A stretch of DNA of 64,000 nucleotides from Myxococcota bacterium. GTDB lineage: Bacteria > Myxococcota_A > UBA796 > SXON01. Made by a program: the position numbers and the translations under genes. Under the pieces are notes generated by a model. It searched no databases and was not told where the DNA came from. It worked only from the letters and a program-made list of their open reading frames with translations. This document shows positions 1 through 64,000 of the stretch, piece after piece (position 1 is the first letter of the stretch; every line of letters begins with the position of its first letter). The DNA lies in the NCBI GenBank assembly GCA_040386535.1, contig JAZKFH010000024.1, forward strand, positions 68,330 to 132,329, read 5' to 3'.

Positions 1-947
1 CCGTAGTCGAACACGTGGCTGCCCTGGCGCATCAGCACGAGCATGGCGCGCACGTGCGTGGCCATCGAGGCGTGGGCGCGGCGGGTGTACTCGGCGGGGT
101 CGGCCTCGCGGAGCACCGCGGCCTCGACCAGGGAGAGCCCGGCGGGAATGTAGGCGAGCGGGTCGTGCGCCGAGGTCTGGTCGGTCACCAGCTCGGGCGC
201 GAGCGTGCTGTCAGCGATGCGCGGCATGAGCTCGGCGGCATTGCCGACGAGGCCGACGGACTTCGCGACCTTGTCGCGCCGGTACCGGTTCACGCGGGCA
301 ATCGCGTCCTCCAGATCGGTCGCGACCTCGTCGAGGTAGCCGGTCTCGATGCGCTTCTGGACGCGCGTGGGGTCGACGTCGATCGCGAGGCAGACCGCCC
401 CTGCGAACACGGCGGCGAGCGGCTGGGCGCCGCCCATGCCCCCGAGGCCAGCGGTCAGCACCAGCTTCCCCGCGAGGTCACCACCGAAGTGTTGGCGGCC
501 GGCCTCGGCGAAGGTCTCGTACGTGCCTTGGACGATGCCCTGGGAGCCGATGTAGATCCAGCTCCCGGCGGTCATCTGGCCGTACATCATGAGGCCTTTG
601 CGCTCGAGCTCGCGGAAGTGCTCCCACGTGGCCCACTTCCCGACGAGGTTCGAGTTGGCGATGAGCACGCGCGGCGCGTCCGCGTGCGTGCGAACCACGC
701 CCACGGGCTTGCCGGACTGGACGAGCAGGGTCTCGTCGTCCTCCAGGGTCGTCAGACACTGGAGGATGCGGTCGAACGAGGGCCAGTCGCGGGCGGCCTT
801 TCCGTTGCCGCCGTACACGACCAGGTCCTCGGGGCGTTCGGCCACGTCGGGGTCGAGGTTGTTCTGGATCATCCGGAAGGCGGCCTCCTGCACCCACCCA
901 CGACAGTGGAGGGTGGAGCCGGTCGGCGCGCGGACGATCCGGGACAT
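1..947 (-). CDS. hutU: Urocanate hydratase (5' part; runs off the left edge of the window)
   Basis: Not in the ORF track. Manual translation from ATG at 947 gives [47 protein letters not shown]...[29 protein letters not shown]...HVRAML..FDYG, the HutU signatures. The start overlaps the upstream stop (TGATG). Confidence 0.97.
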
Positions 948-1183
948 CAGCTCTCGTCCTCGTCCTGCGCACCCTCCTCGGAGTACACGACGCGCCGGTG
1001 GCGGTCGTGACCGACCATCTGGATGGTCGACTGCTCGACGTTCTCCGAGCAGTCCTCGAGGCTCTCGACGTACGCCGTCAGCTCCTTGAGGTAGGTCTGC
1101 TCTCCGGCCGGCTTCTCGCGATCTTCCGCGAGAAAGCGGTCGATCTGGCGGACGTCGAACTTCGCTTCGTTGATCTTGGACAT
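947..1183 (-). CDS. Small acidic hypothetical protein (FDVRxxxR...YxxSLED type)
   Basis: 78-aa ORF between rpoZ and hutU with stop/start overlap and normal codon usage. Resembles a small protein I recall from deltaproteobacteria (unverified). Confidence 0.75.
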
Positions 1184-1201
1184 GGGGGATCCTGGGTGAG
1201 G

Positions 1202-1504
1202 CTACGCCTCGGGCGGGAGATCATCGGCGGCGGGGGGGAGCAGATCGTCGACCGAGGGGGGAAGGTCGTTCGGGCGGAGCTGCTTCTGCACGTTCTCGTT
1301 GTCGTCGAAGCCGGTCATGTCCGCTTGGACGTGGCCCACGGCGATCTCGCGCAACGCGGTGACGATCTCCTTGTTGCTGCGGTCATCGTCGAGGAGCGTG
1401 CGCGACCCCTTCATGAGCTGCTTGGTGCGCTCCGCGGTGACGAGCACGAGGGTGAAACGATTCGGGACCTGCTCCAAGCAGTCCTCGACGGTGATGCGCG
1501 CCAT
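1202..1504 (-). CDS. rpoZ: DNA-directed RNA polymerase subunit omega
   Basis: [28 protein letters not shown]...[12 protein letters not shown] is the omega signature; GAGG RBS upstream. Confidence 0.96.
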
Positions 1505-1538
1505 GCGGTACCTCTCTGGGACCCTGCCGGCTATCGCT

Positions 1539-2147
1539 TCATGCCGCCCGGCGCAACATGTCCATGCGGGCGTGCCCGGTCCGTCGATAGAACCCGCGCA
1601 GCTCCGCCAGCAGCGCGCTCACGTCCCGGTGCCGCTCCAGCCGCTCGCAGTAGCGGTCGGCGAGCCTTCCCGCCTCGCGATACCGGTCCCGCTCGTCGCC
1701 GTCGAGCCCCTCGGCGAGCGTCGCGTCGTGGAACAGGCGCCGCCGGAGCGCGGGGTCGGGCCCCACGTGCAGCCGCGCCGTCACGTACTTGTCGACCTCG
1801 GCCTGGGTCTCGAGCTCGAGCAGCGACACGGTCTCCTCGCGGGCCGCGCGGCGCACCAGCAGCAGGAAGTGGCTCACGCCCTCCGTCACGGTGCACCACG
1901 CCGGGAGCGCGTCGCGTACGGCCTCGGCGGGCGTCCGGGCGTCCACCGCGCTGATGTCGTCGGCGTGCAGGTATACGCCGATGTCCACATCCTCGTCCGC
2001 CTGCCGCACCAGCACCCACTCCCGCGCCGGGCGCGCGGTGGCGCCGAGCAGCTGGTGCACGTCCGCGGCGTCCACGAGGTAGTCGCGGATGTCGGGCGCC
2101 TCGATGTCGTAGATGGCCTGGAGGTGACGCTGGATGAGCGCGATCAT
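1539..2147 (-). CDS. Conserved hypothetical protein (EGVSHF...ELExQAEVDK motif)
   Basis: Start re-assigned to ATG 2147 (MIALIQRHLQAIY...), which overlaps the upstream stop (ATGA). Confidence 0.8.
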   Translation of the reverse strand: MIALIQRHLQAIYDIEAPDIRDYLVDAADVHQLLGATARPAREWVLVRQADEDVDIGVYLHADDISAVDARTPAEAVRDALPAWCTVTEGVSHFLLLVRRAAREETVSLLELETQAEVDKYVTARLHVGPDPALRRRLFHDATLAEGLDGDERDRYREAGRLADRYCERLERHRDVSALLAELRGFYRRTGHARMDMLRRAA

Positions 2148-2743
2148 CCCGAGCCGACCGTGCGCGTCGGCACGAGTCCCAGCTGGCGCAACCGCTCCGC
2201 GACGCGCGGCGATCCGCTCGCGAGCCACTCCTCGTAGAGGCGCACGATGTCGGTGTCCGAGCGCTCGCGCGTCTCGTCTCGCACCTCCGCGATGACCTCC
2301 ACGCACGCGGGGTACCGCTCGGCCAGCTCGGCGAAAATCTCCGCGAAGCCTCCGTTCCGGGTGTCGAGCAGGCGCTCGAGGGAGCGGTACGCGGTCTCGC
2401 CCATCCGCGCGCAGTAGTCGCGCGAGATCTTGCGGCGTTCGAGGTGCTCGCGGAAGAACCCCGTGAGCAGGAGCGAGCGGTCCCCGAGCTTCCGCCAGAG
2501 GGAGACCGCCTCGGGGGGCGCCGCCATCACCGCGCGGTGCCGCAGCTCCACGAGGGTCGGGTCCCCGTCGTCATTGCCCTCGTCCTCGCGACGCGCCTGT
2601 TCGGCGAGCAGGCTCGACAGGTAGTAGACCGCGTTCTCGCTCACCGGCGCCCGTTGATGGTGCACCGCGCTCTCCACGCGCTCGTGAAAGAAGTCGAAGA
2701 GGTTTCCTTCCGTGACCAGGGCTGCCGCCTCCGTCCTGCTCAT
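2144..2743 (-). CDS. Conserved hypothetical protein, divergent from groES
   Basis: 199-aa helical ORF with GGAGG RBS; motifs YYLSSLL, RKLGDRSLLLTGFF, MGETAY, LYEEW. Confidence 0.85.
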   Translation of the reverse strand: MSRTEAAALVTEGNLFDFFHERVESAVHHQRAPVSENAVYYLSSLLAEQARREDEGNDDGDPTLVELRHRAVMAAPPEAVSLWRKLGDRSLLLTGFFREHLERRKISRDYCARMGETAYRSLERLLDTRNGGFAEIFAELAERYPACVEVIAEVRDETRERSDTDIVRLYEEWLASGSPRVAERLRQLGLVPTRTVGSG

Positions 2744-2832
2744 GACGCCTCCAGATCGTGGTGAAAAACGCCCGTCCGGGGGGCGGCCACGGGTGCCGCC
2801 CGCATCCGAGAAAAAATCTTCGCGCCTCGCGT

Positions 2833-2861
2833 CTTGACCGCGACCGGGGCCGTGCCTACCT
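2833..2861 (+). promoter_or_regulatory. Candidate heat-shock (sigma32-like) promoter for groES-groEL
   Basis: CTTGAC...CCTACCT upstream of groES; weak match by eye. No CIRCE element seen. Confidence 0.3.
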
Positions 2862-2989
2862 GACGGGCGCCCCGGATTGGGTTCGCCGTGAACCCGGTCA
2901 GCAAACCAACCTCCATCCCCCCGCGGGGTTCTCCTCTGGATGAACCCCCGATGACCTCGCGATCCTCCGGACGCGAGCTCGGAGTGAAG

Positions 2990-4983
<1,994 letters not shown>

Positions 4984-5042
4984 CTAGTCCAGTCCGCGAT
5001 CTGGCGGGCACTCCTCCGGGGGGGCCTCCCTGATCGATGGAG

Positions 5043-5084
5043 GCCCTCGCACCGCTTCGGCGGGGCGGGGGTCGTCTCTTTTTT
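5043..5084 (+). terminator. Probable intrinsic terminator of groESL
   Basis: GCCCTCGCACCGC-TTCG-GCGGGGCGGGGGT hairpin followed by CGTCTCTTTTTT. Confidence 0.65.
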
Positions 5085-5138
5085 GGCCGTCCCGTTTCTG
5101 CGAGGGGCGCGGTTTCTATGAGGGCGGCAAGACGCGCG

Positions 5139-5687
5139 TCAGGGAGAAGGGCTGGCGGTCGCGATCTTCTGCGGGAAGTAGTACCGGGCCCCGATCGCCG
5201 CGTCGAAGGTGCCGATCGTCGCCGGGTACAGGCCGATGCCGGGCGCCAGCTCGACGAAGGCCTCGAGGGGCACGCCGTCGTGGATGAACGACATGCCGAT
5301 GGGCACCCGGATGCCGATCCCCACGCTCTCCTGGGTGCTCAGCGTGTAGGGGGAGTCGCCGACGCGGATGCGCGGACCGAGCCCGAGGTACACGGGGAAG
5401 TGCACGTCCTCGATCTCGTCGGTGCGCAGGTCGGCGAGGCGCAACAACACGTCGGCGTGCATGTGCAGGGTGCCCTGGTCGAAGCTCCAGGCCAGCGCGC
5501 CGTCGTAATAGACGCCGCCCTTGGCGGGCCGCCAGGCGGCAGAGAACCCCGTGGGCAGGCCGAGGAGGATCCCGAGCCCGAAGCCCCCGACGTCCCGGTT
5601 CAACGTAGGCTCCGTCGGCGGGGGCATCTTGAACGAGGGCGTGCCCTCCTGCGCCCAAACGAGGCCCACCAGCATCATCCCGAGCAC
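5139..5687 (-). CDS. Outer-membrane beta-barrel protein (DUF3996-like)
   Basis: Signal peptide; GFGLGILLGLPTG, GIRVPIG, LEAFVELAPG; terminal beta-signal GARYYF. Confidence 0.75.
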   Translation of the reverse strand: MLGMMLVGLVWAQEGTPSFKMPPPTEPTLNRDVGGFGLGILLGLPTGFSAAWRPAKGGVYYDGALAWSFDQGTLHMHADVLLRLADLRTDEIEDVHFPVYLGLGPRIRVGDSPYTLSTQESVGIGIRVPIGMSFIHDGVPLEAFVELAPGIGLYPATIGTFDAAIGARYYFPQKIATASPSP

Positions 5688-5690
5688 GCC

Positions 5691-6310
5691 CTACTCCAGC
5701 GGTCGCTCCAGCGCGTCGAGCACGGCCCCGTCCTGGTACACCACGACGAGACGGCGCACGATCGGCCCCAGCTCCGCATCGGCGAGGTAGCCGCGCCAGC
5801 GCCGATCGCCCACAACGCTGCGAAAGGAAAAGCCGTGCCGGAGCGCATCGAGCAGATGCGACTCGAACGCGGGCGCGTCCCGGCGACGCCCCGCCACGTC
5901 CGCGAGCCGGAAGTGGCCCGCCCACTGGTCGGGCGCGAGCCGCACGACCTCGCGGAAGTCGGCCTCCGCGCCGTCGAGCTCCTCGGCGGAGAGCAGCACC
6001 TCGCCGCGATCGTAGCGGGCCGCCACCAACGTGGGGTCGAGGGCCACCGCGCGATCCAGCCAGCGGCGGGCGTCCTTCGACTCTCCCGCGAGGCGGCTCG
6101 CCAGCCCGAGCTCGTAGGCGAGGCGCGCGTCCGCACCGATCTGACGCTCCCACTTCTTCGCGAAGTCGGTGGCCGGACCGAGGCCCTCCTGCCGCGCCAG
6201 CCGCGACACCTCGTCGGCCGCGGCGGCCATCAGCGTGTCGCGGTAGTCGGGCGGCGGGATCTCCGCGCGCGCAGCAGGGAGCCCGAGCGCGAGGAGCAGC
6301 ACGGACACGA

Positions 6311-6314
<4 letters not shown>
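5691..6314 (-). CDS. Exported tetratricopeptide-repeat protein
   Basis: Start re-assigned to ATG 6314 (ATGA overlap), MIVSVLLLALGLPAARA signal; TPR-like AVALDP...ARYDRG and VVRLAP...HFRLA. Confidence 0.8.
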
Positions 6315-9337
<3,023 letters not shown>

Positions 9338-9412
9338 CAGGACCTCCGCGTGACACTACGATGGCCGACGTATCATCGCCCCGCCGGGTCACCTTTGTCG
9401 CCACACCAAGCC

Positions 9413-10972
9413 TTGACAGCCCTGATCGCCGCGGTTGTGCTCCCGCTTACGCTCGCGGGGTGCACCGGTGCGCCGCCCGTTCCCGAGCTCCCTCCCCTCC
9501 CCCCGAAGGTGGCCGCGGCGGACCTTGGGGTCCGCGGCGAGGCGCGTCCGCTCCGGGAGCTGATCGTGGCGTTCACCGGGGAGGTACGCGGCGAGATCGA
9601 GCCGTGCGGCTGCCCCACCGTGCCGTACGGCGGGTTCGCGCGGCGCGCGGCGCTCCTCGACCAGCTCCGCGCCGAGGGGCTCCCGGTGGTGGTTCTGGAC
9701 GCCGGCGAGATGCTCGTCCGCGGCCAGGTGGCTACCGACCCCGGCGACCGCCCGGAGCGCGCGCGCGCCGTGCTCGACCTGGCGCGCACCGTAGGGCTCG
9801 ACGCGTGGGCGCCGAGCCCTGTGGACCTGCTCGCGGGCGGCCTCGGCGTGTTGGCCGGCACCGACGCGCTCGCGACGACGTGGCGGGACCCCTCGGGCGC
9901 GCCGCTGTTTCCGACGGCGACGGTGATCGAGCGGGACGGGCTGCGCATCGGCGTCGTGGGCGTGAACGCCCCCGCGAAGGGGCTGGTGGCCGCCGATCCG
10001 GTGGAGGCCGTCCGCGCCGCCATGGCGGACATCGTCTCCGCGGGGACCGGCCCGATCGACACGTGGGTGGCCCTCTCCAACGCGTCGGCCGCCGACACCC
10101 GTCGCGTCGCGGAGGAGGTGGCCGGGCTCGGCGCCGTGCTCTCGACGCGGAACGGCGAGCAGGACGCGCCGCTCGCCACGTCCGGGGCCCCCATCCTCGA
10201 GAGCCCCGACCGCGGCCGGTACGTGAGCGTGCTGCGGATCGCGCTCGCCTCGGACGGCGCGGCCTGGACCGTGGTGGACGGCGGCACCGCGGGCGAGCTC
10301 GCCCAGGAGCGCGCGCGGGTCACGCGCCTCGTGGGCGCCGGGCACGACGACGCTCCGACCATGGACGCCGGGCGGGCGAAGATCGCGAGCATCCGCGCGC
10401 GGCTCGAAGCCGAGGGCGCGGGGCACGACCTGGTGCTCGTGGAGGACCGGCCCCTCGGGAGCGATCTGGACGGCCCGAGCGTGCTGGACCCCCGCATCGA
10501 GACCTTCAAGGCCCGCTCGACCGCGGCGGCGCAGGTGCGCGCGGCGTCGGCGCCGAAGGTGGCGGGCTACGCCACGGCGGCGGCGTGCACGAGCTGCCAT
10601 CGCGAGCGCTTCAACACCTGGGCCTTCGATCCCCACGCCCGCGCCTACGAGGCGCTGTTGCCGCGCAAGGAAGAGCTGAACCCGGAGTGTGTCGCGTGCC
10701 ACACCACCGGCTGGGGCCAGCCCGGCGGGAACGCGACCCTCACGGCCGTCGCGATGCGCACGTGGAAGGGCGTGCAGTGCGAGGACTGCCACGGCCCCTC
10801 GGCAGGCCACCCGCAGCGCGCCGAGGTGGTTCCCCGCAAGGTGACGGAGGCCACGTGCCTGGCCTGCCACGACGCGGCCAACAGCCCGCAGTTCGACTTC
10901 GAGACCTACCGCAAGCGCATCAGCTGCACGATGGTCTCGCAGCTCGAGGCCGAGGCCGCGGCGCCGAAGTAG
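9413..10972 (+). CDS. Lipoprotein: degenerate metallophosphoesterase/UshA-like domain fused to a tetraheme c-type cytochrome (c554-like)
   Basis: 3' part of ORF 6899..10972. Lipobox LAGC, FTGEVRGEIEPCGC, GGFARR, LDAGE; CXXCH x4 (CTSCH, CVACH, CEDCH, CLACH). Start uncertain (TTG 9395 or 9413). Confidence 0.85.
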   Translation: MTALIAAVVLPLTLAGCTGAPPVPELPPLPPKVAAADLGVRGEARPLRELIVAFTGEVRGEIEPCGCPTVPYGGFARRAALLDQLRAEGLPVVVLDAGEMLVRGQVATDPGDRPERARAVLDLARTVGLDAWAPSPVDLLAGGLGVLAGTDALATTWRDPSGAPLFPTATVIERDGLRIGVVGVNAPAKGLVAADPVEAVRAAMADIVSAGTGPIDTWVALSNASAADTRRVAEEVAGLGAVLSTRNGEQDAPLATSGAPILESPDRGRYVSVLRIALASDGAAWTVVDGGTAGELAQERARVTRLVGAGHDDAPTMDAGRAKIASIRARLEAEGAGHDLVLVEDRPLGSDLDGPSVLDPRIETFKARSTAAAQVRAASAPKVAGYATAAACTSCHRERFNTWAFDPHARAYEALLPRKEELNPECVACHTTGWGQPGGNATLTAVAMRTWKGVQCEDCHGPSAGHPQRAEVVPRKVTEATCLACHDAANSPQFDFETYRKRISCTMVSQLEAEAAAPK

Positions 10973-10991
10973 GGCGCGGAGCCCCGGGCGC

Positions 10992-13016
10992 TCACCAGGT
11001 CGCGAGGAACTTGTCGACCTCTTCTCGCTCGAGCAGGCCCATCGAAAGATCGAGGCAGTCGGCGCAGATGTCGATGCCGGCGTGGCGGTAGACGCCGCGG
11101 GACTCGAAGTGGGTGCGACCGCAGAGGTGGCACGCGGCGTCGTCCGGGGCGAGCCAGGCGCGGCGGTTCCGCACGATCTCGGCCGTGCACACGTCACAGA
11201 CGACGGCGCGGGTGCCCGACATCAGGTGTGTACACTCCTTGCCCGTGCGGCCGCACGACGAGCAGTGCACGTCGTGGTGCTCGCCGGAGCCACTCCGCGT
11301 GTCCACCGGGCGCGGCTCGGTGCGCTGGCTCGGCGGCGTGACGTGGGCGAGCAGCCGCTCGACCGTGGGCCCGGCGCCGCGCTCCTGGGCGCGACGGATG
11401 AGCACCTTCGCGGCGTCCGCGTCGCCACACATGACCTGCCCGGCGAGCACGGCCACCTGCAGCTCCGCGTCGGCGTTCTGCCCCCACGAGGTGAGGAGCT
11501 GGCGGGCCGAGCGGCTGCGCCGGGACGCGATCGCCAGGAGCAGGAGCGCCTGGTAGCCGCGGGCGACCTCCCGCTCGGCCTCGACGTTGCGCCGGTGGGC
11601 CACGAGGTCAGAGGCGCCGCCACGACGGTCGACCGCCGCGCGCGTGATGTCCTCGACCGTGACGTTCAGGCCGGCGGTGAGCGTGGGCTCGGGGAGCACG
11701 GAGGCGGCCGCGAGCACGCTGCGCGCGAGGGCCGCGGAGTAGGAGCGGCCGGGTTCGCGGAGGCGCGCTGCTACGTCGTCCGCGACGTGCCCCTGGGTGA
11801 GGCCACACGCGGCCTCCCAGAGGGTGAAGCGCAGGCCTTCGTCGTCGGTCAGATCGATGGCGTCGAGCACCGCGGGCACGGACGAGGGGCCGACGGCCCG
11901 CAGCTCGTCGAGCAGGACGGAGATGCGACGGCGGGTGAGCGCCCGGGGCGCGCCGTCTCCCCCGACGATCGGGAGACGATCGTGGTTGCCGACCTCGACG
12001 GAGAGCGCCTTCTGGAGCCAGGCCCCGTCGCCACCGCGGCGGCGCGTGCGCACGAGCTCGACGTAGCTGGCGAGGTCCTCCGGGTGGTCCTCCAACGTCT
12101 CCTTGAAGACGCGGAGGGCCTCGGCGGTCTGCCCCTCTTCGAGGAGCGTGCACCCGAGCGCGTGGCGGGCCGGCAGGTGGTCCGGCGCGAGCAGGAGCGC
12201 CTTGTTGTTGTACTCGCGCGCCCGGCCGAGCTCGCCGAGCTGCAGATACGCCATTCCCATCTGGGCGAGCGCGTTCGCGTCGTCCCCGTGGGCCTCGAGG
12301 TAGTGGCGGTAGTGCTGGATCGCGTTCTTGTACTTGCCGAGCGCGAACGCCACCTGCCCGAGGTGCTTGCGGGCGACGGCGGAGTGCTTGGGGTTCTCGC
12401 GCAGCCGGACGAACAACTTCTCCGCCTCGGCGTAGCGCCCGGTCTGGAGGCAGCTCACGCCGAGGTCGCGCATCAACGGCGCGAGCAGATCCGGGCTCGG
12501 ATCGAGCTTGAGCGCCATGACGAGGTGGTACTGGCTGCGCTCGACGAGGCGCTGCCCGGCGACCTGGCGCGAGCGTTCGGCGAGCGTGCGGCCGAGGAGC
12601 AGATGGACCTCCCAGGCGTTGGGCGCGCCGCGGCACGCGGTCTCGAGGTGGCGGATCGCGAGGTGCCGATCCCCGAGGCCCCGGTACATCGCGCCGAGCG
12701 CGAGATGCAGATCGGGCCGCTCGGCGTCGAGCCGCACGGCCTCGTCGAGGTAGCGCTGCGCGGCCTCCGGGCGGTCCATCCCGACCAGCGCGGCGCCGCC
12801 GAGCACCATCGCCTCGACCGAGGCGGGATCGTCCTGCAGGGCCTTGCGGGCGTGCTGGAGGGCGATGGAGCACTGACTCTCCCCCGCCCCGTGGTACAGC
12901 CCGCGGGAAAGGCAGGTCCGCGCGAGCTCGAGCCGGGCCTGGACATCCTCCGGGTGCTCGGCGAGGCGCGCTTCGAGGCGACCAGCGGACCAGTCGAGTT
13001 TTTGATGGGGGTACAT
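10992..13016 (-). CDS. TPR protein with two C-terminal ClpX-type C4 zinc fingers
   Basis: Many TPRs in the N-terminal half; C-terminal CSSCGR...LMSG...VCDVC and CHLCGR...ICADC. Confidence 0.85.
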   Translation of the reverse strand: MYPHQKLDWSAGRLEARLAEHPEDVQARLELARTCLSRGLYHGAGESQCSIALQHARKALQDDPASVEAMVLGGAALVGMDRPEAAQRYLDEAVRLDAERPDLHLALGAMYRGLGDRHLAIRHLETACRGAPNAWEVHLLLGRTLAERSRQVAGQRLVERSQYHLVMALKLDPSPDLLAPLMRDLGVSCLQTGRYAEAEKLFVRLRENPKHSAVARKHLGQVAFALGKYKNAIQHYRHYLEAHGDDANALAQMGMAYLQLGELGRAREYNNKALLLAPDHLPARHALGCTLLEEGQTAEALRVFKETLEDHPEDLASYVELVRTRRRGGDGAWLQKALSVEVGNHDRLPIVGGDGAPRALTRRRISVLLDELRAVGPSSVPAVLDAIDLTDDEGLRFTLWEAACGLTQGHVADDVAARLREPGRSYSAALARSVLAAASVLPEPTLTAGLNVTVEDITRAAVDRRGGASDLVAHRRNVEAEREVARGYQALLLLAIASRRSRSARQLLTSWGQNADAELQVAVLAGQVMCGDADAAKVLIRRAQERGAGPTVERLLAHVTPPSQRTEPRPVDTRSGSGEHHDVHCSSCGRTGKECTHLMSGTRAVVCDVCTAEIVRNRRAWLAPDDAACHLCGRTHFESRGVYRHAGIDICADCLDLSMGLLEREEVDKFLATW

Positions 13017-13098
13017 GGCGCCTGGTGGATTCTGGGCGTGCGATGGAACGTGCAGGGGCGTATGCTATCGCACCCAGCCCATCCCCGGGGAGGAAGCC

Positions 13099-13320
13099 GT
13101 GCCCACCGCGCCCACGTCGTCGCCGCGCCGCGGTCATAACCCCCCACGGGCCTCGGGCCGCCGCGGCCAGGCCACCACCGAGTGGCTCCTCCTCATCTCC
13201 GTAATCGTCATCGCCATCGTAGCGGCCGGCGCCGGCCTCGCCGCCACCTTCGGCGACGACATGGAGAGCCTGGGCGAGCGCTCGGGCACGGTGTACGCGT
13301 CGGGAGACCTGGCGCGGTAG
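13099..13320 (+). CDS. Flp/Tad-type (type IVc) pilin-like protein
   Basis: GGAGG RBS then GTG 13099; basic leader RRG^QATTEW followed by hydrophobic helix LLLISVIVIAIVAA and a short C-terminus. Confidence 0.72.
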   Translation: MPTAPTSSPRRGHNPPRASGRRGQATTEWLLLISVIVIAIVAAGAGLAATFGDDMESLGERSGTVYASGDLAR

Positions 13321-13353
13321 CGCCCCGCCCGCTCCCCGCCTTCCTCCCCTCCT

Positions 13354-13514
13354 GGGACGCGCCTGACATGAGGGCGGGGCCAGGCCGCAGACGACCCGGC
13401 GTGCGGCCGGGGTGCGCCCAGGGGCCCCTCTGGGGAAGGGGCGTGGGCCCCCGGACGCGGTTCTCGCCGGGTCGTCTGCCGCCTGGACCCGACGCACAGG
13501 GTTAGGCGCGTCCC
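13354..13514. repeat. 161-nt rod-like imperfect palindrome (structured RNA or MITE/REP-like element)
   Basis: GGGACGCGCCTGAC pairs with GTTAGGCGCGTCCC (14 bp, one G-U); CCAGGCCGCAGACGACCCGGCG pairs with CGCCGGGTCGTCTGCCGCCTGG (22 bp, one mismatch); further apical stems. Confidence 0.8.
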
Positions 13515-13515
13515 G

Positions 13516-16086
13516 ATGCCGCTCCTCCCCGTCGTCTTCTTCCTCTCCGGCGCCACCAGCCTCGTCTACCAGTCGGTCTGGGGCCGCGAGCTGCACCTCG
13601 TGTTCGGCACGAGCCAGTTCGCCATCGCGACCGTGCTCGCGGCGTTCATGACGGGGCTCGCCGCCGGCGGCTGGATCGGCGGGCGGCTCTCCGACCGGGT
13701 CGCGCGCCCCCTGCGGGCCTACGGATTGCTCGAGGCGACGATCGGCGCTTACGCGCTGATCTTCCCGAGCGTCGTCCGAATCCTCGAGCCCATCTACCTC
13801 AACTTCTGGCACGCCACCGATCCGAGCCCGCTCGCGTTCGGGAGCTTCCAGTTCCTGCTGCTCGGGCCCGGCCTGCTCATCCCCACCGCCTGCATGGGCG
13901 CCACGCTGCCCCTGCTCGTCCGCCACGTGGCGCCGAAGCCGGGCGAGGCGGGCGCGGTCGTCGGGCGGCTCTACGGCATCAACACGGCGGGCGCGGTGGT
14001 CGGCGTCGCGGTGGCAGGCTTCTGGCTGCTGCCGGACCTCGGCGTACGCGACACGACGTTGCTCGTGGCCTGCGGAAACTTCCTCCTCTGCGGGATCGCC
14101 TTCTGGATGGACCGCGGCACCGCGGCCCTCCCCCCGATCCCCGCGACCAAGGCCGTCCCCCTCCCCGCCGCCGTCCTCGTCGTCGCGGCGCTCGCCGGCA
14201 TGTCGAGCCTCGCCATGGAGGTGGCCTGGTTCCGCCTCCTCACCCTCATCCTCGGTGCGAGCACCTACGCGTTCTCCGTGATGCTCCTGGCGTTCCTCGC
14301 GGGCATCGCCCTCGGCGGGCGCGTCGGCGGGCCCATCGCCGATCGGGCGAAGGATGCCCGCACCGCGCTCCTCGGACTCGCGACGCTCCAGGTCGGCGTC
14401 GCGTTGCTCTCCTACCTCGCGATGTTCGCCTACGGCGAGCTTCCCGTCGCGTTCGTGAAGGCGTTCTTCTGGATGGAGACGCTCAACGAGGAGCTCACCT
14501 ACGTCTTCGGCACCGATGTCTCGCTGCTCTGGCCGATGAAGTGCCTGCTCGCCTTCCTCGTCATGGCGCCGCCCGCCGTGCTCATGGGCGCCACGTTCCC
14601 GTTCCTCGTGCGCGCCGTCCTGGCCGTGAACGAGGGAGACGCCGCGCGGCCCGTCGGCGGCGTGTACGCGGCCAACACGGTCGGCGCGATCGTGGGCGCG
14701 TTCGGCGGCGGTTTCGTGCTCCTCCCGATGCTCTACGTCACCGGCACGGTGTTGTTCTGCTCGACGCTCAACCTCGTCGGCGCGGCCGTGGCCGTCGCTG
14801 CCGCCGGAGAGCGTCGCCGGCTGGTGGTCGGTGGCGTGCTGGCCGCCGGCCTGGTCGGGGTGGCGTGGACCTTCCCGCCGCCCTGGAACCCGATGCTCAT
14901 GTCGTCGGGCGTCTACAAGTACGTCGACAACCTCGACGAGCCGACCTTTGCCGAGATCAAGAAGCGCTTCCTCGATCGGTACGAGCTGCTCTACTACAAG
15001 GAGGGGCTCTCCACCGTCATCACCGTCGCGCACAACAAGACGACGGGCAACGTGTGGCTCGCCAACAACGGCAAGATCGACGCGAGCACCACGTCGGACA
15101 TGCCGACGCAGGTCCTCGTGGCGCACACCGGGTTCCTCTTCACGGGGGACCGCGCCCGCAACACTGCCCTCATCGGCCTCGCCAGCGGCATCACCCTCGG
15201 CGCGATGACGCTGCACCCCGAGCTCGAGAACATCGACGTCATCGAGCTCGAGCCCGCCATGGAGGAGGCCACGCAGTTCTTTGCCGCGTGGAACCACGAC
15301 GCGCTCGCGGACGACCGCGTGAACGTGATCAAGAACGACGGCCGCAACCAGCTCCTGCTCACGCCGCCCGGCACCTACGATCTCATCGTGGCCGAGCCCT
15401 CCAACCCGTGGCTCACCGGCGTGTCGAACCTGTTCACGCGGGAGTTCTTCGAGATGGGGAAGGCGCGGCTCGCGCCCGGCGGCATCTGGAGCCAGTGGGT
15501 GCAGATGTACGGGATGGACGAGCGCGATCTGCAATCCATCATGCGGACGTTCGCGACGGTGTACCCCCACGTGCTCGTGTTCTCGACGATCGAGGACGCG
15601 GATCTAGTGATGATCGGCAGCGATCGCCCGCTCGACTTCGATCTCGCCGCCGCCCACGCGCTCGCCTCGAAGAACCCCGCCGTGACCGCCGAGCTCACGT
15701 CCGTGGGCGTGGCGGACGGCTACGATCTGCTCTGCCACTTCCTCTTCGACCGCGACACCGTCATGTGGCGCACCACCGGCATCCCGCTCAACACCGACGA
15801 CAACCTGCTCGTCGAGTACTCCGCGCCGAAGAACCTGCACGTCGAGACGTCGACCGACAACTTCCGCATGTTGCGCAAGTGGATGGCGCGCCCGTCGATC
15901 GAGCTGGCGGAGCGGCTGGCGACGGTCGAGGATCTCGAGGAGCTCGCGCTCGCCTACAGCGACCGCGACGACCTCGTGCGGGCCATGGTGGCCCTCCAGG
16001 AGGCCGCGCGGCGGGACCCCCGCCGTGCCGCGACCGCCGCGCTCATCGACGACGTGCGGCGGCGCTGGAACGAGACGCCGCGGTAG
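13516..16086 (+). CDS. Fused MFS-like membrane domain / spermidine synthase-like SAM-binding protein
   Basis: FFLSGATSLVYQSVW, LYGINTAGA, multiple TM helices; C-terminal IGLASGIT, VIELEP, DGRN, YDLIVAEPSNPW, LFTREF. Confidence 0.92.
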   Translation: MPLLPVVFFLSGATSLVYQSVWGRELHLVFGTSQFAIATVLAAFMTGLAAGGWIGGRLSDRVARPLRAYGLLEATIGAYALIFPSVVRILEPIYLNFWHATDPSPLAFGSFQFLLLGPGLLIPTACMGATLPLLVRHVAPKPGEAGAVVGRLYGINTAGAVVGVAVAGFWLLPDLGVRDTTLLVACGNFLLCGIAFWMDRGTAALPPIPATKAVPLPAAVLVVAALAGMSSLAMEVAWFRLLTLILGASTYAFSVMLLAFLAGIALGGRVGGPIADRAKDARTALLGLATLQVGVALLSYLAMFAYGELPVAFVKAFFWMETLNEELTYVFGTDVSLLWPMKCLLAFLVMAPPAVLMGATFPFLVRAVLAVNEGDAARPVGGVYAANTVGAIVGAFGGGFVLLPMLYVTGTVLFCSTLNLVGAAVAVAAAGERRRLVVGGVLAAGLVGVAWTFPPPWNPMLMSSGVYKYVDNLDEPTFAEIKKRFLDRYELLYYKEGLSTVITVAHNKTTGNVWLANNGKIDASTTSDMPTQVLVAHTGFLFTGDRARNTALIGLASGITLGAMTLHPELENIDVIELEPAMEEATQFFAAWNHDALADDRVNVIKNDGRNQLLLTPPGTYDLIVAEPSNPWLTGVSNLFTREFFEMGKARLAPGGIWSQWVQMYGMDERDLQSIMRTFATVYPHVLVFSTIEDADLVMIGSDRPLDFDLAAAHALASKNPAVTAELTSVGVADGYDLLCHFLFDRDTVMWRTTGIPLNTDDNLLVEYSAPKNLHVETSTDNFRMLRKWMARPSIELAERLATVEDLEELALAYSDRDDLVRAMVALQEAARRDPRRAATAALIDDVRRRWNETPR

Positions 16087-16108
16087 CGCGACTCCGCGGG
16101 ACGGGTCG

Positions 16109-16750
16109 CTACTTCTCCATCTTGAGCAGCCGGCGCAGCGCCTTCTTCACCAACGCGCGCACGCCGGTCTCAGGGGGCGGCGGGGGCGGCGGGGCGCGCT
16201 TGGCGGCGGCCGGGCGCGGAGCCGGCGCGGGCTTGGGCTCGCGGGCGCCGTGATCGTGGGAGTGGCCGTGGGAATGGCCGTGGTCTTCCGCGGGGGCGGG
16301 GGCCGCGGGCGCGGCGGCGGGGGCGACGGGCGCGGGAACAGGCTTCGGGGCGGCGACTGGAGCCGGCGCGGCCCGCGCGCCACCGTGATCGTGGGCGTGC
16401 CCGTGGTCGTGATCGTGGGAGTGGCCGGGGTCCTCGACGGGAGCGGTGACGGGGACGGGCGCCTCGACCGCTTCAGCCACCTCGCTCTCGCCCTTCTTCT
16501 TCCCCCGCCCCTTCTCCTTCCCCGCGGCCTCCGCCGCCGCCTTGCCCTCGGCGGTCAAGGTGAAGATCGTGCCGTCCCACGTCACGAGCCCGTCCGACGT
16601 GAGGCCCTCCATCAGCTGGCTGAAGGCCTGGTGCGCGGCGAGGAGCTTCAGCCCGCTCCAGTCGTGAAGCGGCCCGATCGCCATGACCCCACCTTCCTGG
16701 TGGAGGTAGACGAGGAGCTTCTTGCGGCGGGTCTCGTTGATGTCGGCCAT
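16109..16750 (-). CDS. Hypothetical protein with winged-helix-like N-terminus and His-rich Pro/Ala tail
   Basis: N-terminal ...GLV....TIFTLTAEGKA; two His clusters (HSHDHDHGHAHDH, HGHSHGHSHDH). Confidence 0.75.
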   Translation of the reverse strand: MADINETRRKKLLVYLHQEGGVMAIGPLHDWSGLKLLAAHQAFSQLMEGLTSDGLVTWDGTIFTLTAEGKAAAEAAGKEKGRGKKKGESEVAEAVEAPVPVTAPVEDPGHSHDHDHGHAHDHGGARAAPAPVAAPKPVPAPVAPAAAPAAPAPAEDHGHSHGHSHDHGAREPKPAPAPRPAAAKRAPPPPPPPETGVRALVKKALRRLLKMEK

Positions 16751-16813
16751 GCGCGGTTCCTGGGATCGCCGCCGCCTAACATCGGCCCTGGCGATCGGGG
16801 GAGCTGGCCGTCG

Positions 16814-17590
16814 CTACTCGTTCTCGACCGGGGGCGGCTTGCCCTCCGCGCGCGCCCGGGCCCGCGCCTTCCTTCGGCGCGGCCACGTGAAGATGGCCTC
16901 GATGGGGCCGCTCGCCACGTGCGTGACGCCGAGCAGGACGAGCACGGTCGAGATGTCGTACACCGCGCCGATCGCGAGGCACACGCCGGCGAGGACGACG
17001 AACGTCGCCATCACCTTGGGCGACATCTTGAACGTCTTCATCGTGCGGAACGGGATCGACGACACCTCGAGGAACGCGACGGCGAGCACGAACAGGACGA
17101 TGCCCGTCGGGTCGGTCGGCCCGGGCAGGCCCGAACCCGAGTGCCACATGACGAGCGAGGAGACCGTGCCGCCGCCCATCGTGATGGTGAGGCCCTGGCT
17201 CCACCGGTGGGCCTTGCCGTCGGCGGTGACGTTGAACCGCGCGAGGCGGAAGGCGCCGCCGAGCATCAGCGCACCCGCGACGAAAACGCCGAACGGGCCG
17301 TAGGGGGCGAGGCCCCAGAAGTAGACGAGGCACGCCGGGGCCACGCCGAAGCTGATGATGTCGACCAGCGAGTCGAGCTGCACGCCGAAGGCGGTGCCCG
17401 TGCCGGTCATGCGCGCGACCCGCCCGTCGAGCATGTCGAACAGCCCGGCGAAGAAGATCATCAAGCCGGCTTTGTAGTAGGACGCCGCGTCCCCCTGGGC
17501 CTGGCCCGCGAGGAGGATGGCGTAGAACCCACAAAACAAGCTGGCCGAGGTGAACCAGTTCGGCGGGTTCAGGAACTGCTTGAGCATCAT
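16814..17590 (-). CDS. pssA: CDP-diacylglycerol--serine O-phosphatidyltransferase
   Basis: [22 protein letters not shown]...[27 protein letters not shown]; start 17590 overlaps the lysC stop. Confidence 0.92.
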
Positions 17591-18675
17591 GCGGAGGGGG
17601 ACTCCAGGAGCGCTGAGTGCAGGCTCCTCTCCAGCCCCGCCGCGCGCGCGGGGGCGACCTCGAAGACTACCGCATCCGTCGCCGCGTGCCACCGGGTGGC
17701 GTCGGGTCCGGCGGCGTTCAGGATGCGCGCGAGGACCCCGGGATCGGTGCCGGCGCGCGCGCCGATCACGGCGACCGTGGCCGCGTTCACGAGCCCCGGG
17801 AGATCCGCGTGGAGGTTGCGCCGATCGAGGAGGAGCCCCTCGGGCCCGGCGGCGCGGATGCACGGAGTGGGCAGCGACGGGAGCAGCGCGAGCGGCCCCC
17901 GCGCGAGCTGCGTGTCGGCCGTGATGGCGAGGATCCGCGCGGGCGCCGTACCGGGGTGGATGCGGGTGCCGCCGGTCTCCGCGAACGTGGCGCTCGCGCG
18001 CATCGTGATGCCCTCCCGGTGGGCCCAGGCCACCGCCTCTTCGTAGAGCACCTTGGCGCCGTTCTGGGCGAGCGCGAGGGCCTCGTCGAGGGTCATCGCG
18101 TCGAGCCGGACGGCCGCGGGGACCGCGCGCGGGTCGGCGCTGTAGACACCGTCGACATCGCTGCAGATCTCGCACTCGTCGGCCCTAAGCGCGGCCGCGA
18201 GCACGACGGCCGTGGTGTCGCTTCCGCCGCGCCCGAGCGTCGTGACCTCCCGCTCGCGGCTCACCCCCTGGAACCCGGCGACGATGGCGACCTCCCCCCG
18301 CGCGACGGCCTCGCGGACCCGATCGGGGCGCACCTCGACCACGCGCGCGTTGGCGTGGCTGGTGTCGGTGATGATGCCGCTCTGGCTGCCCGTGAAGGAG
18401 CGCGCGGGCACGCCCAGCTCCTGCAGCGCCATCGCGAGGAGCGCCATGCTGACCCGCTCGCCGACGCTGATGAGCATGTCCAGCTCACGACGCCCCGGCG
18501 ACTGGGTCACCTCCCGGGCGAGCGCGAGCAGCTCGTTGGTGGTGTTCCCCATCGCGGAGACGACGACCACGACGCTGTCGCCCCGCGCGCGCGCTCGCGC
18601 CACGCGGGCGGCCACCTTGCGGAGCCGCGCTACGTCGCTGACCGACGAGCCGCCGTACTTCTGCACGAGCAACAT
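17587..18675 (-). CDS. lysC: Aspartate kinase
   Basis: [45 protein letters not shown]. Confidence 0.93.
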
Positions 18676-18701
18676 GGGCTAGCGCATCTCACACATCGAA
18701 G

Positions 18702-19529
18702 TCATCGAATCTCGAAGCTGTCGACATAGATCACGTTCCCGCCCCGGTCCGGCGAGAGGAGCCCGGTGAGGTCCTCGATCTCGAGGAGGCGCACGCGATC
18801 GTCCGGCCGGAGCGCGCTCCCCGCGCCGCCGCGGGCGCCGTCCGTCGAGCGGAACGCGCTCGCCGGCATCACGACGTCGAGCCACTCGCCGGTGGGGACC
18901 TGGAGCACCGGTGCGCTGTAGCGCCCGCCCGCGCCGTCGCTGAAGGTCACGCGGAGCTCGGCGGGGAAGGCATGAGCCCGCACCTGGAAGCTGATGCGCG
19001 TCACCGCGCGGTCCACCTCGAGCGCCGCCGCGATGTGGTCGGGCTCTCCCGTCAGGACGGTGGTGCCCCACGCGAGCACCGGCCGCCCCTGGATGTTCCG
19101 CGCCTCCATCGCGCCCTTCTCGGCCTGGTCCCAGGCGCGCACGAAGGCGCCGATGCCGCTCTCGAACCCGAACGTGACCGGGAGCGCGGTGATCGCGCGC
19201 GACTTGAGCTCGATGCGCGCGAGGAGGGCCCCGGCGCGGGGGCGCACGGACTCGTCCCGCATCGCGGTGCGGAGCGCGGTCACGGCCGCTCCCGTGTCCC
19301 CGAGGCCGTACCGCGCGCGGCCCAGCCAGTACCAGGCAGTGCCGTACAGCGGATCATCCGCGGTCAGGTCGGAGACGACCTCCTCGTAGTAGAGCGCCGC
19401 GACCTCGGGCGTGCCGTCCGCCGCCTCGACGAGACGGGCGTCGTAGAGGGTCTCCCATGCGCGCACCGGGTCCTCCGCCCGCGCGCCCTGGTGGGCGGCG
19501 AGGAGCGCGGTGACGAGCGGGAGGATCAC
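18702..19529 (-). CDS. Exported protein with TPR plus carbohydrate-binding-like beta-sandwich
   Basis: GTG start overlapping the response-regulator stop; signal peptide; AWYWLGRARY TPR; C-terminal ISFQVR...EWLDV...IYVDSF. Confidence 0.75.
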   Translation of the reverse strand: MILPLVTALLAAHQGARAEDPVRAWETLYDARLVEAADGTPEVAALYYEEVVSDLTADDPLYGTAWYWLGRARYGLGDTGAAVTALRTAMRDESVRPRAGALLARIELKSRAITALPVTFGFESGIGAFVRAWDQAEKGAMEARNIQGRPVLAWGTTVLTGEPDHIAAALEVDRAVTRISFQVRAHAFPAELRVTFSDGAGGRYSAPVLQVPTGEWLDVVMPASAFRSTDGARGGAGSALRPDDRVRLLEIEDLTGLLSPDRGGNVIYVDSFEIR

Positions 19530-20227
19530 CCCTCCTCCCCGACGAACTTGTACCCGATGCCGTGGTAGGTCTCGATGAAGCGGGGCGCGCCCGCGTCGTC
19601 CCGGAGCTTCTTGCGCACGTTGAGGATGTGCGTGTCGACCGTGCGCGTCGTGACGCCCGCGCTGTACTTCCAGATGCTGGCGAGCAGCTCTTCGCGGCCG
19701 AGCACCTTGCCGCGGTGCTCGATGAGGTAGCGCAGGAGCTCCTGCTCGCGGTTGGAGAGGCGCTCGACCTCTTCCCCGTGGCGGATCAGGTAGTTGTCGA
19801 GGTCGACCTCGACGTCGGCGTAGCGGTACACGCTCTTGCCGCCGCCCGCGCGCTTGAGGACCGCGTTCACCCGCGCGCGCAGCTCGAGCAGCGAGAACGG
19901 CTTGGTGATGTAGTCGTCGGCGCCGAGATCGAACGCGAGCAGCTTGTCGTGCTCCAGGGTGCGCGCCGTCAGCAGGATGACGGGCCCGGCGAAGCCGGTG
20001 CGGCGCAGCTCGGAGAGGATCTGGAACCCGTCGAGCCCGCCGGGGCCCTCCGGGCCCTCGTGCAACATCACGTCGAGCACCGCGATGTCGACCTTGTGGC
20101 GGCTCGCGATCTCCAGCCCGGCGCGCCCGCCGCGGGCGTGGAACACCTCGAAACCCTCCCGGGTGAAGAAGGCCACGAGCGAAGAGAGGAGATCTTCCTC
20201 GTCTTCGCAGAACAGGATTCGGGCCAT
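19526..20227 (-). CDS. OmpR/PhoB-family response regulator
   Basis: ILFCEDE, LDVML, ILLTA, GADDYITKPF, TRTVDTHI..VRKKL, IETYHGIGYKF. Confidence 0.96.
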   Translation of the reverse strand: MARILFCEDEEDLLSSLVAFFTREGFEVFHARGGRAGLEIASRHKVDIAVLDVMLHEGPEGPGGLDGFQILSELRRTGFAGPVILLTARTLEHDKLLAFDLGADDYITKPFSLLELRARVNAVLKRAGGGKSVYRYADVEVDLDNYLIRHGEEVERLSNREQELLRYLIEHRGKVLGREELLASIWKYSAGVTTRTVDTHILNVRKKLRDDAGAPRFIETYHGIGYKFVGEEG

Positions 20228-20239
20228 CGGTGGGGGCTC

Positions 20240-22333
20240 CTAGGCGTTCGGGCCGGGCGGACGGAGGGGGAAGTGCAACGTGAAGGTGGACCCGCGGCCG
20301 GTGGCGGAGCGGACGCTCACGCGCCCCCCGTGGGCTTCCATGATGTATTTCACGATGGTCAACCCGATGCCAGTACCCTTCTTTCGACGGGCCTGCGGAT
20401 CGGTGGAGCGGTAGTACTGTTCGAAGATCTGGCGCTGCTCCTCGGCGGCGATGCCGATGCCGCCGTCGGAGACGGCGACGAGCACGCCGCCGTCGGTGGA
20501 GGAGCCCGGTTCGGCGGCGGACACGTCCACCTTTATCCAGCCGGCCTCCTGCCCGTACTTCGCCGCGTTGGACAAGAGGTTGGTCAGGACCTGGCTCACC
20601 GCGTCCGCGTCGTGCCAGACCACCGGTAGATCCTCGGGAAGCGTGAGCTGGATGTCCATCCCGCGGGTCTCCATCGCGACCATCGCGGCCTCGACCATGC
20701 GGGCGCACGTGGCGCCGAGATCACCGGGGCGGAAGGTGTAGGTCTTCCGCCCGCGCTCGATCGCCGCGAAGTCGAGCACGTTGTCGACCAGCCGAGAGAG
20801 CCGCTCCGCCTCGCGGACGATGACGTCGTAGTGTTTTTCGCGCGCCGCCTCGTCTGGCGCGAGGCCGAGCTGGAGCGCCTCGGCCTTGAGCCGGATCTGG
20901 GTGATGGGGGAGCGGAGCTCGTGGGACACGTTCGCGGCGAAGTCGGACTTGTCCCGCGCGACCTCGAGCTCGCGTTGCACCAGCCGCGCCGACAAGACCG
21001 TCCCCACCGAGATCATCGCGACCGAGAGCAGGATGATCCCGATGCCGCGCTGGCGCTCCTCGGCCTGGCGGCGCTGAAGCGTCACGGCGTCCCGGGGGTA
21101 GACCCCGAGCGACCAGCTCGGGAACCACGGCGCGAGGCTGCGGCGGGCCAGCGGCGTGTCGCGACCGGGGTCGTCCGGCCCGCGGATGACCGCGATGACG
21201 TCGCTCTCGGGGCCCGCCGCCCGCGCCGCCAGCTCGCTGATCTGGACCATCACCGCGTCCAGGTCGAGCCCGAGGACGTACTGGTCCTCCGCGGTCCACG
21301 TGGTGGCCCAGAGCGCGTCTTCCGTGCGGCTGTAGGAGAACGAGCCCGCCGCCATGGGAAGCAGGCGGCCCTTGGCGCCCAGCGTCTCGAGCTCGGGAAG
21401 CAGGCGCTCAGCCCAGAACAGCTGGCTGGCGCGATCCTCGAGGCGCCCGCGCGCGCGCCCGAGCCACTCGGGGTTCGCGCGGCCGGCGATCAGATCGATG
21501 CCGCGGCGCGCGACGGCGGCCTCGCCTCCGCGCCCGATGATCCAGGGCTCCGCGAGCAACATCTCGACGTGCTCGCGCACGGCGGCCTCTCCGGCGACAG
21601 GATCGCGGGCGAGGCGCAGCTCCCCGAGCTTGAGCCGCGCGAGGTCGCCGAGGCGGAACCCGTAGGCGTCGCGCACGGCGGCGTACCCGGACCCGACCTC
21701 GGTGAAGAGCTGCTCGGCCAGGAACAGCTCCCCGGCGCGTTGCGCCGCGTTGGCGCGGGCGTAGATGGCCTGGCCCTTGAGCTCGGGGGCCCGGGCCTCG
21801 CGGGCGGCCTGCGCGAAGAGCACGGCGGCGCGCGGGTAGTCCTGCTGGCGCTCGGCTCGGAGCGCGGCCTGCCACGGCGCGAAGAAGAACAGCTCCTGGT
21901 CCTCGAGCGAGTCCTCCGCGTCCGGCGAGCGCGGGAAGACCAGCGCGCCCTCGCTGTCGTAGCGGAACACGACGCGGAGGGAGTCGGAGATCTCGCGCAG
22001 GCCGGACGTGAGCGACTGGCCCGTCTTGAGGCGGTTGAGCGTGCCGTCCTCGAAGCCCTGGAAGAGGGCCTCGACCCCGACCTGGAAGTTGTCGGCGGCG
22101 CCGGTCGCGACACGCTCGACCTCGGCGGCCCCGGCGCGCTGCTGCGCGCGGATGCCCGCGAGGCCGTAGTACGCGAGGAACAGGCCGGGGAGCACGATCG
22201 TGGCCGCGAAGACGCCGACGAAGGTGAAGACGCCGCGCAGGTGGTACAGGTCGACCTTGGCGCGCACGTCCCCCCGGCGCGCCGCGAGGACACGACGCAG
22301 GAGGCGCAACGGGCCGAGGCTCTTGTCGTCCAC
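20240..22333 (-). CDS. Membrane sensor histidine kinase with large extracytoplasmic domain
   Basis: Two TM segments; NVSHELRSP H-box, NLLSNAAKY, DGGIGI, GTGIGL, GSTFT. Confidence 0.95.
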   Translation of the reverse strand: MDDKSLGPLRLLRRVLAARRGDVRAKVDLYHLRGVFTFVGVFAATIVLPGLFLAYYGLAGIRAQQRAGAAEVERVATGAADNFQVGVEALFQGFEDGTLNRLKTGQSLTSGLREISDSLRVVFRYDSEGALVFPRSPDAEDSLEDQELFFFAPWQAALRAERQQDYPRAAVLFAQAAREARAPELKGQAIYARANAAQRAGELFLAEQLFTEVGSGYAAVRDAYGFRLGDLARLKLGELRLARDPVAGEAAVREHVEMLLAEPWIIGRGGEAAVARRGIDLIAGRANPEWLGRARGRLEDRASQLFWAERLLPELETLGAKGRLLPMAAGSFSYSRTEDALWATTWTAEDQYVLGLDLDAVMVQISELAARAAGPESDVIAVIRGPDDPGRDTPLARRSLAPWFPSWSLGVYPRDAVTLQRRQAEERQRGIGIILLSVAMISVGTVLSARLVQRELEVARDKSDFAANVSHELRSPITQIRLKAEALQLGLAPDEAAREKHYDVIVREAERLSRLVDNVLDFAAIERGRKTYTFRPGDLGATCARMVEAAMVAMETRGMDIQLTLPEDLPVVWHDADAVSQVLTNLLSNAAKYGQEAGWIKVDVSAAEPGSSTDGGVLVAVSDGGIGIAAEEQRQIFEQYYRSTDPQARRKKGTGIGLTIVKYIMEAHGGRVSVRSATGRGSTFTLHFPLRPPGPNA

Positions 22334-22339
22334 GGCGGC

Positions 22340-22345
22340 ATGCTA
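22340..22345 (-). promoter_or_regulatory. Candidate -10 box (TAGCAT) 6 nt before the kinase start codon; possible leaderless mRNA
   Basis: Minus strand reads TAGCAT-GCCGCC-GTG with no SD sequence. Confidence 0.45.
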
Positions 22346-22440
22346 CCCGTGTACGGAGTGGAGGGCACGCGCACCGGGCGATCGGCGCTCCACCGCGTCG
22401 AATCCCGAAACGTGGGCCCAGACCGGGATAATGGGCGCAG

Positions 22441-22722
22441 ATGCCCGCGTACCTCCCGCTGATCGTCTCCTTCGTCGTCGGGCTCTTTGCCCTCCAGATC
22501 ACCGGCAGCCCGCGGATCGCGCAGGCCGCGGGGCTGTTCGCCCTCTCGGCCACCGTGGTGTTCACCGGGAGCATCCGCCTCTCCGGGCTCGTGTTCGACG
22601 GCAACGCGGCGCGGATCGCCGGTATCGGCATCGGCGTCCTCGGCATCCTTCGCCTCTACATCGACCACGAGTTCGAACAGCGGCTGGACGGCGCGGCGCA
22701 CGCGGACACCGCGGCGCCGTGA
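22441..22722 (+). CDS. Small membrane protein
   Basis: 93 aa with three hydrophobic segments, filling the gap before the dehydrogenase. Confidence 0.7.
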   Translation: MPAYLPLIVSFVVGLFALQITGSPRIAQAAGLFALSATVVFTGSIRLSGLVFDGNAARIAGIGIGVLGILRLYIDHEFEQRLDGAAHADTAAP

Positions 22723-22784
22723 CGCGCGCGCGGCATGCCCGGTCGCCCCCCCGGTGTTAGCCCGGGCGCCATTCCGGATCTCCC

Positions 22785-23822
22785 GTGTCGCCCCGCACCG
22801 GCATCGTCATCGAGCACCACGGCGGCCCCGAGGCCCTGAGTTTCCGCGCGCTCCCGCCCCTGGTGCCCGCCGCCGATCACGTCCGCGTGCGGGTCACCCA
22901 CGTGGCCCTGAACCACCTGGACCTCTGGGTGCGCAAGGGCGTGCCGGGCCATGACTTCCACCTGCCGCGCATCCCCGGGAGCGACGTGGCGGGCGTGCTC
23001 CTCGACCCCGCGGTCACCCCCGGCGGCGCGCTCCCCGTCGGGACCGCGGTGGTGCTCCACCCGAGCTGGGGCTGCGGCGTCTGCGCGGCGTGCCTCGACG
23101 GGCGGCAGGATCGCTGCCGGGCGTTCCGCATCCGGGGCGAGAACACCGATGGGGGCTGCGTCACCGAGGTGGCCGTGCCCCCGTGGCAGGTGCTCCCGAT
23201 ACCGGCGCACCTCGCACCCTACGAGGCCGTCGCGTTGCCGCTCACGCTCCTGACCGCGTGGCACATGCTGGTGACCCGCGCGCGCCTCGCCCGCGGAGAG
23301 CGCGTGCTGGTGCAGGCCGGCGGGAGCGGCGTCGGCGTGATGGCTGTCCAGATCGCGAAGCTCTACGGCTGCGAGGTGCACGCCACGGCCTCGACCCCCG
23401 AGCGGCGTGCCCGCCTCGAGGCGCTGGGCGCGCGCGCCTGGCCGTACGACGCCATCGGCGTCCGCGATGTGGACGTGGTGGTCGAGAGCGTCGGCGAGGC
23501 CACCTGGTCCGCCTCGGTGCGCGCGCTCGCGTGGGGCGGCCGCCTCGTGTGTTGTGGGGCCACGGCGGGGCCCGACGTGCGCCTCAACCTCCGCGCCGTG
23601 TTCTTCAAGCAGCTCGAGATCATCGGCGCGACGATGGGCTCCACCGGCGAGCTCCTGCGCGCCTGGCAGGAGGTCGTGAACGGCACCGTCCGGCCTGTCG
23701 TCGACCGCGTCCTCCCCCTCTCCCGCCTCGCCGACGCCCACACGCTCCTCGAGGCGCGCGGCGCCTTCGGAAAGATCGTGCTGGAGCAGGACCTCTCCAC
23801 CGTCCGTCCGGAGTCCTCGTGA
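22785..23822 (+). CDS. Zinc-binding (MDR) alcohol dehydrogenase / quinone oxidoreductase family protein
   Basis: LNHLDLW, IPGSDVAG, CGVCAAC...C structural zinc site, VLVQAGGSGVG, FGKIVL. Confidence 0.93.
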   Translation: MSPRTGIVIEHHGGPEALSFRALPPLVPAADHVRVRVTHVALNHLDLWVRKGVPGHDFHLPRIPGSDVAGVLLDPAVTPGGALPVGTAVVLHPSWGCGVCAACLDGRQDRCRAFRIRGENTDGGCVTEVAVPPWQVLPIPAHLAPYEAVALPLTLLTAWHMLVTRARLARGERVLVQAGGSGVGVMAVQIAKLYGCEVHATASTPERRARLEALGARAWPYDAIGVRDVDVVVESVGEATWSASVRALAWGGRLVCCGATAGPDVRLNLRAVFFKQLEIIGATMGSTGELLRAWQEVVNGTVRPVVDRVLPLSRLADAHTLLEARGAFGKIVLEQDLSTVRPESS

Positions 23823-24745
23823 GCACCGACCGCCCCACCGGCTACCGCCCCACCCACGACTGGCCGCGCTGGACCCCGGGCACGGGGGCCGGCGGCACGT
23901 GGAAGCAGTCCCCCGACGACTTCCAGGTGACCGAGGTGCCGCTCATCGTGCCGACGGGCGCCGGCGAGCACCAGTGGCTCCGCATCGAGAAGGTGGGCTT
24001 CACCACGCAGGACGTGGTCGACGAGCTCTCGTTCCGCGCCGGCGTGCCCCCCGACAGCGTCGGCTACGCCGGTCTCAAGGACCGCTTCGCGCGCACCGTC
24101 CAGGACTTCACGATCCACTTCGGCAAGGAGGTCACGAGCCTCCCCGAGGGCATGCGCATCGTCGAGCGCACCCGCAACGCCCGGCGGCTCCGCTCGGGGC
24201 AGCTCGTCGGCAACGACTTCGCGTTGTTCGTGATCGGCGGCGATCCGGTGGTCGCCAGGGCCCGGCTGGAGCTGCTCCGGGCGACCGGGATGCCGAACTA
24301 CTACGGCGCCCAGCGGGTCGGCGGCACCGCGCCCGGCGAGGGGCGGGCCATCCTGCTCGGCGGCGGGCCCCGGCTGCGCCACAACCAGCTCAAGTTCGTG
24401 CTCTCGGCGTACCAGTCGCTGCTGTTCAACCGGGTGCTCGCCGCCCGCGGCCCCGCGCGGCTCGAAGGTGATGTCGAGGAGGACGGCATCCCGACGGGCC
24501 CGATGTTCGGCCCGACGATGAAGGTGCCGACCGGCGCGGCCCTGGCCCTGGAGCAACAGGTGCTCGCCGACGAGGGGCTCCCCGGCAACGCCTGGACCCG
24601 CTTCGAGAAGCTCACCCAGGGCACCCGCCGCAAGTTGTGGGTGCCGGTCGAGGCGACGGTGACCGAGGCCGACGGCGGGTTCTGGCTGCGCTTTCGCCTG
24701 CCCGCCGGGAGCTACGCGACCGAGCTGCTGGAGGAGATCCTTTAG
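23819..24745 (+). CDS. truD: tRNA pseudouridine(13) synthase TruD
   Basis: KQSPDDFQVTE, GEHQWLRIEK, GYAGLKDR, PNYYGAQR, FRLPAGSYAT; GTG start overlapping the upstream stop. Confidence 0.94.
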   Translation: MSTDRPTGYRPTHDWPRWTPGTGAGGTWKQSPDDFQVTEVPLIVPTGAGEHQWLRIEKVGFTTQDVVDELSFRAGVPPDSVGYAGLKDRFARTVQDFTIHFGKEVTSLPEGMRIVERTRNARRLRSGQLVGNDFALFVIGGDPVVARARLELLRATGMPNYYGAQRVGGTAPGEGRAILLGGGPRLRHNQLKFVLSAYQSLLFNRVLAARGPARLEGDVEEDGIPTGPMFGPTMKVPTGAALALEQQVLADEGLPGNAWTRFEKLTQGTRRKLWVPVEATVTEADGGFWLRFRLPAGSYATELLEEIL

Positions 24746-24778
24746 GGTCCCCTCCGCACTTGCTCTCCTCGGCGCTGG

Positions 24779-25270
24779 CTAGAAGTACCAGCGCCCGCCC
24801 GCCGCGCCGCGGGGGCTGATGAGGCAGAAGCCGGCGTAGGCGCCGTACCCCGAGCACAGGTTGAGCGGGTAGACGCCCAGGCCCACGTCGACGAAGACGC
24901 TCGCGGGGACCTTGTTGAACTGGAGCTCAATGCCGACGCCGCCGCCGACGCCGATCTGGGCGCCGGTGTAGCCGAAGTAGGTCCAGAGCCCGACGTCGAC
25001 GCCGGCGTCCCAGTACATGTCCAGGCGGCCGAAGTCCCAGTCGCCGAACTCGACGAACTCGGACTCGAAGTTGACGCGGGCGCCGTGGTAGATGCCGGAG
25101 CTTCCCAGGTAGGCGGCGATACCGGACTTCTCGCTCAGGTAGAACTTCCCGGTGGCGGAGATGGCGAATGGCCCGGAGGCGACTCCGATCCCGAACTTCT
25201 TGGTGGTAGCTACGTCACTGGCTTCGACGACGGATGACAGGGCGAGGGCAAGCAGCACGCGATTCTCCAA
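24779..25270 (-). CDS. Outer-membrane beta-barrel protein (DUF3996-like; probable paralog of 5139..5687)
   Basis: KFGIGV, alternating beta strands, VPASVFVDV, terminal GGRWYF. Start uncertain. Confidence 0.7.
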   Translation of the reverse strand: MENRVLLALALSSVVEASDVATTKKFGIGVASGPFAISATGKFYLSEKSGIAAYLGSSGIYHGARVNFESEFVEFGDWDFGRLDMYWDAGVDVGLWTYFGYTGAQIGVGGGVGIELQFNKVPASVFVDVGLGVYPLNLCSGYGAYAGFCLISPRGAAGGRWYF

Positions 25271-25373
25271 ATTCCTACGGAGACTAACGCGTACTCGCGC
25301 ATGAGGCCCGGTAGTGCGTTAGTCACCGCTCGCTCGACTGAACGAGCAATTCGTGCCACACGAAGGACTATCC

Positions 25374-25832
25374 ATGAAGAACCTCCTCCTCGCCCTCGCG
25401 GCCACCGCGACGCTCGCGGGCTGCAACCTCAAGTCCCACTCGTTCCCCGGCGCGCCGCTCCCGTTCGCCAGCGTCGACTACGACGTGATGGGCGCCACCA
25501 GCGCCGAAGCCTGCGGCACCTACATCTTCGGCATCGACTTCGGCCACCTCTTCACCGACAACCAAGGCTCGGCCTCGGCCGCGGCCGGTGGCGATCCGCT
25601 CTCCGCCATCCTCGGCATGCTCCCGATCGGCGGGCCCTCGCCCGAGGCCGGCCGCGCGCTGTACGACGCGATGGAGAAGATGCCCGAGGCGACCAACCTC
25701 TACTCCCCCAAGATCCACGAGACCGTCACCGGCATCTCCCCGTTCGGCACCCCGATCTTCGGCCAGCGCTGCGCCGAGGTCGAGGCCCGCGGCGTCAAGC
25801 TCGGCAAGGGTCCCGTCCCGAACGCGCACTAG
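25374..25832 (+). CDS. Lipoprotein of unknown function (TRL-like, Cys pair)
   Basis: MKNLLLALAATATLAGC lipobox; AAGGA RBS; AEAC.YIFG...C.EVEARG. Confidence 0.8.
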   Translation: MKNLLLALAATATLAGCNLKSHSFPGAPLPFASVDYDVMGATSAEACGTYIFGIDFGHLFTDNQGSASAAAGGDPLSAILGMLPIGGPSPEAGRALYDAMEKMPEATNLYSPKIHETVTGISPFGTPIFGQRCAEVEARGVKLGKGPVPNAH

Positions 25833-25869
25833 TCCGCGCGGCGCGGGTCTCGCCCGCGCTGCCCGTCCT

Positions 25870-25911
25870 CCACACCCTCCCCGGTCACTCGGCGGAGGGT
25901 GTGGTCGTTTT
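25870..25911 (+). terminator. Hairpin between convergent genes, probable terminator
   Basis: CCACACCCTCC...GGAGGGTGTGG 11-bp stem followed by TCGTTTT. Confidence 0.55.
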
Positions 25912-25940
25912 GGCGGTCCGCGCGGGGGGGCCCGATCGCT

Positions 25941-26825
25941 CTACTTCAGCCAGCCGCGCTCGAGCTGCGCCTCGGCCGTCCCCTCGGCCCAGAGCAGGTA
26001 CTGATCGAGCTCCGAAGTGCTCGCCTGCCCCTTCTGCGCCTGGATGTGGCGGCCCAGGAGCGGCATCGACCACGCGGGGCGGCCCGACACCGTGTCGTAG
26101 AGCACCACGAGGGCCTCCACGCGGGCGCCGGCGGTGCAGCCGAAGGTCTGGCCGAGGAACCAGCCGCCGTTGTGGGTGTAGTACGAGCGGAGGTAGGGCA
26201 CGATGACCCAGCGGGAGCCGCCCAGCGTGGCACGCTGAGCGCTGTCGAGCGCCGCGGGGATGAGCTCGGTGCGAGGGAGGTTCACGTTGTCGTGGCCGTC
26301 CTCCGGGTGGAGCCCGCGGAAGCGCTGGCGTTCGGGGACCGGGGCGACCGCGGGCGCGGGCGCGCCAATGGGCACGTCGACCGCGTCGAGCACGCGGGGC
26401 AGCGCGTCCGACAACCAGCGCGTGCCGTCAGCCGCGTACCGCGCATCGAGGCCGAACTCGATGAGGCGCGCGCGCACCTCGAGCGCCACATCGCCCGTGC
26501 GCACGAAGCCCCCGCCGAAGCGGATGTTGCCGAAGAACTCGTTGCGCAGGAACGCGGCGTCGCGCGGGTTCTCCACGTCGAGCACGGAGGGCGTCGCGAG
26601 GTGCTCCTCCCCTTCGCGCAGGCGCGCCTCGATCTCTCCCATCGCGAGCGACGGGGCGATCGGCGCCGCGGGGAGGTCCTGCATGCGCACCACCGGCGCG
26701 ATCGACACGCCTTCCGCGCGCACGGCGCGTGCGATGTCGGGGTCCAGCTTGCCGGAGGACACGATGGGCTCCCGCTTCGCGCACGCCGTCACCACCAGGA
26801 TCAGCGCCAACAGGGCCCCTCTCAC
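25941..26825 (-). CDS. Lipoprotein of unknown function
   Basis: GTG 26825 overlapping the upstream stop; MRGALLALILVVTAC lipobox. Confidence 0.78.
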   Translation of the reverse strand: MRGALLALILVVTACAKREPIVSSGKLDPDIARAVRAEGVSIAPVVRMQDLPAAPIAPSLAMGEIEARLREGEEHLATPSVLDVENPRDAAFLRNEFFGNIRFGGGFVRTGDVALEVRARLIEFGLDARYAADGTRWLSDALPRVLDAVDVPIGAPAPAVAPVPERQRFRGLHPEDGHDNVNLPRTELIPAALDSAQRATLGGSRWVIVPYLRSYYTHNGGWFLGQTFGCTAGARVEALVVLYDTVSGRPAWSMPLLGRHIQAQKGQASTSELDQYLLWAEGTAEAQLERGWLK

Positions 26826-27817
26826 GCGGCCCCCTGCGTGGCCGACGCGCGGCTCCGACCGACGACCTCGCGCAACGAGAGACCCTCCCAGACGAGAAAG
26901 AAGAGGCCCGCGCCCACCGTGAAGCCGAATTGGCCGAGGTGGAGCAGGACCGCGAAGGTGCGGGCGCGGTCGGCGTCGGCGCCGAGCATCACGAGGCCCG
27001 CGGAGCAGAAGGCCTCGAACCCGCCGAAGAAGCCGGGGGTGGGGGCGACCGTCATGCCCGCGAGCGTGACGGACCAGACGGTGAGCGCGTTGCCGAGGCT
27101 CACGGGGAGCCCGGGGAACGCCGCGAGGTGGACGTAGACGGCCAGGATCGTGACCCCCCAGATGACGATGGACGTGACGAGCACCTCCGCCAGCGCCGCC
27201 GGGCGCCGGGCGAGCGTCCGGATGCCCTCGTGGAAGCGCCGCAGGAAGCTCCCGAGGGGCAGCCGGTCGGTGAGGCGGAGGATCGGCTCGCCGACGACGA
27301 GCAGCACGACGAGGCCCACGGTGCCGAGCGCCACGAGGGTGCCGACCGCGCGCTGGCCGGCCCGGAGCACGTCGATGCCCTCGACCACGATGCGGCCCTC
27401 GGGCAGATCGACCACGAAGCCCACGAGCATCATCATGCCGAGCAGCATGAACATGTCGACGAGGCGCTCGATGAAGATCGCGGCGAGGCCGGCCCCGAAG
27501 GGGATCTGCTCCTTCTCTGCGAGCAGCGTGGGCCGCACGAACTCGCCCATGCGGAGCGGCACGACGTTGATGGCGAGGTACCCGATCGAGAGGATGGAGA
27601 GCAGGCGCACGAACGGCACCGGGCGCCCCAGGATCGTGCGCAGGCGCACCACGCGGAGGGAGTGGGCCCCGGCGTAGCACACGAACACGATGCCGAGGTA
27701 GCCCCAGCGGAAGTCGCCCAGGCTCACCGCGACCACGGCGGGGTCGATGCCCCAGAGGACCCAGGCGAGGCAGAGCACGGTCACGACGAGGACGGCGGCG
27801 ATCTTCAGTCGCATCAA
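26822..27817 (-). CDS. Lysylphosphatidylglycerol-synthase TM / flippase-like membrane protein (UPF0104)
   Basis: GYLAINVVPLRMGEFVR, IERLVD, PTPGFFGGFE; multiple TM helices. Confidence 0.9.
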   Translation of the reverse strand: MMRLKIAAVLVVTVLCLAWVLWGIDPAVVAVSLGDFRWGYLGIVFVCYAGAHSLRVVRLRTILGRPVPFVRLLSILSIGYLAINVVPLRMGEFVRPTLLAEKEQIPFGAGLAAIFIERLVDMFMLLGMMMLVGFVVDLPEGRIVVEGIDVLRAGQRAVGTLVALGTVGLVVLLVVGEPILRLTDRLPLGSFLRRFHEGIRTLARRPAALAEVLVTSIVIWGVTILAVYVHLAAFPGLPVSLGNALTVWSVTLAGMTVAPTPGFFGGFEAFCSAGLVMLGADADRARTFAVLLHLGQFGFTVGAGLFFLVWEGLSLREVVGRSRASATQGAA

Positions 27818-28689
27818 CCCGCCGATTCGCGGTCGGCGGGCGCCGCGGGGGCCGCTGGTGAAGGCGAGGCGGACTCAGCCCCGCGCCATCGCAGCTGCCG
27901 GGGGCCTGGGCGCAGGAGCTGGAGCCCGATCCACGAGTTGTCCAACGACTGCTTGTCCTCGACGCCGTAGAGCTCGGGGGGGACCGCGCGCGTCACGTCG
28001 GTGCCGAACAGGCGGTCCCACAGGGGGAGCGCGTTCGCGTAGTTGCCATCGTAGATCTGCCCGTCGCGCGTGTGGTGCCAGGAGTGGAACAGGGGGGTGT
28101 TGAACACCTGGAACCAGAGGCGCTTGAACGGCGTGTCCGGCGTGAACCGCACGTTCGAGTGCTCGATCGAGTCCGCGACGATGCCGACGATCAGCGCGGC
28201 CGGCAGCGGCCAGCCCTCCGACACGCGGAACAGGACGCCGAAGAGCAGGAGCGGGATGGCCGCGAGCTGGACGAAGTCGAACACGTGCATGCGGAAGCCC
28301 GTGGTCGCGTCCAGCTGCTCGGCCGAGTGATGCACCCGGTGGAAGCTCCACAAGAACGGCACGCGATGGTCGGCGTAGTGCAGCCAGTAGCGCGCGAAGT
28401 CGAGCGTGAGGAAGGCGATGAGGAACTGGACCACCGTGGGCAGCGCCGTCAGGTCCAGCAGGCGCCCCTCCAACGGCTGGATCCCCGCGTAGACGAGGGC
28501 CAGGAGGACCGCCTGCCGCCCGGCGAAGAGCACGCCGCCGTTGAGCAGGTTCACCCACGTCTCCTGGGTCAGGAGCCCGCTACGGGCCTCGCGTGGCCAG
28601 ATCCGGGCCGCGAGGAGCCCGAGGACCAACACCACCGCCTGAGCCAACGTCGTCGCCATCGCCGCTGCCCTAACCGCGTCCCCCGGCAC
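27814..28689 (-). CDS. Sterol desaturase / fatty-acid hydroxylase family protein
   Basis: His boxes YWLHYADH, FHRVHHS, EHSN, FHSWHH; NYAN...WDRLFGT. Start uncertain. Confidence 0.9.
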   Translation of the reverse strand: MPGDAVRAAAMATTLAQAVVLVLGLLAARIWPREARSGLLTQETWVNLLNGGVLFAGRQAVLLALVYAGIQPLEGRLLDLTALPTVVQFLIAFLTLDFARYWLHYADHRVPFLWSFHRVHHSAEQLDATTGFRMHVFDFVQLAAIPLLLFGVLFRVSEGWPLPAALIVGIVADSIEHSNVRFTPDTPFKRLWFQVFNTPLFHSWHHTRDGQIYDGNYANALPLWDRLFGTDVTRAVPPELYGVEDKQSLDNSWIGLQLLRPGPRQLRWRGAESASPSPAAPAAPADRESAG

Positions 28690-28781
28690 ACGTCCCCCTC
28701 CCTCGTGAGAACTTGAGGCGAGAGAAGACAGGGTCGAGGAGGCGTGTCCGCGTTAGATGCCCGGCCCGCAAGGAGCTACTG

Positions 28782-30359
28782 ATGATCGTCGTGAGCAATG
28801 TGTCGAAGGGCTTCGGAGGGCGCCTGCTCTTCGAGTCGGTCACGACGTCTTTTGGCCCTGGCAAGCGCTTCGGCCTCACCGGGCCGAACGGCGCCGGCAA
28901 GACCACCTTCATGAAGATCCTCATCGGCGATCTCGAGCCCGACAGCGGCACGATCAGCCGTCCCAAGCGGCTCGGCATCCTGCGCCAGGACCACACCCTC
29001 TACGACGACATGCGTGTCGTCGACACCGTCATCGCGGGCAACAAGCGCCTGTGGGACGCGATGACGGAGAAGGATGCCCTGCTCGCCAAGCCGGACCAGA
29101 CGGAGGAAGACGGCGAGCGCATGGGCGATCTCGAGTGTGTCATCGCGGAGGAGGACGGCTACACCGCCGAGCCCGACGCCGCCGTGATGCTCGAGGGCCT
29201 CGGCATCACGCAGGCCCAGCAGGAGCGCCCGATGAAGGAGCTCCAGGGCGGCTTCAAGCTGCGCGTGCTGCTCGCGCAGGCGCTGTTCGGGGCCCCGCAC
29301 GCCCTCCTGCTCGACGAGCCCACCAACAGCCTCGACATCGAGTCGATCGCCTGGCTGGAGGAGTTCCTCCTCTCGTTCAACGGCGTGCTCGTGGTCATCT
29401 CCCACGATCGTCACTTCCTGAACTCGGTGTGCACCCACATCGCCGACATCGACTACCAGGCGATCATCCAGTACAGCGGCAATTACGACGACATGGTGCG
29501 CGCCAAGGCGCAGGTCCGCTCCCAGGTCGAGTCGTCCAACTCCCGGAAGATGGACAAGATCAAGCAGCTGCAGGACTTCGTCCAGAAGTTCGGCGCCGGT
29601 ACGCGGTCCACACAAGCGGCCTCCCGCAAGAAGGAGATCGAGCGTCTCCGCCCCGACGAGATCAAGCGCTCGAACATCGCCCGCCCCTACATCCGCTTCG
29701 ACTTCGAGCGGTCCAGCGGTCGCGACGTGCTCGAGATCCGCAAGCTCGCGGGCGGCTACGGCGACCAGCGCCTGTTCGGCGGCCTGAACATCGACATCAG
29801 CCGTGGCGACAAGGTGGCGATCATCGGCCGCAACGGCACCGGAAAGACCACGCTCGTCCGCACGCTTCTCAAGGAGCTCCCGGCGCTCCAGGGCAGCATC
29901 AAGTGGGGCCACGAGACCAACCCCGGCTACTTCCCGCAGGAGCACGAGCACCAGATCCCGCCCGGCTACACCGTGTTCAACTGGATGTTCGAGCAGAAGC
30001 CCATCGCCGGCAAGGAAGGCGTCCGGCAGGTGCTCGGCCGCATGTTGTTCTCCGGGGAGGACGGCGACAAGCCCACCGCCACCCTCTCCGGCGGCGAGCG
30101 CGTGCGCACCCTCCTCGCGAAGCTCATGCTGCTCCAGCACAACGTCCTGCTCCTCGACGAGCCCACCAACCACATGGACCTCGAGGCGATCTCGGCCCTC
30201 CGTGACGGCATCGAGGCCTACCAGGGCACGTGCATCTTCGTGACGCACGACCGCGATCTCGTGGAGACCGTCGCGAACAAGATCATCGCGTTCGACGGCG
30301 CGGGGAAGGCCGAGGTCTACACCGGCGGCTTCGCCGAGTACCTCAAGACCCGGAAGTAG
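28782..30359 (+). CDS. ABC-F family ATPase (YbiT-like)
   Basis: Two ABC domains (GPNGAGKTT, LLDEPTN; GRNGTGKTT, LSGGE, LLDEPTNH), no TM segments; AAGGAG RBS. Confidence 0.95.
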   Translation: MIVVSNVSKGFGGRLLFESVTTSFGPGKRFGLTGPNGAGKTTFMKILIGDLEPDSGTISRPKRLGILRQDHTLYDDMRVVDTVIAGNKRLWDAMTEKDALLAKPDQTEEDGERMGDLECVIAEEDGYTAEPDAAVMLEGLGITQAQQERPMKELQGGFKLRVLLAQALFGAPHALLLDEPTNSLDIESIAWLEEFLLSFNGVLVVISHDRHFLNSVCTHIADIDYQAIIQYSGNYDDMVRAKAQVRSQVESSNSRKMDKIKQLQDFVQKFGAGTRSTQAASRKKEIERLRPDEIKRSNIARPYIRFDFERSSGRDVLEIRKLAGGYGDQRLFGGLNIDISRGDKVAIIGRNGTGKTTLVRTLLKELPALQGSIKWGHETNPGYFPQEHEHQIPPGYTVFNWMFEQKPIAGKEGVRQVLGRMLFSGEDGDKPTATLSGGERVRTLLAKLMLLQHNVLLLDEPTNHMDLEAISALRDGIEAYQGTCIFVTHDRDLVETVANKIIAFDGAGKAEVYTGGFAEYLKTRK

Positions 30360-30360
30360 C

Positions 30361-31089
30361 ATGAGGGCGTGGTGGCCCCAGGTGCGCGCCGTCCTGGTCG
30401 CGTTTCACCTCGTCGCCATCACGCTCTCGGCGCTGCCGTCCCCCGAGGGGGGCCTGAACCGCGCCACGTGGTCGGACCCCACGGTGCAGGCGGAGTTCTC
30501 CGCGTGGGCCGCCCGGCTCGGCATGGAGAAGGGCGACTTCGAGGACCAGCTCTGGACCTTCGCGAGCGCCTACGGGAGCGGCTACCGGCAGCTGCTCACC
30601 CCGGTGCGTCCCTACGAGGAGCTCGTGGGGTCCGAGCAGAGCTGGAAGATGTTCATCGCGCCGCACCGCTTCCCCACGCGGCTCGAGATCGCCGGGCGGA
30701 CGCCGGGCGGCGAGTGGTCCGTCCTGTTCGTGGAGTCCTCCCCCACCGCCACCTGGCGCAAGGACCTGCTCCGCGTCGAGCGCCTGCGCTCCGCGATCTT
30801 CCGATGGGGCTGGCCGAACTACGCCAGCGCGTGGAGCAAGGGCTGCATCGCGCTCGCGGGGCTCGCCTTCGCGGACTTCCCCGCGGTCGACGAGGTGCGG
30901 TGCCGGTTCTGGAAGGCGAAGTCGCCGTCCCCGGAGGAGGCCGCGAGCGGCACTCTCCCGGAGGGCAAGTGGTTCAGCCCGCGCATCGTCCGTCGGAGCG
31001 CACCGCTCGTAGCTGAGCGGCCGCCCGACGACTCGGCACCCAAGGGCGCCGCCGTCCCCGAGGCCCTCCCCGCGGCCCCGACGCCATGA
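30361..31089 (+). CDS. Membrane-anchored partner of the HTTM protein (SdpA/DUF5819-like)
   Basis: N-terminal TM with His (AFHLVAI); QSWKMF motif; ATGA overlap with the next gene. Confidence 0.65.
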   Translation: MRAWWPQVRAVLVAFHLVAITLSALPSPEGGLNRATWSDPTVQAEFSAWAARLGMEKGDFEDQLWTFASAYGSGYRQLLTPVRPYEELVGSEQSWKMFIAPHRFPTRLEIAGRTPGGEWSVLFVESSPTATWRKDLLRVERLRSAIFRWGWPNYASAWSKGCIALAGLAFADFPAVDEVRCRFWKAKSPSPEEAASGTLPEGKWFSPRIVRRSAPLVAERPPDDSAPKGAAVPEALPAAPTP

Positions 31090-32087
31090 TCCGCCGCGTC
31101 CCCTCCCTGTGGCGCCGCTGGGTCGCCCTGCTCGACCACCGCGAGCCCGCCACCGCCCTCGCCCTCGCGCGGATCGTGCTCGGCCTCTCGCTCGTCGCGC
31201 ACCTGGGCCACCTCGCCTGGGTCGGCGGAGACCTGCTCGTGTGGACCGACGCCGCCTACGGCGGGCTGCGCTCGCTCGACGCCGGCTGGATGGCCCACCT
31301 CGGGGGGCTCACCCCCGAGAACGTGCGCGGGCTCGTGATCGTGACGGTGCTCGCGGCCACGGCCTTCACCATCGGGCTGTTCACGCGCGCCGCCGCGCTC
31401 GTCACCTGGGTCGGCTTTCGCACGCTCGCAGATCTGAACGGGCACTCGGGCGGCGCCTACGACGAGCTCGCCAAGAACATCCTGTTGCTCCTGCTGGTCA
31501 GCGGGTGTGGGCGCGCGCTCTCGATCGACGCGTGGCGCACCGCCCGGAACGGAGGCACCTCCGCGGATCGCCTCGCGCCCGCCTGGCCGCGCTACGCCCT
31601 CGTGTTTCAGCTCGTGCTCATGTACTGGGCCACGGGCATGCAGAAGGTGTCGTCCGGGTGGGTGCCCGGCGGCTCGGCGGACGCGCTCTGGTACATCCTC
31701 CAGCAGCCCACGTGGCAGCGCCGGGAGATGACGTGGCTCGCGCCGCTGTTCCCGCTGACCCAGGTGGCGACCCTCGCCACGTGGACCTTCGAGCAGGCGG
31801 CGCCGCTCCTCTTGCTCGCGTTCTGGTTCCGCCGCACCCGCACCCGCCCCGGTCGCGTGCGGGCGGCGTTCAACCGGCTCGACGTGCGCGCGATCTACCT
31901 CTTCCTCGGCGTCGGCATGCACGTCGGCATCGAGGCCACCATGGAGGTCGGCGTCTTCAGCTGGGCCACGATGGCCATATACGCCGCGTGCTTCCACCCG
32001 GACGAGTGGCTCTGGGCCGGGCGGAAGCTGCGCGCGCTGCTTACTCGACCGCTTCCATCGTCAGGCCCAGCTCCCAGCGCGCCGTGA
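31086..32087 (+). CDS. HTTM-domain membrane protein (SdpB-like)
   Basis: LALARIVLG, GLFTR, ALSID, QLVLMYWATGMQK...W..G, GVGMHVGI..TM.VG.FS. Confidence 0.85.
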   Translation: MIRRVPSLWRRWVALLDHREPATALALARIVLGLSLVAHLGHLAWVGGDLLVWTDAAYGGLRSLDAGWMAHLGGLTPENVRGLVIVTVLAATAFTIGLFTRAAALVTWVGFRTLADLNGHSGGAYDELAKNILLLLLVSGCGRALSIDAWRTARNGGTSADRLAPAWPRYALVFQLVLMYWATGMQKVSSGWVPGGSADALWYILQQPTWQRREMTWLAPLFPLTQVATLATWTFEQAAPLLLLAFWFRRTRTRPGRVRAAFNRLDVRAIYLFLGVGMHVGIEATMEVGVFSWATMAIYAACFHPDEWLWAGRKLRALLTRPLPSSGPAPSAP

Positions 32088-33051
32088 TGTCCTCGGCGAC
32101 GATGTACATGCAGTACGGCTCGCCGTCGCTGCAGGGCACACACTCGACGCCGGCCTTCACCGCGATGCGGCACACCGCGCTGTAGTCGTCCGCGGCCTGG
32201 TTCAGGAGGGGGCCCATGTGCCGCGAGTCCCCAAAACCGCTGCCCACGCCCTTCTCGATGCTCGTGCCGTCGGCGGTGAACGTGCCCGACAGGTGGAACT
32301 GCTCGATGGGGATGGGGATCCCGTTGTAGCTGACGGTGATGTAGTCGGCGTAGGCCTCGAAGTAGGGCTGCTCCTCGAAGGAGCCGGCGGGGAAGTCCCA
32401 GGTCTCCTCGTCCATCACCTGGGTGTAGCTCCCGTCGTTCTCGTGGTAGCCGACGCCGCCGAGCAGGTCGATCTCGCTGCTCCCGGCCGAGCTGATCGAG
32501 ATCAGGAGCGGCACGGTGAGGTAGGTCGACGCGACGAAGTCGAGGAACGACGGCTCGGTGATGGTCGACTCGGACAGGCGCCAGACGAAGGCGCGGCCGA
32601 CCAAAGAGGATGGATCCTCGGTGAGCGGCGTGCCGAGGCTCGAGGTCGTGAAGCTCGACGAGGTGGCGACGCCGCACACGTCCACGCCGAGGGTGTAGGT
32701 CGTGTCGGCGGCGAGCACCGTCGAGAGGATGGCCTGGACGTTGCCCTCGGTCCACGTGGTCTCGAAGGCCGCGGCGGTGCCGCCGGCATCGGTCAGGGTG
32801 AACGCGGCGGTCGAGCCGTCTCCCTCGAAGCTCACCTCGATGGGGTCCCGGTAGTACACGGCGGTGGCGCCGTCGGCCGGCTCGTTGCCGATCACCGTCG
32901 CCGTGCAGGGCACGTCGGTGTCGGTATCGGTGTCGGTGTCCGTGTCCGAGTCGGCGGTGTCGCCCCCGTTCACGTCCTTGTCGTCGGTCGCACCGAGGTC
33001 TTTCTCTACACAGGCGCTCAAGGCGAGCACCCACACCAGATGACGGCTCAT
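32041..33051 (-). CDS. Lipoprotein with Ig-like (Big_5-type) domain
   Basis: LALSAC lipobox, DT repeats, PADGAT.V....I.V.F...L...TTYT; GAGGAG RBS. Confidence 0.8.
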   Translation of the reverse strand: MSRHLVWVLALSACVEKDLGATDDKDVNGGDTADSDTDTDTDTDTDVPCTATVIGNEPADGATAVYYRDPIEVSFEGDGSTAAFTLTDAGGTAAAFETTWTEGNVQAILSTVLAADTTYTLGVDVCGVATSSSFTTSSLGTPLTEDPSSLVGRAFVWRLSESTITEPSFLDFVASTYLTVPLLISISSAGSSEIDLLGGVGYHENDGSYTQVMDEETWDFPAGSFEEQPYFEAYADYITVSYNGIPIPIEQFHLSGTFTADGTSIEKGVGSGFGDSRHMGPLLNQAADDYSAVCRIAVKAGVECVPCSDGEPYCMYIVAEDITARWELGLTMEAVE

Positions 33052-33064
33052 GTCTCCTCCTCTC

Positions 33065-34000
33065 TCATTCGTCGATGGGCGTCGCCGTGATCGCGAGGGT
33101 GTACCAGTGGAACCGGCTCCCCTTGTCGTCTTCGGTGCGCGCCAACAGGTACAGGTCCTGCACGCCCGTGAACTTCTTCTCGAAGTACGGGTCGCGGTCG
33201 TAGTCGATCTCGCCCGAGTACGACGTCTTCAGGGCGGCGGTGCCCTCGGTCGCGTCGTAGAGCACGAGCATGAGGTTCGCGGCGGAGCCCTCGGTGAACG
33301 CCGTCACGTCGAAGGTGAGCGTCTGCTCGCCCTCGTACGGCGTCGTGATCTTGTACCAGTCGAAGTCGCCCTCGCGGCCGACGCTGCCGAACAGGGTCTG
33401 CCCGGGGGTGAAGACCTGCGCCGCGGCGCGCTGATCGTTGGGCTCGACCTCCTCCGCATCCCAGTCCACGGGCTCCTTGGAGAGCGTGGTGAGCATGAAC
33501 CAGGTGTACTCGTCGCCCGAGAGCAGGTTGGTCTCCGCGAGCGTGATCCGGTAGGGCTCGATGGCGGGCGCGGGGAAGACGAGCAGCGGGTCGGTCGTGA
33601 GGTAGCCGTCGAGCACCTGGGCGCTCTCGCCGCCCCCGTCGACAAGAATCTGAGGATTCGCGCTCGAGCCGCGAATGCCCGCCTCGACGCGAACGGTGAT
33701 CCAACCGGTCTGGCTCGGCGTGATCGTGAACCAGTCGAGGTCGAGGTACGCGGAGAAATCGCCACAGGCCCACTGCTCCATCGGGAGCGCCTGACTCGTG
33801 TCAGGAGAGTTGTTCGGCTCCAACTCCTCGAAGTCACATCTCGGCGGCGGACCGGTATCGGTGTCCGTGTCGGTCTCGGAGGTGTCCGGCGGACTGGTGT
33901 CCTCCGCGGAATCCTCCTCGGTATCGTCGGTCTCGCTCGGGTTCGGGAAGGCCGGCCGGCAGCCGTTGCAGCCACCCGCGAGGACCAGGAGAAGCACCAT
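33065..34000 (-). CDS. Secreted/lipoprotein with two PPC-like (pre-peptidase C-terminal) domains
   Basis: ELEPNN...DLDWF and EVEPND...DFDWY repeats; short hydrophobic N-terminus with Cys. Confidence 0.8.
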   Translation of the reverse strand: MVLLLVLAGGCNGCRPAFPNPSETDDTEEDSAEDTSPPDTSETDTDTDTGPPPRCDFEELEPNNSPDTSQALPMEQWACGDFSAYLDLDWFTITPSQTGWITVRVEAGIRGSSANPQILVDGGGESAQVLDGYLTTDPLLVFPAPAIEPYRITLAETNLLSGDEYTWFMLTTLSKEPVDWDAEEVEPNDQRAAAQVFTPGQTLFGSVGREGDFDWYKITTPYEGEQTLTFDVTAFTEGSAANLMLVLYDATEGTAALKTSYSGEIDYDRDPYFEKKFTGVQDLYLLARTEDDKGSRFHWYTLAITATPIDE

Positions 34001-34073
34001 CCACCGGCTCCGGGGTCAGGAAGTGCAGGATACCCGCACCGGCTCCGGGTATGTTGGAAAAGAGGAAGACGCC

Positions 34074-35504
34074 ATGGTCTCGATGCTTGTGTTGTTGGCG
34101 GCCTGTACGGGGGAAGATCCGGGGCTCAAGGCGTTGCAGCCCGACATCGTCCCGCTCGACGTCGTGGACTTCGGGGAGATCGTGGTCGACTATTCGAGTG
34201 AGGGCGCCGTTCGCATCAACAACAACGGCCTCGGCATCCTCGAGATCGACGAGATCACGCTCAGCGGGGACGGCGCCTCGATGTTCACCGTGGGCGACGT
34301 GCCCGCCGAGGTCGCCAACAAGAGCATCTACGAGCTCCCCGTGTGGTTCCTCCCCGCGGATCCCCTCGCCTACACCGCCACGATGACCATCCACTCGAAC
34401 GACGAGGACGATCCCGAGCTCGAGGTCACCCTCACCGGCAAGGGTGTCGTCGCCCCGACGCCCGACATCGACTGCTCGTCGCTCTCGATGGACTTCGGCA
34501 CGGTCGTGCCGGGCACGTCGAACATCCAGTACATCACGTGCACCAACATCGGTGACGACGTCCTGGAGATCACGAACGAGCTCCAGGGCGGCAGCGGCAA
34601 CTTCATCGTGCCCCAGGACCACACCGGGTACCTGGTCCCCTCCGGGCAGAACATCACCCTGCTCGTGAACTACACCCCGCTCACCGCGGAGGGGGACAAC
34701 GGCACGATCACCCTCTCCAGCAACGATCCCGACGAGCCCGAGGTCCTCATCACCCTGGTCGGCAACGGCGGCGGCACGTTCGAGTACCCCGTCGCGGTCG
34801 TCGATTGCCCGACCAGCGCGGTCCCCCGCCAGACCGTCCTGGTCGGCGGCGGCGAAAGCTACGATCCGAACGGCTACGACATGCCGTTGACCTACTTGTG
34901 GACCGCGACCGGCCCCTACGAGGAGGTCGCGATCACCCCGATCGGCCCCGACGTGAGCGTCCAGCTCGATCTGGCCGGCGAGTACCGCGTCGCGCTCCAG
35001 GTGCGGAACACCATCGGCCTGCTCTCGGCGCCCACGGTGTGCCGGATCGACGCCATCCCCGAGGAGCAGCTCCACGTCGAGCTCGTGTGGAAGGACGTGA
35101 ACGATCTCGACCTGCACCTGCTCAACGGCGCGGGCGTCCTGTTCGACGAGGTGAACGACTGCAACTACTGCAACGTGAATCCCGATTGGGGCACGAGCGG
35201 TGGCGCGGACGATCCGACGCTCGATCTGGACGCGCGGTCGAGCCCGCCGGGCGTCGAGAACATCAACATCGAGACCCCCGCGGACGACACCTACTCGGTG
35301 AAGGTGCACTACTACGAGGACAGCGGCGCCGGGGATGTCACGGCGACCGTGAACATCTACCTCTACGGCGTGTTGGCCGACAGCTACTCCCGCGTGATGT
35401 CCCGCAACAAGGTGTGGGACGTGGCCGACATCGTGTGGCCCGACGGGTTCGTGCTCGAGACCACCGCCGACCTCTACACGCCGGACGTGCGCTACTGCGA
35501 GTAG
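34074..35504 (+). CDS. Lipoprotein with two choice-of-anchor D (Ig-like) domains, a PKD-like domain and a YfaP-like C-terminal domain
   Basis: LLAAC; VDFG...I.N.G...L.I...SND.D.P...V.L.G.G twice; LHVELVW..DLDLHL...ENINI. Confidence 0.85.
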   Translation: MVSMLVLLAACTGEDPGLKALQPDIVPLDVVDFGEIVVDYSSEGAVRINNNGLGILEIDEITLSGDGASMFTVGDVPAEVANKSIYELPVWFLPADPLAYTATMTIHSNDEDDPELEVTLTGKGVVAPTPDIDCSSLSMDFGTVVPGTSNIQYITCTNIGDDVLEITNELQGGSGNFIVPQDHTGYLVPSGQNITLLVNYTPLTAEGDNGTITLSSNDPDEPEVLITLVGNGGGTFEYPVAVVDCPTSAVPRQTVLVGGGESYDPNGYDMPLTYLWTATGPYEEVAITPIGPDVSVQLDLAGEYRVALQVRNTIGLLSAPTVCRIDAIPEEQLHVELVWKDVNDLDLHLLNGAGVLFDEVNDCNYCNVNPDWGTSGGADDPTLDLDARSSPPGVENINIETPADDTYSVKVHYYEDSGAGDVTATVNIYLYGVLADSYSRVMSRNKVWDVADIVWPDGFVLETTADLYTPDVRYCE

Positions 35505-35519
35505 CGGTCCGGTGAGGAC

Positions 35520-35559
35520 GTAGCGAGGGCGCCCGGAGCTCGTTCCGGGCGCCCGCTAC
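35520..35559. terminator. GC-rich hairpin between convergent genes
   Basis: GTAGCGA-GGGCGCCCGGA-GCTCGT-TCCGGGCGCCC-GCTAC; no U-tract. Confidence 0.45.
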
Positions 35560-35572
35560 ACGACCGCCAGCC

Positions 35573-38200
35573 CTACGGGCAGCTGTGCCCGTCGATCCCG
35601 GGGGTGCCGAACTCGCGGGCGGAGGCGCTCGCGTAGTACCAATCGAAGAACGCGTTGTTGGTCGTCGAGCACCACGCGTCGATCGAGTCGTTCTCGGTCG
35701 CGTCGAACGCGCTCGGATCGAGCTGCATCGAGCGCGAGGCGTCGCGCGGCCAGTAGCCGGCGGCCTCGCTGTAGGTCCACGCCACCTCGTCGATGAGCAG
35801 ACCGCTCGTCGCGTCGCCGTTGGCGTAGATTGCCAACGAATCCGTGTCACGTTGCAGGTTGAACGTATTGTCGGCGTACGTACCCGCGTAGGTGGACGCC
35901 GCGGTCTCGTCGCCCCAGTAATAGTCGCACGGGTCCATGAAGCTGTAGGAGGTCGACGACGACACGAAGTTGTCGGTCTTGCAGAACACCGCGTAGTCAC
36001 CCGCCGCGATCACGACGCCGTCGGCGGGATCGATGTACCAGGCGTCGGCCGCGAGCGTGCTGGAGTAGCGACGGATGTACCAGTCCGACAGGTCGATGTC
36101 GGTGGCGGTCGTGTTGTACAGCTCGAACCACTGGGCGTTGGTGTTGGTCGAGGACCCGCCGACGCGCGGCTGCCGGGTGATCTCGGTGATGATGACATCA
36201 CCCATGGCGATGAAGTCCTCGTCGGAGAGGCCGTCGCAGTCGTTGTCGACGCCGTCGTCCAGCTCAGACGCGCCGGGGTTGCTGGTGCTGTCCCCGTCGT
36301 CACAGTCCTCGATCTCGTCGGTGTACCCGGAGGGCATGTCGCAGGACACGGTGGTGGTCGTGGAGACGCCGTATCCGTCGGCGTCCACGTCGCGGTACCA
36401 GGTGCTCGAGCCGGTCGCGCCCGACTCGTCCACCGCGTCGTCGCAGTCGTTGTCGCGGTCGTCGCAGGTCTCGACCGCGGCCGGGTTCACGGCGGCGTCG
36501 CCGTCGTCACAGTCACGGAAGTCGGAGACGTAGCCGTCGCCGACGGCGCACGCGATCTCGGTGGCGCCCTCGTCGCCGTAGCCATCGCCGTCGCCGTCCG
36601 CGTACACGGTGATGCCGCCCGTCGGGCTGTCGTCGATCGCGCCGTCGCAGTCCTGATCCGCGCCGTCGCAGGTCTCGGTGGCGCCGGGGTAGGTGCCCGC
36701 GCTCGCGTCGTTGCAGTCGGTGGCGGTCGCGACGTAGCCGGCGGGAGCGTCGCATGCGGCCAACGTGTCCGTCGCATCGCCGAAGCCGTCGCTGTCGCCG
36801 TCCCCGTACCAGGTAGACGCGTCGGTCGCGTTGTCGTCCGCCGCGCCGTCACAGTCGTCGTCGAAGCCGTCACACGTCTCGGCGGCGCCGGGGTACACGG
36901 TCCGGTCGGTGTCGTTGCAGTCGGTGTCGGCGGCGACGAAGCCCGCGGGCTGGTCGCACGCGGTGGCGGACCCGGAGGGATCGCCGTAGCCGTCGACGTC
37001 GGCGTCGATGTACCAGGACGAGGCGTCGGTGGCGGTCGACTCGTCGGTGGCGCCGTCACAGTTGTTGTCGAGCCCGTCGCAGCGCTCGTTCGCCGCGGGA
37101 CTCGCCGTGGCGGTCGTGTCGTCGCAGTCGGTCCCGTCCGCGACATAGCCACCGACGACGTCGCAGGAGCGGACATCCGCCGAGGGATCGCCGTAGCCGT
37201 CCGCGTCCCTGTCCGCGTAGAGCGTCATCGCGTCGGGGGAGTCGGTGTCGATCTCCGCGTCGCAGTCGTTGTCGACCCCGTCGCAGAGCTCGGTGGCGCC
37301 GGGCGACGAGGCCGCGTCGGCGTCGTCACAGTCGGTGCCATCCTCGACGTAGCCGGCGGGGGCGCCGCAGGCCTCGACGGACACCGCGAGGTCGCCGTAG
37401 CCGTCGGCGTCCGCGTCCCCGTAGTAGGTCCGGGCGTCCGGCGAGCCCTCGTCGACGCTCGCGTCGCAGTTGTTGTCCTTCAGGTCGCAGAGCTCGGTCG
37501 CGCCCGGGAAGGTCAACGCGTCCGTGTCGTCGCAGTCGGTCGCGTCGTCCACCGTGCCCTCGACGTCGTCGCACACGCTCATGCCGGTGCCGACGTCGCC
37601 GAAGCCGTCCGCGTCGGCGTCGGTGTAGACCGTGCGCCCGTCGATCGCGTCGAGGTCCACGCCGCCGTCGCAGTCGTTGTCGAGGCCGTCACACACCTCG
37701 TCCGCCGCGGGGGACAACGCGGGGTTGGTGTCGTCGCAGTCCTCGTCGTTGCTCGCCGTGCCGACGGGGAGCTCGCAGTAGGTGCCGAGGGCCGCGCCGG
37801 TGCCGAAGCCGTCGGCGTCGGCGTCGAGGTAGGCGCTGAACTCGCCGCCCTCGTCGATCTCGCCGTCGCAGTCGTTGTCGATGTCGTCGCACACGTCCGT
37901 GGCGCCCGGCGAGATGTCGCCGTTCTCGTCGTCACAGTCCGCGTCGGCGTCGTACCCGTCCTCGTCCTGGTCGAAGTCGCTCGCCTCGTCGCAGTCCTGG
38001 TCCACCCCGTCGTACCAGACCTCGTCCGCGCCCGGGTAGACCGAGGCGTCGTCGTCGTCACAGTCGCCCGTCGCGGTGGTGTAGCCGTCGGCGTCGGCGT
38101 CGGCGGAGATCACCGGGTCGGTGTCGGTGTCACCAGAGTCCTTGTCGGGACCGTCGCACCCGACGAAGATCGCGGCGAGGAGGAGAGGGATCAGGCGCAT
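35573..38200 (-). CDS. Lipoprotein with 10 MopE-type Cys/Asp repeats and a C-terminal lamin-tail domain
   Basis: FVGC lipobox; DCDD....PGA.E.CD..DNDCDG x10; VIITEI...QWFELYN...IDLS.W. Confidence 0.9.
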   Translation of the reverse strand: MRLIPLLLAAIFVGCDGPDKDSGDTDTDPVISADADADGYTTATGDCDDDDASVYPGADEVWYDGVDQDCDEASDFDQDEDGYDADADCDDENGDISPGATDVCDDIDNDCDGEIDEGGEFSAYLDADADGFGTGAALGTYCELPVGTASNDEDCDDTNPALSPAADEVCDGLDNDCDGGVDLDAIDGRTVYTDADADGFGDVGTGMSVCDDVEGTVDDATDCDDTDALTFPGATELCDLKDNNCDASVDEGSPDARTYYGDADADGYGDLAVSVEACGAPAGYVEDGTDCDDADAASSPGATELCDGVDNDCDAEIDTDSPDAMTLYADRDADGYGDPSADVRSCDVVGGYVADGTDCDDTTATASPAANERCDGLDNNCDGATDESTATDASSWYIDADVDGYGDPSGSATACDQPAGFVAADTDCNDTDRTVYPGAAETCDGFDDDCDGAADDNATDASTWYGDGDSDGFGDATDTLAACDAPAGYVATATDCNDASAGTYPGATETCDGADQDCDGAIDDSPTGGITVYADGDGDGYGDEGATEIACAVGDGYVSDFRDCDDGDAAVNPAAVETCDDRDNDCDDAVDESGATGSSTWYRDVDADGYGVSTTTTVSCDMPSGYTDEIEDCDDGDSTSNPGASELDDGVDNDCDGLSDEDFIAMGDVIITEITRQPRVGGSSTNTNAQWFELYNTTATDIDLSDWYIRRYSSTLAADAWYIDPADGVVIAAGDYAVFCKTDNFVSSSTSYSFMDPCDYYWGDETAASTYAGTYADNTFNLQRDTDSLAIYANGDATSGLLIDEVAWTYSEAAGYWPRDASRSMQLDPSAFDATENDSIDAWCSTTNNAFFDWYYASASAREFGTPGIDGHSCP

Positions 38201-38277
38201 GGGATCTCCAGGATCGGAAGGAGAGGCACGGGACGTTCGATACGGAAAGTGAAGGCGAGCGGATCAGGGGCACTCGC

Positions 38278-40896
38278 CTAGGGACAGTCATAGTTGGCGG
38301 CGCCGGGCGTGCCGTACTCGACCGCGGTGGCGCTCGCGTAGTACCAGCGGTACGCGCTGGTGTTGGTGGTCGAGCACCAGTGCGTCAGGTCGTCGTTGTC
38401 GGTCCCGTCGAGGAAGGCGGGGTCGAGCGAGAGCGAGCGCTGCGCGTCGCGCGGCCAGTAGCCGTCCGTCGCGTCGTAGGTCCAGTGCACGTCGTCCACG
38501 AGCGTGCCCGTGGTCGTGTCCCCGTCGATCCACACGGAGAGGGTGTCCTCGTCGCGTTGGAGGCTGAACGTGTTGTCGTGGTAGGTGCCCTCGTAGGTCG
38601 AGGCGCGGGAGGCGTCCCCCCACGTGTAGTCGCACACCAACGTGCTCGAAGCGGTCGAGGCGGCGGTGTAGGTCGTCGTCTTGCAGAACACCGCGTAGTC
38701 GCCCGCGCCGAGCACCACGCTGTCGGCGGGGTCGACGTAGAAGCTGTCCCGCACACCGACGCCCGCGTAGCGGGACACGTACCAATTGGACAGGTCGATG
38801 TCGCGGTCGGAGTTGTTGTAGAGCTCGAACCACGCGCCGTTGGTGTTGGTCGCGGCGGCGCCGAAGCGCGGCTGACGTGTCACCTCGCTGACGATGATGT
38901 CGCCCAGGCCGACGAAGTCCTCGTCGACGAAGCCGTCGCAGTCGTTGTCGGCCAGGTCGTCGGCCTCGGGCGCCGCGGGGAAGCTGGTGCCGTCGGTGTC
39001 GTCGCAGTCCGTCGCGTCGTTCGCGTAGCCAACCGGCAGGTCGCAGGCGCTGGTCGTGGCGGTCGAGACGCCGTGCCCGTCCCCGTCCGCGTCGATGTAC
39101 CAGGTGGTCTCGCCGATCGCGCCGGACTCGTCCGCGGCGCCGTCGCAGTCGTCGTCGCGATCGTTGCAGGACTCGGCGGCGCCGGGGTTGACCGCCCCGA
39201 GGCTGTCGTCACAATCGTCCGCCGAGGCCGTGAAGCCCGAGGGCGCCGCGCACGCCGAGAGGCTGGTGGCGGCGGTGCCGTAGCCGTCGGCGTCCGTGTC
39301 CGCGTACCAGGTGGCGGCGTCGGCCGCAGCGTCCTCGTCCACCGTGCCGTCGCAGTTGTTGTCGGCGGTGTCACACACCTCGACGCCGGCGGGGTTGTTG
39401 GTCGCGCTCGCGTCGTCACAATCGTCGGCATTGGTGACATACCCGCGCACGCTGCGGCACGAGGCGGTCGTGACCGCGGGATCACCGTACCCGTCGGTGT
39501 CCGCGTCGGCGAAGTAGCTCGTCGCGTCCGCCGCATCGTCGTCCGCGACGGCGTCACAATCGTCGTCCAGGCCGTTGCAGGTCTCGATCGCGTCGGGATG
39601 CACGAGCGAGTTGGCATCGTCGCAGTCGTCCCCCGTCTCGGCGTAGCCGGCGGGGAGGCCGCAGGACGAGACCGACAGGTCGGCGTCGCCGTAGCCGTCG
39701 GAGTCCGCGTCGTCATAGTAGGTGCGCTCGTCGAGCGCGCCGTCGTCGATGGCGCCGTCGCAATCGTTGTCCTCGAGGTCACACACCTCGTTCGCCCCCA
39801 CGAACGTGAGCGCGTCCGCGTCGTCGCAGTCGGTCGCGTCGTCGACGTAGCCCTCGGGCTGCGCGCACGCGGAGGTCGACACCGCCTCGTCGCCGAAGCC
39901 GTCCGCGTCGGCATCGACATACCACTCGGTGAAGGCGAGGCCGTCGTCCGCGGCGGTGGAGCAGTCGTTGTCCAGCCCGTCGCAGATCTCGACCGCGGCG
40001 GGGTTCACGGCGGCGGACGTGTCGTCACAGTCGGTGAAGTCCTCGATCCGCCCCTCGATCGGGTCACACGAGCGCACCGCGGTCGTGATGTCGCCGAATC
40101 CGTCCGCGTCCGCGTCCACGTAGTACGCGGTCCCGTCCACAGGGTCGTTCGCGACGTTTCCATCGCAGTCCCGATCCAACTCGTCACACAATTCGTCGGC
40201 GGCGGGGTTCACGTCGGCCGCGGCGTCGTCGCAGTCGGTCGCGTCGGCCACGAAGCCGTCGGGGGTGCGGCACGAGAGGACCGACTCGGCGGCGCTCCCG
40301 AAGCCGTCGGCATCGGCGTCCCGGTAGTAGGGCACCTCGTCCGGGCTGCCCTCGTTGACCGCGCCGTCACAGTCGTTGTCGAGGTCGTCACAAATCTCGT
40401 CCGCGCCCGGGTACACGGTGGCCTGGGCGTCGTCACAATCGTCGTCCACGGGGGCGTAGCCGTCGGGGAGCACGCCACAGTAGGTGGTCTCGGCGCCGGG
40501 GGCCCCGTAGCCGTCGAGGTCGGCGTCGAGATACGCGATCTCGCCGTCGGTCGCGCCGATGTCGACCAGGCCGTCACAATCGTTGTCCGCCTCGTCGCAG
40601 ACCTCGGTCCCGTCGGGGTTGATCGTGGCATCCCGATCGTCGCAGTCATCACCCACGACGAAGCCGTCGAGGTCCTGGTCGGTGTCGTTGCCGTCGCAAT
40701 TCTGGTCGATGCCGTCGTACCAGGTCTCGGCGATGTCCGGGTTGACCAGCTCGTCCCCGTCGTCGCAATCGCCTCCGGCCACGGTGAAGCCGTCCTGATC
40801 CGTGTCGTCGGTGGATGCCGCGCCCGTGTCGTCCGCGCCCTTGTCCGTGCAGGCGACGATGAACAGGGCGAACAACGAGAGGGTCAGCGTCTTCAT
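38278..40896 (-). CDS. Tandem paralog: lipoprotein with 10 MopE-type repeats and a lamin-tail domain
   Basis: 3' part of ORF 38278..44646; real start ATG 40896 (MKTLTLSLFALFIVAC); same architecture as 35573..38200. Confidence 0.9.
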   Translation of the reverse strand: MKTLTLSLFALFIVACTDKGADDTGAASTDDTDQDGFTVAGGDCDDGDELVNPDIAETWYDGIDQNCDGNDTDQDLDGFVVGDDCDDRDATINPDGTEVCDEADNDCDGLVDIGATDGEIAYLDADLDGYGAPGAETTYCGVLPDGYAPVDDDCDDAQATVYPGADEICDDLDNDCDGAVNEGSPDEVPYYRDADADGFGSAAESVLSCRTPDGFVADATDCDDAAADVNPAADELCDELDRDCDGNVANDPVDGTAYYVDADADGFGDITTAVRSCDPIEGRIEDFTDCDDTSAAVNPAAVEICDGLDNDCSTAADDGLAFTEWYVDADADGFGDEAVSTSACAQPEGYVDDATDCDDADALTFVGANEVCDLEDNDCDGAIDDGALDERTYYDDADSDGYGDADLSVSSCGLPAGYAETGDDCDDANSLVHPDAIETCNGLDDDCDAVADDDAADATSYFADADTDGYGDPAVTTASCRSVRGYVTNADDCDDASATNNPAGVEVCDTADNNCDGTVDEDAAADAATWYADTDADGYGTAATSLSACAAPSGFTASADDCDDSLGAVNPGAAESCNDRDDDCDGAADESGAIGETTWYIDADGDGHGVSTATTSACDLPVGYANDATDCDDTDGTSFPAAPEADDLADNDCDGFVDEDFVGLGDIIVSEVTRQPRFGAAATNTNGAWFELYNNSDRDIDLSNWYVSRYAGVGVRDSFYVDPADSVVLGAGDYAVFCKTTTYTAASTASSTLVCDYTWGDASRASTYEGTYHDNTFSLQRDEDTLSVWIDGDTTTGTLVDDVHWTYDATDGYWPRDAQRSLSLDPAFLDGTDNDDLTHWCSTTNTSAYRWYYASATAVEYGTPGAANYDCP

Positions 40897-40952
40897 GGTG
40901 CCTGGGGGCGAGGGCGGCCACCATAGCAGAAGCCCGCGGACCGTGGAACCAA

Positions 40953-41504
40953 TCAACCAATCCGATCGCCACCCCGCGCGAAGAGCGGATGTGCCAGAAG
41001 ATGGATCCACCCGTAGTGCAGGCCCGCCGCGGTGCCGAACAGGCCGGTGAGCACGGTGGGGACGAGCGCGTCGCCATCGAGCAGGACCGTGACCACGGAC
41101 ACCGCGAGGAGCACGGCGGTGACACGCCCGAGCAGGCTGGTGCGGGGCGCGGGCCCCCGCCCCGTGCGGAAGTTGTGCATCAGCACGGGGTGCATCACGA
41201 CTTGGATGAGCTCGCGGCTGAACCACGCGAGCATCCACCAATCCGGCATGCGATCGAGCACCGCGAGGGTCCACCCGAGGTTGACGTGGAGGGTCTTGTC
41301 CACCCACCCGTCGAACGCCGCGCCGGCGGCCGAGGCGGTGCCCGTGCGGCGCGCCACCGCGCCGTCGACCACGTCCGTGAGCAGCGCGAACAGGTACACC
41401 CAGAGGCCCCACTGCGTCGGGACCACGAAGGGCATGGCGGCGGCGAGGAGGAGCCGGGAGAACGTCAGCGCGCCCGCGACGTTGAGGAGCTGGCGCAGCT
41501 GCAT
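40953..41504 (-). CDS. CDP-alcohol phosphatidyltransferase family protein
   Basis: LTFSRL, DVVDGAVARR.......G..FD..VDK signature. Confidence 0.9.
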   Translation of the reverse strand: MQLRQLLNVAGALTFSRLLLAAAMPFVVPTQWGLWVYLFALLTDVVDGAVARRTGTASAAGAAFDGWVDKTLHVNLGWTLAVLDRMPDWWMLAWFSRELIQVVMHPVLMHNFRTGRGPAPRTSLLGRVTAVLLAVSVVTVLLDGDALVPTVLTGLFGTAAGLHYGWIHLLAHPLFARGGDRIG

Positions 41505-41541
41505 GGGCCCCGATCCCTACCCCGTGCGCCTCCGCCCCGCG

Positions 41542-41547
41542 TAGAAT
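41542..41547 (+). promoter_or_regulatory. Candidate -10 box (TAGAAT) 6 nt before ATG 41554; possible leaderless mRNA
   Basis: TAGAAT-GTGACG-ATG with no SD sequence. Confidence 0.5.
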
Positions 41548-41553
41548 GTGACG

Positions 41554-44145
41554 ATGCTGTTGCACCTCCTCGCGTGCGCCGACAAGACGCTCGACGACAC
41601 TGCGCCCGTCCCTCCCGATCTGACCGAACGCCTGGCCGCCGACGAGGTGCGCGCGGGCGTGATCACCGACGTGGCGTCGCTCTTCGGCGGCATCTCCGCG
41701 GAGGGCGCGGTCGGCGACATCAAGCTCTACAACGACCGCGTCCAGTTCGTGATCGAGGCCGTCGGCGACAGCGGCTACTACGTCGAGTACGGCGGCGGCC
41801 TGATCGACGCGGACATCGTGCGCGCCGAGGGCGTGCCCGGCCGCGACATGGTCGACGAGATCACGCCGATGGTGGGGCTCGGCCGCGTCGTGAACGCCAC
41901 GAGCGTCACCGTGCTGCAGGACGGCGCGAGCGGCGAGGCCGTGGTGCGCGTCGAGGGCCCCGCCGCGCCGATGCAGCTCATCACGGGCGCGCTGGAGAGC
42001 CCCTCGGTGGTGCCCGACCTCGATCTGCGCGTCCGGACCGACTACACGCTCGCCCCGCGCGCGTGGACGCTGAAGGCCACCACCACGGTGTGGAGCGACG
42101 AAGGCGAGCCGGTCGACCTGTACGTCGGCCAGGTGGCGCTGATGGCGTCGGACGTGTCCGAGGCGTGGCGCCCCGGGGACGGCCGGGAGGACGCCTCGGG
42201 CGACGACGTCGACGTGGTCGGCGCCGTGGGCCTGAAGAACGAGGTCGCGTTCGTGCTGGCGGGGGACGGCGCGCCGCTCGAGAGCGGGACCGTCGGCCGC
42301 CTCCTCGGCGCGATCACGCCCGCGCTCGTCGGCTTCGGCCCCAGCACGACGCTGCCCCCGGGTGAGTCGATGACCTGGTCCAGCTGGCTCGGCGTCGGCC
42401 CGGACATCGCCACGCTGACCGCGGAGAACCTCGGCCGCGGCACCGTGGCGACCCAGACCGTCGCCGGCACGGTCACCGCCGGCGGAGCCCCCGTGGCGGG
42501 CGCCCGCGTGCACGTCCTCGACGGCGCCGGCGCCCCGATCACCCTCGCCTTCACCGACACCGCGGGCGCCTGGAGCGCCACGGTGCCCGCCGGCCCGGTC
42601 TCCTTCGTGGCCTCTGGGCGCGGAAGCTCCCTCCAGATCGATCTCCCCGCGGGCGCGGGGTGGTACTCCCCCTACGACGCCGATCCCACCGTCACCCTCG
42701 CCTCGCTCGCCTCGGGCGCCGAGGGCCCGGCGTTCGCCGAGGGCTACGGCTTCTCCGCGGCGAGCACCGATCCCGATCTCGTCCTCGTCGAGCCCGGCAC
42801 GTTGCTGGTGACCGTGGCGGACGGAGGCTCCGCGGTCGTGTACGCGGCGTACCCGACGGGTGATGCCGTCGTGGCCGACGCGCGGCTCGTGCCCGGCCGG
42901 CCCAGCGGCCATGCCGCCATCGGCTTCATCCGCGACGGCGAGCTGGGCCTGCGTCTGGAGCCGGGCACCTACGACGTGGTCGTGTACCGCGGCGCGCGCG
43001 ACGAGCTGGTGCGTGCCTCCGTCACCATCGCGAGCGGCGAGACCGTTCCGCTCACCGCCGACATCGTGCCCGCCTACACGCTCGACGGCGTCATCACCAT
43101 CGATCCGCACAGCCACGCCTCGCCCAGCAGCGACGCGAGCATCAGCATGGCCGACCGTCTGATCGTGACGGCCGCCAACGGGGTCGACGTGCACGTCGGC
43201 ACCGATCACGACCACACGGTCGACTACCGCCCGCTCCTCGCGCCGCTCGGGCTCGACGGGCGCCTCGTGAGCGTCGTCGCGACCGAGGTGAGCCCGGTCC
43301 TGCGCGGGCACTTCAACACGTGGCCCGGCACGGTCACGCCGGGCGCCACGAACGGCGGCGCGCCGCGGTGGTGGTTCGGGTACGTCGACACCGCCGAGAT
43401 CTTCGGGTGGATGCGCACGATGGTGGGCGAGGAGGGCATCGTCCAGGCGAACCACCCCGTCGGCTCGAGCGGGATGTTCACGCTCGCGGGCTACGACGGC
43501 AACGGCAGCGTGAACACGCCCGACCACTGGTCCGACGACTTCGACGCGATGGAGCTCCTCAACGACGGGGACTGGGAGGACAACCTCCCCTACTACCTCG
43601 ACCTCGTCTCCCGCGGCCGCGTCGTCACCCCCGTGGGCGTGAGCGACTCGCACGCGCACATGTCCGGCGGCGTGGGCCTGAACCTGACGTTCCTCAACAC
43701 GGGGACGCCCCTCGCCGGCATCGACGACGATCTCCTCCGCGCCACCATGCACGCGCGCGGCACCGTCGTGAGCCACGGTCCGTACATCGACGCGCGGATC
43801 GGCGGGGAGTGGGCGCCGGGCGCCACCGTCTCGTCCGGGAGCGTCCTGACGGTCGACGTGCGCGCGCCGAGCTGGATGCCCGTCGAGACCCTCACCCTCT
43901 ACGAGGACGGCGTGCCCGTCGCGACCGAGGCCTGCCTGGGCGCGGCGCCGACGCCGTGCTCCGCGTCGTGGCCGCTGGCGCCCGCGGCCGACGCGTTCTA
44001 CGTCGTGATCGCGGCAAGCACGACCCTCGCGATGGAAGGCGCCCACGCCGGCAACCTCGCGTGGGCGGCCACCGCGGCCACCTTCGTGGACGTGGACGGC
44101 GACGGGTGGACCCCGCCGCGCGCGCCCATCGAGATCGGCGGATAG
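41554..44145 (+). CDS. CehA/McbA-like PHP-family metallohydrolase lipoprotein
   Basis: MLLHLLAC; PHP motifs DPHSH, TDHDH, GHFN, QANHP, GVSDSH. Alternative start GTG 41548. Confidence 0.85.
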   Translation: MLLHLLACADKTLDDTAPVPPDLTERLAADEVRAGVITDVASLFGGISAEGAVGDIKLYNDRVQFVIEAVGDSGYYVEYGGGLIDADIVRAEGVPGRDMVDEITPMVGLGRVVNATSVTVLQDGASGEAVVRVEGPAAPMQLITGALESPSVVPDLDLRVRTDYTLAPRAWTLKATTTVWSDEGEPVDLYVGQVALMASDVSEAWRPGDGREDASGDDVDVVGAVGLKNEVAFVLAGDGAPLESGTVGRLLGAITPALVGFGPSTTLPPGESMTWSSWLGVGPDIATLTAENLGRGTVATQTVAGTVTAGGAPVAGARVHVLDGAGAPITLAFTDTAGAWSATVPAGPVSFVASGRGSSLQIDLPAGAGWYSPYDADPTVTLASLASGAEGPAFAEGYGFSAASTDPDLVLVEPGTLLVTVADGGSAVVYAAYPTGDAVVADARLVPGRPSGHAAIGFIRDGELGLRLEPGTYDVVVYRGARDELVRASVTIASGETVPLTADIVPAYTLDGVITIDPHSHASPSSDASISMADRLIVTAANGVDVHVGTDHDHTVDYRPLLAPLGLDGRLVSVVATEVSPVLRGHFNTWPGTVTPGATNGGAPRWWFGYVDTAEIFGWMRTMVGEEGIVQANHPVGSSGMFTLAGYDGNGSVNTPDHWSDDFDAMELLNDGDWEDNLPYYLDLVSRGRVVTPVGVSDSHAHMSGGVGLNLTFLNTGTPLAGIDDDLLRATMHARGTVVSHGPYIDARIGGEWAPGATVSSGSVLTVDVRAPSWMPVETLTLYEDGVPVATEACLGAAPTPCSASWPLAPAADAFYVVIAASTTLAMEGAHAGNLAWAATAATFVDVDGDGWTPPRAPIEIGG

Positions 44146-44196
44146 TGTCCCCGCTTCCCGTCCGCCCCCGATAGAACGGCGTCCCCCGGAGTTCCC

Positions 44197-44748
44197 ATGG
44201 GTCTCATCCGCTCCCTCGCGAAGAAGGTCATCGGCAAGGTGGCCGGCCGCGCCGACACCGACGCCGGCCCCCGGGCGTCCACGCCGTCGTCGACCGGATC
44301 GGCCGCCGCGCCGTCGGACCGGAACGCGCCGCTGGGCTCGGGCCCCACCCTTGTCCGCGCGCACGACCAGGTCGCGGTCGCCGGGGACGAGGAGCCCGTG
44401 GTCGAGAACGCCGAGGCGCTCTCGATGATCGAGTGCTCCGCGCAGGAGATCAAGGAGCGGCTCGACGCCGGCGAGCCCGTCACCGTGCTCGACGTGCGCG
44501 AGCCCTCGGAGACCGCGGGCGGCATCATCCCCGGCGCGCTGCTCATCCCCCTCGGGCAGCTCCGCGCCCGCTGGGAAGAGGTCAAGGACGCCAACGAGAT
44601 CGTCTGCTACTGCGCCGCGGGCGCCCGCTCGCTCCAGGCGGCCCACTTCCTCCGCGAGAAGGGGCTGTTCAACGCCACGAGCCTCGACGGGGGCATCTCG
44701 GGGTGGATGGAGATCGGCGGCAAGATCAAGCGGCCTTCCCTCCCGTGA
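44197..44748 (+). CDS. Rhodanese-like domain protein
   Basis: VLDVREP.E...GIIPGALLIPL, CYCAAGARS, SLDGGI..W. Confidence 0.92.
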   Translation: MGLIRSLAKKVIGKVAGRADTDAGPRASTPSSTGSAAAPSDRNAPLGSGPTLVRAHDQVAVAGDEEPVVENAEALSMIECSAQEIKERLDAGEPVTVLDVREPSETAGGIIPGALLIPLGQLRARWEEVKDANEIVCYCAAGARSLQAAHFLREKGLFNATSLDGGISGWMEIGGKIKRPSLP

Positions 44749-45533
44749 CCGCTCCCGAGCGCGCGCCGGAGCTGGTGGTCGTCGGGCCGGGGCGCGTCGG
44801 GAGCGCCTTTGTGCGCGCCGCCGAGAAGGCGGGGATCGCCACGGTCGCCGTGGGGCGCGCCGATCAGACCGCCCTCACGACGTCCCACCCCGGCGTCCCC
44901 ATCGTCGTGTGCACGCGCGCCGACGATCTCGCGGCGGTCATCGCGGCGACCGCGCCCGAGAACCGCGCCGACCTGGTGTTCGTCCAGAACGGGATGATCC
45001 GGCCCCTCCTCACGGCCCACGGCCTCGCCGAGAACACCCAGGGGCTCGTGTACTTCGCGGCCACCTCGCGCACCGCTCCGGTCGAGCCCGGCGCGCCCAG
45101 CCTGTTCTGGGGGCCGCACGCCGCCGCGATCGTGGCGATGCTCGCCGCCGACCGCATCCCCGCCCGCGTCGTGACCGATCGCGACGAGTTCGCGCGCGAG
45201 ATCGGCGCCAAGCTCGCGTGGAACGTGATCTTCGGCCTGCTCGGCCAGCGCTTCGACCAGCCGGTCGGCGAGACCGTGCGCCGCCGCCGCCCGGAGGTGG
45301 TCGCGCTCGCGAAGGAGATCGTGCCGGTGCTCGCGCGCGCGCTCGACACGCCGATCCCGGTCCGCCCCCTCGTGGAGGGGCTGCTGGCCTACTCCGCGCG
45401 CATCCCGACCTTCCGCGCCACGGTGAAGGAGCTCGCCTGGCGCAACGGCTGGGTGGCGGGGGCCGCGCGGAGTTTCGGCCTCGCGACGCCGCTGCACGAC
45501 AAGCTGCTCCGCGAGACCGAGCGCCCGCCGTAA
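44745..45533 (+). CDS. Ketopantoate-reductase-like Rossmann-fold protein
   Basis: VVVGPGRVG, VCTRADDL, DLVFVQNGM, KLAWN, VKELAWRNGW; GTG start overlapping the rhodanese stop. Confidence 0.8.
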   Translation: MTAPERAPELVVVGPGRVGSAFVRAAEKAGIATVAVGRADQTALTTSHPGVPIVVCTRADDLAAVIAATAPENRADLVFVQNGMIRPLLTAHGLAENTQGLVYFAATSRTAPVEPGAPSLFWGPHAAAIVAMLAADRIPARVVTDRDEFAREIGAKLAWNVIFGLLGQRFDQPVGETVRRRRPEVVALAKEIVPVLARALDTPIPVRPLVEGLLAYSARIPTFRATVKELAWRNGWVAGAARSFGLATPLHDKLLRETERPP

Positions 45534-45570
45534 GTCAGGAGACGGTCGCGCCGTAAGTCAGGAGACGGTC
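45526..45570 (+). repeat. Perfect 22-bp tandem direct repeat (period 23)
   Basis: CGCCGTAAGTCAGGAGACGGTC at 45526-45547 and 45549-45570. Confidence 0.9.
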
Positions 45571-45600
45571 CAGGCCGAGGTCGACCGCGAGGTGGTGCGC

Positions 45601-45606
45601 TATACT
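45601..45606 (+). promoter_or_regulatory. Candidate -10 box (TATACT) 7 nt before GTG 45614; possible leaderless mRNA
   Basis: TATACT-CCGCGCC-GTG with no SD sequence. Confidence 0.55.
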
Positions 45607-45613
45607 CCGCGCC

Positions 45614-47176
45614 GTGCGCCCCATCCGCGAACGCCTCCTCCGCAAGGGCGACTACGTCCACGGCTCGTTCTTCAAGCCGGAACAAGTCGATGGCTACATC
45701 AACGCCGTGAACCCCGGTGACAGGACCGACGTCCTCGGTCGGTTCCCCTTCTCCACCCGTAGCGTCGACGACGCGATCGAGTTCGCCACCGTCGGCGCCA
45801 CGCGCTGGCGCCGGGTCGGGCTCAACGATCGCGCCGCGGCCCTCCGCCGCTTCCGCGAGCAGCTGCACCACGCGCAGGAGACGCTCGCGCGCCTCGTGAC
45901 GCGCGAGAACGGCAAGCCGCTCTGGGAGGCGCGCCAGGAGGTGCAGTCGGCGATCCGCACGGTCGACATCTACCTGGATGACGGTGTGGGCCTGCTCGCG
46001 CCGCGCATCGTCGAGGAGATCTCCGCGCGCACCGACTACGTGCCGCGTGGCGTCGTCGGCGTGGTGAGCCCCTACAACCTGCCCGTGCTGCTCGGCGTCG
46101 GCATGACCGCCGCCGCGGTGCTCGCGGGCAACGCGGTCATCATCAAGCCGAGCAAGTTCACGCCAGGCGTGGGCCAGCTCATCGCCGAGTTGTGGGACCG
46201 CGCGAAGCTGCCCCGCGGCGTCTTCAGCCTCGTGCACGGCTCCGGCAGCGTCATCGGGCAGCGGCTGGTCGGCCACGCCGGGCTCGACGCGCTCCTGTTC
46301 GCCGGCAGCTTCGAGAGCGCGCGGGACGTGCGGCGCGCCACGGCCGAGCGTCCCGAGCTGCCCGCCCTCTACCAGTCCGGCGGCAAGGGCATCGCGCTCG
46401 TGTTGGACGACGCCGAGCTCGACCGCGCCGTGTACGAGGTGCTCGTCGGCGCCTTCATGTCGACCGGGCAGCGCCACAACTCGACCGCGCGAGTCTTCGT
46501 CACCGAGGGCATCTACGAGCGCTTCGCCGAGGAGCTCGTGCGCCGCGCCCAGCGTTTGCGCATCGGCTACGGCTTCGACAACGACGTGTTCATGGGCCCG
46601 CTCATCTCGGAGAACTTCCGGACGCGGTTCCGCAAGTATTGCCGGGCCGTCACGAGCAAGGGCCACACGGCGCTGCTCGAGGGGGACACGCACGAGGTGC
46701 AGGGGTACCGCGGCAACTACGCGAAGCCCGGCATCTACAAGGTGGACTGGCAGAACGGGAGCCCCTTCCTGAACGACGAGCCGCCCGGCCCCATCGCGCT
46801 CCTGTACGTGGTCAAGAACTGGGAGGAGGCCGTGAGCCTGCACAACCAGGCCACCTACCGCATGACCGCGAGCATCTTCACGCGGCCGCAGAACCCCGTG
46901 CTCCCCGAGCTGCGGGACGCGCTGCGCACCGGCTCGGTCAACGTGAACCGCGGCACCATCGGCCAGAGCCTCCGCCTCCCCTCGACCGGGCTCGGCCGCG
47001 CTGGGAACGGCGTGGCCGGCGGAATCGAGCTGTTGCGGGTGCTCACGGTGCCGCGCGGGAGCCTCTCGGAGACCCGCCCGTTCGACGCGCAGAACCTCGT
47101 CCCGGGCGTGGCCTGGACCGATGAGGACGACGACGACTCCGATCTCGGAGGGGCGTTGGAGCTGGCCGTCGAATAG
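45614..47176 (+). CDS. Aldehyde dehydrogenase family protein (AstD-like) with substituted catalytic residues
   Basis: ENGKPLWEA, SPYNLP, AGNAVIIKPS, FAGS; but YQSGGKG replaces LEMGGKN and GQRHNS replaces GQRCT. Confidence 0.9.
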   Translation: MRPIRERLLRKGDYVHGSFFKPEQVDGYINAVNPGDRTDVLGRFPFSTRSVDDAIEFATVGATRWRRVGLNDRAAALRRFREQLHHAQETLARLVTRENGKPLWEARQEVQSAIRTVDIYLDDGVGLLAPRIVEEISARTDYVPRGVVGVVSPYNLPVLLGVGMTAAAVLAGNAVIIKPSKFTPGVGQLIAELWDRAKLPRGVFSLVHGSGSVIGQRLVGHAGLDALLFAGSFESARDVRRATAERPELPALYQSGGKGIALVLDDAELDRAVYEVLVGAFMSTGQRHNSTARVFVTEGIYERFAEELVRRAQRLRIGYGFDNDVFMGPLISENFRTRFRKYCRAVTSKGHTALLEGDTHEVQGYRGNYAKPGIYKVDWQNGSPFLNDEPPGPIALLYVVKNWEEAVSLHNQATYRMTASIFTRPQNPVLPELRDALRTGSVNVNRGTIGQSLRLPSTGLGRAGNGVAGGIELLRVLTVPRGSLSETRPFDAQNLVPGVAWTDEDDDDSDLGGALELAVE

Positions 47177-47185
47177 ACGCTACCG

Positions 47186-48094
47186 ATGTCCAAGATCTCG
47201 ATCGGAAACGTCCAGCTCGACCTGGGTGCCGGGCGCCGCGGCGTCGACATGGGGCCCTCCGCCATCCATCTCGCCGGCCTCAAGAGCGGCATCATCGCGC
47301 TCGGCCACCAGGTGATGGAGAACTACGCCATCGGCGCCGCGTCGCAAGAGATGGTCGATCCCGGCGATCCACACGCCCGCTTCCTCCCCGAGATCGCGCG
47401 CGTCTGCTCCGAGCTGGCCGACCGCGTCGAGCTCGCTCTGGAGCACGGCTGGTTCCCCGTCGTGCTCGGCGGCGATCACTCCGTCGCCATCGGCACGATC
47501 TCCGGCATCGCCCGCTTCTACCGCAAGCGCGGCCAGCGCATCGGCGTGTTGTGGGTCGACGCCCACACCGACTCGAACACCCCCGAGACCTCGCCCTCCG
47601 GCAACATCCACGGCATGCCGCTCGCGGTGCTGCTCGGGCACGGTCCGCGCGACCTGGTCGCGATCGCGGGCGCCGAGCCCGCCCTCCGCATCGGCGACGT
47701 GTGCGTGATCGGCGCGCGCGACATCGACATGACGGAGCGTTCGGTCGTGCACGAGATGGGGCTGCGCGTCTACACGATGAGCGAGTTGGACGAGCGCGGC
47801 ACCGCCGTGTGCGTGCGCGAGGCCATCGAGCGAGTGAGCGCGCACACCGCCGGCGTGCACCTGTCCTTCGATCTCGACGGCGTGGACCCCCAGCATGCGC
47901 CCGGCGTCGGCACGCCCGTGCCCGGCGGCCTCAACCTGCGCGAGTCCCACCTCATCTGCGAGAAGGTCGCGCAGACGGGCAAGGTGCTGGGCGTGGAGAT
48001 GGTCGAGCTCAACCCGGTCATCGACAGCGAGAACCGCACCGGCAAGCTGGCCGTGTGGCTCATCCTCTCGGCGCTCGGCAAGACCATCCTGTAG
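47186..48094 (+). CDS. rocF: Arginase
   Basis: RRGVDMGPSA, GGDHS, WVDAHTD.NTP.TSPSGNIHGMP, SFDLDGVDP, PGVGTPV.GG, VELNP. Confidence 0.95.
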   Translation: MSKISIGNVQLDLGAGRRGVDMGPSAIHLAGLKSGIIALGHQVMENYAIGAASQEMVDPGDPHARFLPEIARVCSELADRVELALEHGWFPVVLGGDHSVAIGTISGIARFYRKRGQRIGVLWVDAHTDSNTPETSPSGNIHGMPLAVLLGHGPRDLVAIAGAEPALRIGDVCVIGARDIDMTERSVVHEMGLRVYTMSELDERGTAVCVREAIERVSAHTAGVHLSFDLDGVDPQHAPGVGTPVPGGLNLRESHLICEKVAQTGKVLGVEMVELNPVIDSENRTGKLAVWLILSALGKTIL

Positions 48095-48143
48095 CGCCCG
48101 TTCGCAAGCTGAAACTCGGCGGGTCGAGTAGATTTCTCGGGAG

Positions 48144-50018
48144 GTGACGGTGCGCGTTTGGCTGCTTCCATGTCTCGGAGTGTGCCTCGCGGCCTGTACC
48201 TCCACGTCGAAAGACGACACCGGCTCCGGCCCGGTCGAGCTGAGTTGTGAGGGGGCGCCCCCGCCCACCTGGTACGCCGATCTCGACGGGGACGGCTTCG
48301 GGCGCGCCGGATCCGACCGCGCGGCCTGCGAGGTGCCCGAGGACTACGTCGCCAACGCGGATGACTGTGACGACGCGCGCGCCGGCGTGTTCCCCGGCGC
48401 GGCCGAGGCGTGTGACGGCCTGGACGGCGACTGTGACGGCGAGGGAGACGACACCGATCCCGACGTGACGCGAACGAGCTGGTACCTCGACGCGGACGCT
48501 GATGGCTACGGGGATGCCGACGCGACCACGTCCGCCTGCGCCGCCCCCCCCGGCTACGCGGCCGCGGCCGGAGATTGCGCGGACGACAACGCCGCCGTGT
48601 TCCCCGACGCGCCCGACGCGTGTGGTGGCGGAGACGACGATTGTGACGGCGCGGACGACGCGTGCACCCGCGAGGGGGAGCTCTCCGTGGCCGACGCGGA
48701 CGCGACCCTGGTGGGCGAGGCCGCGGGGGACGCGGCCGGGACGTGGGTCGCCGTCGGCGATGTCGATGGGGACGGCATCGCCGACGCGTTGACCAGCGCG
48801 CCCTACGCGGAAGGGGTGGCCGGCGCGGCGTGGCTCGTGCGCGGCCCGTTCATGGGGACGCGGCGCCTGGAGGACGCGGATCTCCGCATCGCGGGCACGC
48901 CCCCGGTGGACGACATGGGTGGCTTCACGATCGGGCCCGTGGCCCTCGGGGATCTCGACGGGGACGGCCTCGCGGAGCTCGTGATCGCCGCCCCGGACGG
49001 CGGGGCCGAGACCGGCGTGTGGCGCTTCCTGGGCACCGCGCGCGGCGCGATGGATCTGGACGCGGCGGACGGCGAGCGCCTCGGCGGGCCCGATGACGGC
49101 GTCGGCACCAGCCTCGCCATCGGCGGGGACCTCGACGGGGACGGCCTGTTCGACCTGCTCGTGGGCGCGCCGGGCGCGAGCGTCGAGGGCGTGGAGCGGG
49201 GCGGCGTGGCGCTCGTCAGCGGCGCGTTCGGCGGCACGGGCCTGCTGGCGGACACGGCTACATGGCTGTTCGGGGAGACCGCGGGCGCCGAGGCCGGAGC
49301 CGCGGTGGCCAGCCCCGGAGACATCGATGGAGACGGCTTCGCCGATCTGCTCGTGGGGGCGCCCGGCGCCATCGCCGCGGGCGATATCGACGCGGCCGCC
49401 ATCGGGGCGGCGTACCTGTTCTACGGGCCGCTCTCCGGGTCCCCGTCGCTCGCGGACGCGGACGGCACCCTGTACGGCGAGGCGGCGGGTGACCGCGCGG
49501 GCGCCGCGGTCGCCGGGGTGGGCGACATCGACGGGGACGGCGTGGCCGACGTGATGATCGGCGCCCCGGGGGTGGACCTCGGCGGCGACGACACGGGTGA
49601 CCTCGGCACCCTCGACGTCGGCGCGGCCTACCTCGTGCGCGGGCCGATCACGGGCGAGGGCCTGTTGGCCGATGCCCACTGCACCCTGTTGGGTGACACC
49701 GCCGGCCACGACGCCGGCACGACGATCGTGGCGCTGGGCGACATGAACGAGGATGGCCGCGCGGACGTGGGGGTGGCCGGGGCCGGCGCGGGGCGCGCGT
49801 GGCTCCTGCTCGGGCCGTTCGCGGGGACGGTCGCCCTGACCTACGCCGAGGTGACGCTGGTTGGCGGCGATGCCCTGGACGAGACCGGCGCGAGCCTCGC
49901 GGGCGGCGCGGATCTCGACGGCGACGGGGAGTTCGACCTGCTCGTCGGGAGCCCCGGGGCGGACGCGGGGGGCAGCGGCGCGGGGATGGTCTCGATGGTG
50001 CGGGGGTGGGTGCGATGA
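48144..50018 (+). CDS. Lipoprotein with MopE-type repeats and an FG-GAP (integrin-alpha-like) beta-propeller
   Basis: LAAC lipobox; two DCDD repeats; about seven GD.DGDG..D..VGAP repeats. Confidence 0.88.
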   Translation: MTVRVWLLPCLGVCLAACTSTSKDDTGSGPVELSCEGAPPPTWYADLDGDGFGRAGSDRAACEVPEDYVANADDCDDARAGVFPGAAEACDGLDGDCDGEGDDTDPDVTRTSWYLDADADGYGDADATTSACAAPPGYAAAAGDCADDNAAVFPDAPDACGGGDDDCDGADDACTREGELSVADADATLVGEAAGDAAGTWVAVGDVDGDGIADALTSAPYAEGVAGAAWLVRGPFMGTRRLEDADLRIAGTPPVDDMGGFTIGPVALGDLDGDGLAELVIAAPDGGAETGVWRFLGTARGAMDLDAADGERLGGPDDGVGTSLAIGGDLDGDGLFDLLVGAPGASVEGVERGGVALVSGAFGGTGLLADTATWLFGETAGAEAGAAVASPGDIDGDGFADLLVGAPGAIAAGDIDAAAIGAAYLFYGPLSGSPSLADADGTLYGEAAGDRAGAAVAGVGDIDGDGVADVMIGAPGVDLGGDDTGDLGTLDVGAAYLVRGPITGEGLLADAHCTLLGDTAGHDAGTTIVALGDMNEDGRADVGVAGAGAGRAWLLLGPFAGTVALTYAEVTLVGGDALDETGASLAGGADLDGDGEFDLLVGSPGADAGGSGAGMVSMVRGWVR

Positions 50019-52078
50019 GGCGGCTTCTGGAAGGATCAGCGATCTCGTTCCTGCTGGCGCTCGGGATGCTCGCCGGCTGCACCGAGGACAAGCGCGGGAA
50101 GGTCGACCATGACGGCGACGGCGCGAGCGCGTCCATCGACTGCGACGACACCGATCCCACGCGGTTCCCCGGGAACCCTGAGCGCTGTGACGGCTTCGAC
50201 GAGGACTGCGACGGCGTGGCCGACAACCTCGCGATCGACGCGATCCTGACCTACACCGACCTCGACGGCGACGGCTTCGGGGACAACGCCTCGGCCTTCG
50301 CGTCGTGCGTGGCGCCCGTGCGCGGCGTGGCGAGGGGCGACGACTGCGACGACGCCGATGCCACCGTGTTCCCCGGCGCCTACGAGACCTGTGACGGACG
50401 CGACCAGGACTGCGACGGCGCGATCGACGTGGGCGCGATCGACGCCCGCACCCGCTACCCGGACGCCGACGGCGACGGCTACGGGGACGACGCGGCCGTG
50501 GTCACCAGCTGCGACGCGGTCGGCCTGGACGAGGGCGGGGACTGCGACGACGCCGACGCCGCGGTGTTCCCCGGCGCCGAGGAGCGTTGTGACGCCGTCG
50601 ACACCGACTGCGACGGCCTCGCCGATGTCGGCGCGACGGACGGCGTGGCCTGGTACACGGACGCCGACGGGGACGGCTACGGCGATCCCGAGAGCGACGG
50701 CGTGGTGGACTGCGCGGCGGACGGCCGCGCTCCCAACCGGTTCGACTGTGACGACGCCGACGCGGGGATCAGCCCGGAGATGGGCGGGTGCGGCCTCGTC
50801 GGCGAGAGCGAGCCGGTCGACGCCGGGCTCACCCTGTTCGGCGTCGACGAGGGCGACGCCGTCGGCACCCTCCACGTCGCGGCCGACCTCGACGGCGACG
50901 GCGCGGCCGAGTTGCTCGTGGGTGCGCCGAGCGCGGACGCCTTCTACGTGCTGGCCGGCCCGCTCCGCGGGGACGAGTCGCTCGCCAGCCCGCTGATCAA
51001 GCGCCGCTACGTCAGCGGAGGCGCGTCGTTCGGCGCCGCGCTCGCCGTGGGCGACTTCGACGGGGACGGCGTGCCCGACGTGGCCGTGGGCGCCCCGGAC
51101 GACGACACGCTCGGCGCCTACAGCGGCCGCGTGTGGATCTTCGCCGGGCCGCTCGCCGGCAGCACCACCGAGGCGAGCGCGCTGCGCGCCATCGACGCCG
51201 AGAGCTCCCGCGACGGCCTGGGCGAGGCGCTGGTGGCCGTGCCCGACGCCGACGGCGACGGCCTGGCCGACCTGCTCGTCGGCGCTCCCGACGATGGGCT
51301 GGGCGCCGGCATCGCGTACCTCATCAGCGGCACCAGCACCGACCTGACGACCCCCATCGCCCGGTTCGAGTCCGCCACCTCCTACGACCGCGCCGGGAAC
51401 AACGTCGCCGCGGGTGACCTCGATGGCGACGGCCTCGCCGACTACGTCATCGCGGCCCCGAGCGCGCCCGAGGTCTACGTGATGTCGGGCGGCGTGACCG
51501 GCACCATCGACCTGTCCGACGCCGACACCACCATCGGCGGGCGCGGCTCCGGCTACCAGACGGGCAAGTCCCTCGCCGTGGTCGGCGATCAGGACGGGGA
51601 CGGCCTGCTCGACCTGTTCGTGGGCGGCCCGACCACCGGGAGCAGCGTGTCGGTCTCCGGCGGAGAGGCGTGGGTCCTGGTCACGCCCCTCGCTGCGGAC
51701 GTGACCCTCGGGCGCCACGAGTGGGCCACGCTCGTGGGCGAGGCCACGGGAGACGCCGCGGGCGGATCGGTGGCTGGCGGCGATCTCGACGGGGACGGCC
51801 ACGACGACCTCGTGATCGGCGCCGCGGGCAACGATCGCGCGCACACCGACGCGGGCGCCGCCTACGTGTTCTACGGCATCACGAGCGGAAGCACCCCGCT
51901 CGCCAGCGCCGACGCGATGCTCCTCGGGCACGCCGCAGGGCTCGCGCTCGGCAGCGGCGCGCTCCTCGCGGACCTCGACGGCGACACCCTCGCCGACCTC
52001 GTGGCGGGCGGCGTGGGCGAGTCCGTGGGCGGGGTGGGCGCCGGCGCCACGTGGGTGTGGTTCGGCGGGCGGCGCTGA
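50015..52078 (+). CDS. Tandem paralog: MopE-type repeats plus FG-GAP repeats, lipoprotein
   Basis: ATG 50015 overlapping the upstream stop; MLAGC lipobox; four DCDD repeats; about seven FG-GAP repeats. Confidence 0.88.
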   Translation: MRRLLEGSAISFLLALGMLAGCTEDKRGKVDHDGDGASASIDCDDTDPTRFPGNPERCDGFDEDCDGVADNLAIDAILTYTDLDGDGFGDNASAFASCVAPVRGVARGDDCDDADATVFPGAYETCDGRDQDCDGAIDVGAIDARTRYPDADGDGYGDDAAVVTSCDAVGLDEGGDCDDADAAVFPGAEERCDAVDTDCDGLADVGATDGVAWYTDADGDGYGDPESDGVVDCAADGRAPNRFDCDDADAGISPEMGGCGLVGESEPVDAGLTLFGVDEGDAVGTLHVAADLDGDGAAELLVGAPSADAFYVLAGPLRGDESLASPLIKRRYVSGGASFGAALAVGDFDGDGVPDVAVGAPDDDTLGAYSGRVWIFAGPLAGSTTEASALRAIDAESSRDGLGEALVAVPDADGDGLADLLVGAPDDGLGAGIAYLISGTSTDLTTPIARFESATSYDRAGNNVAAGDLDGDGLADYVIAAPSAPEVYVMSGGVTGTIDLSDADTTIGGRGSGYQTGKSLAVVGDQDGDGLLDLFVGGPTTGSSVSVSGGEAWVLVTPLAADVTLGRHEWATLVGEATGDAAGGSVAGGDLDGDGHDDLVIGAAGNDRAHTDAGAAYVFYGITSGSTPLASADAMLLGHAAGLALGSGALLADLDGDTLADLVAGGVGESVGGVGAGATWVWFGGRR

Positions 52079-52081
52079 CGC

Positions 52082-52432
52082 TCAGGCCGGCGGGGGCGCC
52101 TTCTGCCAGGGCCAGCGCCCCTCGACCTCGAGCTCGATCGTGAAGGACAGGAAGGTCCGGATGAGCACGATCATCGCCAGCACCGTCACGCCGGTGAGCG
52201 TCGGGTCGTGGCTCACGGTGCGGATGATGTCGGCGGCGACGAGGAACTCGAGCCCGAGCAGGATCGCGCGCCCGAGGTAGCGGCGGAACAACGCGTAGTT
52301 GTCCTCGGTCTCGCCGCGGGCGTAGCGCACCCCCACGATGCCCGCGGCGAGCGCCGCGCCCACCAGCACGACCAGAACCCCGGTGCCCTCGACCAGCTGG
52401 GCGGCCAGGACGACGTAGTCCTCGAACTCCAT
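52082..52432 (-). CDS. DUF1622 family membrane protein
   Basis: R..LGRAILLGLEFLVAADIIRTV...IVLIRTFLSF..E.E..GRWPWQ. Confidence 0.92.
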   Translation of the reverse strand: MEFEDYVVLAAQLVEGTGVLVVLVGAALAAGIVGVRYARGETEDNYALFRRYLGRAILLGLEFLVAADIIRTVSHDPTLTGVTVLAMIVLIRTFLSFTIELEVEGRWPWQKAPPPA

Positions 52433-52463
52433 GCGTCCTCCCTCCCCTTCTCTAACCGCCTCC

Positions 52464-53243
52464 CTACGAGCTCGCGCTGGTGTAGTGCCGGAGCGCCTGC
52501 ACCCACGCGATGCGGCTCACCACCAACATGCCGATGCCCACCCCGACCGCCTGCGCCGCGAGCGCGAGGTCGAGGCGGCCGAGCAGCGCGAGCGCGGGGT
52601 AGGAGGTCACCAGCGCCACCGGCACGAACACGGTCAGGAAAACGCGCACCCAGCCCGTGTAGATGGTGACGGGCCAACGCCCCGCGTCGACGACGGCGCC
52701 GAGCAGGTAGCGCAGGTTGTCGACCCGCACGAACCAGAAGCTCGTGCAGATGACGAGCACCCACAGGCCGTAGACGGCGGCGAGCCCCGCCAACAGGAGC
52801 CCGGCCGCCGTCAGCGCGTCCACGGGGGTGGGCGTCGGCAGGTGCGCGAGGGCGTACGCCCCTACGACGAGCCCGCCGAGCAGATCCCAGAGGCGCGCGG
52901 GCGCGACGCGCTGGAAGCTGGCGACGAACTGCGCGTCGGGCGGCTTGAGCAGCAGGTAGTCGAGCTGGCCCGACCGCACGCCCTCGACGAGCGCGCCGAG
53001 GTTGGGCTCGACCAGGCCACCCACGAGCGCCTGGAGCACCAGGAAGAAGGCGCCCACCAGCAGGGCCTCGTGGAGCGACCAGCCCGCCACGGAGCCGGTG
53101 TGGTCGTAGACGAACAGGAGCGGGAGCGCCACGCCGGCGGTGGTGCCGAGGCCGACGAAGAACTCGAGCAGGAAGCTCGCGCGGTACTGCATCGCCGTCA
53201 TCAGCGCGACGCGGACCAGGGCCAACAGGACGCCGCTACGCAC
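52464..53243 (-). CDS. ABC-2 type (DUF990-like) permease
   Basis: MQYRASF, GWS..E, VRSGQLDYLLLKP, GRWP..IY, LTVFVP; GTG start 53243. Confidence 0.88.
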   Translation of the reverse strand: MRSGVLLALVRVALMTAMQYRASFLLEFFVGLGTTAGVALPLLFVYDHTGSVAGWSLHEALLVGAFFLVLQALVGGLVEPNLGALVEGVRSGQLDYLLLKPPDAQFVASFQRVAPARLWDLLGGLVVGAYALAHLPTPTPVDALTAAGLLLAGLAAVYGLWVLVICTSFWFVRVDNLRYLLGAVVDAGRWPVTIYTGWVRVFLTVFVPVALVTSYPALALLGRLDLALAAQAVGVGIGMLVVSRIAWVQALRHYTSASS

Positions 53244-54033
53244 CGACCGCTCCGTAGCGACGCAAGCCGGCGCGCCAACCGACCAGGGTGCCGAGGCCCA
53301 GGATCGCCACCCACGCGGCCTGGACCGCGAGGGTGCGCCCGATGGGGGCGAGGCCGAGGAGGAGCTCCACCGGCGCCCCGAGCGAGGCGTGGAAGGGCAG
53401 CCAGGCGGCCACCGCGGCCACGTTCGCGGGGAGCAACGGCAGGGGGATGAGGTAGCCGCCGAGCAACGCCCACACGAAGAACCACACCTGGAACAGGCCG
53501 AGCGACTGGTCGAACCAGAAGGCGAGCACGCCGAAGAGGCACTGGACGAACCAGGCGACGAGCAGCGCGAAGAAGAGCGAGACCACAAAACCGGCGGCGG
53601 CGGCAGGCGCGGGCACGAACAGGATCTCGGGGCGCCACACGGCCACGGCCGCGAGGACGGGGCCGAGCACCACGAGGCGCCACGGCACGGCGGCGACGGT
53701 CTCCGCGAACTGCCACCACAAGGGGTTCATCGGGCGGAGGAGCTGCGGCGAGAGCGAGCCGGTGCGGATCTGCTGGTTGAGCTCCCAGAGCACCCACACG
53801 CCGGTGAGCTGCCGCACGAGCAGCGTCACGGCGAAGTAGCGCGCGAAGTCGGCCTGCCCGAAGCCGGCGAGCGGCCCGTCCGCCGCGGCCGCGTTCCACA
53901 ACGCGAGCATGACCAGGGGCAGCGTGGCCGTGAGGATCCAGATGATCATCTCGGCGCGGTAGGCGACCATCTCCGCCACGGCGATGCGGAGGAGCGAGGG
54001 AAACGCGCGCAGGGCCTGGATCAGCCCGGTCAC
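53236..54033 (-). CDS. ABC-2 type (DUF990-like) permease
   Basis: AYRAE, IRTGSLS..LLRP, GGYLIPL.LLP, WLPF, G.RRY..VG. Confidence 0.88.
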   Translation of the reverse strand: MTGLIQALRAFPSLLRIAVAEMVAYRAEMIIWILTATLPLVMLALWNAAAADGPLAGFGQADFARYFAVTLLVRQLTGVWVLWELNQQIRTGSLSPQLLRPMNPLWWQFAETVAAVPWRLVVLGPVLAAVAVWRPEILFVPAPAAAAGFVVSLFFALLVAWFVQCLFGVLAFWFDQSLGLFQVWFFVWALLGGYLIPLPLLPANVAAVAAWLPFHASLGAPVELLLGLAPIGRTLAVQAAWVAILGLGTLVGWRAGLRRYGAVGA

Positions 54034-55055
54034 GGCGTCCCCTCGTTCGAGGGCTGGGGGGCCGGCTCGGGCGCGCCGGCGGAAGCGCTGTCCGGCTCGC
54101 TGCCCGCGGCCCTGCGGAAGTAGCGCCCCATCACCTCTTCGAGGGGTGTCTCCTCCACCCCGAGCTCCGCGAGCGGCACCATCGCGAGCACCCGGCCGAG
54201 GAGCGCGTTCACGTCCTCCGGGGCCACCGCGGCCACCATCTTGCCGGCCTCCTCGACGAACCCGAGCGCGAGCAGCGCGGGCTCGATCGTCCGCACCACG
54301 ACGCGGCGCTCGGGCGCCATCTTGCGCGCGAGCTCGGTGAGGGCGCCGTCGTAGCGGAGCCGCCCCTCGTCGATCACGAGCAGGCGCGGCGTGAGCGCGG
54401 CGATGTCCTGCATGTAGTGGCTGGTGAGCAGCACCGTGGCGCCGAAGCGCTGGTTGATGCCCGCGATGAACTGGCGCACCTGCACCTGCATCTCCACGTC
54501 GAGGCCGATCGTGGGCTCGTCGAGGAACAGGACCTGCGGCCGGTGCAGCAGCGCGGCGGCCAGCTCACACTTCATGCGCTCGCCGAGCGAGAGGTTGCGC
54601 ACCGGTTTGTCCAGGAGAGGCTCGATGCGCAGCATGGTCACGAGCTCGTCGAGCGTGCGCGCGTGGTCGGCGCGGGCGATGCCGTACATGGCGCGGTTGA
54701 GCTCGAAGGTCTCGCGGGGGGGCAGATCCCAGAGGAGCTGCTGCTTCTGGCCCATCACCAGCGTGATGCGACGGAGGAACGCCGTGTCGCGGTCCTGCGG
54801 GCGGGCGCCGAGCACGCGGACGCCGCCCGACGTGGGGTGAAGGAGCCCCGCCAGCATCTTCAACGTCGTCGTCTTGCCAGCGCCGTTCGGCCCGAGGAAG
54901 CCGACCCGCTCCCCCTGCTCGATCCGGAAGGACAGATCCTTCACGGCCTCGACATCTCGCCACTTCCGGGACACGAGGGAGCGCACCGAGCCGAGGAACC
55001 CCGGCTCCTTGATCGGTACCCGGTACGTCTTGGTGAGGTGCTCGACCTCGATCAT
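54030..55055 (-). CDS. ABC exporter ATP-binding subunit
   Basis: GPNGAGKTT, VMGQKQQLLWDLP, LSLGERMK, FLDEPTIGLD, LTSH. Confidence 0.95.
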   Translation of the reverse strand: MIEVEHLTKTYRVPIKEPGFLGSVRSLVSRKWRDVEAVKDLSFRIEQGERVGFLGPNGAGKTTTLKMLAGLLHPTSGGVRVLGARPQDRDTAFLRRITLVMGQKQQLLWDLPPRETFELNRAMYGIARADHARTLDELVTMLRIEPLLDKPVRNLSLGERMKCELAAALLHRPQVLFLDEPTIGLDVEMQVQVRQFIAGINQRFGATVLLTSHYMQDIAALTPRLLVIDEGRLRYDGALTELARKMAPERRVVVRTIEPALLALGFVEEAGKMVAAVAPEDVNALLGRVLAMVPLAELGVEETPLEEVMGRYFRRAAGSEPDSASAGAPEPAPQPSNEGTP

Positions 55056-55146
55056 GCGGACCTTCGAGAACGAGCACCATACGCCTGCCGCCGCCGTGCT
55101 TCCACCCCTCCCGGGCAGGACGGACGACGCGCGACCCCCCCGAGCT

Positions 55147-55173
55147 TGCTACGATCGCCCCGCACGGAAAGGA
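55147..55173 (+). promoter_or_regulatory. Candidate extended -10 box (TGnTACGAT) and SD (GGAAAGGA) for the peptidase/esterase/ATP-grasp cluster
   Basis: TGCTACGAT at 55147-55155; GGAAAGGA at 55166-55173, 7 nt before CTG 55181. Confidence 0.45.
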
Positions 55174-55180
55174 CGCTCCT

Positions 55181-56128
55181 CTGTCGATCACGATCCTCGG
55201 CCCCGAACGGCCGACACCGTACCTGCCCGCGGTGCTCGCCGACGCAGGCGTTCGCGGCCCGATCGCGCTCGTCAGCGCCGGTTGGCGTCACGACGAGGCG
55301 CGGGACGAGCCCCTGCGCGAGGCCGTCGGCGTCCCCGTTCAGAACCTCGGGCTCTACGCCTCTTTTCGCCTGCTCGAGCGCGAGGCCTCCGATCTGGTCT
55401 CCACCTACACGCTCAAGCAGTCCTCGCTCCGCCGCATCAAGGAGCGGTACCGCATGGCGATCGTGCCGGCGCTGGCCGGGTGCCGCGAGCTCTGGGCCCG
55501 GCGCCGGGACGCCGACTGCCCATGGTTCCAACAGGCGATCCTCCACCTCCAGACCATCGACAAGCTGTTCCTCGGCGAGTCCGACCGCCTCCACCGCGAG
55601 TACGACGAGCAAGCGCGGCCGTTCGCGCACCGTCGCGTCCGCGCCGAGCTCGATCGCCTCCGCAAGGCGCTGGACGACTGCCACGCCGTGCTCATCGCCG
55701 GCGGCCATGTGGGCGTGCTCCGCAACCGCCTCGCGTTCTTCGGGTTCGACGAGTGGCTGCGGAACCGCCGTGTGTTCGCGTGGTCGGCCGGGGCGATGGC
55801 GCTGACCGATCGGGTGGTGCTGTTTCACGACCACACCACCTACGGCGTCGGCCTCGCCGAGATCCTCGACCGCGGGCTCGGCCTCGTGCCGGGCGTGGTC
55901 TTCCTGCCGCACGCGCGCGAGCGCCTGGCCCTCGACGATGTCGAGAACGTCGCGATCCTCTCGAAACGTTTCGGGCCCTCGATCGCGATCGGCCTGCAGA
56001 ACGGCGCGCTGCTCCGGGACGTCGGAGCGAACGGCTTCATCAACAGCGGCACGCCGGACGCGGCGATGCGCCTCGGGCCCGACGGCGTGCTCGCGCCGCT
56101 CACGGAGGCCCATGCGGCCGCTCCTTGA
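55181..56128 (+). CDS. Peptidase S51 / class I glutamine-amidotransferase-like protein
   Basis: IALVSAGW, LIAGGHV, nucleophile elbow AWSAGAMA, GLGL....LPH. Probable CTG start at 55181 (ORF track uses GTG 55232). Confidence 0.8.
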   Translation: MSITILGPERPTPYLPAVLADAGVRGPIALVSAGWRHDEARDEPLREAVGVPVQNLGLYASFRLLEREASDLVSTYTLKQSSLRRIKERYRMAIVPALAGCRELWARRRDADCPWFQQAILHLQTIDKLFLGESDRLHREYDEQARPFAHRRVRAELDRLRKALDDCHAVLIAGGHVGVLRNRLAFFGFDEWLRNRRVFAWSAGAMALTDRVVLFHDHTTYGVGLAEILDRGLGLVPGVVFLPHARERLALDDVENVAILSKRFGPSIAIGLQNGALLRDVGANGFINSGTPDAAMRLGPDGVLAPLTEAHAAAP

Positions 56129-57263
56129 CCTCATCGCGCAGATCGAGCGGGAGCCCTGGCGCGCCCGCGCGCTGCTCGAGCACTACTCGCACGCCCAGCA
56201 CTTCCCCATGGTCGAGGGAGACTCGGCCACGTTCTTCTACTGGGACGGCCGGCCCGCCGAGAAGGTGTTCCTCAAGCACTGGGTGTTCGGCCTGTCCTCG
56301 ACCGTCGAGTTCCAGCGCATCCCGCACACCGACGCCTTCTACCTGTTCCTCGACCTGCCGAAGCGGGCGCGTGTCGAGTACAAGCTCGAGGTGGTGCGAG
56401 ACGGCCACGGCGTGTGGACCCACGACCCGCGCAACCACCGGCGCGCCTACGATCCGTTCGGTAGCAACTCCGTCTGCCACGCGAGCTCCTACGAGGAGCC
56501 CAACTGGGTGCACCACGACCCCACCGCGCGCCAGGGTCGGCTCGAGGCCGGCACCGTCGAGAGCGCGCTGTTCGGGGACACCCGCACCTACAAGATGTAC
56601 GTGCCCGCCGAGGCCCGCGCCGGGAAGCGCTACCCGCTGCTGATCGTGCACGACGGCAACGATTTTCTGCACTTCGCGCAGATGAAGACCGTGCTCGACA
56701 ACCTCATCCACCGGCATGAGGTCGCGCCGCTGCTCGTGTGTTTCACCAGCGGCGTGCAGCGCAACCAGGAGTACGGCGCCAACCCGCGGCATGCCGACTA
56801 CCTGCGCAACGAGCTGCTCCCCGCGCTCGAGGCCCGCTACCCCGTGCTCCCGGGCACGCAGCACCGTGGCCTGATGGGCGCGAGCTTCGGCGCGGTCGCG
56901 TCGCTCTACACCAAGGTGCAGCACCCGGGCGTGTGGGGGCGGCTGATGCTGCTGTCGGGCAGCTTCGCGTTCACCGACATCGGCGACCACCAGCGCGGCG
57001 CGTTGTGGGACCCCATCGTGCGCTTCGTGAACGGCTTCCGCGACTCCCCGCGCCATCTGCACGCACGGGTGTTCGCGAGCTGCGGCACCTTCGAGTCGCT
57101 GATCTACTACAACCGCAGCCTCGTGCCGCTGTTCGACAGGCGCAGCGACGACTTCCGCTTCACCGAGGCGCCCGACGGGCACAACTGGATCAACTGGCGG
57201 GATCGCCTCCGCGAGGGGCTCACGTTCCTGTTCCCCGGCCCCTTGTGGATGTACTACGAGTAG
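56112..57263 (+). CDS. Fes-like alpha/beta-hydrolase (esterase) with N-terminal CBM48/Ig-like domain
   Basis: GGAGG RBS, ATG 56112; RVEYK, DPRN, NSV, YPLLIVHDG.D, MGASFG, GHNW.NW. Confidence 0.88.
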   Translation: MRPLLDLIAQIEREPWRARALLEHYSHAQHFPMVEGDSATFFYWDGRPAEKVFLKHWVFGLSSTVEFQRIPHTDAFYLFLDLPKRARVEYKLEVVRDGHGVWTHDPRNHRRAYDPFGSNSVCHASSYEEPNWVHHDPTARQGRLEAGTVESALFGDTRTYKMYVPAEARAGKRYPLLIVHDGNDFLHFAQMKTVLDNLIHRHEVAPLLVCFTSGVQRNQEYGANPRHADYLRNELLPALEARYPVLPGTQHRGLMGASFGAVASLYTKVQHPGVWGRLMLLSGSFAFTDIGDHQRGALWDPIVRFVNGFRDSPRHLHARVFASCGTFESLIYYNRSLVPLFDRRSDDFRFTEAPDGHNWINWRDRLREGLTFLFPGPLWMYYE

Positions 57264-57338
57264 GCCCGAGGCCCGGTGACTCCCGCGCTGGATTGACGGC
57301 CCCGCCCGGTGTATACGGGGCCTCCTCGGAGCCTCTTC

Positions 57339-58631
57339 ATGCCTGTCCAGACCCGCCAGATCGGCCTCTCCCTCGGCGCCGACATCTGCTGGCCCGCCTG
57401 CTACGAAGAGCTCGTGCAGCGGCTGCAGCTCTCCCTCCCGGCGCCGCTCCCCGGGGGCGCGGACAACGTGGAGTTCGCCGTCGAGCGCGTGCGCCCCGAG
57501 CCGTTCGATCTGCGCGGGAAGCCGAAGTACGACCTCGTCATCGATCGCGTCACGCACTGGTTCTTCACCACGCGCGAGTGGGTGAAGAAGATCGCGATCA
57601 TGGACGACGTGTACGTCCTGAACAACCCCTGGATGATCCAGGCCGCCGAGAAGCACACCACCTACTGCGCGATGATGCGCCTCGGCTTCCCCATCCCCGA
57701 GACCTGGCTGCTCCCCCCGAAGGAGTACCCGGACGAGGCCGACTTCCCCGTCACCACGCGTCGCTACAACAAGCTGTTCGAGCTGAACAAGGTCGGGGCG
57801 CAGGTCGGCTACCCGATGTTCATGAAGCCGTACGACGGCGGGGCCTGGCGTGGGGTGAGCAAGATCGACGACTCCGCGGCGCTGCACAAGGGCTACGACG
57901 CCTCCGGCAAGCAGATCATGCACCTCCAGAACGCGGTCGATCCGTTCGACTTGTTCGTGCGTGGTGTCGGCATCGGCCCCCAGGTGAACGTCATCAAGTA
58001 CGACCCCGCGGCGCCGCTGCACGGCCGCTACGTGGTCGACTTCGACTTCGTGAACGACAAGGAGCTCGCGACGCTCCAGCGCTTCACCCGCGTCATCAAC
58101 GCGTTCTTCTGCTGGGACTACAACTCCTGCGAGTCGCTCCGCAAGGGCGGCGTGTTCCACCCGATCGACTTCGCGAACGCCTGCCCGGACAGCCAGGTGA
58201 CCAGCCTGCACTACCACTTCCCGTGGATGGTCAAGGCGATGGTCAAGTGGTCGCTCTTCTGCGCGTACACCAAGCGCAAGCCGAAGCTGAACCCCAACTG
58301 GGCGCCCTACTTCGCCATCGCCGACAAGGACATCTCGTTCGACGAGAAGCTCCTCCAGTACGACGCCCTGGCCAACGAGTACTTCGACACCGACCGGTTC
58401 GAGGAGTTCTGCGCCACCCACCTCGCCCACATCGACGAGGTGACGTACGACTTCTTCGGCACGCCCCGCGCGAAGGAGATCTTCCGCGAGAAGGTGTCGG
58501 CGCTGTACCCGAAGCACGAGATCGACGCGTTCACCGACCACTTCTACGGGCTGGTCCAGTTCTGGCGCAAGACCGAGGCCGACCGCGCACCCGCGCTCAA
58601 GTCGGAGCGGGCCGCCGGGAGGTCCGCGTGA
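57339..58631 (+). CDS. ATP-grasp (RimK-like) putative carboxylate-amine ligase
   Basis: YDLVIDR, VLNNP, KH, LGFPIPET, YPMFMKPYDGGAW, NSCE, IDFANACPD; GGAG RBS before ATG 57339. Confidence 0.85.
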   Translation: MPVQTRQIGLSLGADICWPACYEELVQRLQLSLPAPLPGGADNVEFAVERVRPEPFDLRGKPKYDLVIDRVTHWFFTTREWVKKIAIMDDVYVLNNPWMIQAAEKHTTYCAMMRLGFPIPETWLLPPKEYPDEADFPVTTRRYNKLFELNKVGAQVGYPMFMKPYDGGAWRGVSKIDDSAALHKGYDASGKQIMHLQNAVDPFDLFVRGVGIGPQVNVIKYDPAAPLHGRYVVDFDFVNDKELATLQRFTRVINAFFCWDYNSCESLRKGGVFHPIDFANACPDSQVTSLHYHFPWMVKAMVKWSLFCAYTKRKPKLNPNWAPYFAIADKDISFDEKLLQYDALANEYFDTDRFEEFCATHLAHIDEVTYDFFGTPRAKEIFREKVSALYPKHEIDAFTDHFYGLVQFWRKTEADRAPALKSERAAGRSA

Positions 58632-59359
58632 ACCGCCGCATCCACGGGTGGACCACGCCCGAGCTGAACCAGGAGATGAAGGTCGCGGCCTGGGGTCACG
58701 CCGGCAAGCCCGTGCTCCTGTTCCCCACCGCCGGCGGTGATTTCCTCGAGGCCGAGCGCTTCCTGATGCTCAAGGTGCTCACGCCGCTGATCGAGGCGGG
58801 CCGCATCCGCGTCTACGCGTGCGGGAGCGTCTCGGGCGAGGCGTGGATGAACGAGGAGGCGCACCCCGGCCACAAGGCCTGGCTCCAGTCGCGCTTCGAC
58901 AACTACCTCTCGCGCGAGCTCGTGCCCTGGATCCGGCACGACGTGGGCGATCCCGCCGTGCGCATCATCGGCACCGGCGCCTCGCTCGGCGGCTTCAACG
59001 CGGTGAACGCGGGCCTCAAGCACCCCGACCAGTTCTGGCTCACCGTCGCGATGAGCGGCACGTACGACTTCGACCGCTGGATGCACGGCTACGCGGACGA
59101 TCACTACTATTTCAACCAGCCGTTCCGCTACCTCCCGGGGATGGGCGAGGGCCTGCAGCTGGAGTGGCTGCGCAAGTCCTACTTCCACATCGCGACCGGC
59201 CAGGGCCGCTGGGAAGCGCCGTGGGAGAGCGTGAAGCTCGGCCAGCTCCTCGGCGCCAAGGGCATCCCCAACTACGTCGACCTGTGGGGCCACGATGTCG
59301 ACCATGACTGGCCGACCTGGCGGACGATGTTGCCGATGTTCCTGGATCGGTTCGTTTAG
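58628..59359 (+). CDS. Alpha/beta-hydrolase (esterase family)
   Basis: GTG start overlapping the ATP-grasp stop; WGHAGKPVLLFPTAGG, TGASLG, MSGTYD, WG.DV.HDWPTW. Confidence 0.88.
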   Translation: MNRRIHGWTTPELNQEMKVAAWGHAGKPVLLFPTAGGDFLEAERFLMLKVLTPLIEAGRIRVYACGSVSGEAWMNEEAHPGHKAWLQSRFDNYLSRELVPWIRHDVGDPAVRIIGTGASLGGFNAVNAGLKHPDQFWLTVAMSGTYDFDRWMHGYADDHYYFNQPFRYLPGMGEGLQLEWLRKSYFHIATGQGRWEAPWESVKLGQLLGAKGIPNYVDLWGHDVDHDWPTWRTMLPMFLDRFV

Positions 59360-59393
59360 GCGCGCGAAGCAGGGCACGAGCCGGAGCCGGACC

Positions 59394-59656
59394 CCGGAGA
59401 AGCAGGAAAGCAGGAATAAAGGAAAGCAGGAGGGGGAATCGGAGGGGAAGATCTTCCCTTCCTACTTCCTGGCTTCCTGCCTGCCTTGTTTCCTGCCTTC
59501 CTGCCTGCCTTGTTTCCTGCCTTCCTGCTGTTGCCTTTCCTGCCTTTCCCGGAGCCGGAGAAGCAGGAAAGCAGGAATAAAGGAAAGCAGGAGGGGGAAT
59601 CGGAGGGGAAGATCTTCCCTTCCTACTTCCTGCCTTCCGTTGCCTTCCCTGCCTTC
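59394..59656. repeat. Intergenic composite repeat: two identical 78-bp units with purine arm, central palindrome and pyrimidine arm
   Basis: Units at 59394-59471 and 59555-59632; palindrome GGGAAGATCTTCCC at 59445-59458 and 59606-59619; 24-bp tandem CTTCCTGCCTGCCTTGTTTCCTGC at 59473-59520. Confidence 0.92.
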
Positions 59657-62600
59657 CTACTCCCGACGCCGCCGAAGCAGCGCGAGCAAGGGCACCAGGA
59701 GCCCGGCGAGCATCCCGCCGTTGGAGGCGGGGGTGGTGTCGCAGCCGCAGCCGCCGCCGCCTTCGTAGGTCCAGACGGGGGCCACGGCGGTGTCGTCGCC
59801 CGTATCGGCCGTGTCGTCGGGCACCACGTCGGTGTCCCCGGTGTCGCCCGTGTCGCCCGTGTCGCCCGTGTCGGGGCCCACGCCGTCGGTCCAGTCGACG
59901 TAGTCGGCGATGCCGTCGCCGTCGCTGTCGTCGGTGCCCTCGTCCAGGTCCGTGGCGCCGTCGCCGTCGGAGTCGGGATCGCGGGAGTTGGGGATGCCGT
60001 CGCCGTCCGCATCGGGATCGGCCACGCCGTCGCCGTTCGCGTCTTCGGTCTCCTCGATGATCGTCGGGATGCCGTCCGCGTCGTCGTCCGCGTCCTGGAA
60101 GTCGGGGAGCGTGTCGCCGTCGGTGTCGATCGTGCCCTCGGCGCCGTCGAGCAAGGAGTCGCCGTCGGCGTCGGTGTCGAGGTGGTCGGGCGTGCCGTCG
60201 CCGTCCGTGTCGGGCAGGGTGTCGCCCGGATCGCCGCCGTCGTAGTCGCCCACCTCGTCGGCGGTCGGGACGCCGTCCGCGTCGTCGTCCGGATCGTTCC
60301 AGTCGGCCAGGCCGTCCTCGTCCGAGTCGTTCGGGTTGGCCAGATCGTCGCCGACCTCGGTGCCGTCCCACACGCCGTCGCCGTCGGTGTCGGCGTTGTC
60401 GATGTCGGTCCCGATGACGGCTTCTTCCTCGTCGGTCAGGCCGTCGCCGTCGGTGTCGTCGTCCTCGGAGACGCCGTTGCAGTCGTTGTCCAGGCCGTCG
60501 GGGATCTCGGGCGCGCCCGGGTAGATGGTCACGTCCGCGTCGTCGCAGTCGTCCCCGTCGTACTCGGCGCTGTCGTGGGTGTCGCCGTCCGCGTCGAAGT
60601 CGGACAGGCCGTCACAGTTGCCGTCCACGCCGTCGTAGTACGTCTCGGCGCCGTCGGGGCTGACCGTGGCGTCGAGATCGTCACAGTCGGTGCCCCCGTC
60701 TTCGGCGGCCACGTACTCGGCGCTGTCGAAGCCATCGCCGTCCTGGTCGTAGTCCGAGGCGCCGTCACAGTCGGCGTCGACCCCGTCGTACCAGGTCTCG
60801 GTGGCGTCGGGGTTGATCGACGCGTTGGCGTCGTCACAGTCGTCGCCGCCGGACGCGAGGTCATCGAAGCCGTCGCCGTCGGCGTCGTTGTTGTCCTCGC
60901 CGGAGCAGTCCTGATCGATGCCGTCGCCCGCGTCGTCGGGGGCGCCCGGGTAGGTCTCGGCGTCGCCGTCGTTGCAGTCGTCGCCGCCGTAGCTGATCGA
61001 GTCGTGGCCATCGCCGTCGAAGTCGTAGTCGGACGCGCCGTCACAATCGCTGTCGATGCCGTCGTACCAGGCGTCCGCCGCGTCGGGGTTCACGGTGGCG
61101 TCCGCGTCGTCGCAGTCCTCGCCGCCGTACTCGGCGCTGTCGAAGCCGTCGGCGTCCGCGTCGTAGTCGGAGCCGCCGTCACAGTCCTGGTCTACGCCGT
61201 CGTACCAGACCTCGATGGCGCCCGGGTTGACCGTCGCATCGGCGTCGTCACAGTCGTCGACGGAGCTGTAGCCGTCCCCGTCCGCGTCGACCGTGGCGTC
61301 CGCGCCGTCGCAGTCCTGATCGATGCCGTCGTACGGTTCGTCGTCAGCGCCAGGGTACACGGAGGGGTCGGAGTCGTCACAGTCCTCAACGGAGTTGTAG
61401 CCGTCGCCGTCGGCGTCGATCTCGGCGTCCGCGCCGTCGCAGTCCTGGTCGATCCCATCGTACGCCGTGTCGGGCGCGCCCGGGTACACGGAGGCGTCGC
61501 CGTCGTTGCAGTCCTCGGTGGAGTCGTACCCGTCGCCGTCGGCGTCGATCACCGCGTCGGAGCCGTCACAGTCCTGGTCGATGCCGTCGTACGCGGTGTC
61601 GCCCGCACCAGGGTGGATCGTGGCGTCGGTGTCGTCGCAGTCCTCGCCGCCGTAGGCCTCGTCGTCGTAGCCGTCCCCATCGCCGTCGTAGTCGGAGGTG
61701 CCGTCACAGTCGGAGTCGACTCCGTCGTAGTCTTCGTCGGGAGCGCCGGGGTACACGCCGGCGTCGGTGTCGTCACAGTCGGTGCCGTCCGTGCCGCCCG
61801 CGAAGCCGTCGCCATCCTGATCGTCGTCGTTGCCGTCACAATCCTGGTCGACGCCGTCGTACCAGATCTCGGCCGCGCCGGGGTTGACCGACGCGTCCAG
61901 ATCGTTGCAGTCGTGCGTGGTGTCGTAGCCGTCCCCGTCGAGGTCGACGACGCTGTCCGAGCCGTTGCAGTTCTGGTCCACCCCGTCGTACGGGATGTCG
62001 AGCGCGCCGGGGTTGATGCTGGCGTCGGTGTCGTCGCAGTCCTCGCCGCCGTAGGCCTCGTCGTCGTAGCCGTCGCCATCGGCGTCGTAGTCGGAGCCGC
62101 CGTCACAGTCGGCGTCCACCCCGTCGTACGGGAGGTCCAGCGCGCCGGGGTACACCGAGGCATCCGTCGGGTCACAGTCGCCGTCGTCCGAGGTGAAGCC
62201 GTCGCCGTCGTAGTCCACGATCGCGTCGTCGTCGGTCCCGGAGCCGCCGTTGGTCGCCGCGCCGGGGCCGGAGCCGCCGTTGACGTTGACCGCGCACAGG
62301 CTGGTCGCCGTGTCGTAGAACTGCTTGACGCGCCCGCCCGCCCCGCCGCCGCCGTTGTCGTCGATGTCGCCGCCGGCGCCGCCGTAGGCGTTGATCGAGC
62401 CGGTGCAGTCGAGGTCGGCCGCGTAGAGCAGTACGCCGCCGCCCGCGCCGCCGCCCGGAGCGTCGTTGTTCGCGAGCACACCGAGCGCACCGTACGCCTG
62501 GATCGTGCCGGCCATGACGATCTGATCGGCCGAGAACCACACGGCGCCGCCGCCGTCCCCGCCGTAGCCACCCGAGTCGCCGTCCAACGCGCCCCCGGCG

Positions 62601-63040
62601 CCGCCCGCCGAGCCCATGTCGATGTCGACGTCGGTCGAGGAGCCGTAGGCCACGCCGCCGAGGCCGTCCGTCGTGACGTTGTCGTCCCGCACGCCGTTGC
62701 CGCCCGCCGCGCCGTACCCGCCGCCGCCGCCCGAGTCGCGGAACAACGAGCCGCCCTGGCCGCCGCCCGTGCCCTCGCCGTACCCGTTGAGCACGCCGCG
62801 GTAGCCCGCAGCCGCGGCGTCGATGGTCGAGGTCGCGTCGACGTAGAGGTACGTCGCCGTGATCGTCAGGGTGCCGGTGGTGCCGGTGCCGTCGTAGTCG
62901 GCGACCGCGAGGGTGCCGCCGTTGATGACGTAGACGTTGTCGTAGGTGTACGACCCGCTCATCGTCACCGTCGTGCCGTCGACCGTGAGGTCGGCGGCGG
63001 AGGCGGTCTGGGCGAGGAGGAACAGCGTGTAGAGAGACAT
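59657..63040 (-). CDS. Large surface protein: Gly-rich N-terminal domain, 13 MopE-type repeats, TSP3-like repeats, MYXO-CTERM-type anchor
   Basis: Signal peptide; DCDD...YDG.DQDCDG x13; DTDGDG repeats; GGGGCGC...LLVPLLALLRRRRE. Confidence 0.9.
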   Translation of the reverse strand: MSLYTLFLLAQTASAADLTVDGTTVTMSGSYTYDNVYVINGGTLAVADYDGTGTTGTLTITATYLYVDATSTIDAAAAGYRGVLNGYGEGTGGGQGGSLFRDSGGGGGYGAAGGNGVRDDNVTTDGLGGVAYGSSTDVDIDMGSAGGAGGALDGDSGGYGGDGGGAVWFSADQIVMAGTIQAYGALGVLANNDAPGGGAGGGVLLYAADLDCTGSINAYGGAGGDIDDNGGGGAGGRVKQFYDTATSLCAVNVNGGSGPGAATNGGSGTDDDAIVDYDGDGFTSDDGDCDPTDASVYPGALDLPYDGVDADCDGGSDYDADGDGYDDEAYGGEDCDDTDASINPGALDIPYDGVDQNCNGSDSVVDLDGDGYDTTHDCNDLDASVNPGAAEIWYDGVDQDCDGNDDDQDGDGFAGGTDGTDCDDTDAGVYPGAPDEDYDGVDSDCDGTSDYDGDGDGYDDEAYGGEDCDDTDATIHPGAGDTAYDGIDQDCDGSDAVIDADGDGYDSTEDCNDGDASVYPGAPDTAYDGIDQDCDGADAEIDADGDGYNSVEDCDDSDPSVYPGADDEPYDGIDQDCDGADATVDADGDGYSSVDDCDDADATVNPGAIEVWYDGVDQDCDGGSDYDADADGFDSAEYGGEDCDDADATVNPDAADAWYDGIDSDCDGASDYDFDGDGHDSISYGGDDCNDGDAETYPGAPDDAGDGIDQDCSGEDNNDADGDGFDDLASGGDDCDDANASINPDATETWYDGVDADCDGASDYDQDGDGFDSAEYVAAEDGGTDCDDLDATVSPDGAETYYDGVDGNCDGLSDFDADGDTHDSAEYDGDDCDDADVTIYPGAPEIPDGLDNDCNGVSEDDDTDGDGLTDEEEAVIGTDIDNADTDGDGVWDGTEVGDDLANPNDSDEDGLADWNDPDDDADGVPTADEVGDYDGGDPGDTLPDTDGDGTPDHLDTDADGDSLLDGAEGTIDTDGDTLPDFQDADDDADGIPTIIEETEDANGDGVADPDADGDGIPNSRDPDSDGDGATDLDEGTDDSDGDGIADYVDWTDGVGPDTGDTGDTGDTGDTDVVPDDTADTGDDTAVAPVWTYEGGGGCGCDTTPASNGGMLAGLLVPLLALLRRRRE

Positions 63041-63043
63041 CGG

Positions 63044-64000
63044 CTACTCCGGGACCACGGGGGTGACGGGGACAGCAGGGCTGGGCCCGCGGGGCTTGGT
63101 CGCCTTGATGACGAACTCGACGCGGCGGTTGTTCGCCTTGCCGGCCGAGCTCGCGTTCGTGTCGATGGGCTTGCCCTCACCGTACCCCTCGCCGTAGAGG
63201 CGCGCGGGATCGACCTTGCCGGTCGTCGTGAGCCACTTGACCACGGCCTCGGCGCGGCCCTTGGAGAGCGTCAGGTTCTTGTCGTCCTTGCCGTCGCTGT
63301 CCGTGTGCCCGGCGACCTCGACCTTGACGATGTCGGCGTTGCCGTTGAGGACGTTGGCGATCTCCTGGAGGAGCGGGAAACTCTCCTTCTTGATCGTCGT
63401 CTTGTTCGTGTCGAAGAAGATCTTGTCCATGATCTCGATCTTCTCGAGCGAGACGAACACCCGCTTGGGGCAGCCGTCGGAGCGCTCCGGATCTTCGCGC
63501 GGGTCCTTCGGCTCGTCCGGGCACTTGTCACGCTTGTCGGGGACGAGGTCCGCGTCGCGATCGGGGCAGCCCTTGGTGCGCTCCGACCCGGGCTCGGTCG
63601 GGCAGGCGTCGGCGTTGTCGGCGATGCGGTCCCCGTCGGAGTCGGGGCAGCCCACGGTCTCCTTCGGGCCGGCCTCGTTGGGGCAGGCATCCAGCGTGTC
63701 GACCAGGCCGTCCTTGTCGTTGTCGGTCTCGGGGCAGCCGTCGGTGTCCTCGAACGCGTCGCGATCCTCGGCGTCGTTCGGGCAGGTGTCCTTGCCGTCC
63801 ACGATGCCGTCCTTGTCGTTGTCCTCCTCGGGGCAGCCGTCGCTGTCCTCGAAGTTGTCGATGTCCTCCGGCACGTCGATGCAGGCGTCATCGGGGTCGA
63901 CGATGCCGTCCTTGTCGATGTCGTAGATGGGCGCCTTGCCGGGGATGCGGTAGCCGAACTGGGCGAGCACGCGCACGTCCGGCGCGCCGACGCCGGCGAC
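63044..64000 (-). CDS. OmpA-family outer-membrane protein with thrombospondin type-3 repeats (TraB-like; 5' part outside the window)
   Basis: Open to the window edge (..GVGAPDVRVLAQFGY); D.D.DG..D..D.CP repeats; IFFD, VAGHTDS.G...N..LS..RA, NRRVEF. Confidence 0.92.
   Translation of the reverse strand, partial: VAGVGAPDVRVLAQFGYRIPGKAPIYDIDKDGIVDPDDACIDVPEDIDNFEDSDGCPEEDNDKDGIVDGKDTCPNDAEDRDAFEDTDGCPETDNDKDGLVDTLDACPNEAGPKETVGCPDSDGDRIADNADACPTEPGSERTKGCPDRDADLVPDKRDKCPDEPKDPREDPERSDGCPKRVFVSLEKIEIMDKIFFDTNKTTIKKESFPLLQEIANVLNGNADIVKVEVAGHTDSDGKDDKNLTLSKGRAEAVVKWLTTTGKVDPARLYGEGYGEGKPIDTNASSAGKANNRRVEFVIKATKPRGPSPAVPVTPVVPE

Follow-up and report, generated by a model that had tools for sequence, protein, structure and literature searches.

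Aldehyde dehydrogenases (ALDHs) are obligate dimers or tetramers in which a Cys acts as nucleophile and a Glu as general base, an Asn contributes to the oxyanion hole, and a Lys and a Glu serve the cofactor. The solved structures closest, by sequence and by fold, to the protein described here are AstD-type ALDHs (PDB 5u0l, 3ju8, 4kna; 28–31% identity), of which 5u0l carries the label N-succinylglutamate 5-semialdehyde dehydrogenase. In passages of a 2025 review, vertebrate ALDH16 is the only inactive ALDH member named; ALDH16A1 is presented there as an ALDH scaffold without the catalytic triad, for which a regulatory role via protein–protein interaction is proposed, and ALDH16 bears an additional C-terminal PutA-like domain (PMC12041015).

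The ALDH-like protein of this study is encoded in a 64,000-nucleotide stretch of a Myxococcota contig (JAZKFH010000024.1), hereafter the window (Table 1). It has in common with the AstD type the GQR preceding the nucleophile position and the N(W)NR.T.G motif, and differs from it in several substitutions (Cys to His, Glu to Gln, Phe to Pro, PFGG to LPST, and Glu to Lys after KPS) as well as in an extra acidic C-terminal tail. It falls below the cut-offs of both AstD models (TIGR03240, 229.7 bits vs. 579.3; NF006992, 241.3 vs. 514), and reaches the cut-off of no other NCBIfam ALDH model. Like ALDH16A1, it keeps the ALDH scaffold while the catalytic residues are gone; unlike ALDH16, it has only a ∼40-aa tail and no PutA-like domain, and the bacterial ALDH16 structure 6mvr (158.8 bits) ranks below the AstD-type chains. 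The ALDH-like family is a loss independent of that in ALDH16, in another subfamily and in bacteria. No such bacterial family was described in the literature searched, which lay outside subscription journals.

Table 1. Features of the ALDH-like locus, numbered from the first letter of the window.
Feature	Position	Strand	Details
Single-domain rhodanese (sulfurtransferase-like)	44197..44748	+	Pfam Rhodanese 68 bits; CAAGAR active-site loop, IVCYCAAGARS in translation
Short ketopantoate-reductase (PanE/ApbA)-fold NAD(P)-type oxidoreductase	44742..45533	+	∼263 aa, start codon inferred
Perfect 23-bp tandem duplication	45526..45570	.	TRF period 23, 2.0 copies, 100% matches
ALDH-fold protein without catalytic Cys and Glu	45614..47176	+	520 aa, GTG start, TAG ending 47176, frame intact
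Asn155 (PYNLP), equivalent of oxyanion-hole Asn, kept	46076..46078	+	From translation
K178-P-S-K181 (IKPS)	46145..46156	+	Cofactor Lys178 kept; Lys181 where canonical sister proteins have Glu
YQSGGKG, Gln254 replacing general-base Glu	46370..46390	+	Alignment to 5u0l
His288 replacing catalytic Cys	46475..46477	+	Codon CAC; DNA ggg cag cgc cac aac tcg acc
DEPPGP, Glu kept, Phe of EExFGP replaced by Pro391	46775..46792	+	Alignment to 5u0l
Clade-specific C-terminal extension	47051..47173	+	Trp501, acidic run, terminal LEL-type motif
Arginase, rocF type	47186..48094	+	302 aa, ATG at 47186, 9 nt past ALDH-like TAG

The 520-aa protein belongs to the ALDH superfamily fold. It matches Pfam Aldedh (PF00171) with 327.4 bits over residues 27–475, and its AF2 model (pLDDT 92.4, pTM 0.88) has 5u0l_A as the top Foldseek match (TM 0.88/0.94, likewise for 3ju8), with TM values of 0.84–0.94 against many ALDH structures. 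An intact ALDH fold 9 nt upstream of an arginase, as proposed in an earlier sequence-only reading of this DNA, is borne out by both open reading frames and the Pfam score. The phmmer alignment to 5u0l, the best solved relative (193.5 bits), pairs LEMGGNN with YQSGGKG (Glu to Gln254), GQRCT with GQRHN (Cys to His288), and QEFFGP with DEPPGP (Glu retained, Phe to Pro391). Of the residues expected of a catalytically competent ALDH, the protein thus has His288 at the Cys of GQxC and Gln254 at the Glu of LExGGK, and itself keeps the Asn of PxNxP. Both catalytic substitutions had been read correctly from the letters, as had the retained Asn155 and Lys178, which are present in the translation; the reported change of EExFGP to DEPPGP is real and needed refinement, since the second Glu is kept and the Phe is what is lost. 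The observation of a Cys-less ALDH-like protein is confirmed.

A different Cys at the active site, which the sequence-only reading had named as grounds for abandoning its proposal, was not seen. The sole Cys of the protein, C343, lies in a column where just 29% of 121 homologs have Cys, and therefore no alternative thiol is on hand. A relocated nucleophile beside the Gln (YQCGGKG) was considered and rejected: this position is Cys in 53% of the close homologs and 24/56 orthologs, Ser in the protein studied here, and Thr in many others. The columns of the C-terminal extension are gaps in 81–100% of canonical representatives, whereas within the clade W501 reaches 99% conservation; disorder of the tail is predicted to begin near residue 500, and the final two blocks have pLDDT values of 58 and 49.

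The gene is kept as a single intact copy in 40/41 related genomes, with internal stops in none of the 40 matches, and a phylum-level sample gave one intact match in 43/43 genomes of the order, with assemblies of just one or two contigs among the carriers; these genomes are kin, and counts among them are not independent. Identity across the order is 58–63% (∼710–740 bits), and dN/dS is 0.10–0.26 (nine pairs), vs. 0.08–0.24 for the arginase. Cys is absent from the catalytic site in all 121 close homologs (58–94% identity), 110 of which have His, and in all 56 syntenic orthologs (His 38, Pro 6, Phe 5, Ala 4, Arg 2, Tyr 1). The earlier view of a maintained protein, as opposed to recent decay or error, accords with these figures. 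A decaying pseudogene, or assembly or sequencing errors, has nothing in its favor beyond the missing catalytic residues and is refuted, to the point of negligible probability, by the intact frames, by the dN/dS values, and by the recurrence of the same substitutions in independent assemblies and metagenomes.

The former active site varies within the family. The general-base position is Gln in 40/56 orthologs and Glu in two, the other 14 including Asn, Leu, Met, Ala, Ser, Phe, and His; the oxyanion Asn is present in 32/56 and lost in 24/56. At the Asn, Gln, His, and PFGG-equivalent positions the consensus frequency among the 56 orthologs is 0.46–0.71, i.e., the 25th–57th percentile of the protein, whereas it averages 0.94 over 15 cofactor-motif positions. 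The NAD(P)-binding motifs (the Lys of KPS, GxGxxxG, the Gly of FxGS, and the Glu of EExFGP) are present and 0.77–1.00 conserved, with Pro for the Phe of EExFGP in 50/56 orthologs and EPPGP in nearly all 121 homologs. KPSK, GxGxxxG, G231, and EPPGP are near-invariant across orthologs; Lys181 follows KPS in 52/56 of them, and this position is Lys in 100% of the clade vs. Glu in 65% of canonical representatives. The clade also has invariant polar residues of its own (19 conserved Arg, E109, E275, N445, and R446).

In an 83-row tree, every degenerate form falls within one 24-row clade (SH-aLRT 99), in support of an ancient loss of the catalytic residues. Canonical members of the AstD-like superclade, such as P0146 and P0151 (with Asn, Glu, Cys, and Phe in place), share the N-terminal GDY/GNY..G.F start at 35–40% identity, and P0151 falls in the same 34-row tree group as the ALDH-like clade; the ALDH-like protein is 30–39% identical to its canonical relatives. 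These keep LEMGGKN, GQRC, EExFGP, and KPSE and are without the synteny: two canonical loci (L136 and L137) have neither CBS nor GT4 context, which the Phe and Arg variants (38–41% identity) share as GT4/PlsB/CBS synteny. Where the sequence-only reading had asked for a conserved His/Gln clade linked to rocF, the clade is Cys-less, its His and Gln vary, and adjacency to an arginase occurs only in the window's family.

The arginase scores above the cut-off of its equivalog model (TIGR01229, 280.5 bits vs. a cut-off of 227.6; Pfam Arginase, 237.3 bits), and GGDHS, DAHTD, and DLDGVD, which we take to be the Mn-ligand motifs, are invariant in 15 orthologs. The gene cluster is co-directional and opens with the rhodanese, which has a low-complexity N-terminus of ∼75 aa and lies upstream on the same strand in 22/23 loci of the window's family. 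The oxidoreductase that follows has a GPGRVGSAF Rossmann motif and a sub-threshold match to Pfam ApbA_C (19.6 vs. 22.7 bits); its AF2 model (pLDDT 93.5) best matches E. coli ketopantoate reductase (2ofp/1yjq, TM 0.65–0.75, 15–17% identity), and its atlas neighbors are named hypothetical or putative 2-dehydropantoate 2-reductase. The 23-bp duplication takes in the stop codon of this reductase-like gene, in the spacer ahead of the ALDH-like gene. A promoter and terminator scan of 41000–48600 gave no promoter-like and one terminator-like signal (minus strand), not above shuffled sequence. Outside the arginase-linked loci, the ALDH-like gene has a rhodanese as its neighbor or lies opposite a CBS/cystathionine-lyase operon. 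Because the same genome has five other ALDH genes (Pfam 416–605 bits) and, on another contig, an ornithine aminotransferase that passes the cut-off of its family, the ALDH-like protein is not needed as the pathway ALDH.

That the catalytic positions drift while the nucleotide motifs are near-invariant favors a dinucleotide-binding protein that is not a dehydrogenase. At roughly even confidence, we propose an ancient, vertically inherited family of AstD-related ALDH-fold proteins that would still bind a dinucleotide and would act through binding, not through catalysis in the former active site. Thiol-based aldehyde dehydrogenase chemistry was lost long ago in this family, and purifying selection has kept the gene in single copy. 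To judge from its motifs, the protein may still bind a dinucleotide, which would plausibly carry a 2'-phosphate, as NADP(H) does; many of these motif residues are Gly or Pro, whose conservation the fold by itself could explain. The probable mode of action is ligand binding, not aldehyde oxidation, with the protein serving as a ligand sensor, a regulator, or a non-catalytic subunit, and the sensor or subunit idea of the sequence-only reading is, we infer, the best reading of the protein. Its co-transcription with the rhodanese, the ketopantoate-reductase (KPR)-fold oxidoreductase, and the arginase is predicted for the window's family. The majority of His at the former Cys site (38/56 and 110/121) exceeds what one would expect from neutral drift by itself, and weighs against this binding-protein explanation.

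The clade-specific Arg, Glu, and Asn could instead form a new active site, with or without His288, in an enzyme with Cys-independent chemistry on the ALDH scaffold, e.g., a non-redox reaction, or one in which a substrate other than an aldehyde is reduced or oxidized in an NAD(P)H-dependent manner. We consider such an enzyme unlikely while giving it appreciable weight: the 520 aa are very strongly conserved for a protein of this length, the polar residues are invariant, the cofactor motifs are retained, and the window's own family places the gene in an operon of enzymes (rhodanese, KPR-fold reductase, and arginase), yet all three former active-site positions vary (His changed in 18/56 orthologs, Gln in 16/56, Asn in 24/56), the PFGG pocket motif is variable, and the Phe of EExFGP has given way to Pro. 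His-based chemistry, which had been raised as a possibility, is specifically disfavored, since those 18 orthologs have Pro, Ala, Phe, Arg, or Tyr in place of His, among them Ala and Pro variants with the arginase still downstream.

The leading idea of the sequence-only reading, a protein dedicated to regulating the adjacent arginase or to serving it as a non-catalytic subunit, now appears improbable. The 9-nt spacing on the same strand speaks for it, as does an arginase immediately downstream in 16/23 loci of the window's own family, across at least six genera and including ALDH-like orthologs of only 57–62% identity. Adjacency is confined to those 16 of the 38 loci of the order, with 0/15 in sister families; the other 7/23 own-family loci are without an adjacent arginase, yet have one on another contig of the genome, and 11/41 genomes (completeness 88–100%) carry the ALDH-like gene and no arginase above the family cut-off. 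The arginase link is not supported as the core function, and the arrangement with rhodanese, KPR-fold oxidoreductase, and arginase is a lineage-specific operon rather than the defining partnership of the ALDH-like protein. Complex prediction for the ALDH-like protein with the arginase (score 0.00 vs. a mark of 0.32) is evidence neither way. A special case of the pseudoenzyme reading, in which the protein would modulate an active ALDH paralog as a non-catalytic partner in mixed oligomers, has a similarly slim chance: ALDHs are oligomeric, the genome has several canonical ALDHs, and the scaffold is intact, but no canonical ALDH is a conserved neighbor in the 58 loci examined, and identity to canonical relatives is low (see above).

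One lead toward a sensor role comes from P0136 (847 aa), in which a Pkinase domain (Ser/Thr kinase) lies N-terminal to a His-variant ALDH-like domain. P0136 is a one-member cluster, a single metagenomic protein on one 12-kb contig, and we treat this sole such fusion as a lead only. A search of 154 genomes of the order gave 138 matches, all spanning the ALDH part only and none with the kinase fusion, and no kinase was seen within 1.5 kb at the four loci nearest P0136. Among longer fused forms, the search returned just ordinary ALDH fusions (PutA, aminotransferase, and others; 26–35% identity).

Database names for these proteins are "aldehyde dehydrogenase" or "succinylglutamate semialdehyde dehydrogenase," and with such labels, metabolic reconstructions of these uncultured predators would wrongly gain an arginine-catabolic or aldehyde-oxidizing step. 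As a tentative and more far-reaching suggestion, this may be the first recognized bacterial ALDH-fold pseudoenzyme family, a class-wide, single-copy, near-core gene in one Myxococcota lineage, in which a dead AstD-type enzyme would have become a module that senses NADP(H) or a metabolite; its ancestral tie would be to sulfur amino-acid metabolism, opposite the CBS/cystathionine-lyase operon, with a later move, in the window's family, into the rhodanese/KPR-fold/arginase operon. The near-universal presence of the ALDH-like protein in the order suggests that its function is important. Should it turn out to be a ligand sensor or a regulatory subunit, bacteria would have a counterpart of vertebrate ALDH16A1, itself poorly understood, and the role of a dead ALDH could be tested directly with the naturally occurring His, Pro, Ala, Phe, and Arg variants.

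The aldehyde dehydrogenase (ALDH)-like gene in this region of ~70–75% G+C encodes an intact ALDH fold without the residues of Cys/Glu chemistry, and its stop codon lies 9 bases before an arginase gene. The protein matches Pfam Aldedh over residues 27–475 (327.4 bits) and scores well short of all curated cut-offs for NCBIfam ALDH models, including those of the top model, GucD (264.6 bits; cut-off 770), and of N-succinylglutamate 5-semialdehyde dehydrogenase, AstD (TIGR03240, 229.7 bits; cut-off 579.3). Its AF2 model (pLDDT 92.4, pTM 0.88; disorder confined to the tail) superimposes on ALDH structures, AstD-type ones among them, with TM scores of 0.84–0.94. When aligned residue by residue with its best solved relative, 5u0l (193.5 bits), the nucleophilic Cys pairs with His288 (codon CAC), the general-base Glu with Gln254, and QEFFGP with DEPPGP, while Asn155 (PYNLP) and Lys178 (IKPS) are retained. 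The roles of these residues (nucleophile Cys, general-base Glu, oxyanion Asn, and others) are established for ALDHs. Since the sole Cys of the protein, C343, occupies a column that is Cys in just 29% of homologs, no replacement thiol is present. The ORFs, Pfam match, alignment and codon thus agree with the sequence-only reading of an intact ALDH with altered catalytic motifs just before arginase, with one amendment: EExFGP is indeed changed, but its conserved Glu is kept and the lost residue is the Phe.

Features at and around the ALDH-like gene (window coordinates)
Feature	Position	Strand	Description
Large ORF	38278–44646	−	2122 aa; 10 MopE-type metal-binding repeats and lamin-tail domain, all C-terminal (residues ~1400–2020)
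CarboxypepD_reg-like gene	41548–44145	+	865 aa
Rhodanese	44197–44748	+	Pfam 68 bits; CAAGAR loop
KPR-like gene	44742–45533	+	~263 aa; GPGRVG Rossmann motif; ApbA_C similarity sub-threshold
23-bp tandem duplication	45526–45570		2 perfect copies
ALDH-like gene	45614–47176	+	GTG start; 520 aa; TAG ending at 47176
Arginase	47186–48094	+	ATG start; 302 aa
Two FG-GAP/MopE-repeat proteins	48144–52078	+	624 and 759 aa
198-bp repeat	50137–50682		2.7 copies
AT-skewed region	52500–54000		AT skew 0.45–0.47 (strong); local G+C 72–73%
36-bp repeat	53505–53573		1.9 copies

The same-strand cluster runs from rhodanese through the ketopantoate-reductase-fold (KPR-like) gene and the ALDH-like gene to arginase. 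The AF2 model of the KPR-like protein (pLDDT 93.5) resembles ketopantoate reductases and D-mandelate dehydrogenases (TM 0.65–0.76, 13–19% identity), and the arginase is bona fide (TIGR01229, 280.5 bits; cut-off 227.6), with invariant GGDHS, DAHTD and DLDGVD columns among 15 orthologs. Just 5' of the ALDH-like gene, the stop codon of the KPR-like gene lies within the tandem duplication, both copies of which carry TAA and an AGGAG-like sequence. The large minus-strand ORF overlaps the conserved CarboxypepD_reg-like and rhodanese genes, the true gene is probably shorter, and the upstream two-thirds of the ORF a spurious high-GC extension of it. The first FG-GAP/MopE protein begins 49 nt past the arginase stop, with a GGGAGG motif ahead of its GTG; this neighbor of arginase is retained in several same-genus genomes. 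ORFs of the AT-skewed region have no Pfam matches.

A word-indexed search with the ALDH-like protein recovered 120 homologs at 58–94% identity. Aligned together with the query, they give 121 sequences whose nucleophile position holds His 110 times, Pro five times, Ala three times, Ser twice, Tyr once, and Cys never; EPPGP occurs in nearly all. Exactly one match at E ≤ 1e-100, without internal stops, was found in 40 of 41 related genomes, the exception being a genome that is 79% complete. Across a phylum-wide sample of 301 genomes, the gene is present in the entire sampled order of the window (43/43) and, at 38–42% identity, in three further families of the same class (6/6); it is absent from two other families of the class (0/8) and from the remaining phylum, save for two weak matches that proved to be canonical enzymes. 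Pairwise dN/dS (NG86; genus of the window and its neighbors, nine pairs per gene) is 0.10–0.26 for the ALDH-like gene, similar to arginase (0.08–0.24), and 0.15–0.51 for rhodanese; extreme GC3 probably compresses dS, and the comparison between neighboring genes stays valid. Sequencing error and recent decay are ruled out. This old, single-copy gene is under purifying selection, and its maintenance accords with the sequence-only reading.

Searched exhaustively against 1.84 billion cluster representatives, the protein falls within a wider AstD-like group, most members of which (30–39% identity) keep LEMGGKN, GQRC, and EExFGP; 81 of 125 full-length representatives are canonical. Several lineages closer to the ALDH-like protein carry GQRH, GQRR, GQRP, GQRF, GQRY, or GQRA. 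In an 83-row maximum-likelihood tree (LG+G4, quick mode), the closest degenerate forms comprise one 24-row clade (SH-aLRT 99) inside a 34-row group (SH-aLRT 96) that also contains canonical members; because this tree has no outgroup, the direction of change is taken from the canonical majority. Compared with canonical representatives, the degenerate clade has 19 conserved Arg of its own, a Gly to Arg416 change, a variable P-S/A-V/T-G in place of PFGG, and an extended C-terminus bearing Trp501, an acidic run, and a LEL-type motif at its end.

DNA around the gene was taken from 58 genomes, and two loci (L136 and L137) with canonical residues and no synteny were set aside, leaving 56 orthologs.

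Residues of 56 orthologs at positions of the old active site and its motifs
Position	Canonical residue	Orthologs
288	Nucleophile Cys	His 38, Pro 6, Phe 5, Ala 4, Arg 2, Tyr 1
254	General-base Glu	Gln 40, Asn 5, Leu 3, Met 2, Glu 2, four others once each
155	Oxyanion Asn	Asn 32, non-Asn 24
181	Glu after KPS	Lys 52
391	Phe of EExFGP	Pro 50

Among these sequences, five old-pocket positions have consensus frequencies of 0.46–0.71 (25th to 57th percentile of the protein), and 15 cofactor-motif positions (Pro of PxNxP; K-x-S-K; GxGxxxG; FxGS; GG; Glu, Gly, and Pro of EPPGP) average 0.94, a conservation that is partly structural because Gly and Pro are common among them. Orthologs from other families of the class (L132–L135, L130–L131) replace the nucleophile by Phe (GQRFNST) or Arg (GQRRSST), with KPSK either kept or changed to NPSS/KPSS and EPPGP changed to EEVPGP or EEIVGP; the family therefore forms a natural series of pocket variants.

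Gene context was compared at 38 loci of the order, 23 from the window's family and 15 from sister families. Rhodanese lies upstream on the same strand at 22/23 and 0/15 loci, respectively (the one exception has just 344 nt of upstream sequence), and arginase immediately downstream at 16/23 and 0/15; the other seven loci of the window's family have no adjacent arginase within at least 7.9 kb downstream, and the arginase of the genome is on another contig. At 12/15 sister-family loci (three of the 15 have <2 kb of downstream sequence) there is instead a divergent PLP+CBS-domain cystathionine beta-synthase (CBS) gene, seen at none in the window's family, after which a Cys/Met-metabolism PLP enzyme, a GT4 glycosyltransferase, and a PlsB-type acyltransferase are usually encoded. 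Of 18 further loci, 10 keep the divergent CBS arrangement and four GT4/PlsB, Arg and Phe variants at 38–41% identity included; CBS/GT4 is therefore probably the ancestral context, from which that of the rhodanese-arginase operon is derived. Rhodanese in one context and CBS with cystathionine lyase in the other are suggestive of a shared sulfur theme; the CBS synteny may also be simply inherited.

We are highly confident that this is a maintained protein and not a thiol-dependent ALDH. What it does instead is graded lower, with about even weight given to a role as a binder, sensor, or regulatory subunit. Three features make it most likely that the protein still binds a dinucleotide: variation at the former catalytic positions, fixation of the nucleotide-binding motifs, and the change to Lys after KPS. 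This Lys would fit a 2'-phosphate on the bound dinucleotide, and the protein would act through binding and not through catalysis in the old pocket. The main rival, an enzyme with new Cys-independent chemistry that draws on the polar residues specific to the clade, appears distinctly less probable. His-based chemistry at His288, raised in the sequence-only reading, is disfavored, given that orthologs with Ala (four loci, one genus) or Pro retain the same operon, including arginase.

The same reading had listed an arginase regulator among its possibilities. Arginase adjacency in the window's family would suit a dedicated regulator, but the distribution contradicts it and leaves it very improbable: no sister-family locus has the pairing, and arginase exceeds its family cut-off in 30/41 genomes, while the other 11 (88–100% complete) carry the ALDH-like gene without it. 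The window's genome also has five other ALDH genes (Pfam 416–605 bits) and, on another contig, an ornithine aminotransferase above its cut-off, so the ALDH-like protein is not needed as the dehydrogenase of the arginase pathway.

By sequence and by fold, AstD is the nearest family, but the protein falls short of its cut-off and lacks its Cys and Glu. The nearest functional analog is vertebrate ALDH16A1, named in a 2025 review as the inactive superfamily member, of unknown function and with a proposed regulatory role (PMC12041015). ALDH16 differs in carrying an extra C-terminal domain, absent from the ALDH-like protein, and in its branch of the superfamily. In one metagenomic protein of 847 aa (P0136), a Ser/Thr kinase domain and a coiled-coil-like linker are joined to an ALDH-like domain of the His variant; this single occurrence has no counterpart among 154 genomes from the order. 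Literature searches covering open-access papers and bioRxiv turned up no account of a bacterial ALDH family without the Cys. The ALDH-like protein is best seen as an ALDH-fold pseudoenzyme or a repurposed scaffold, and its family matters in being large, core to a lineage, and mis-annotated.
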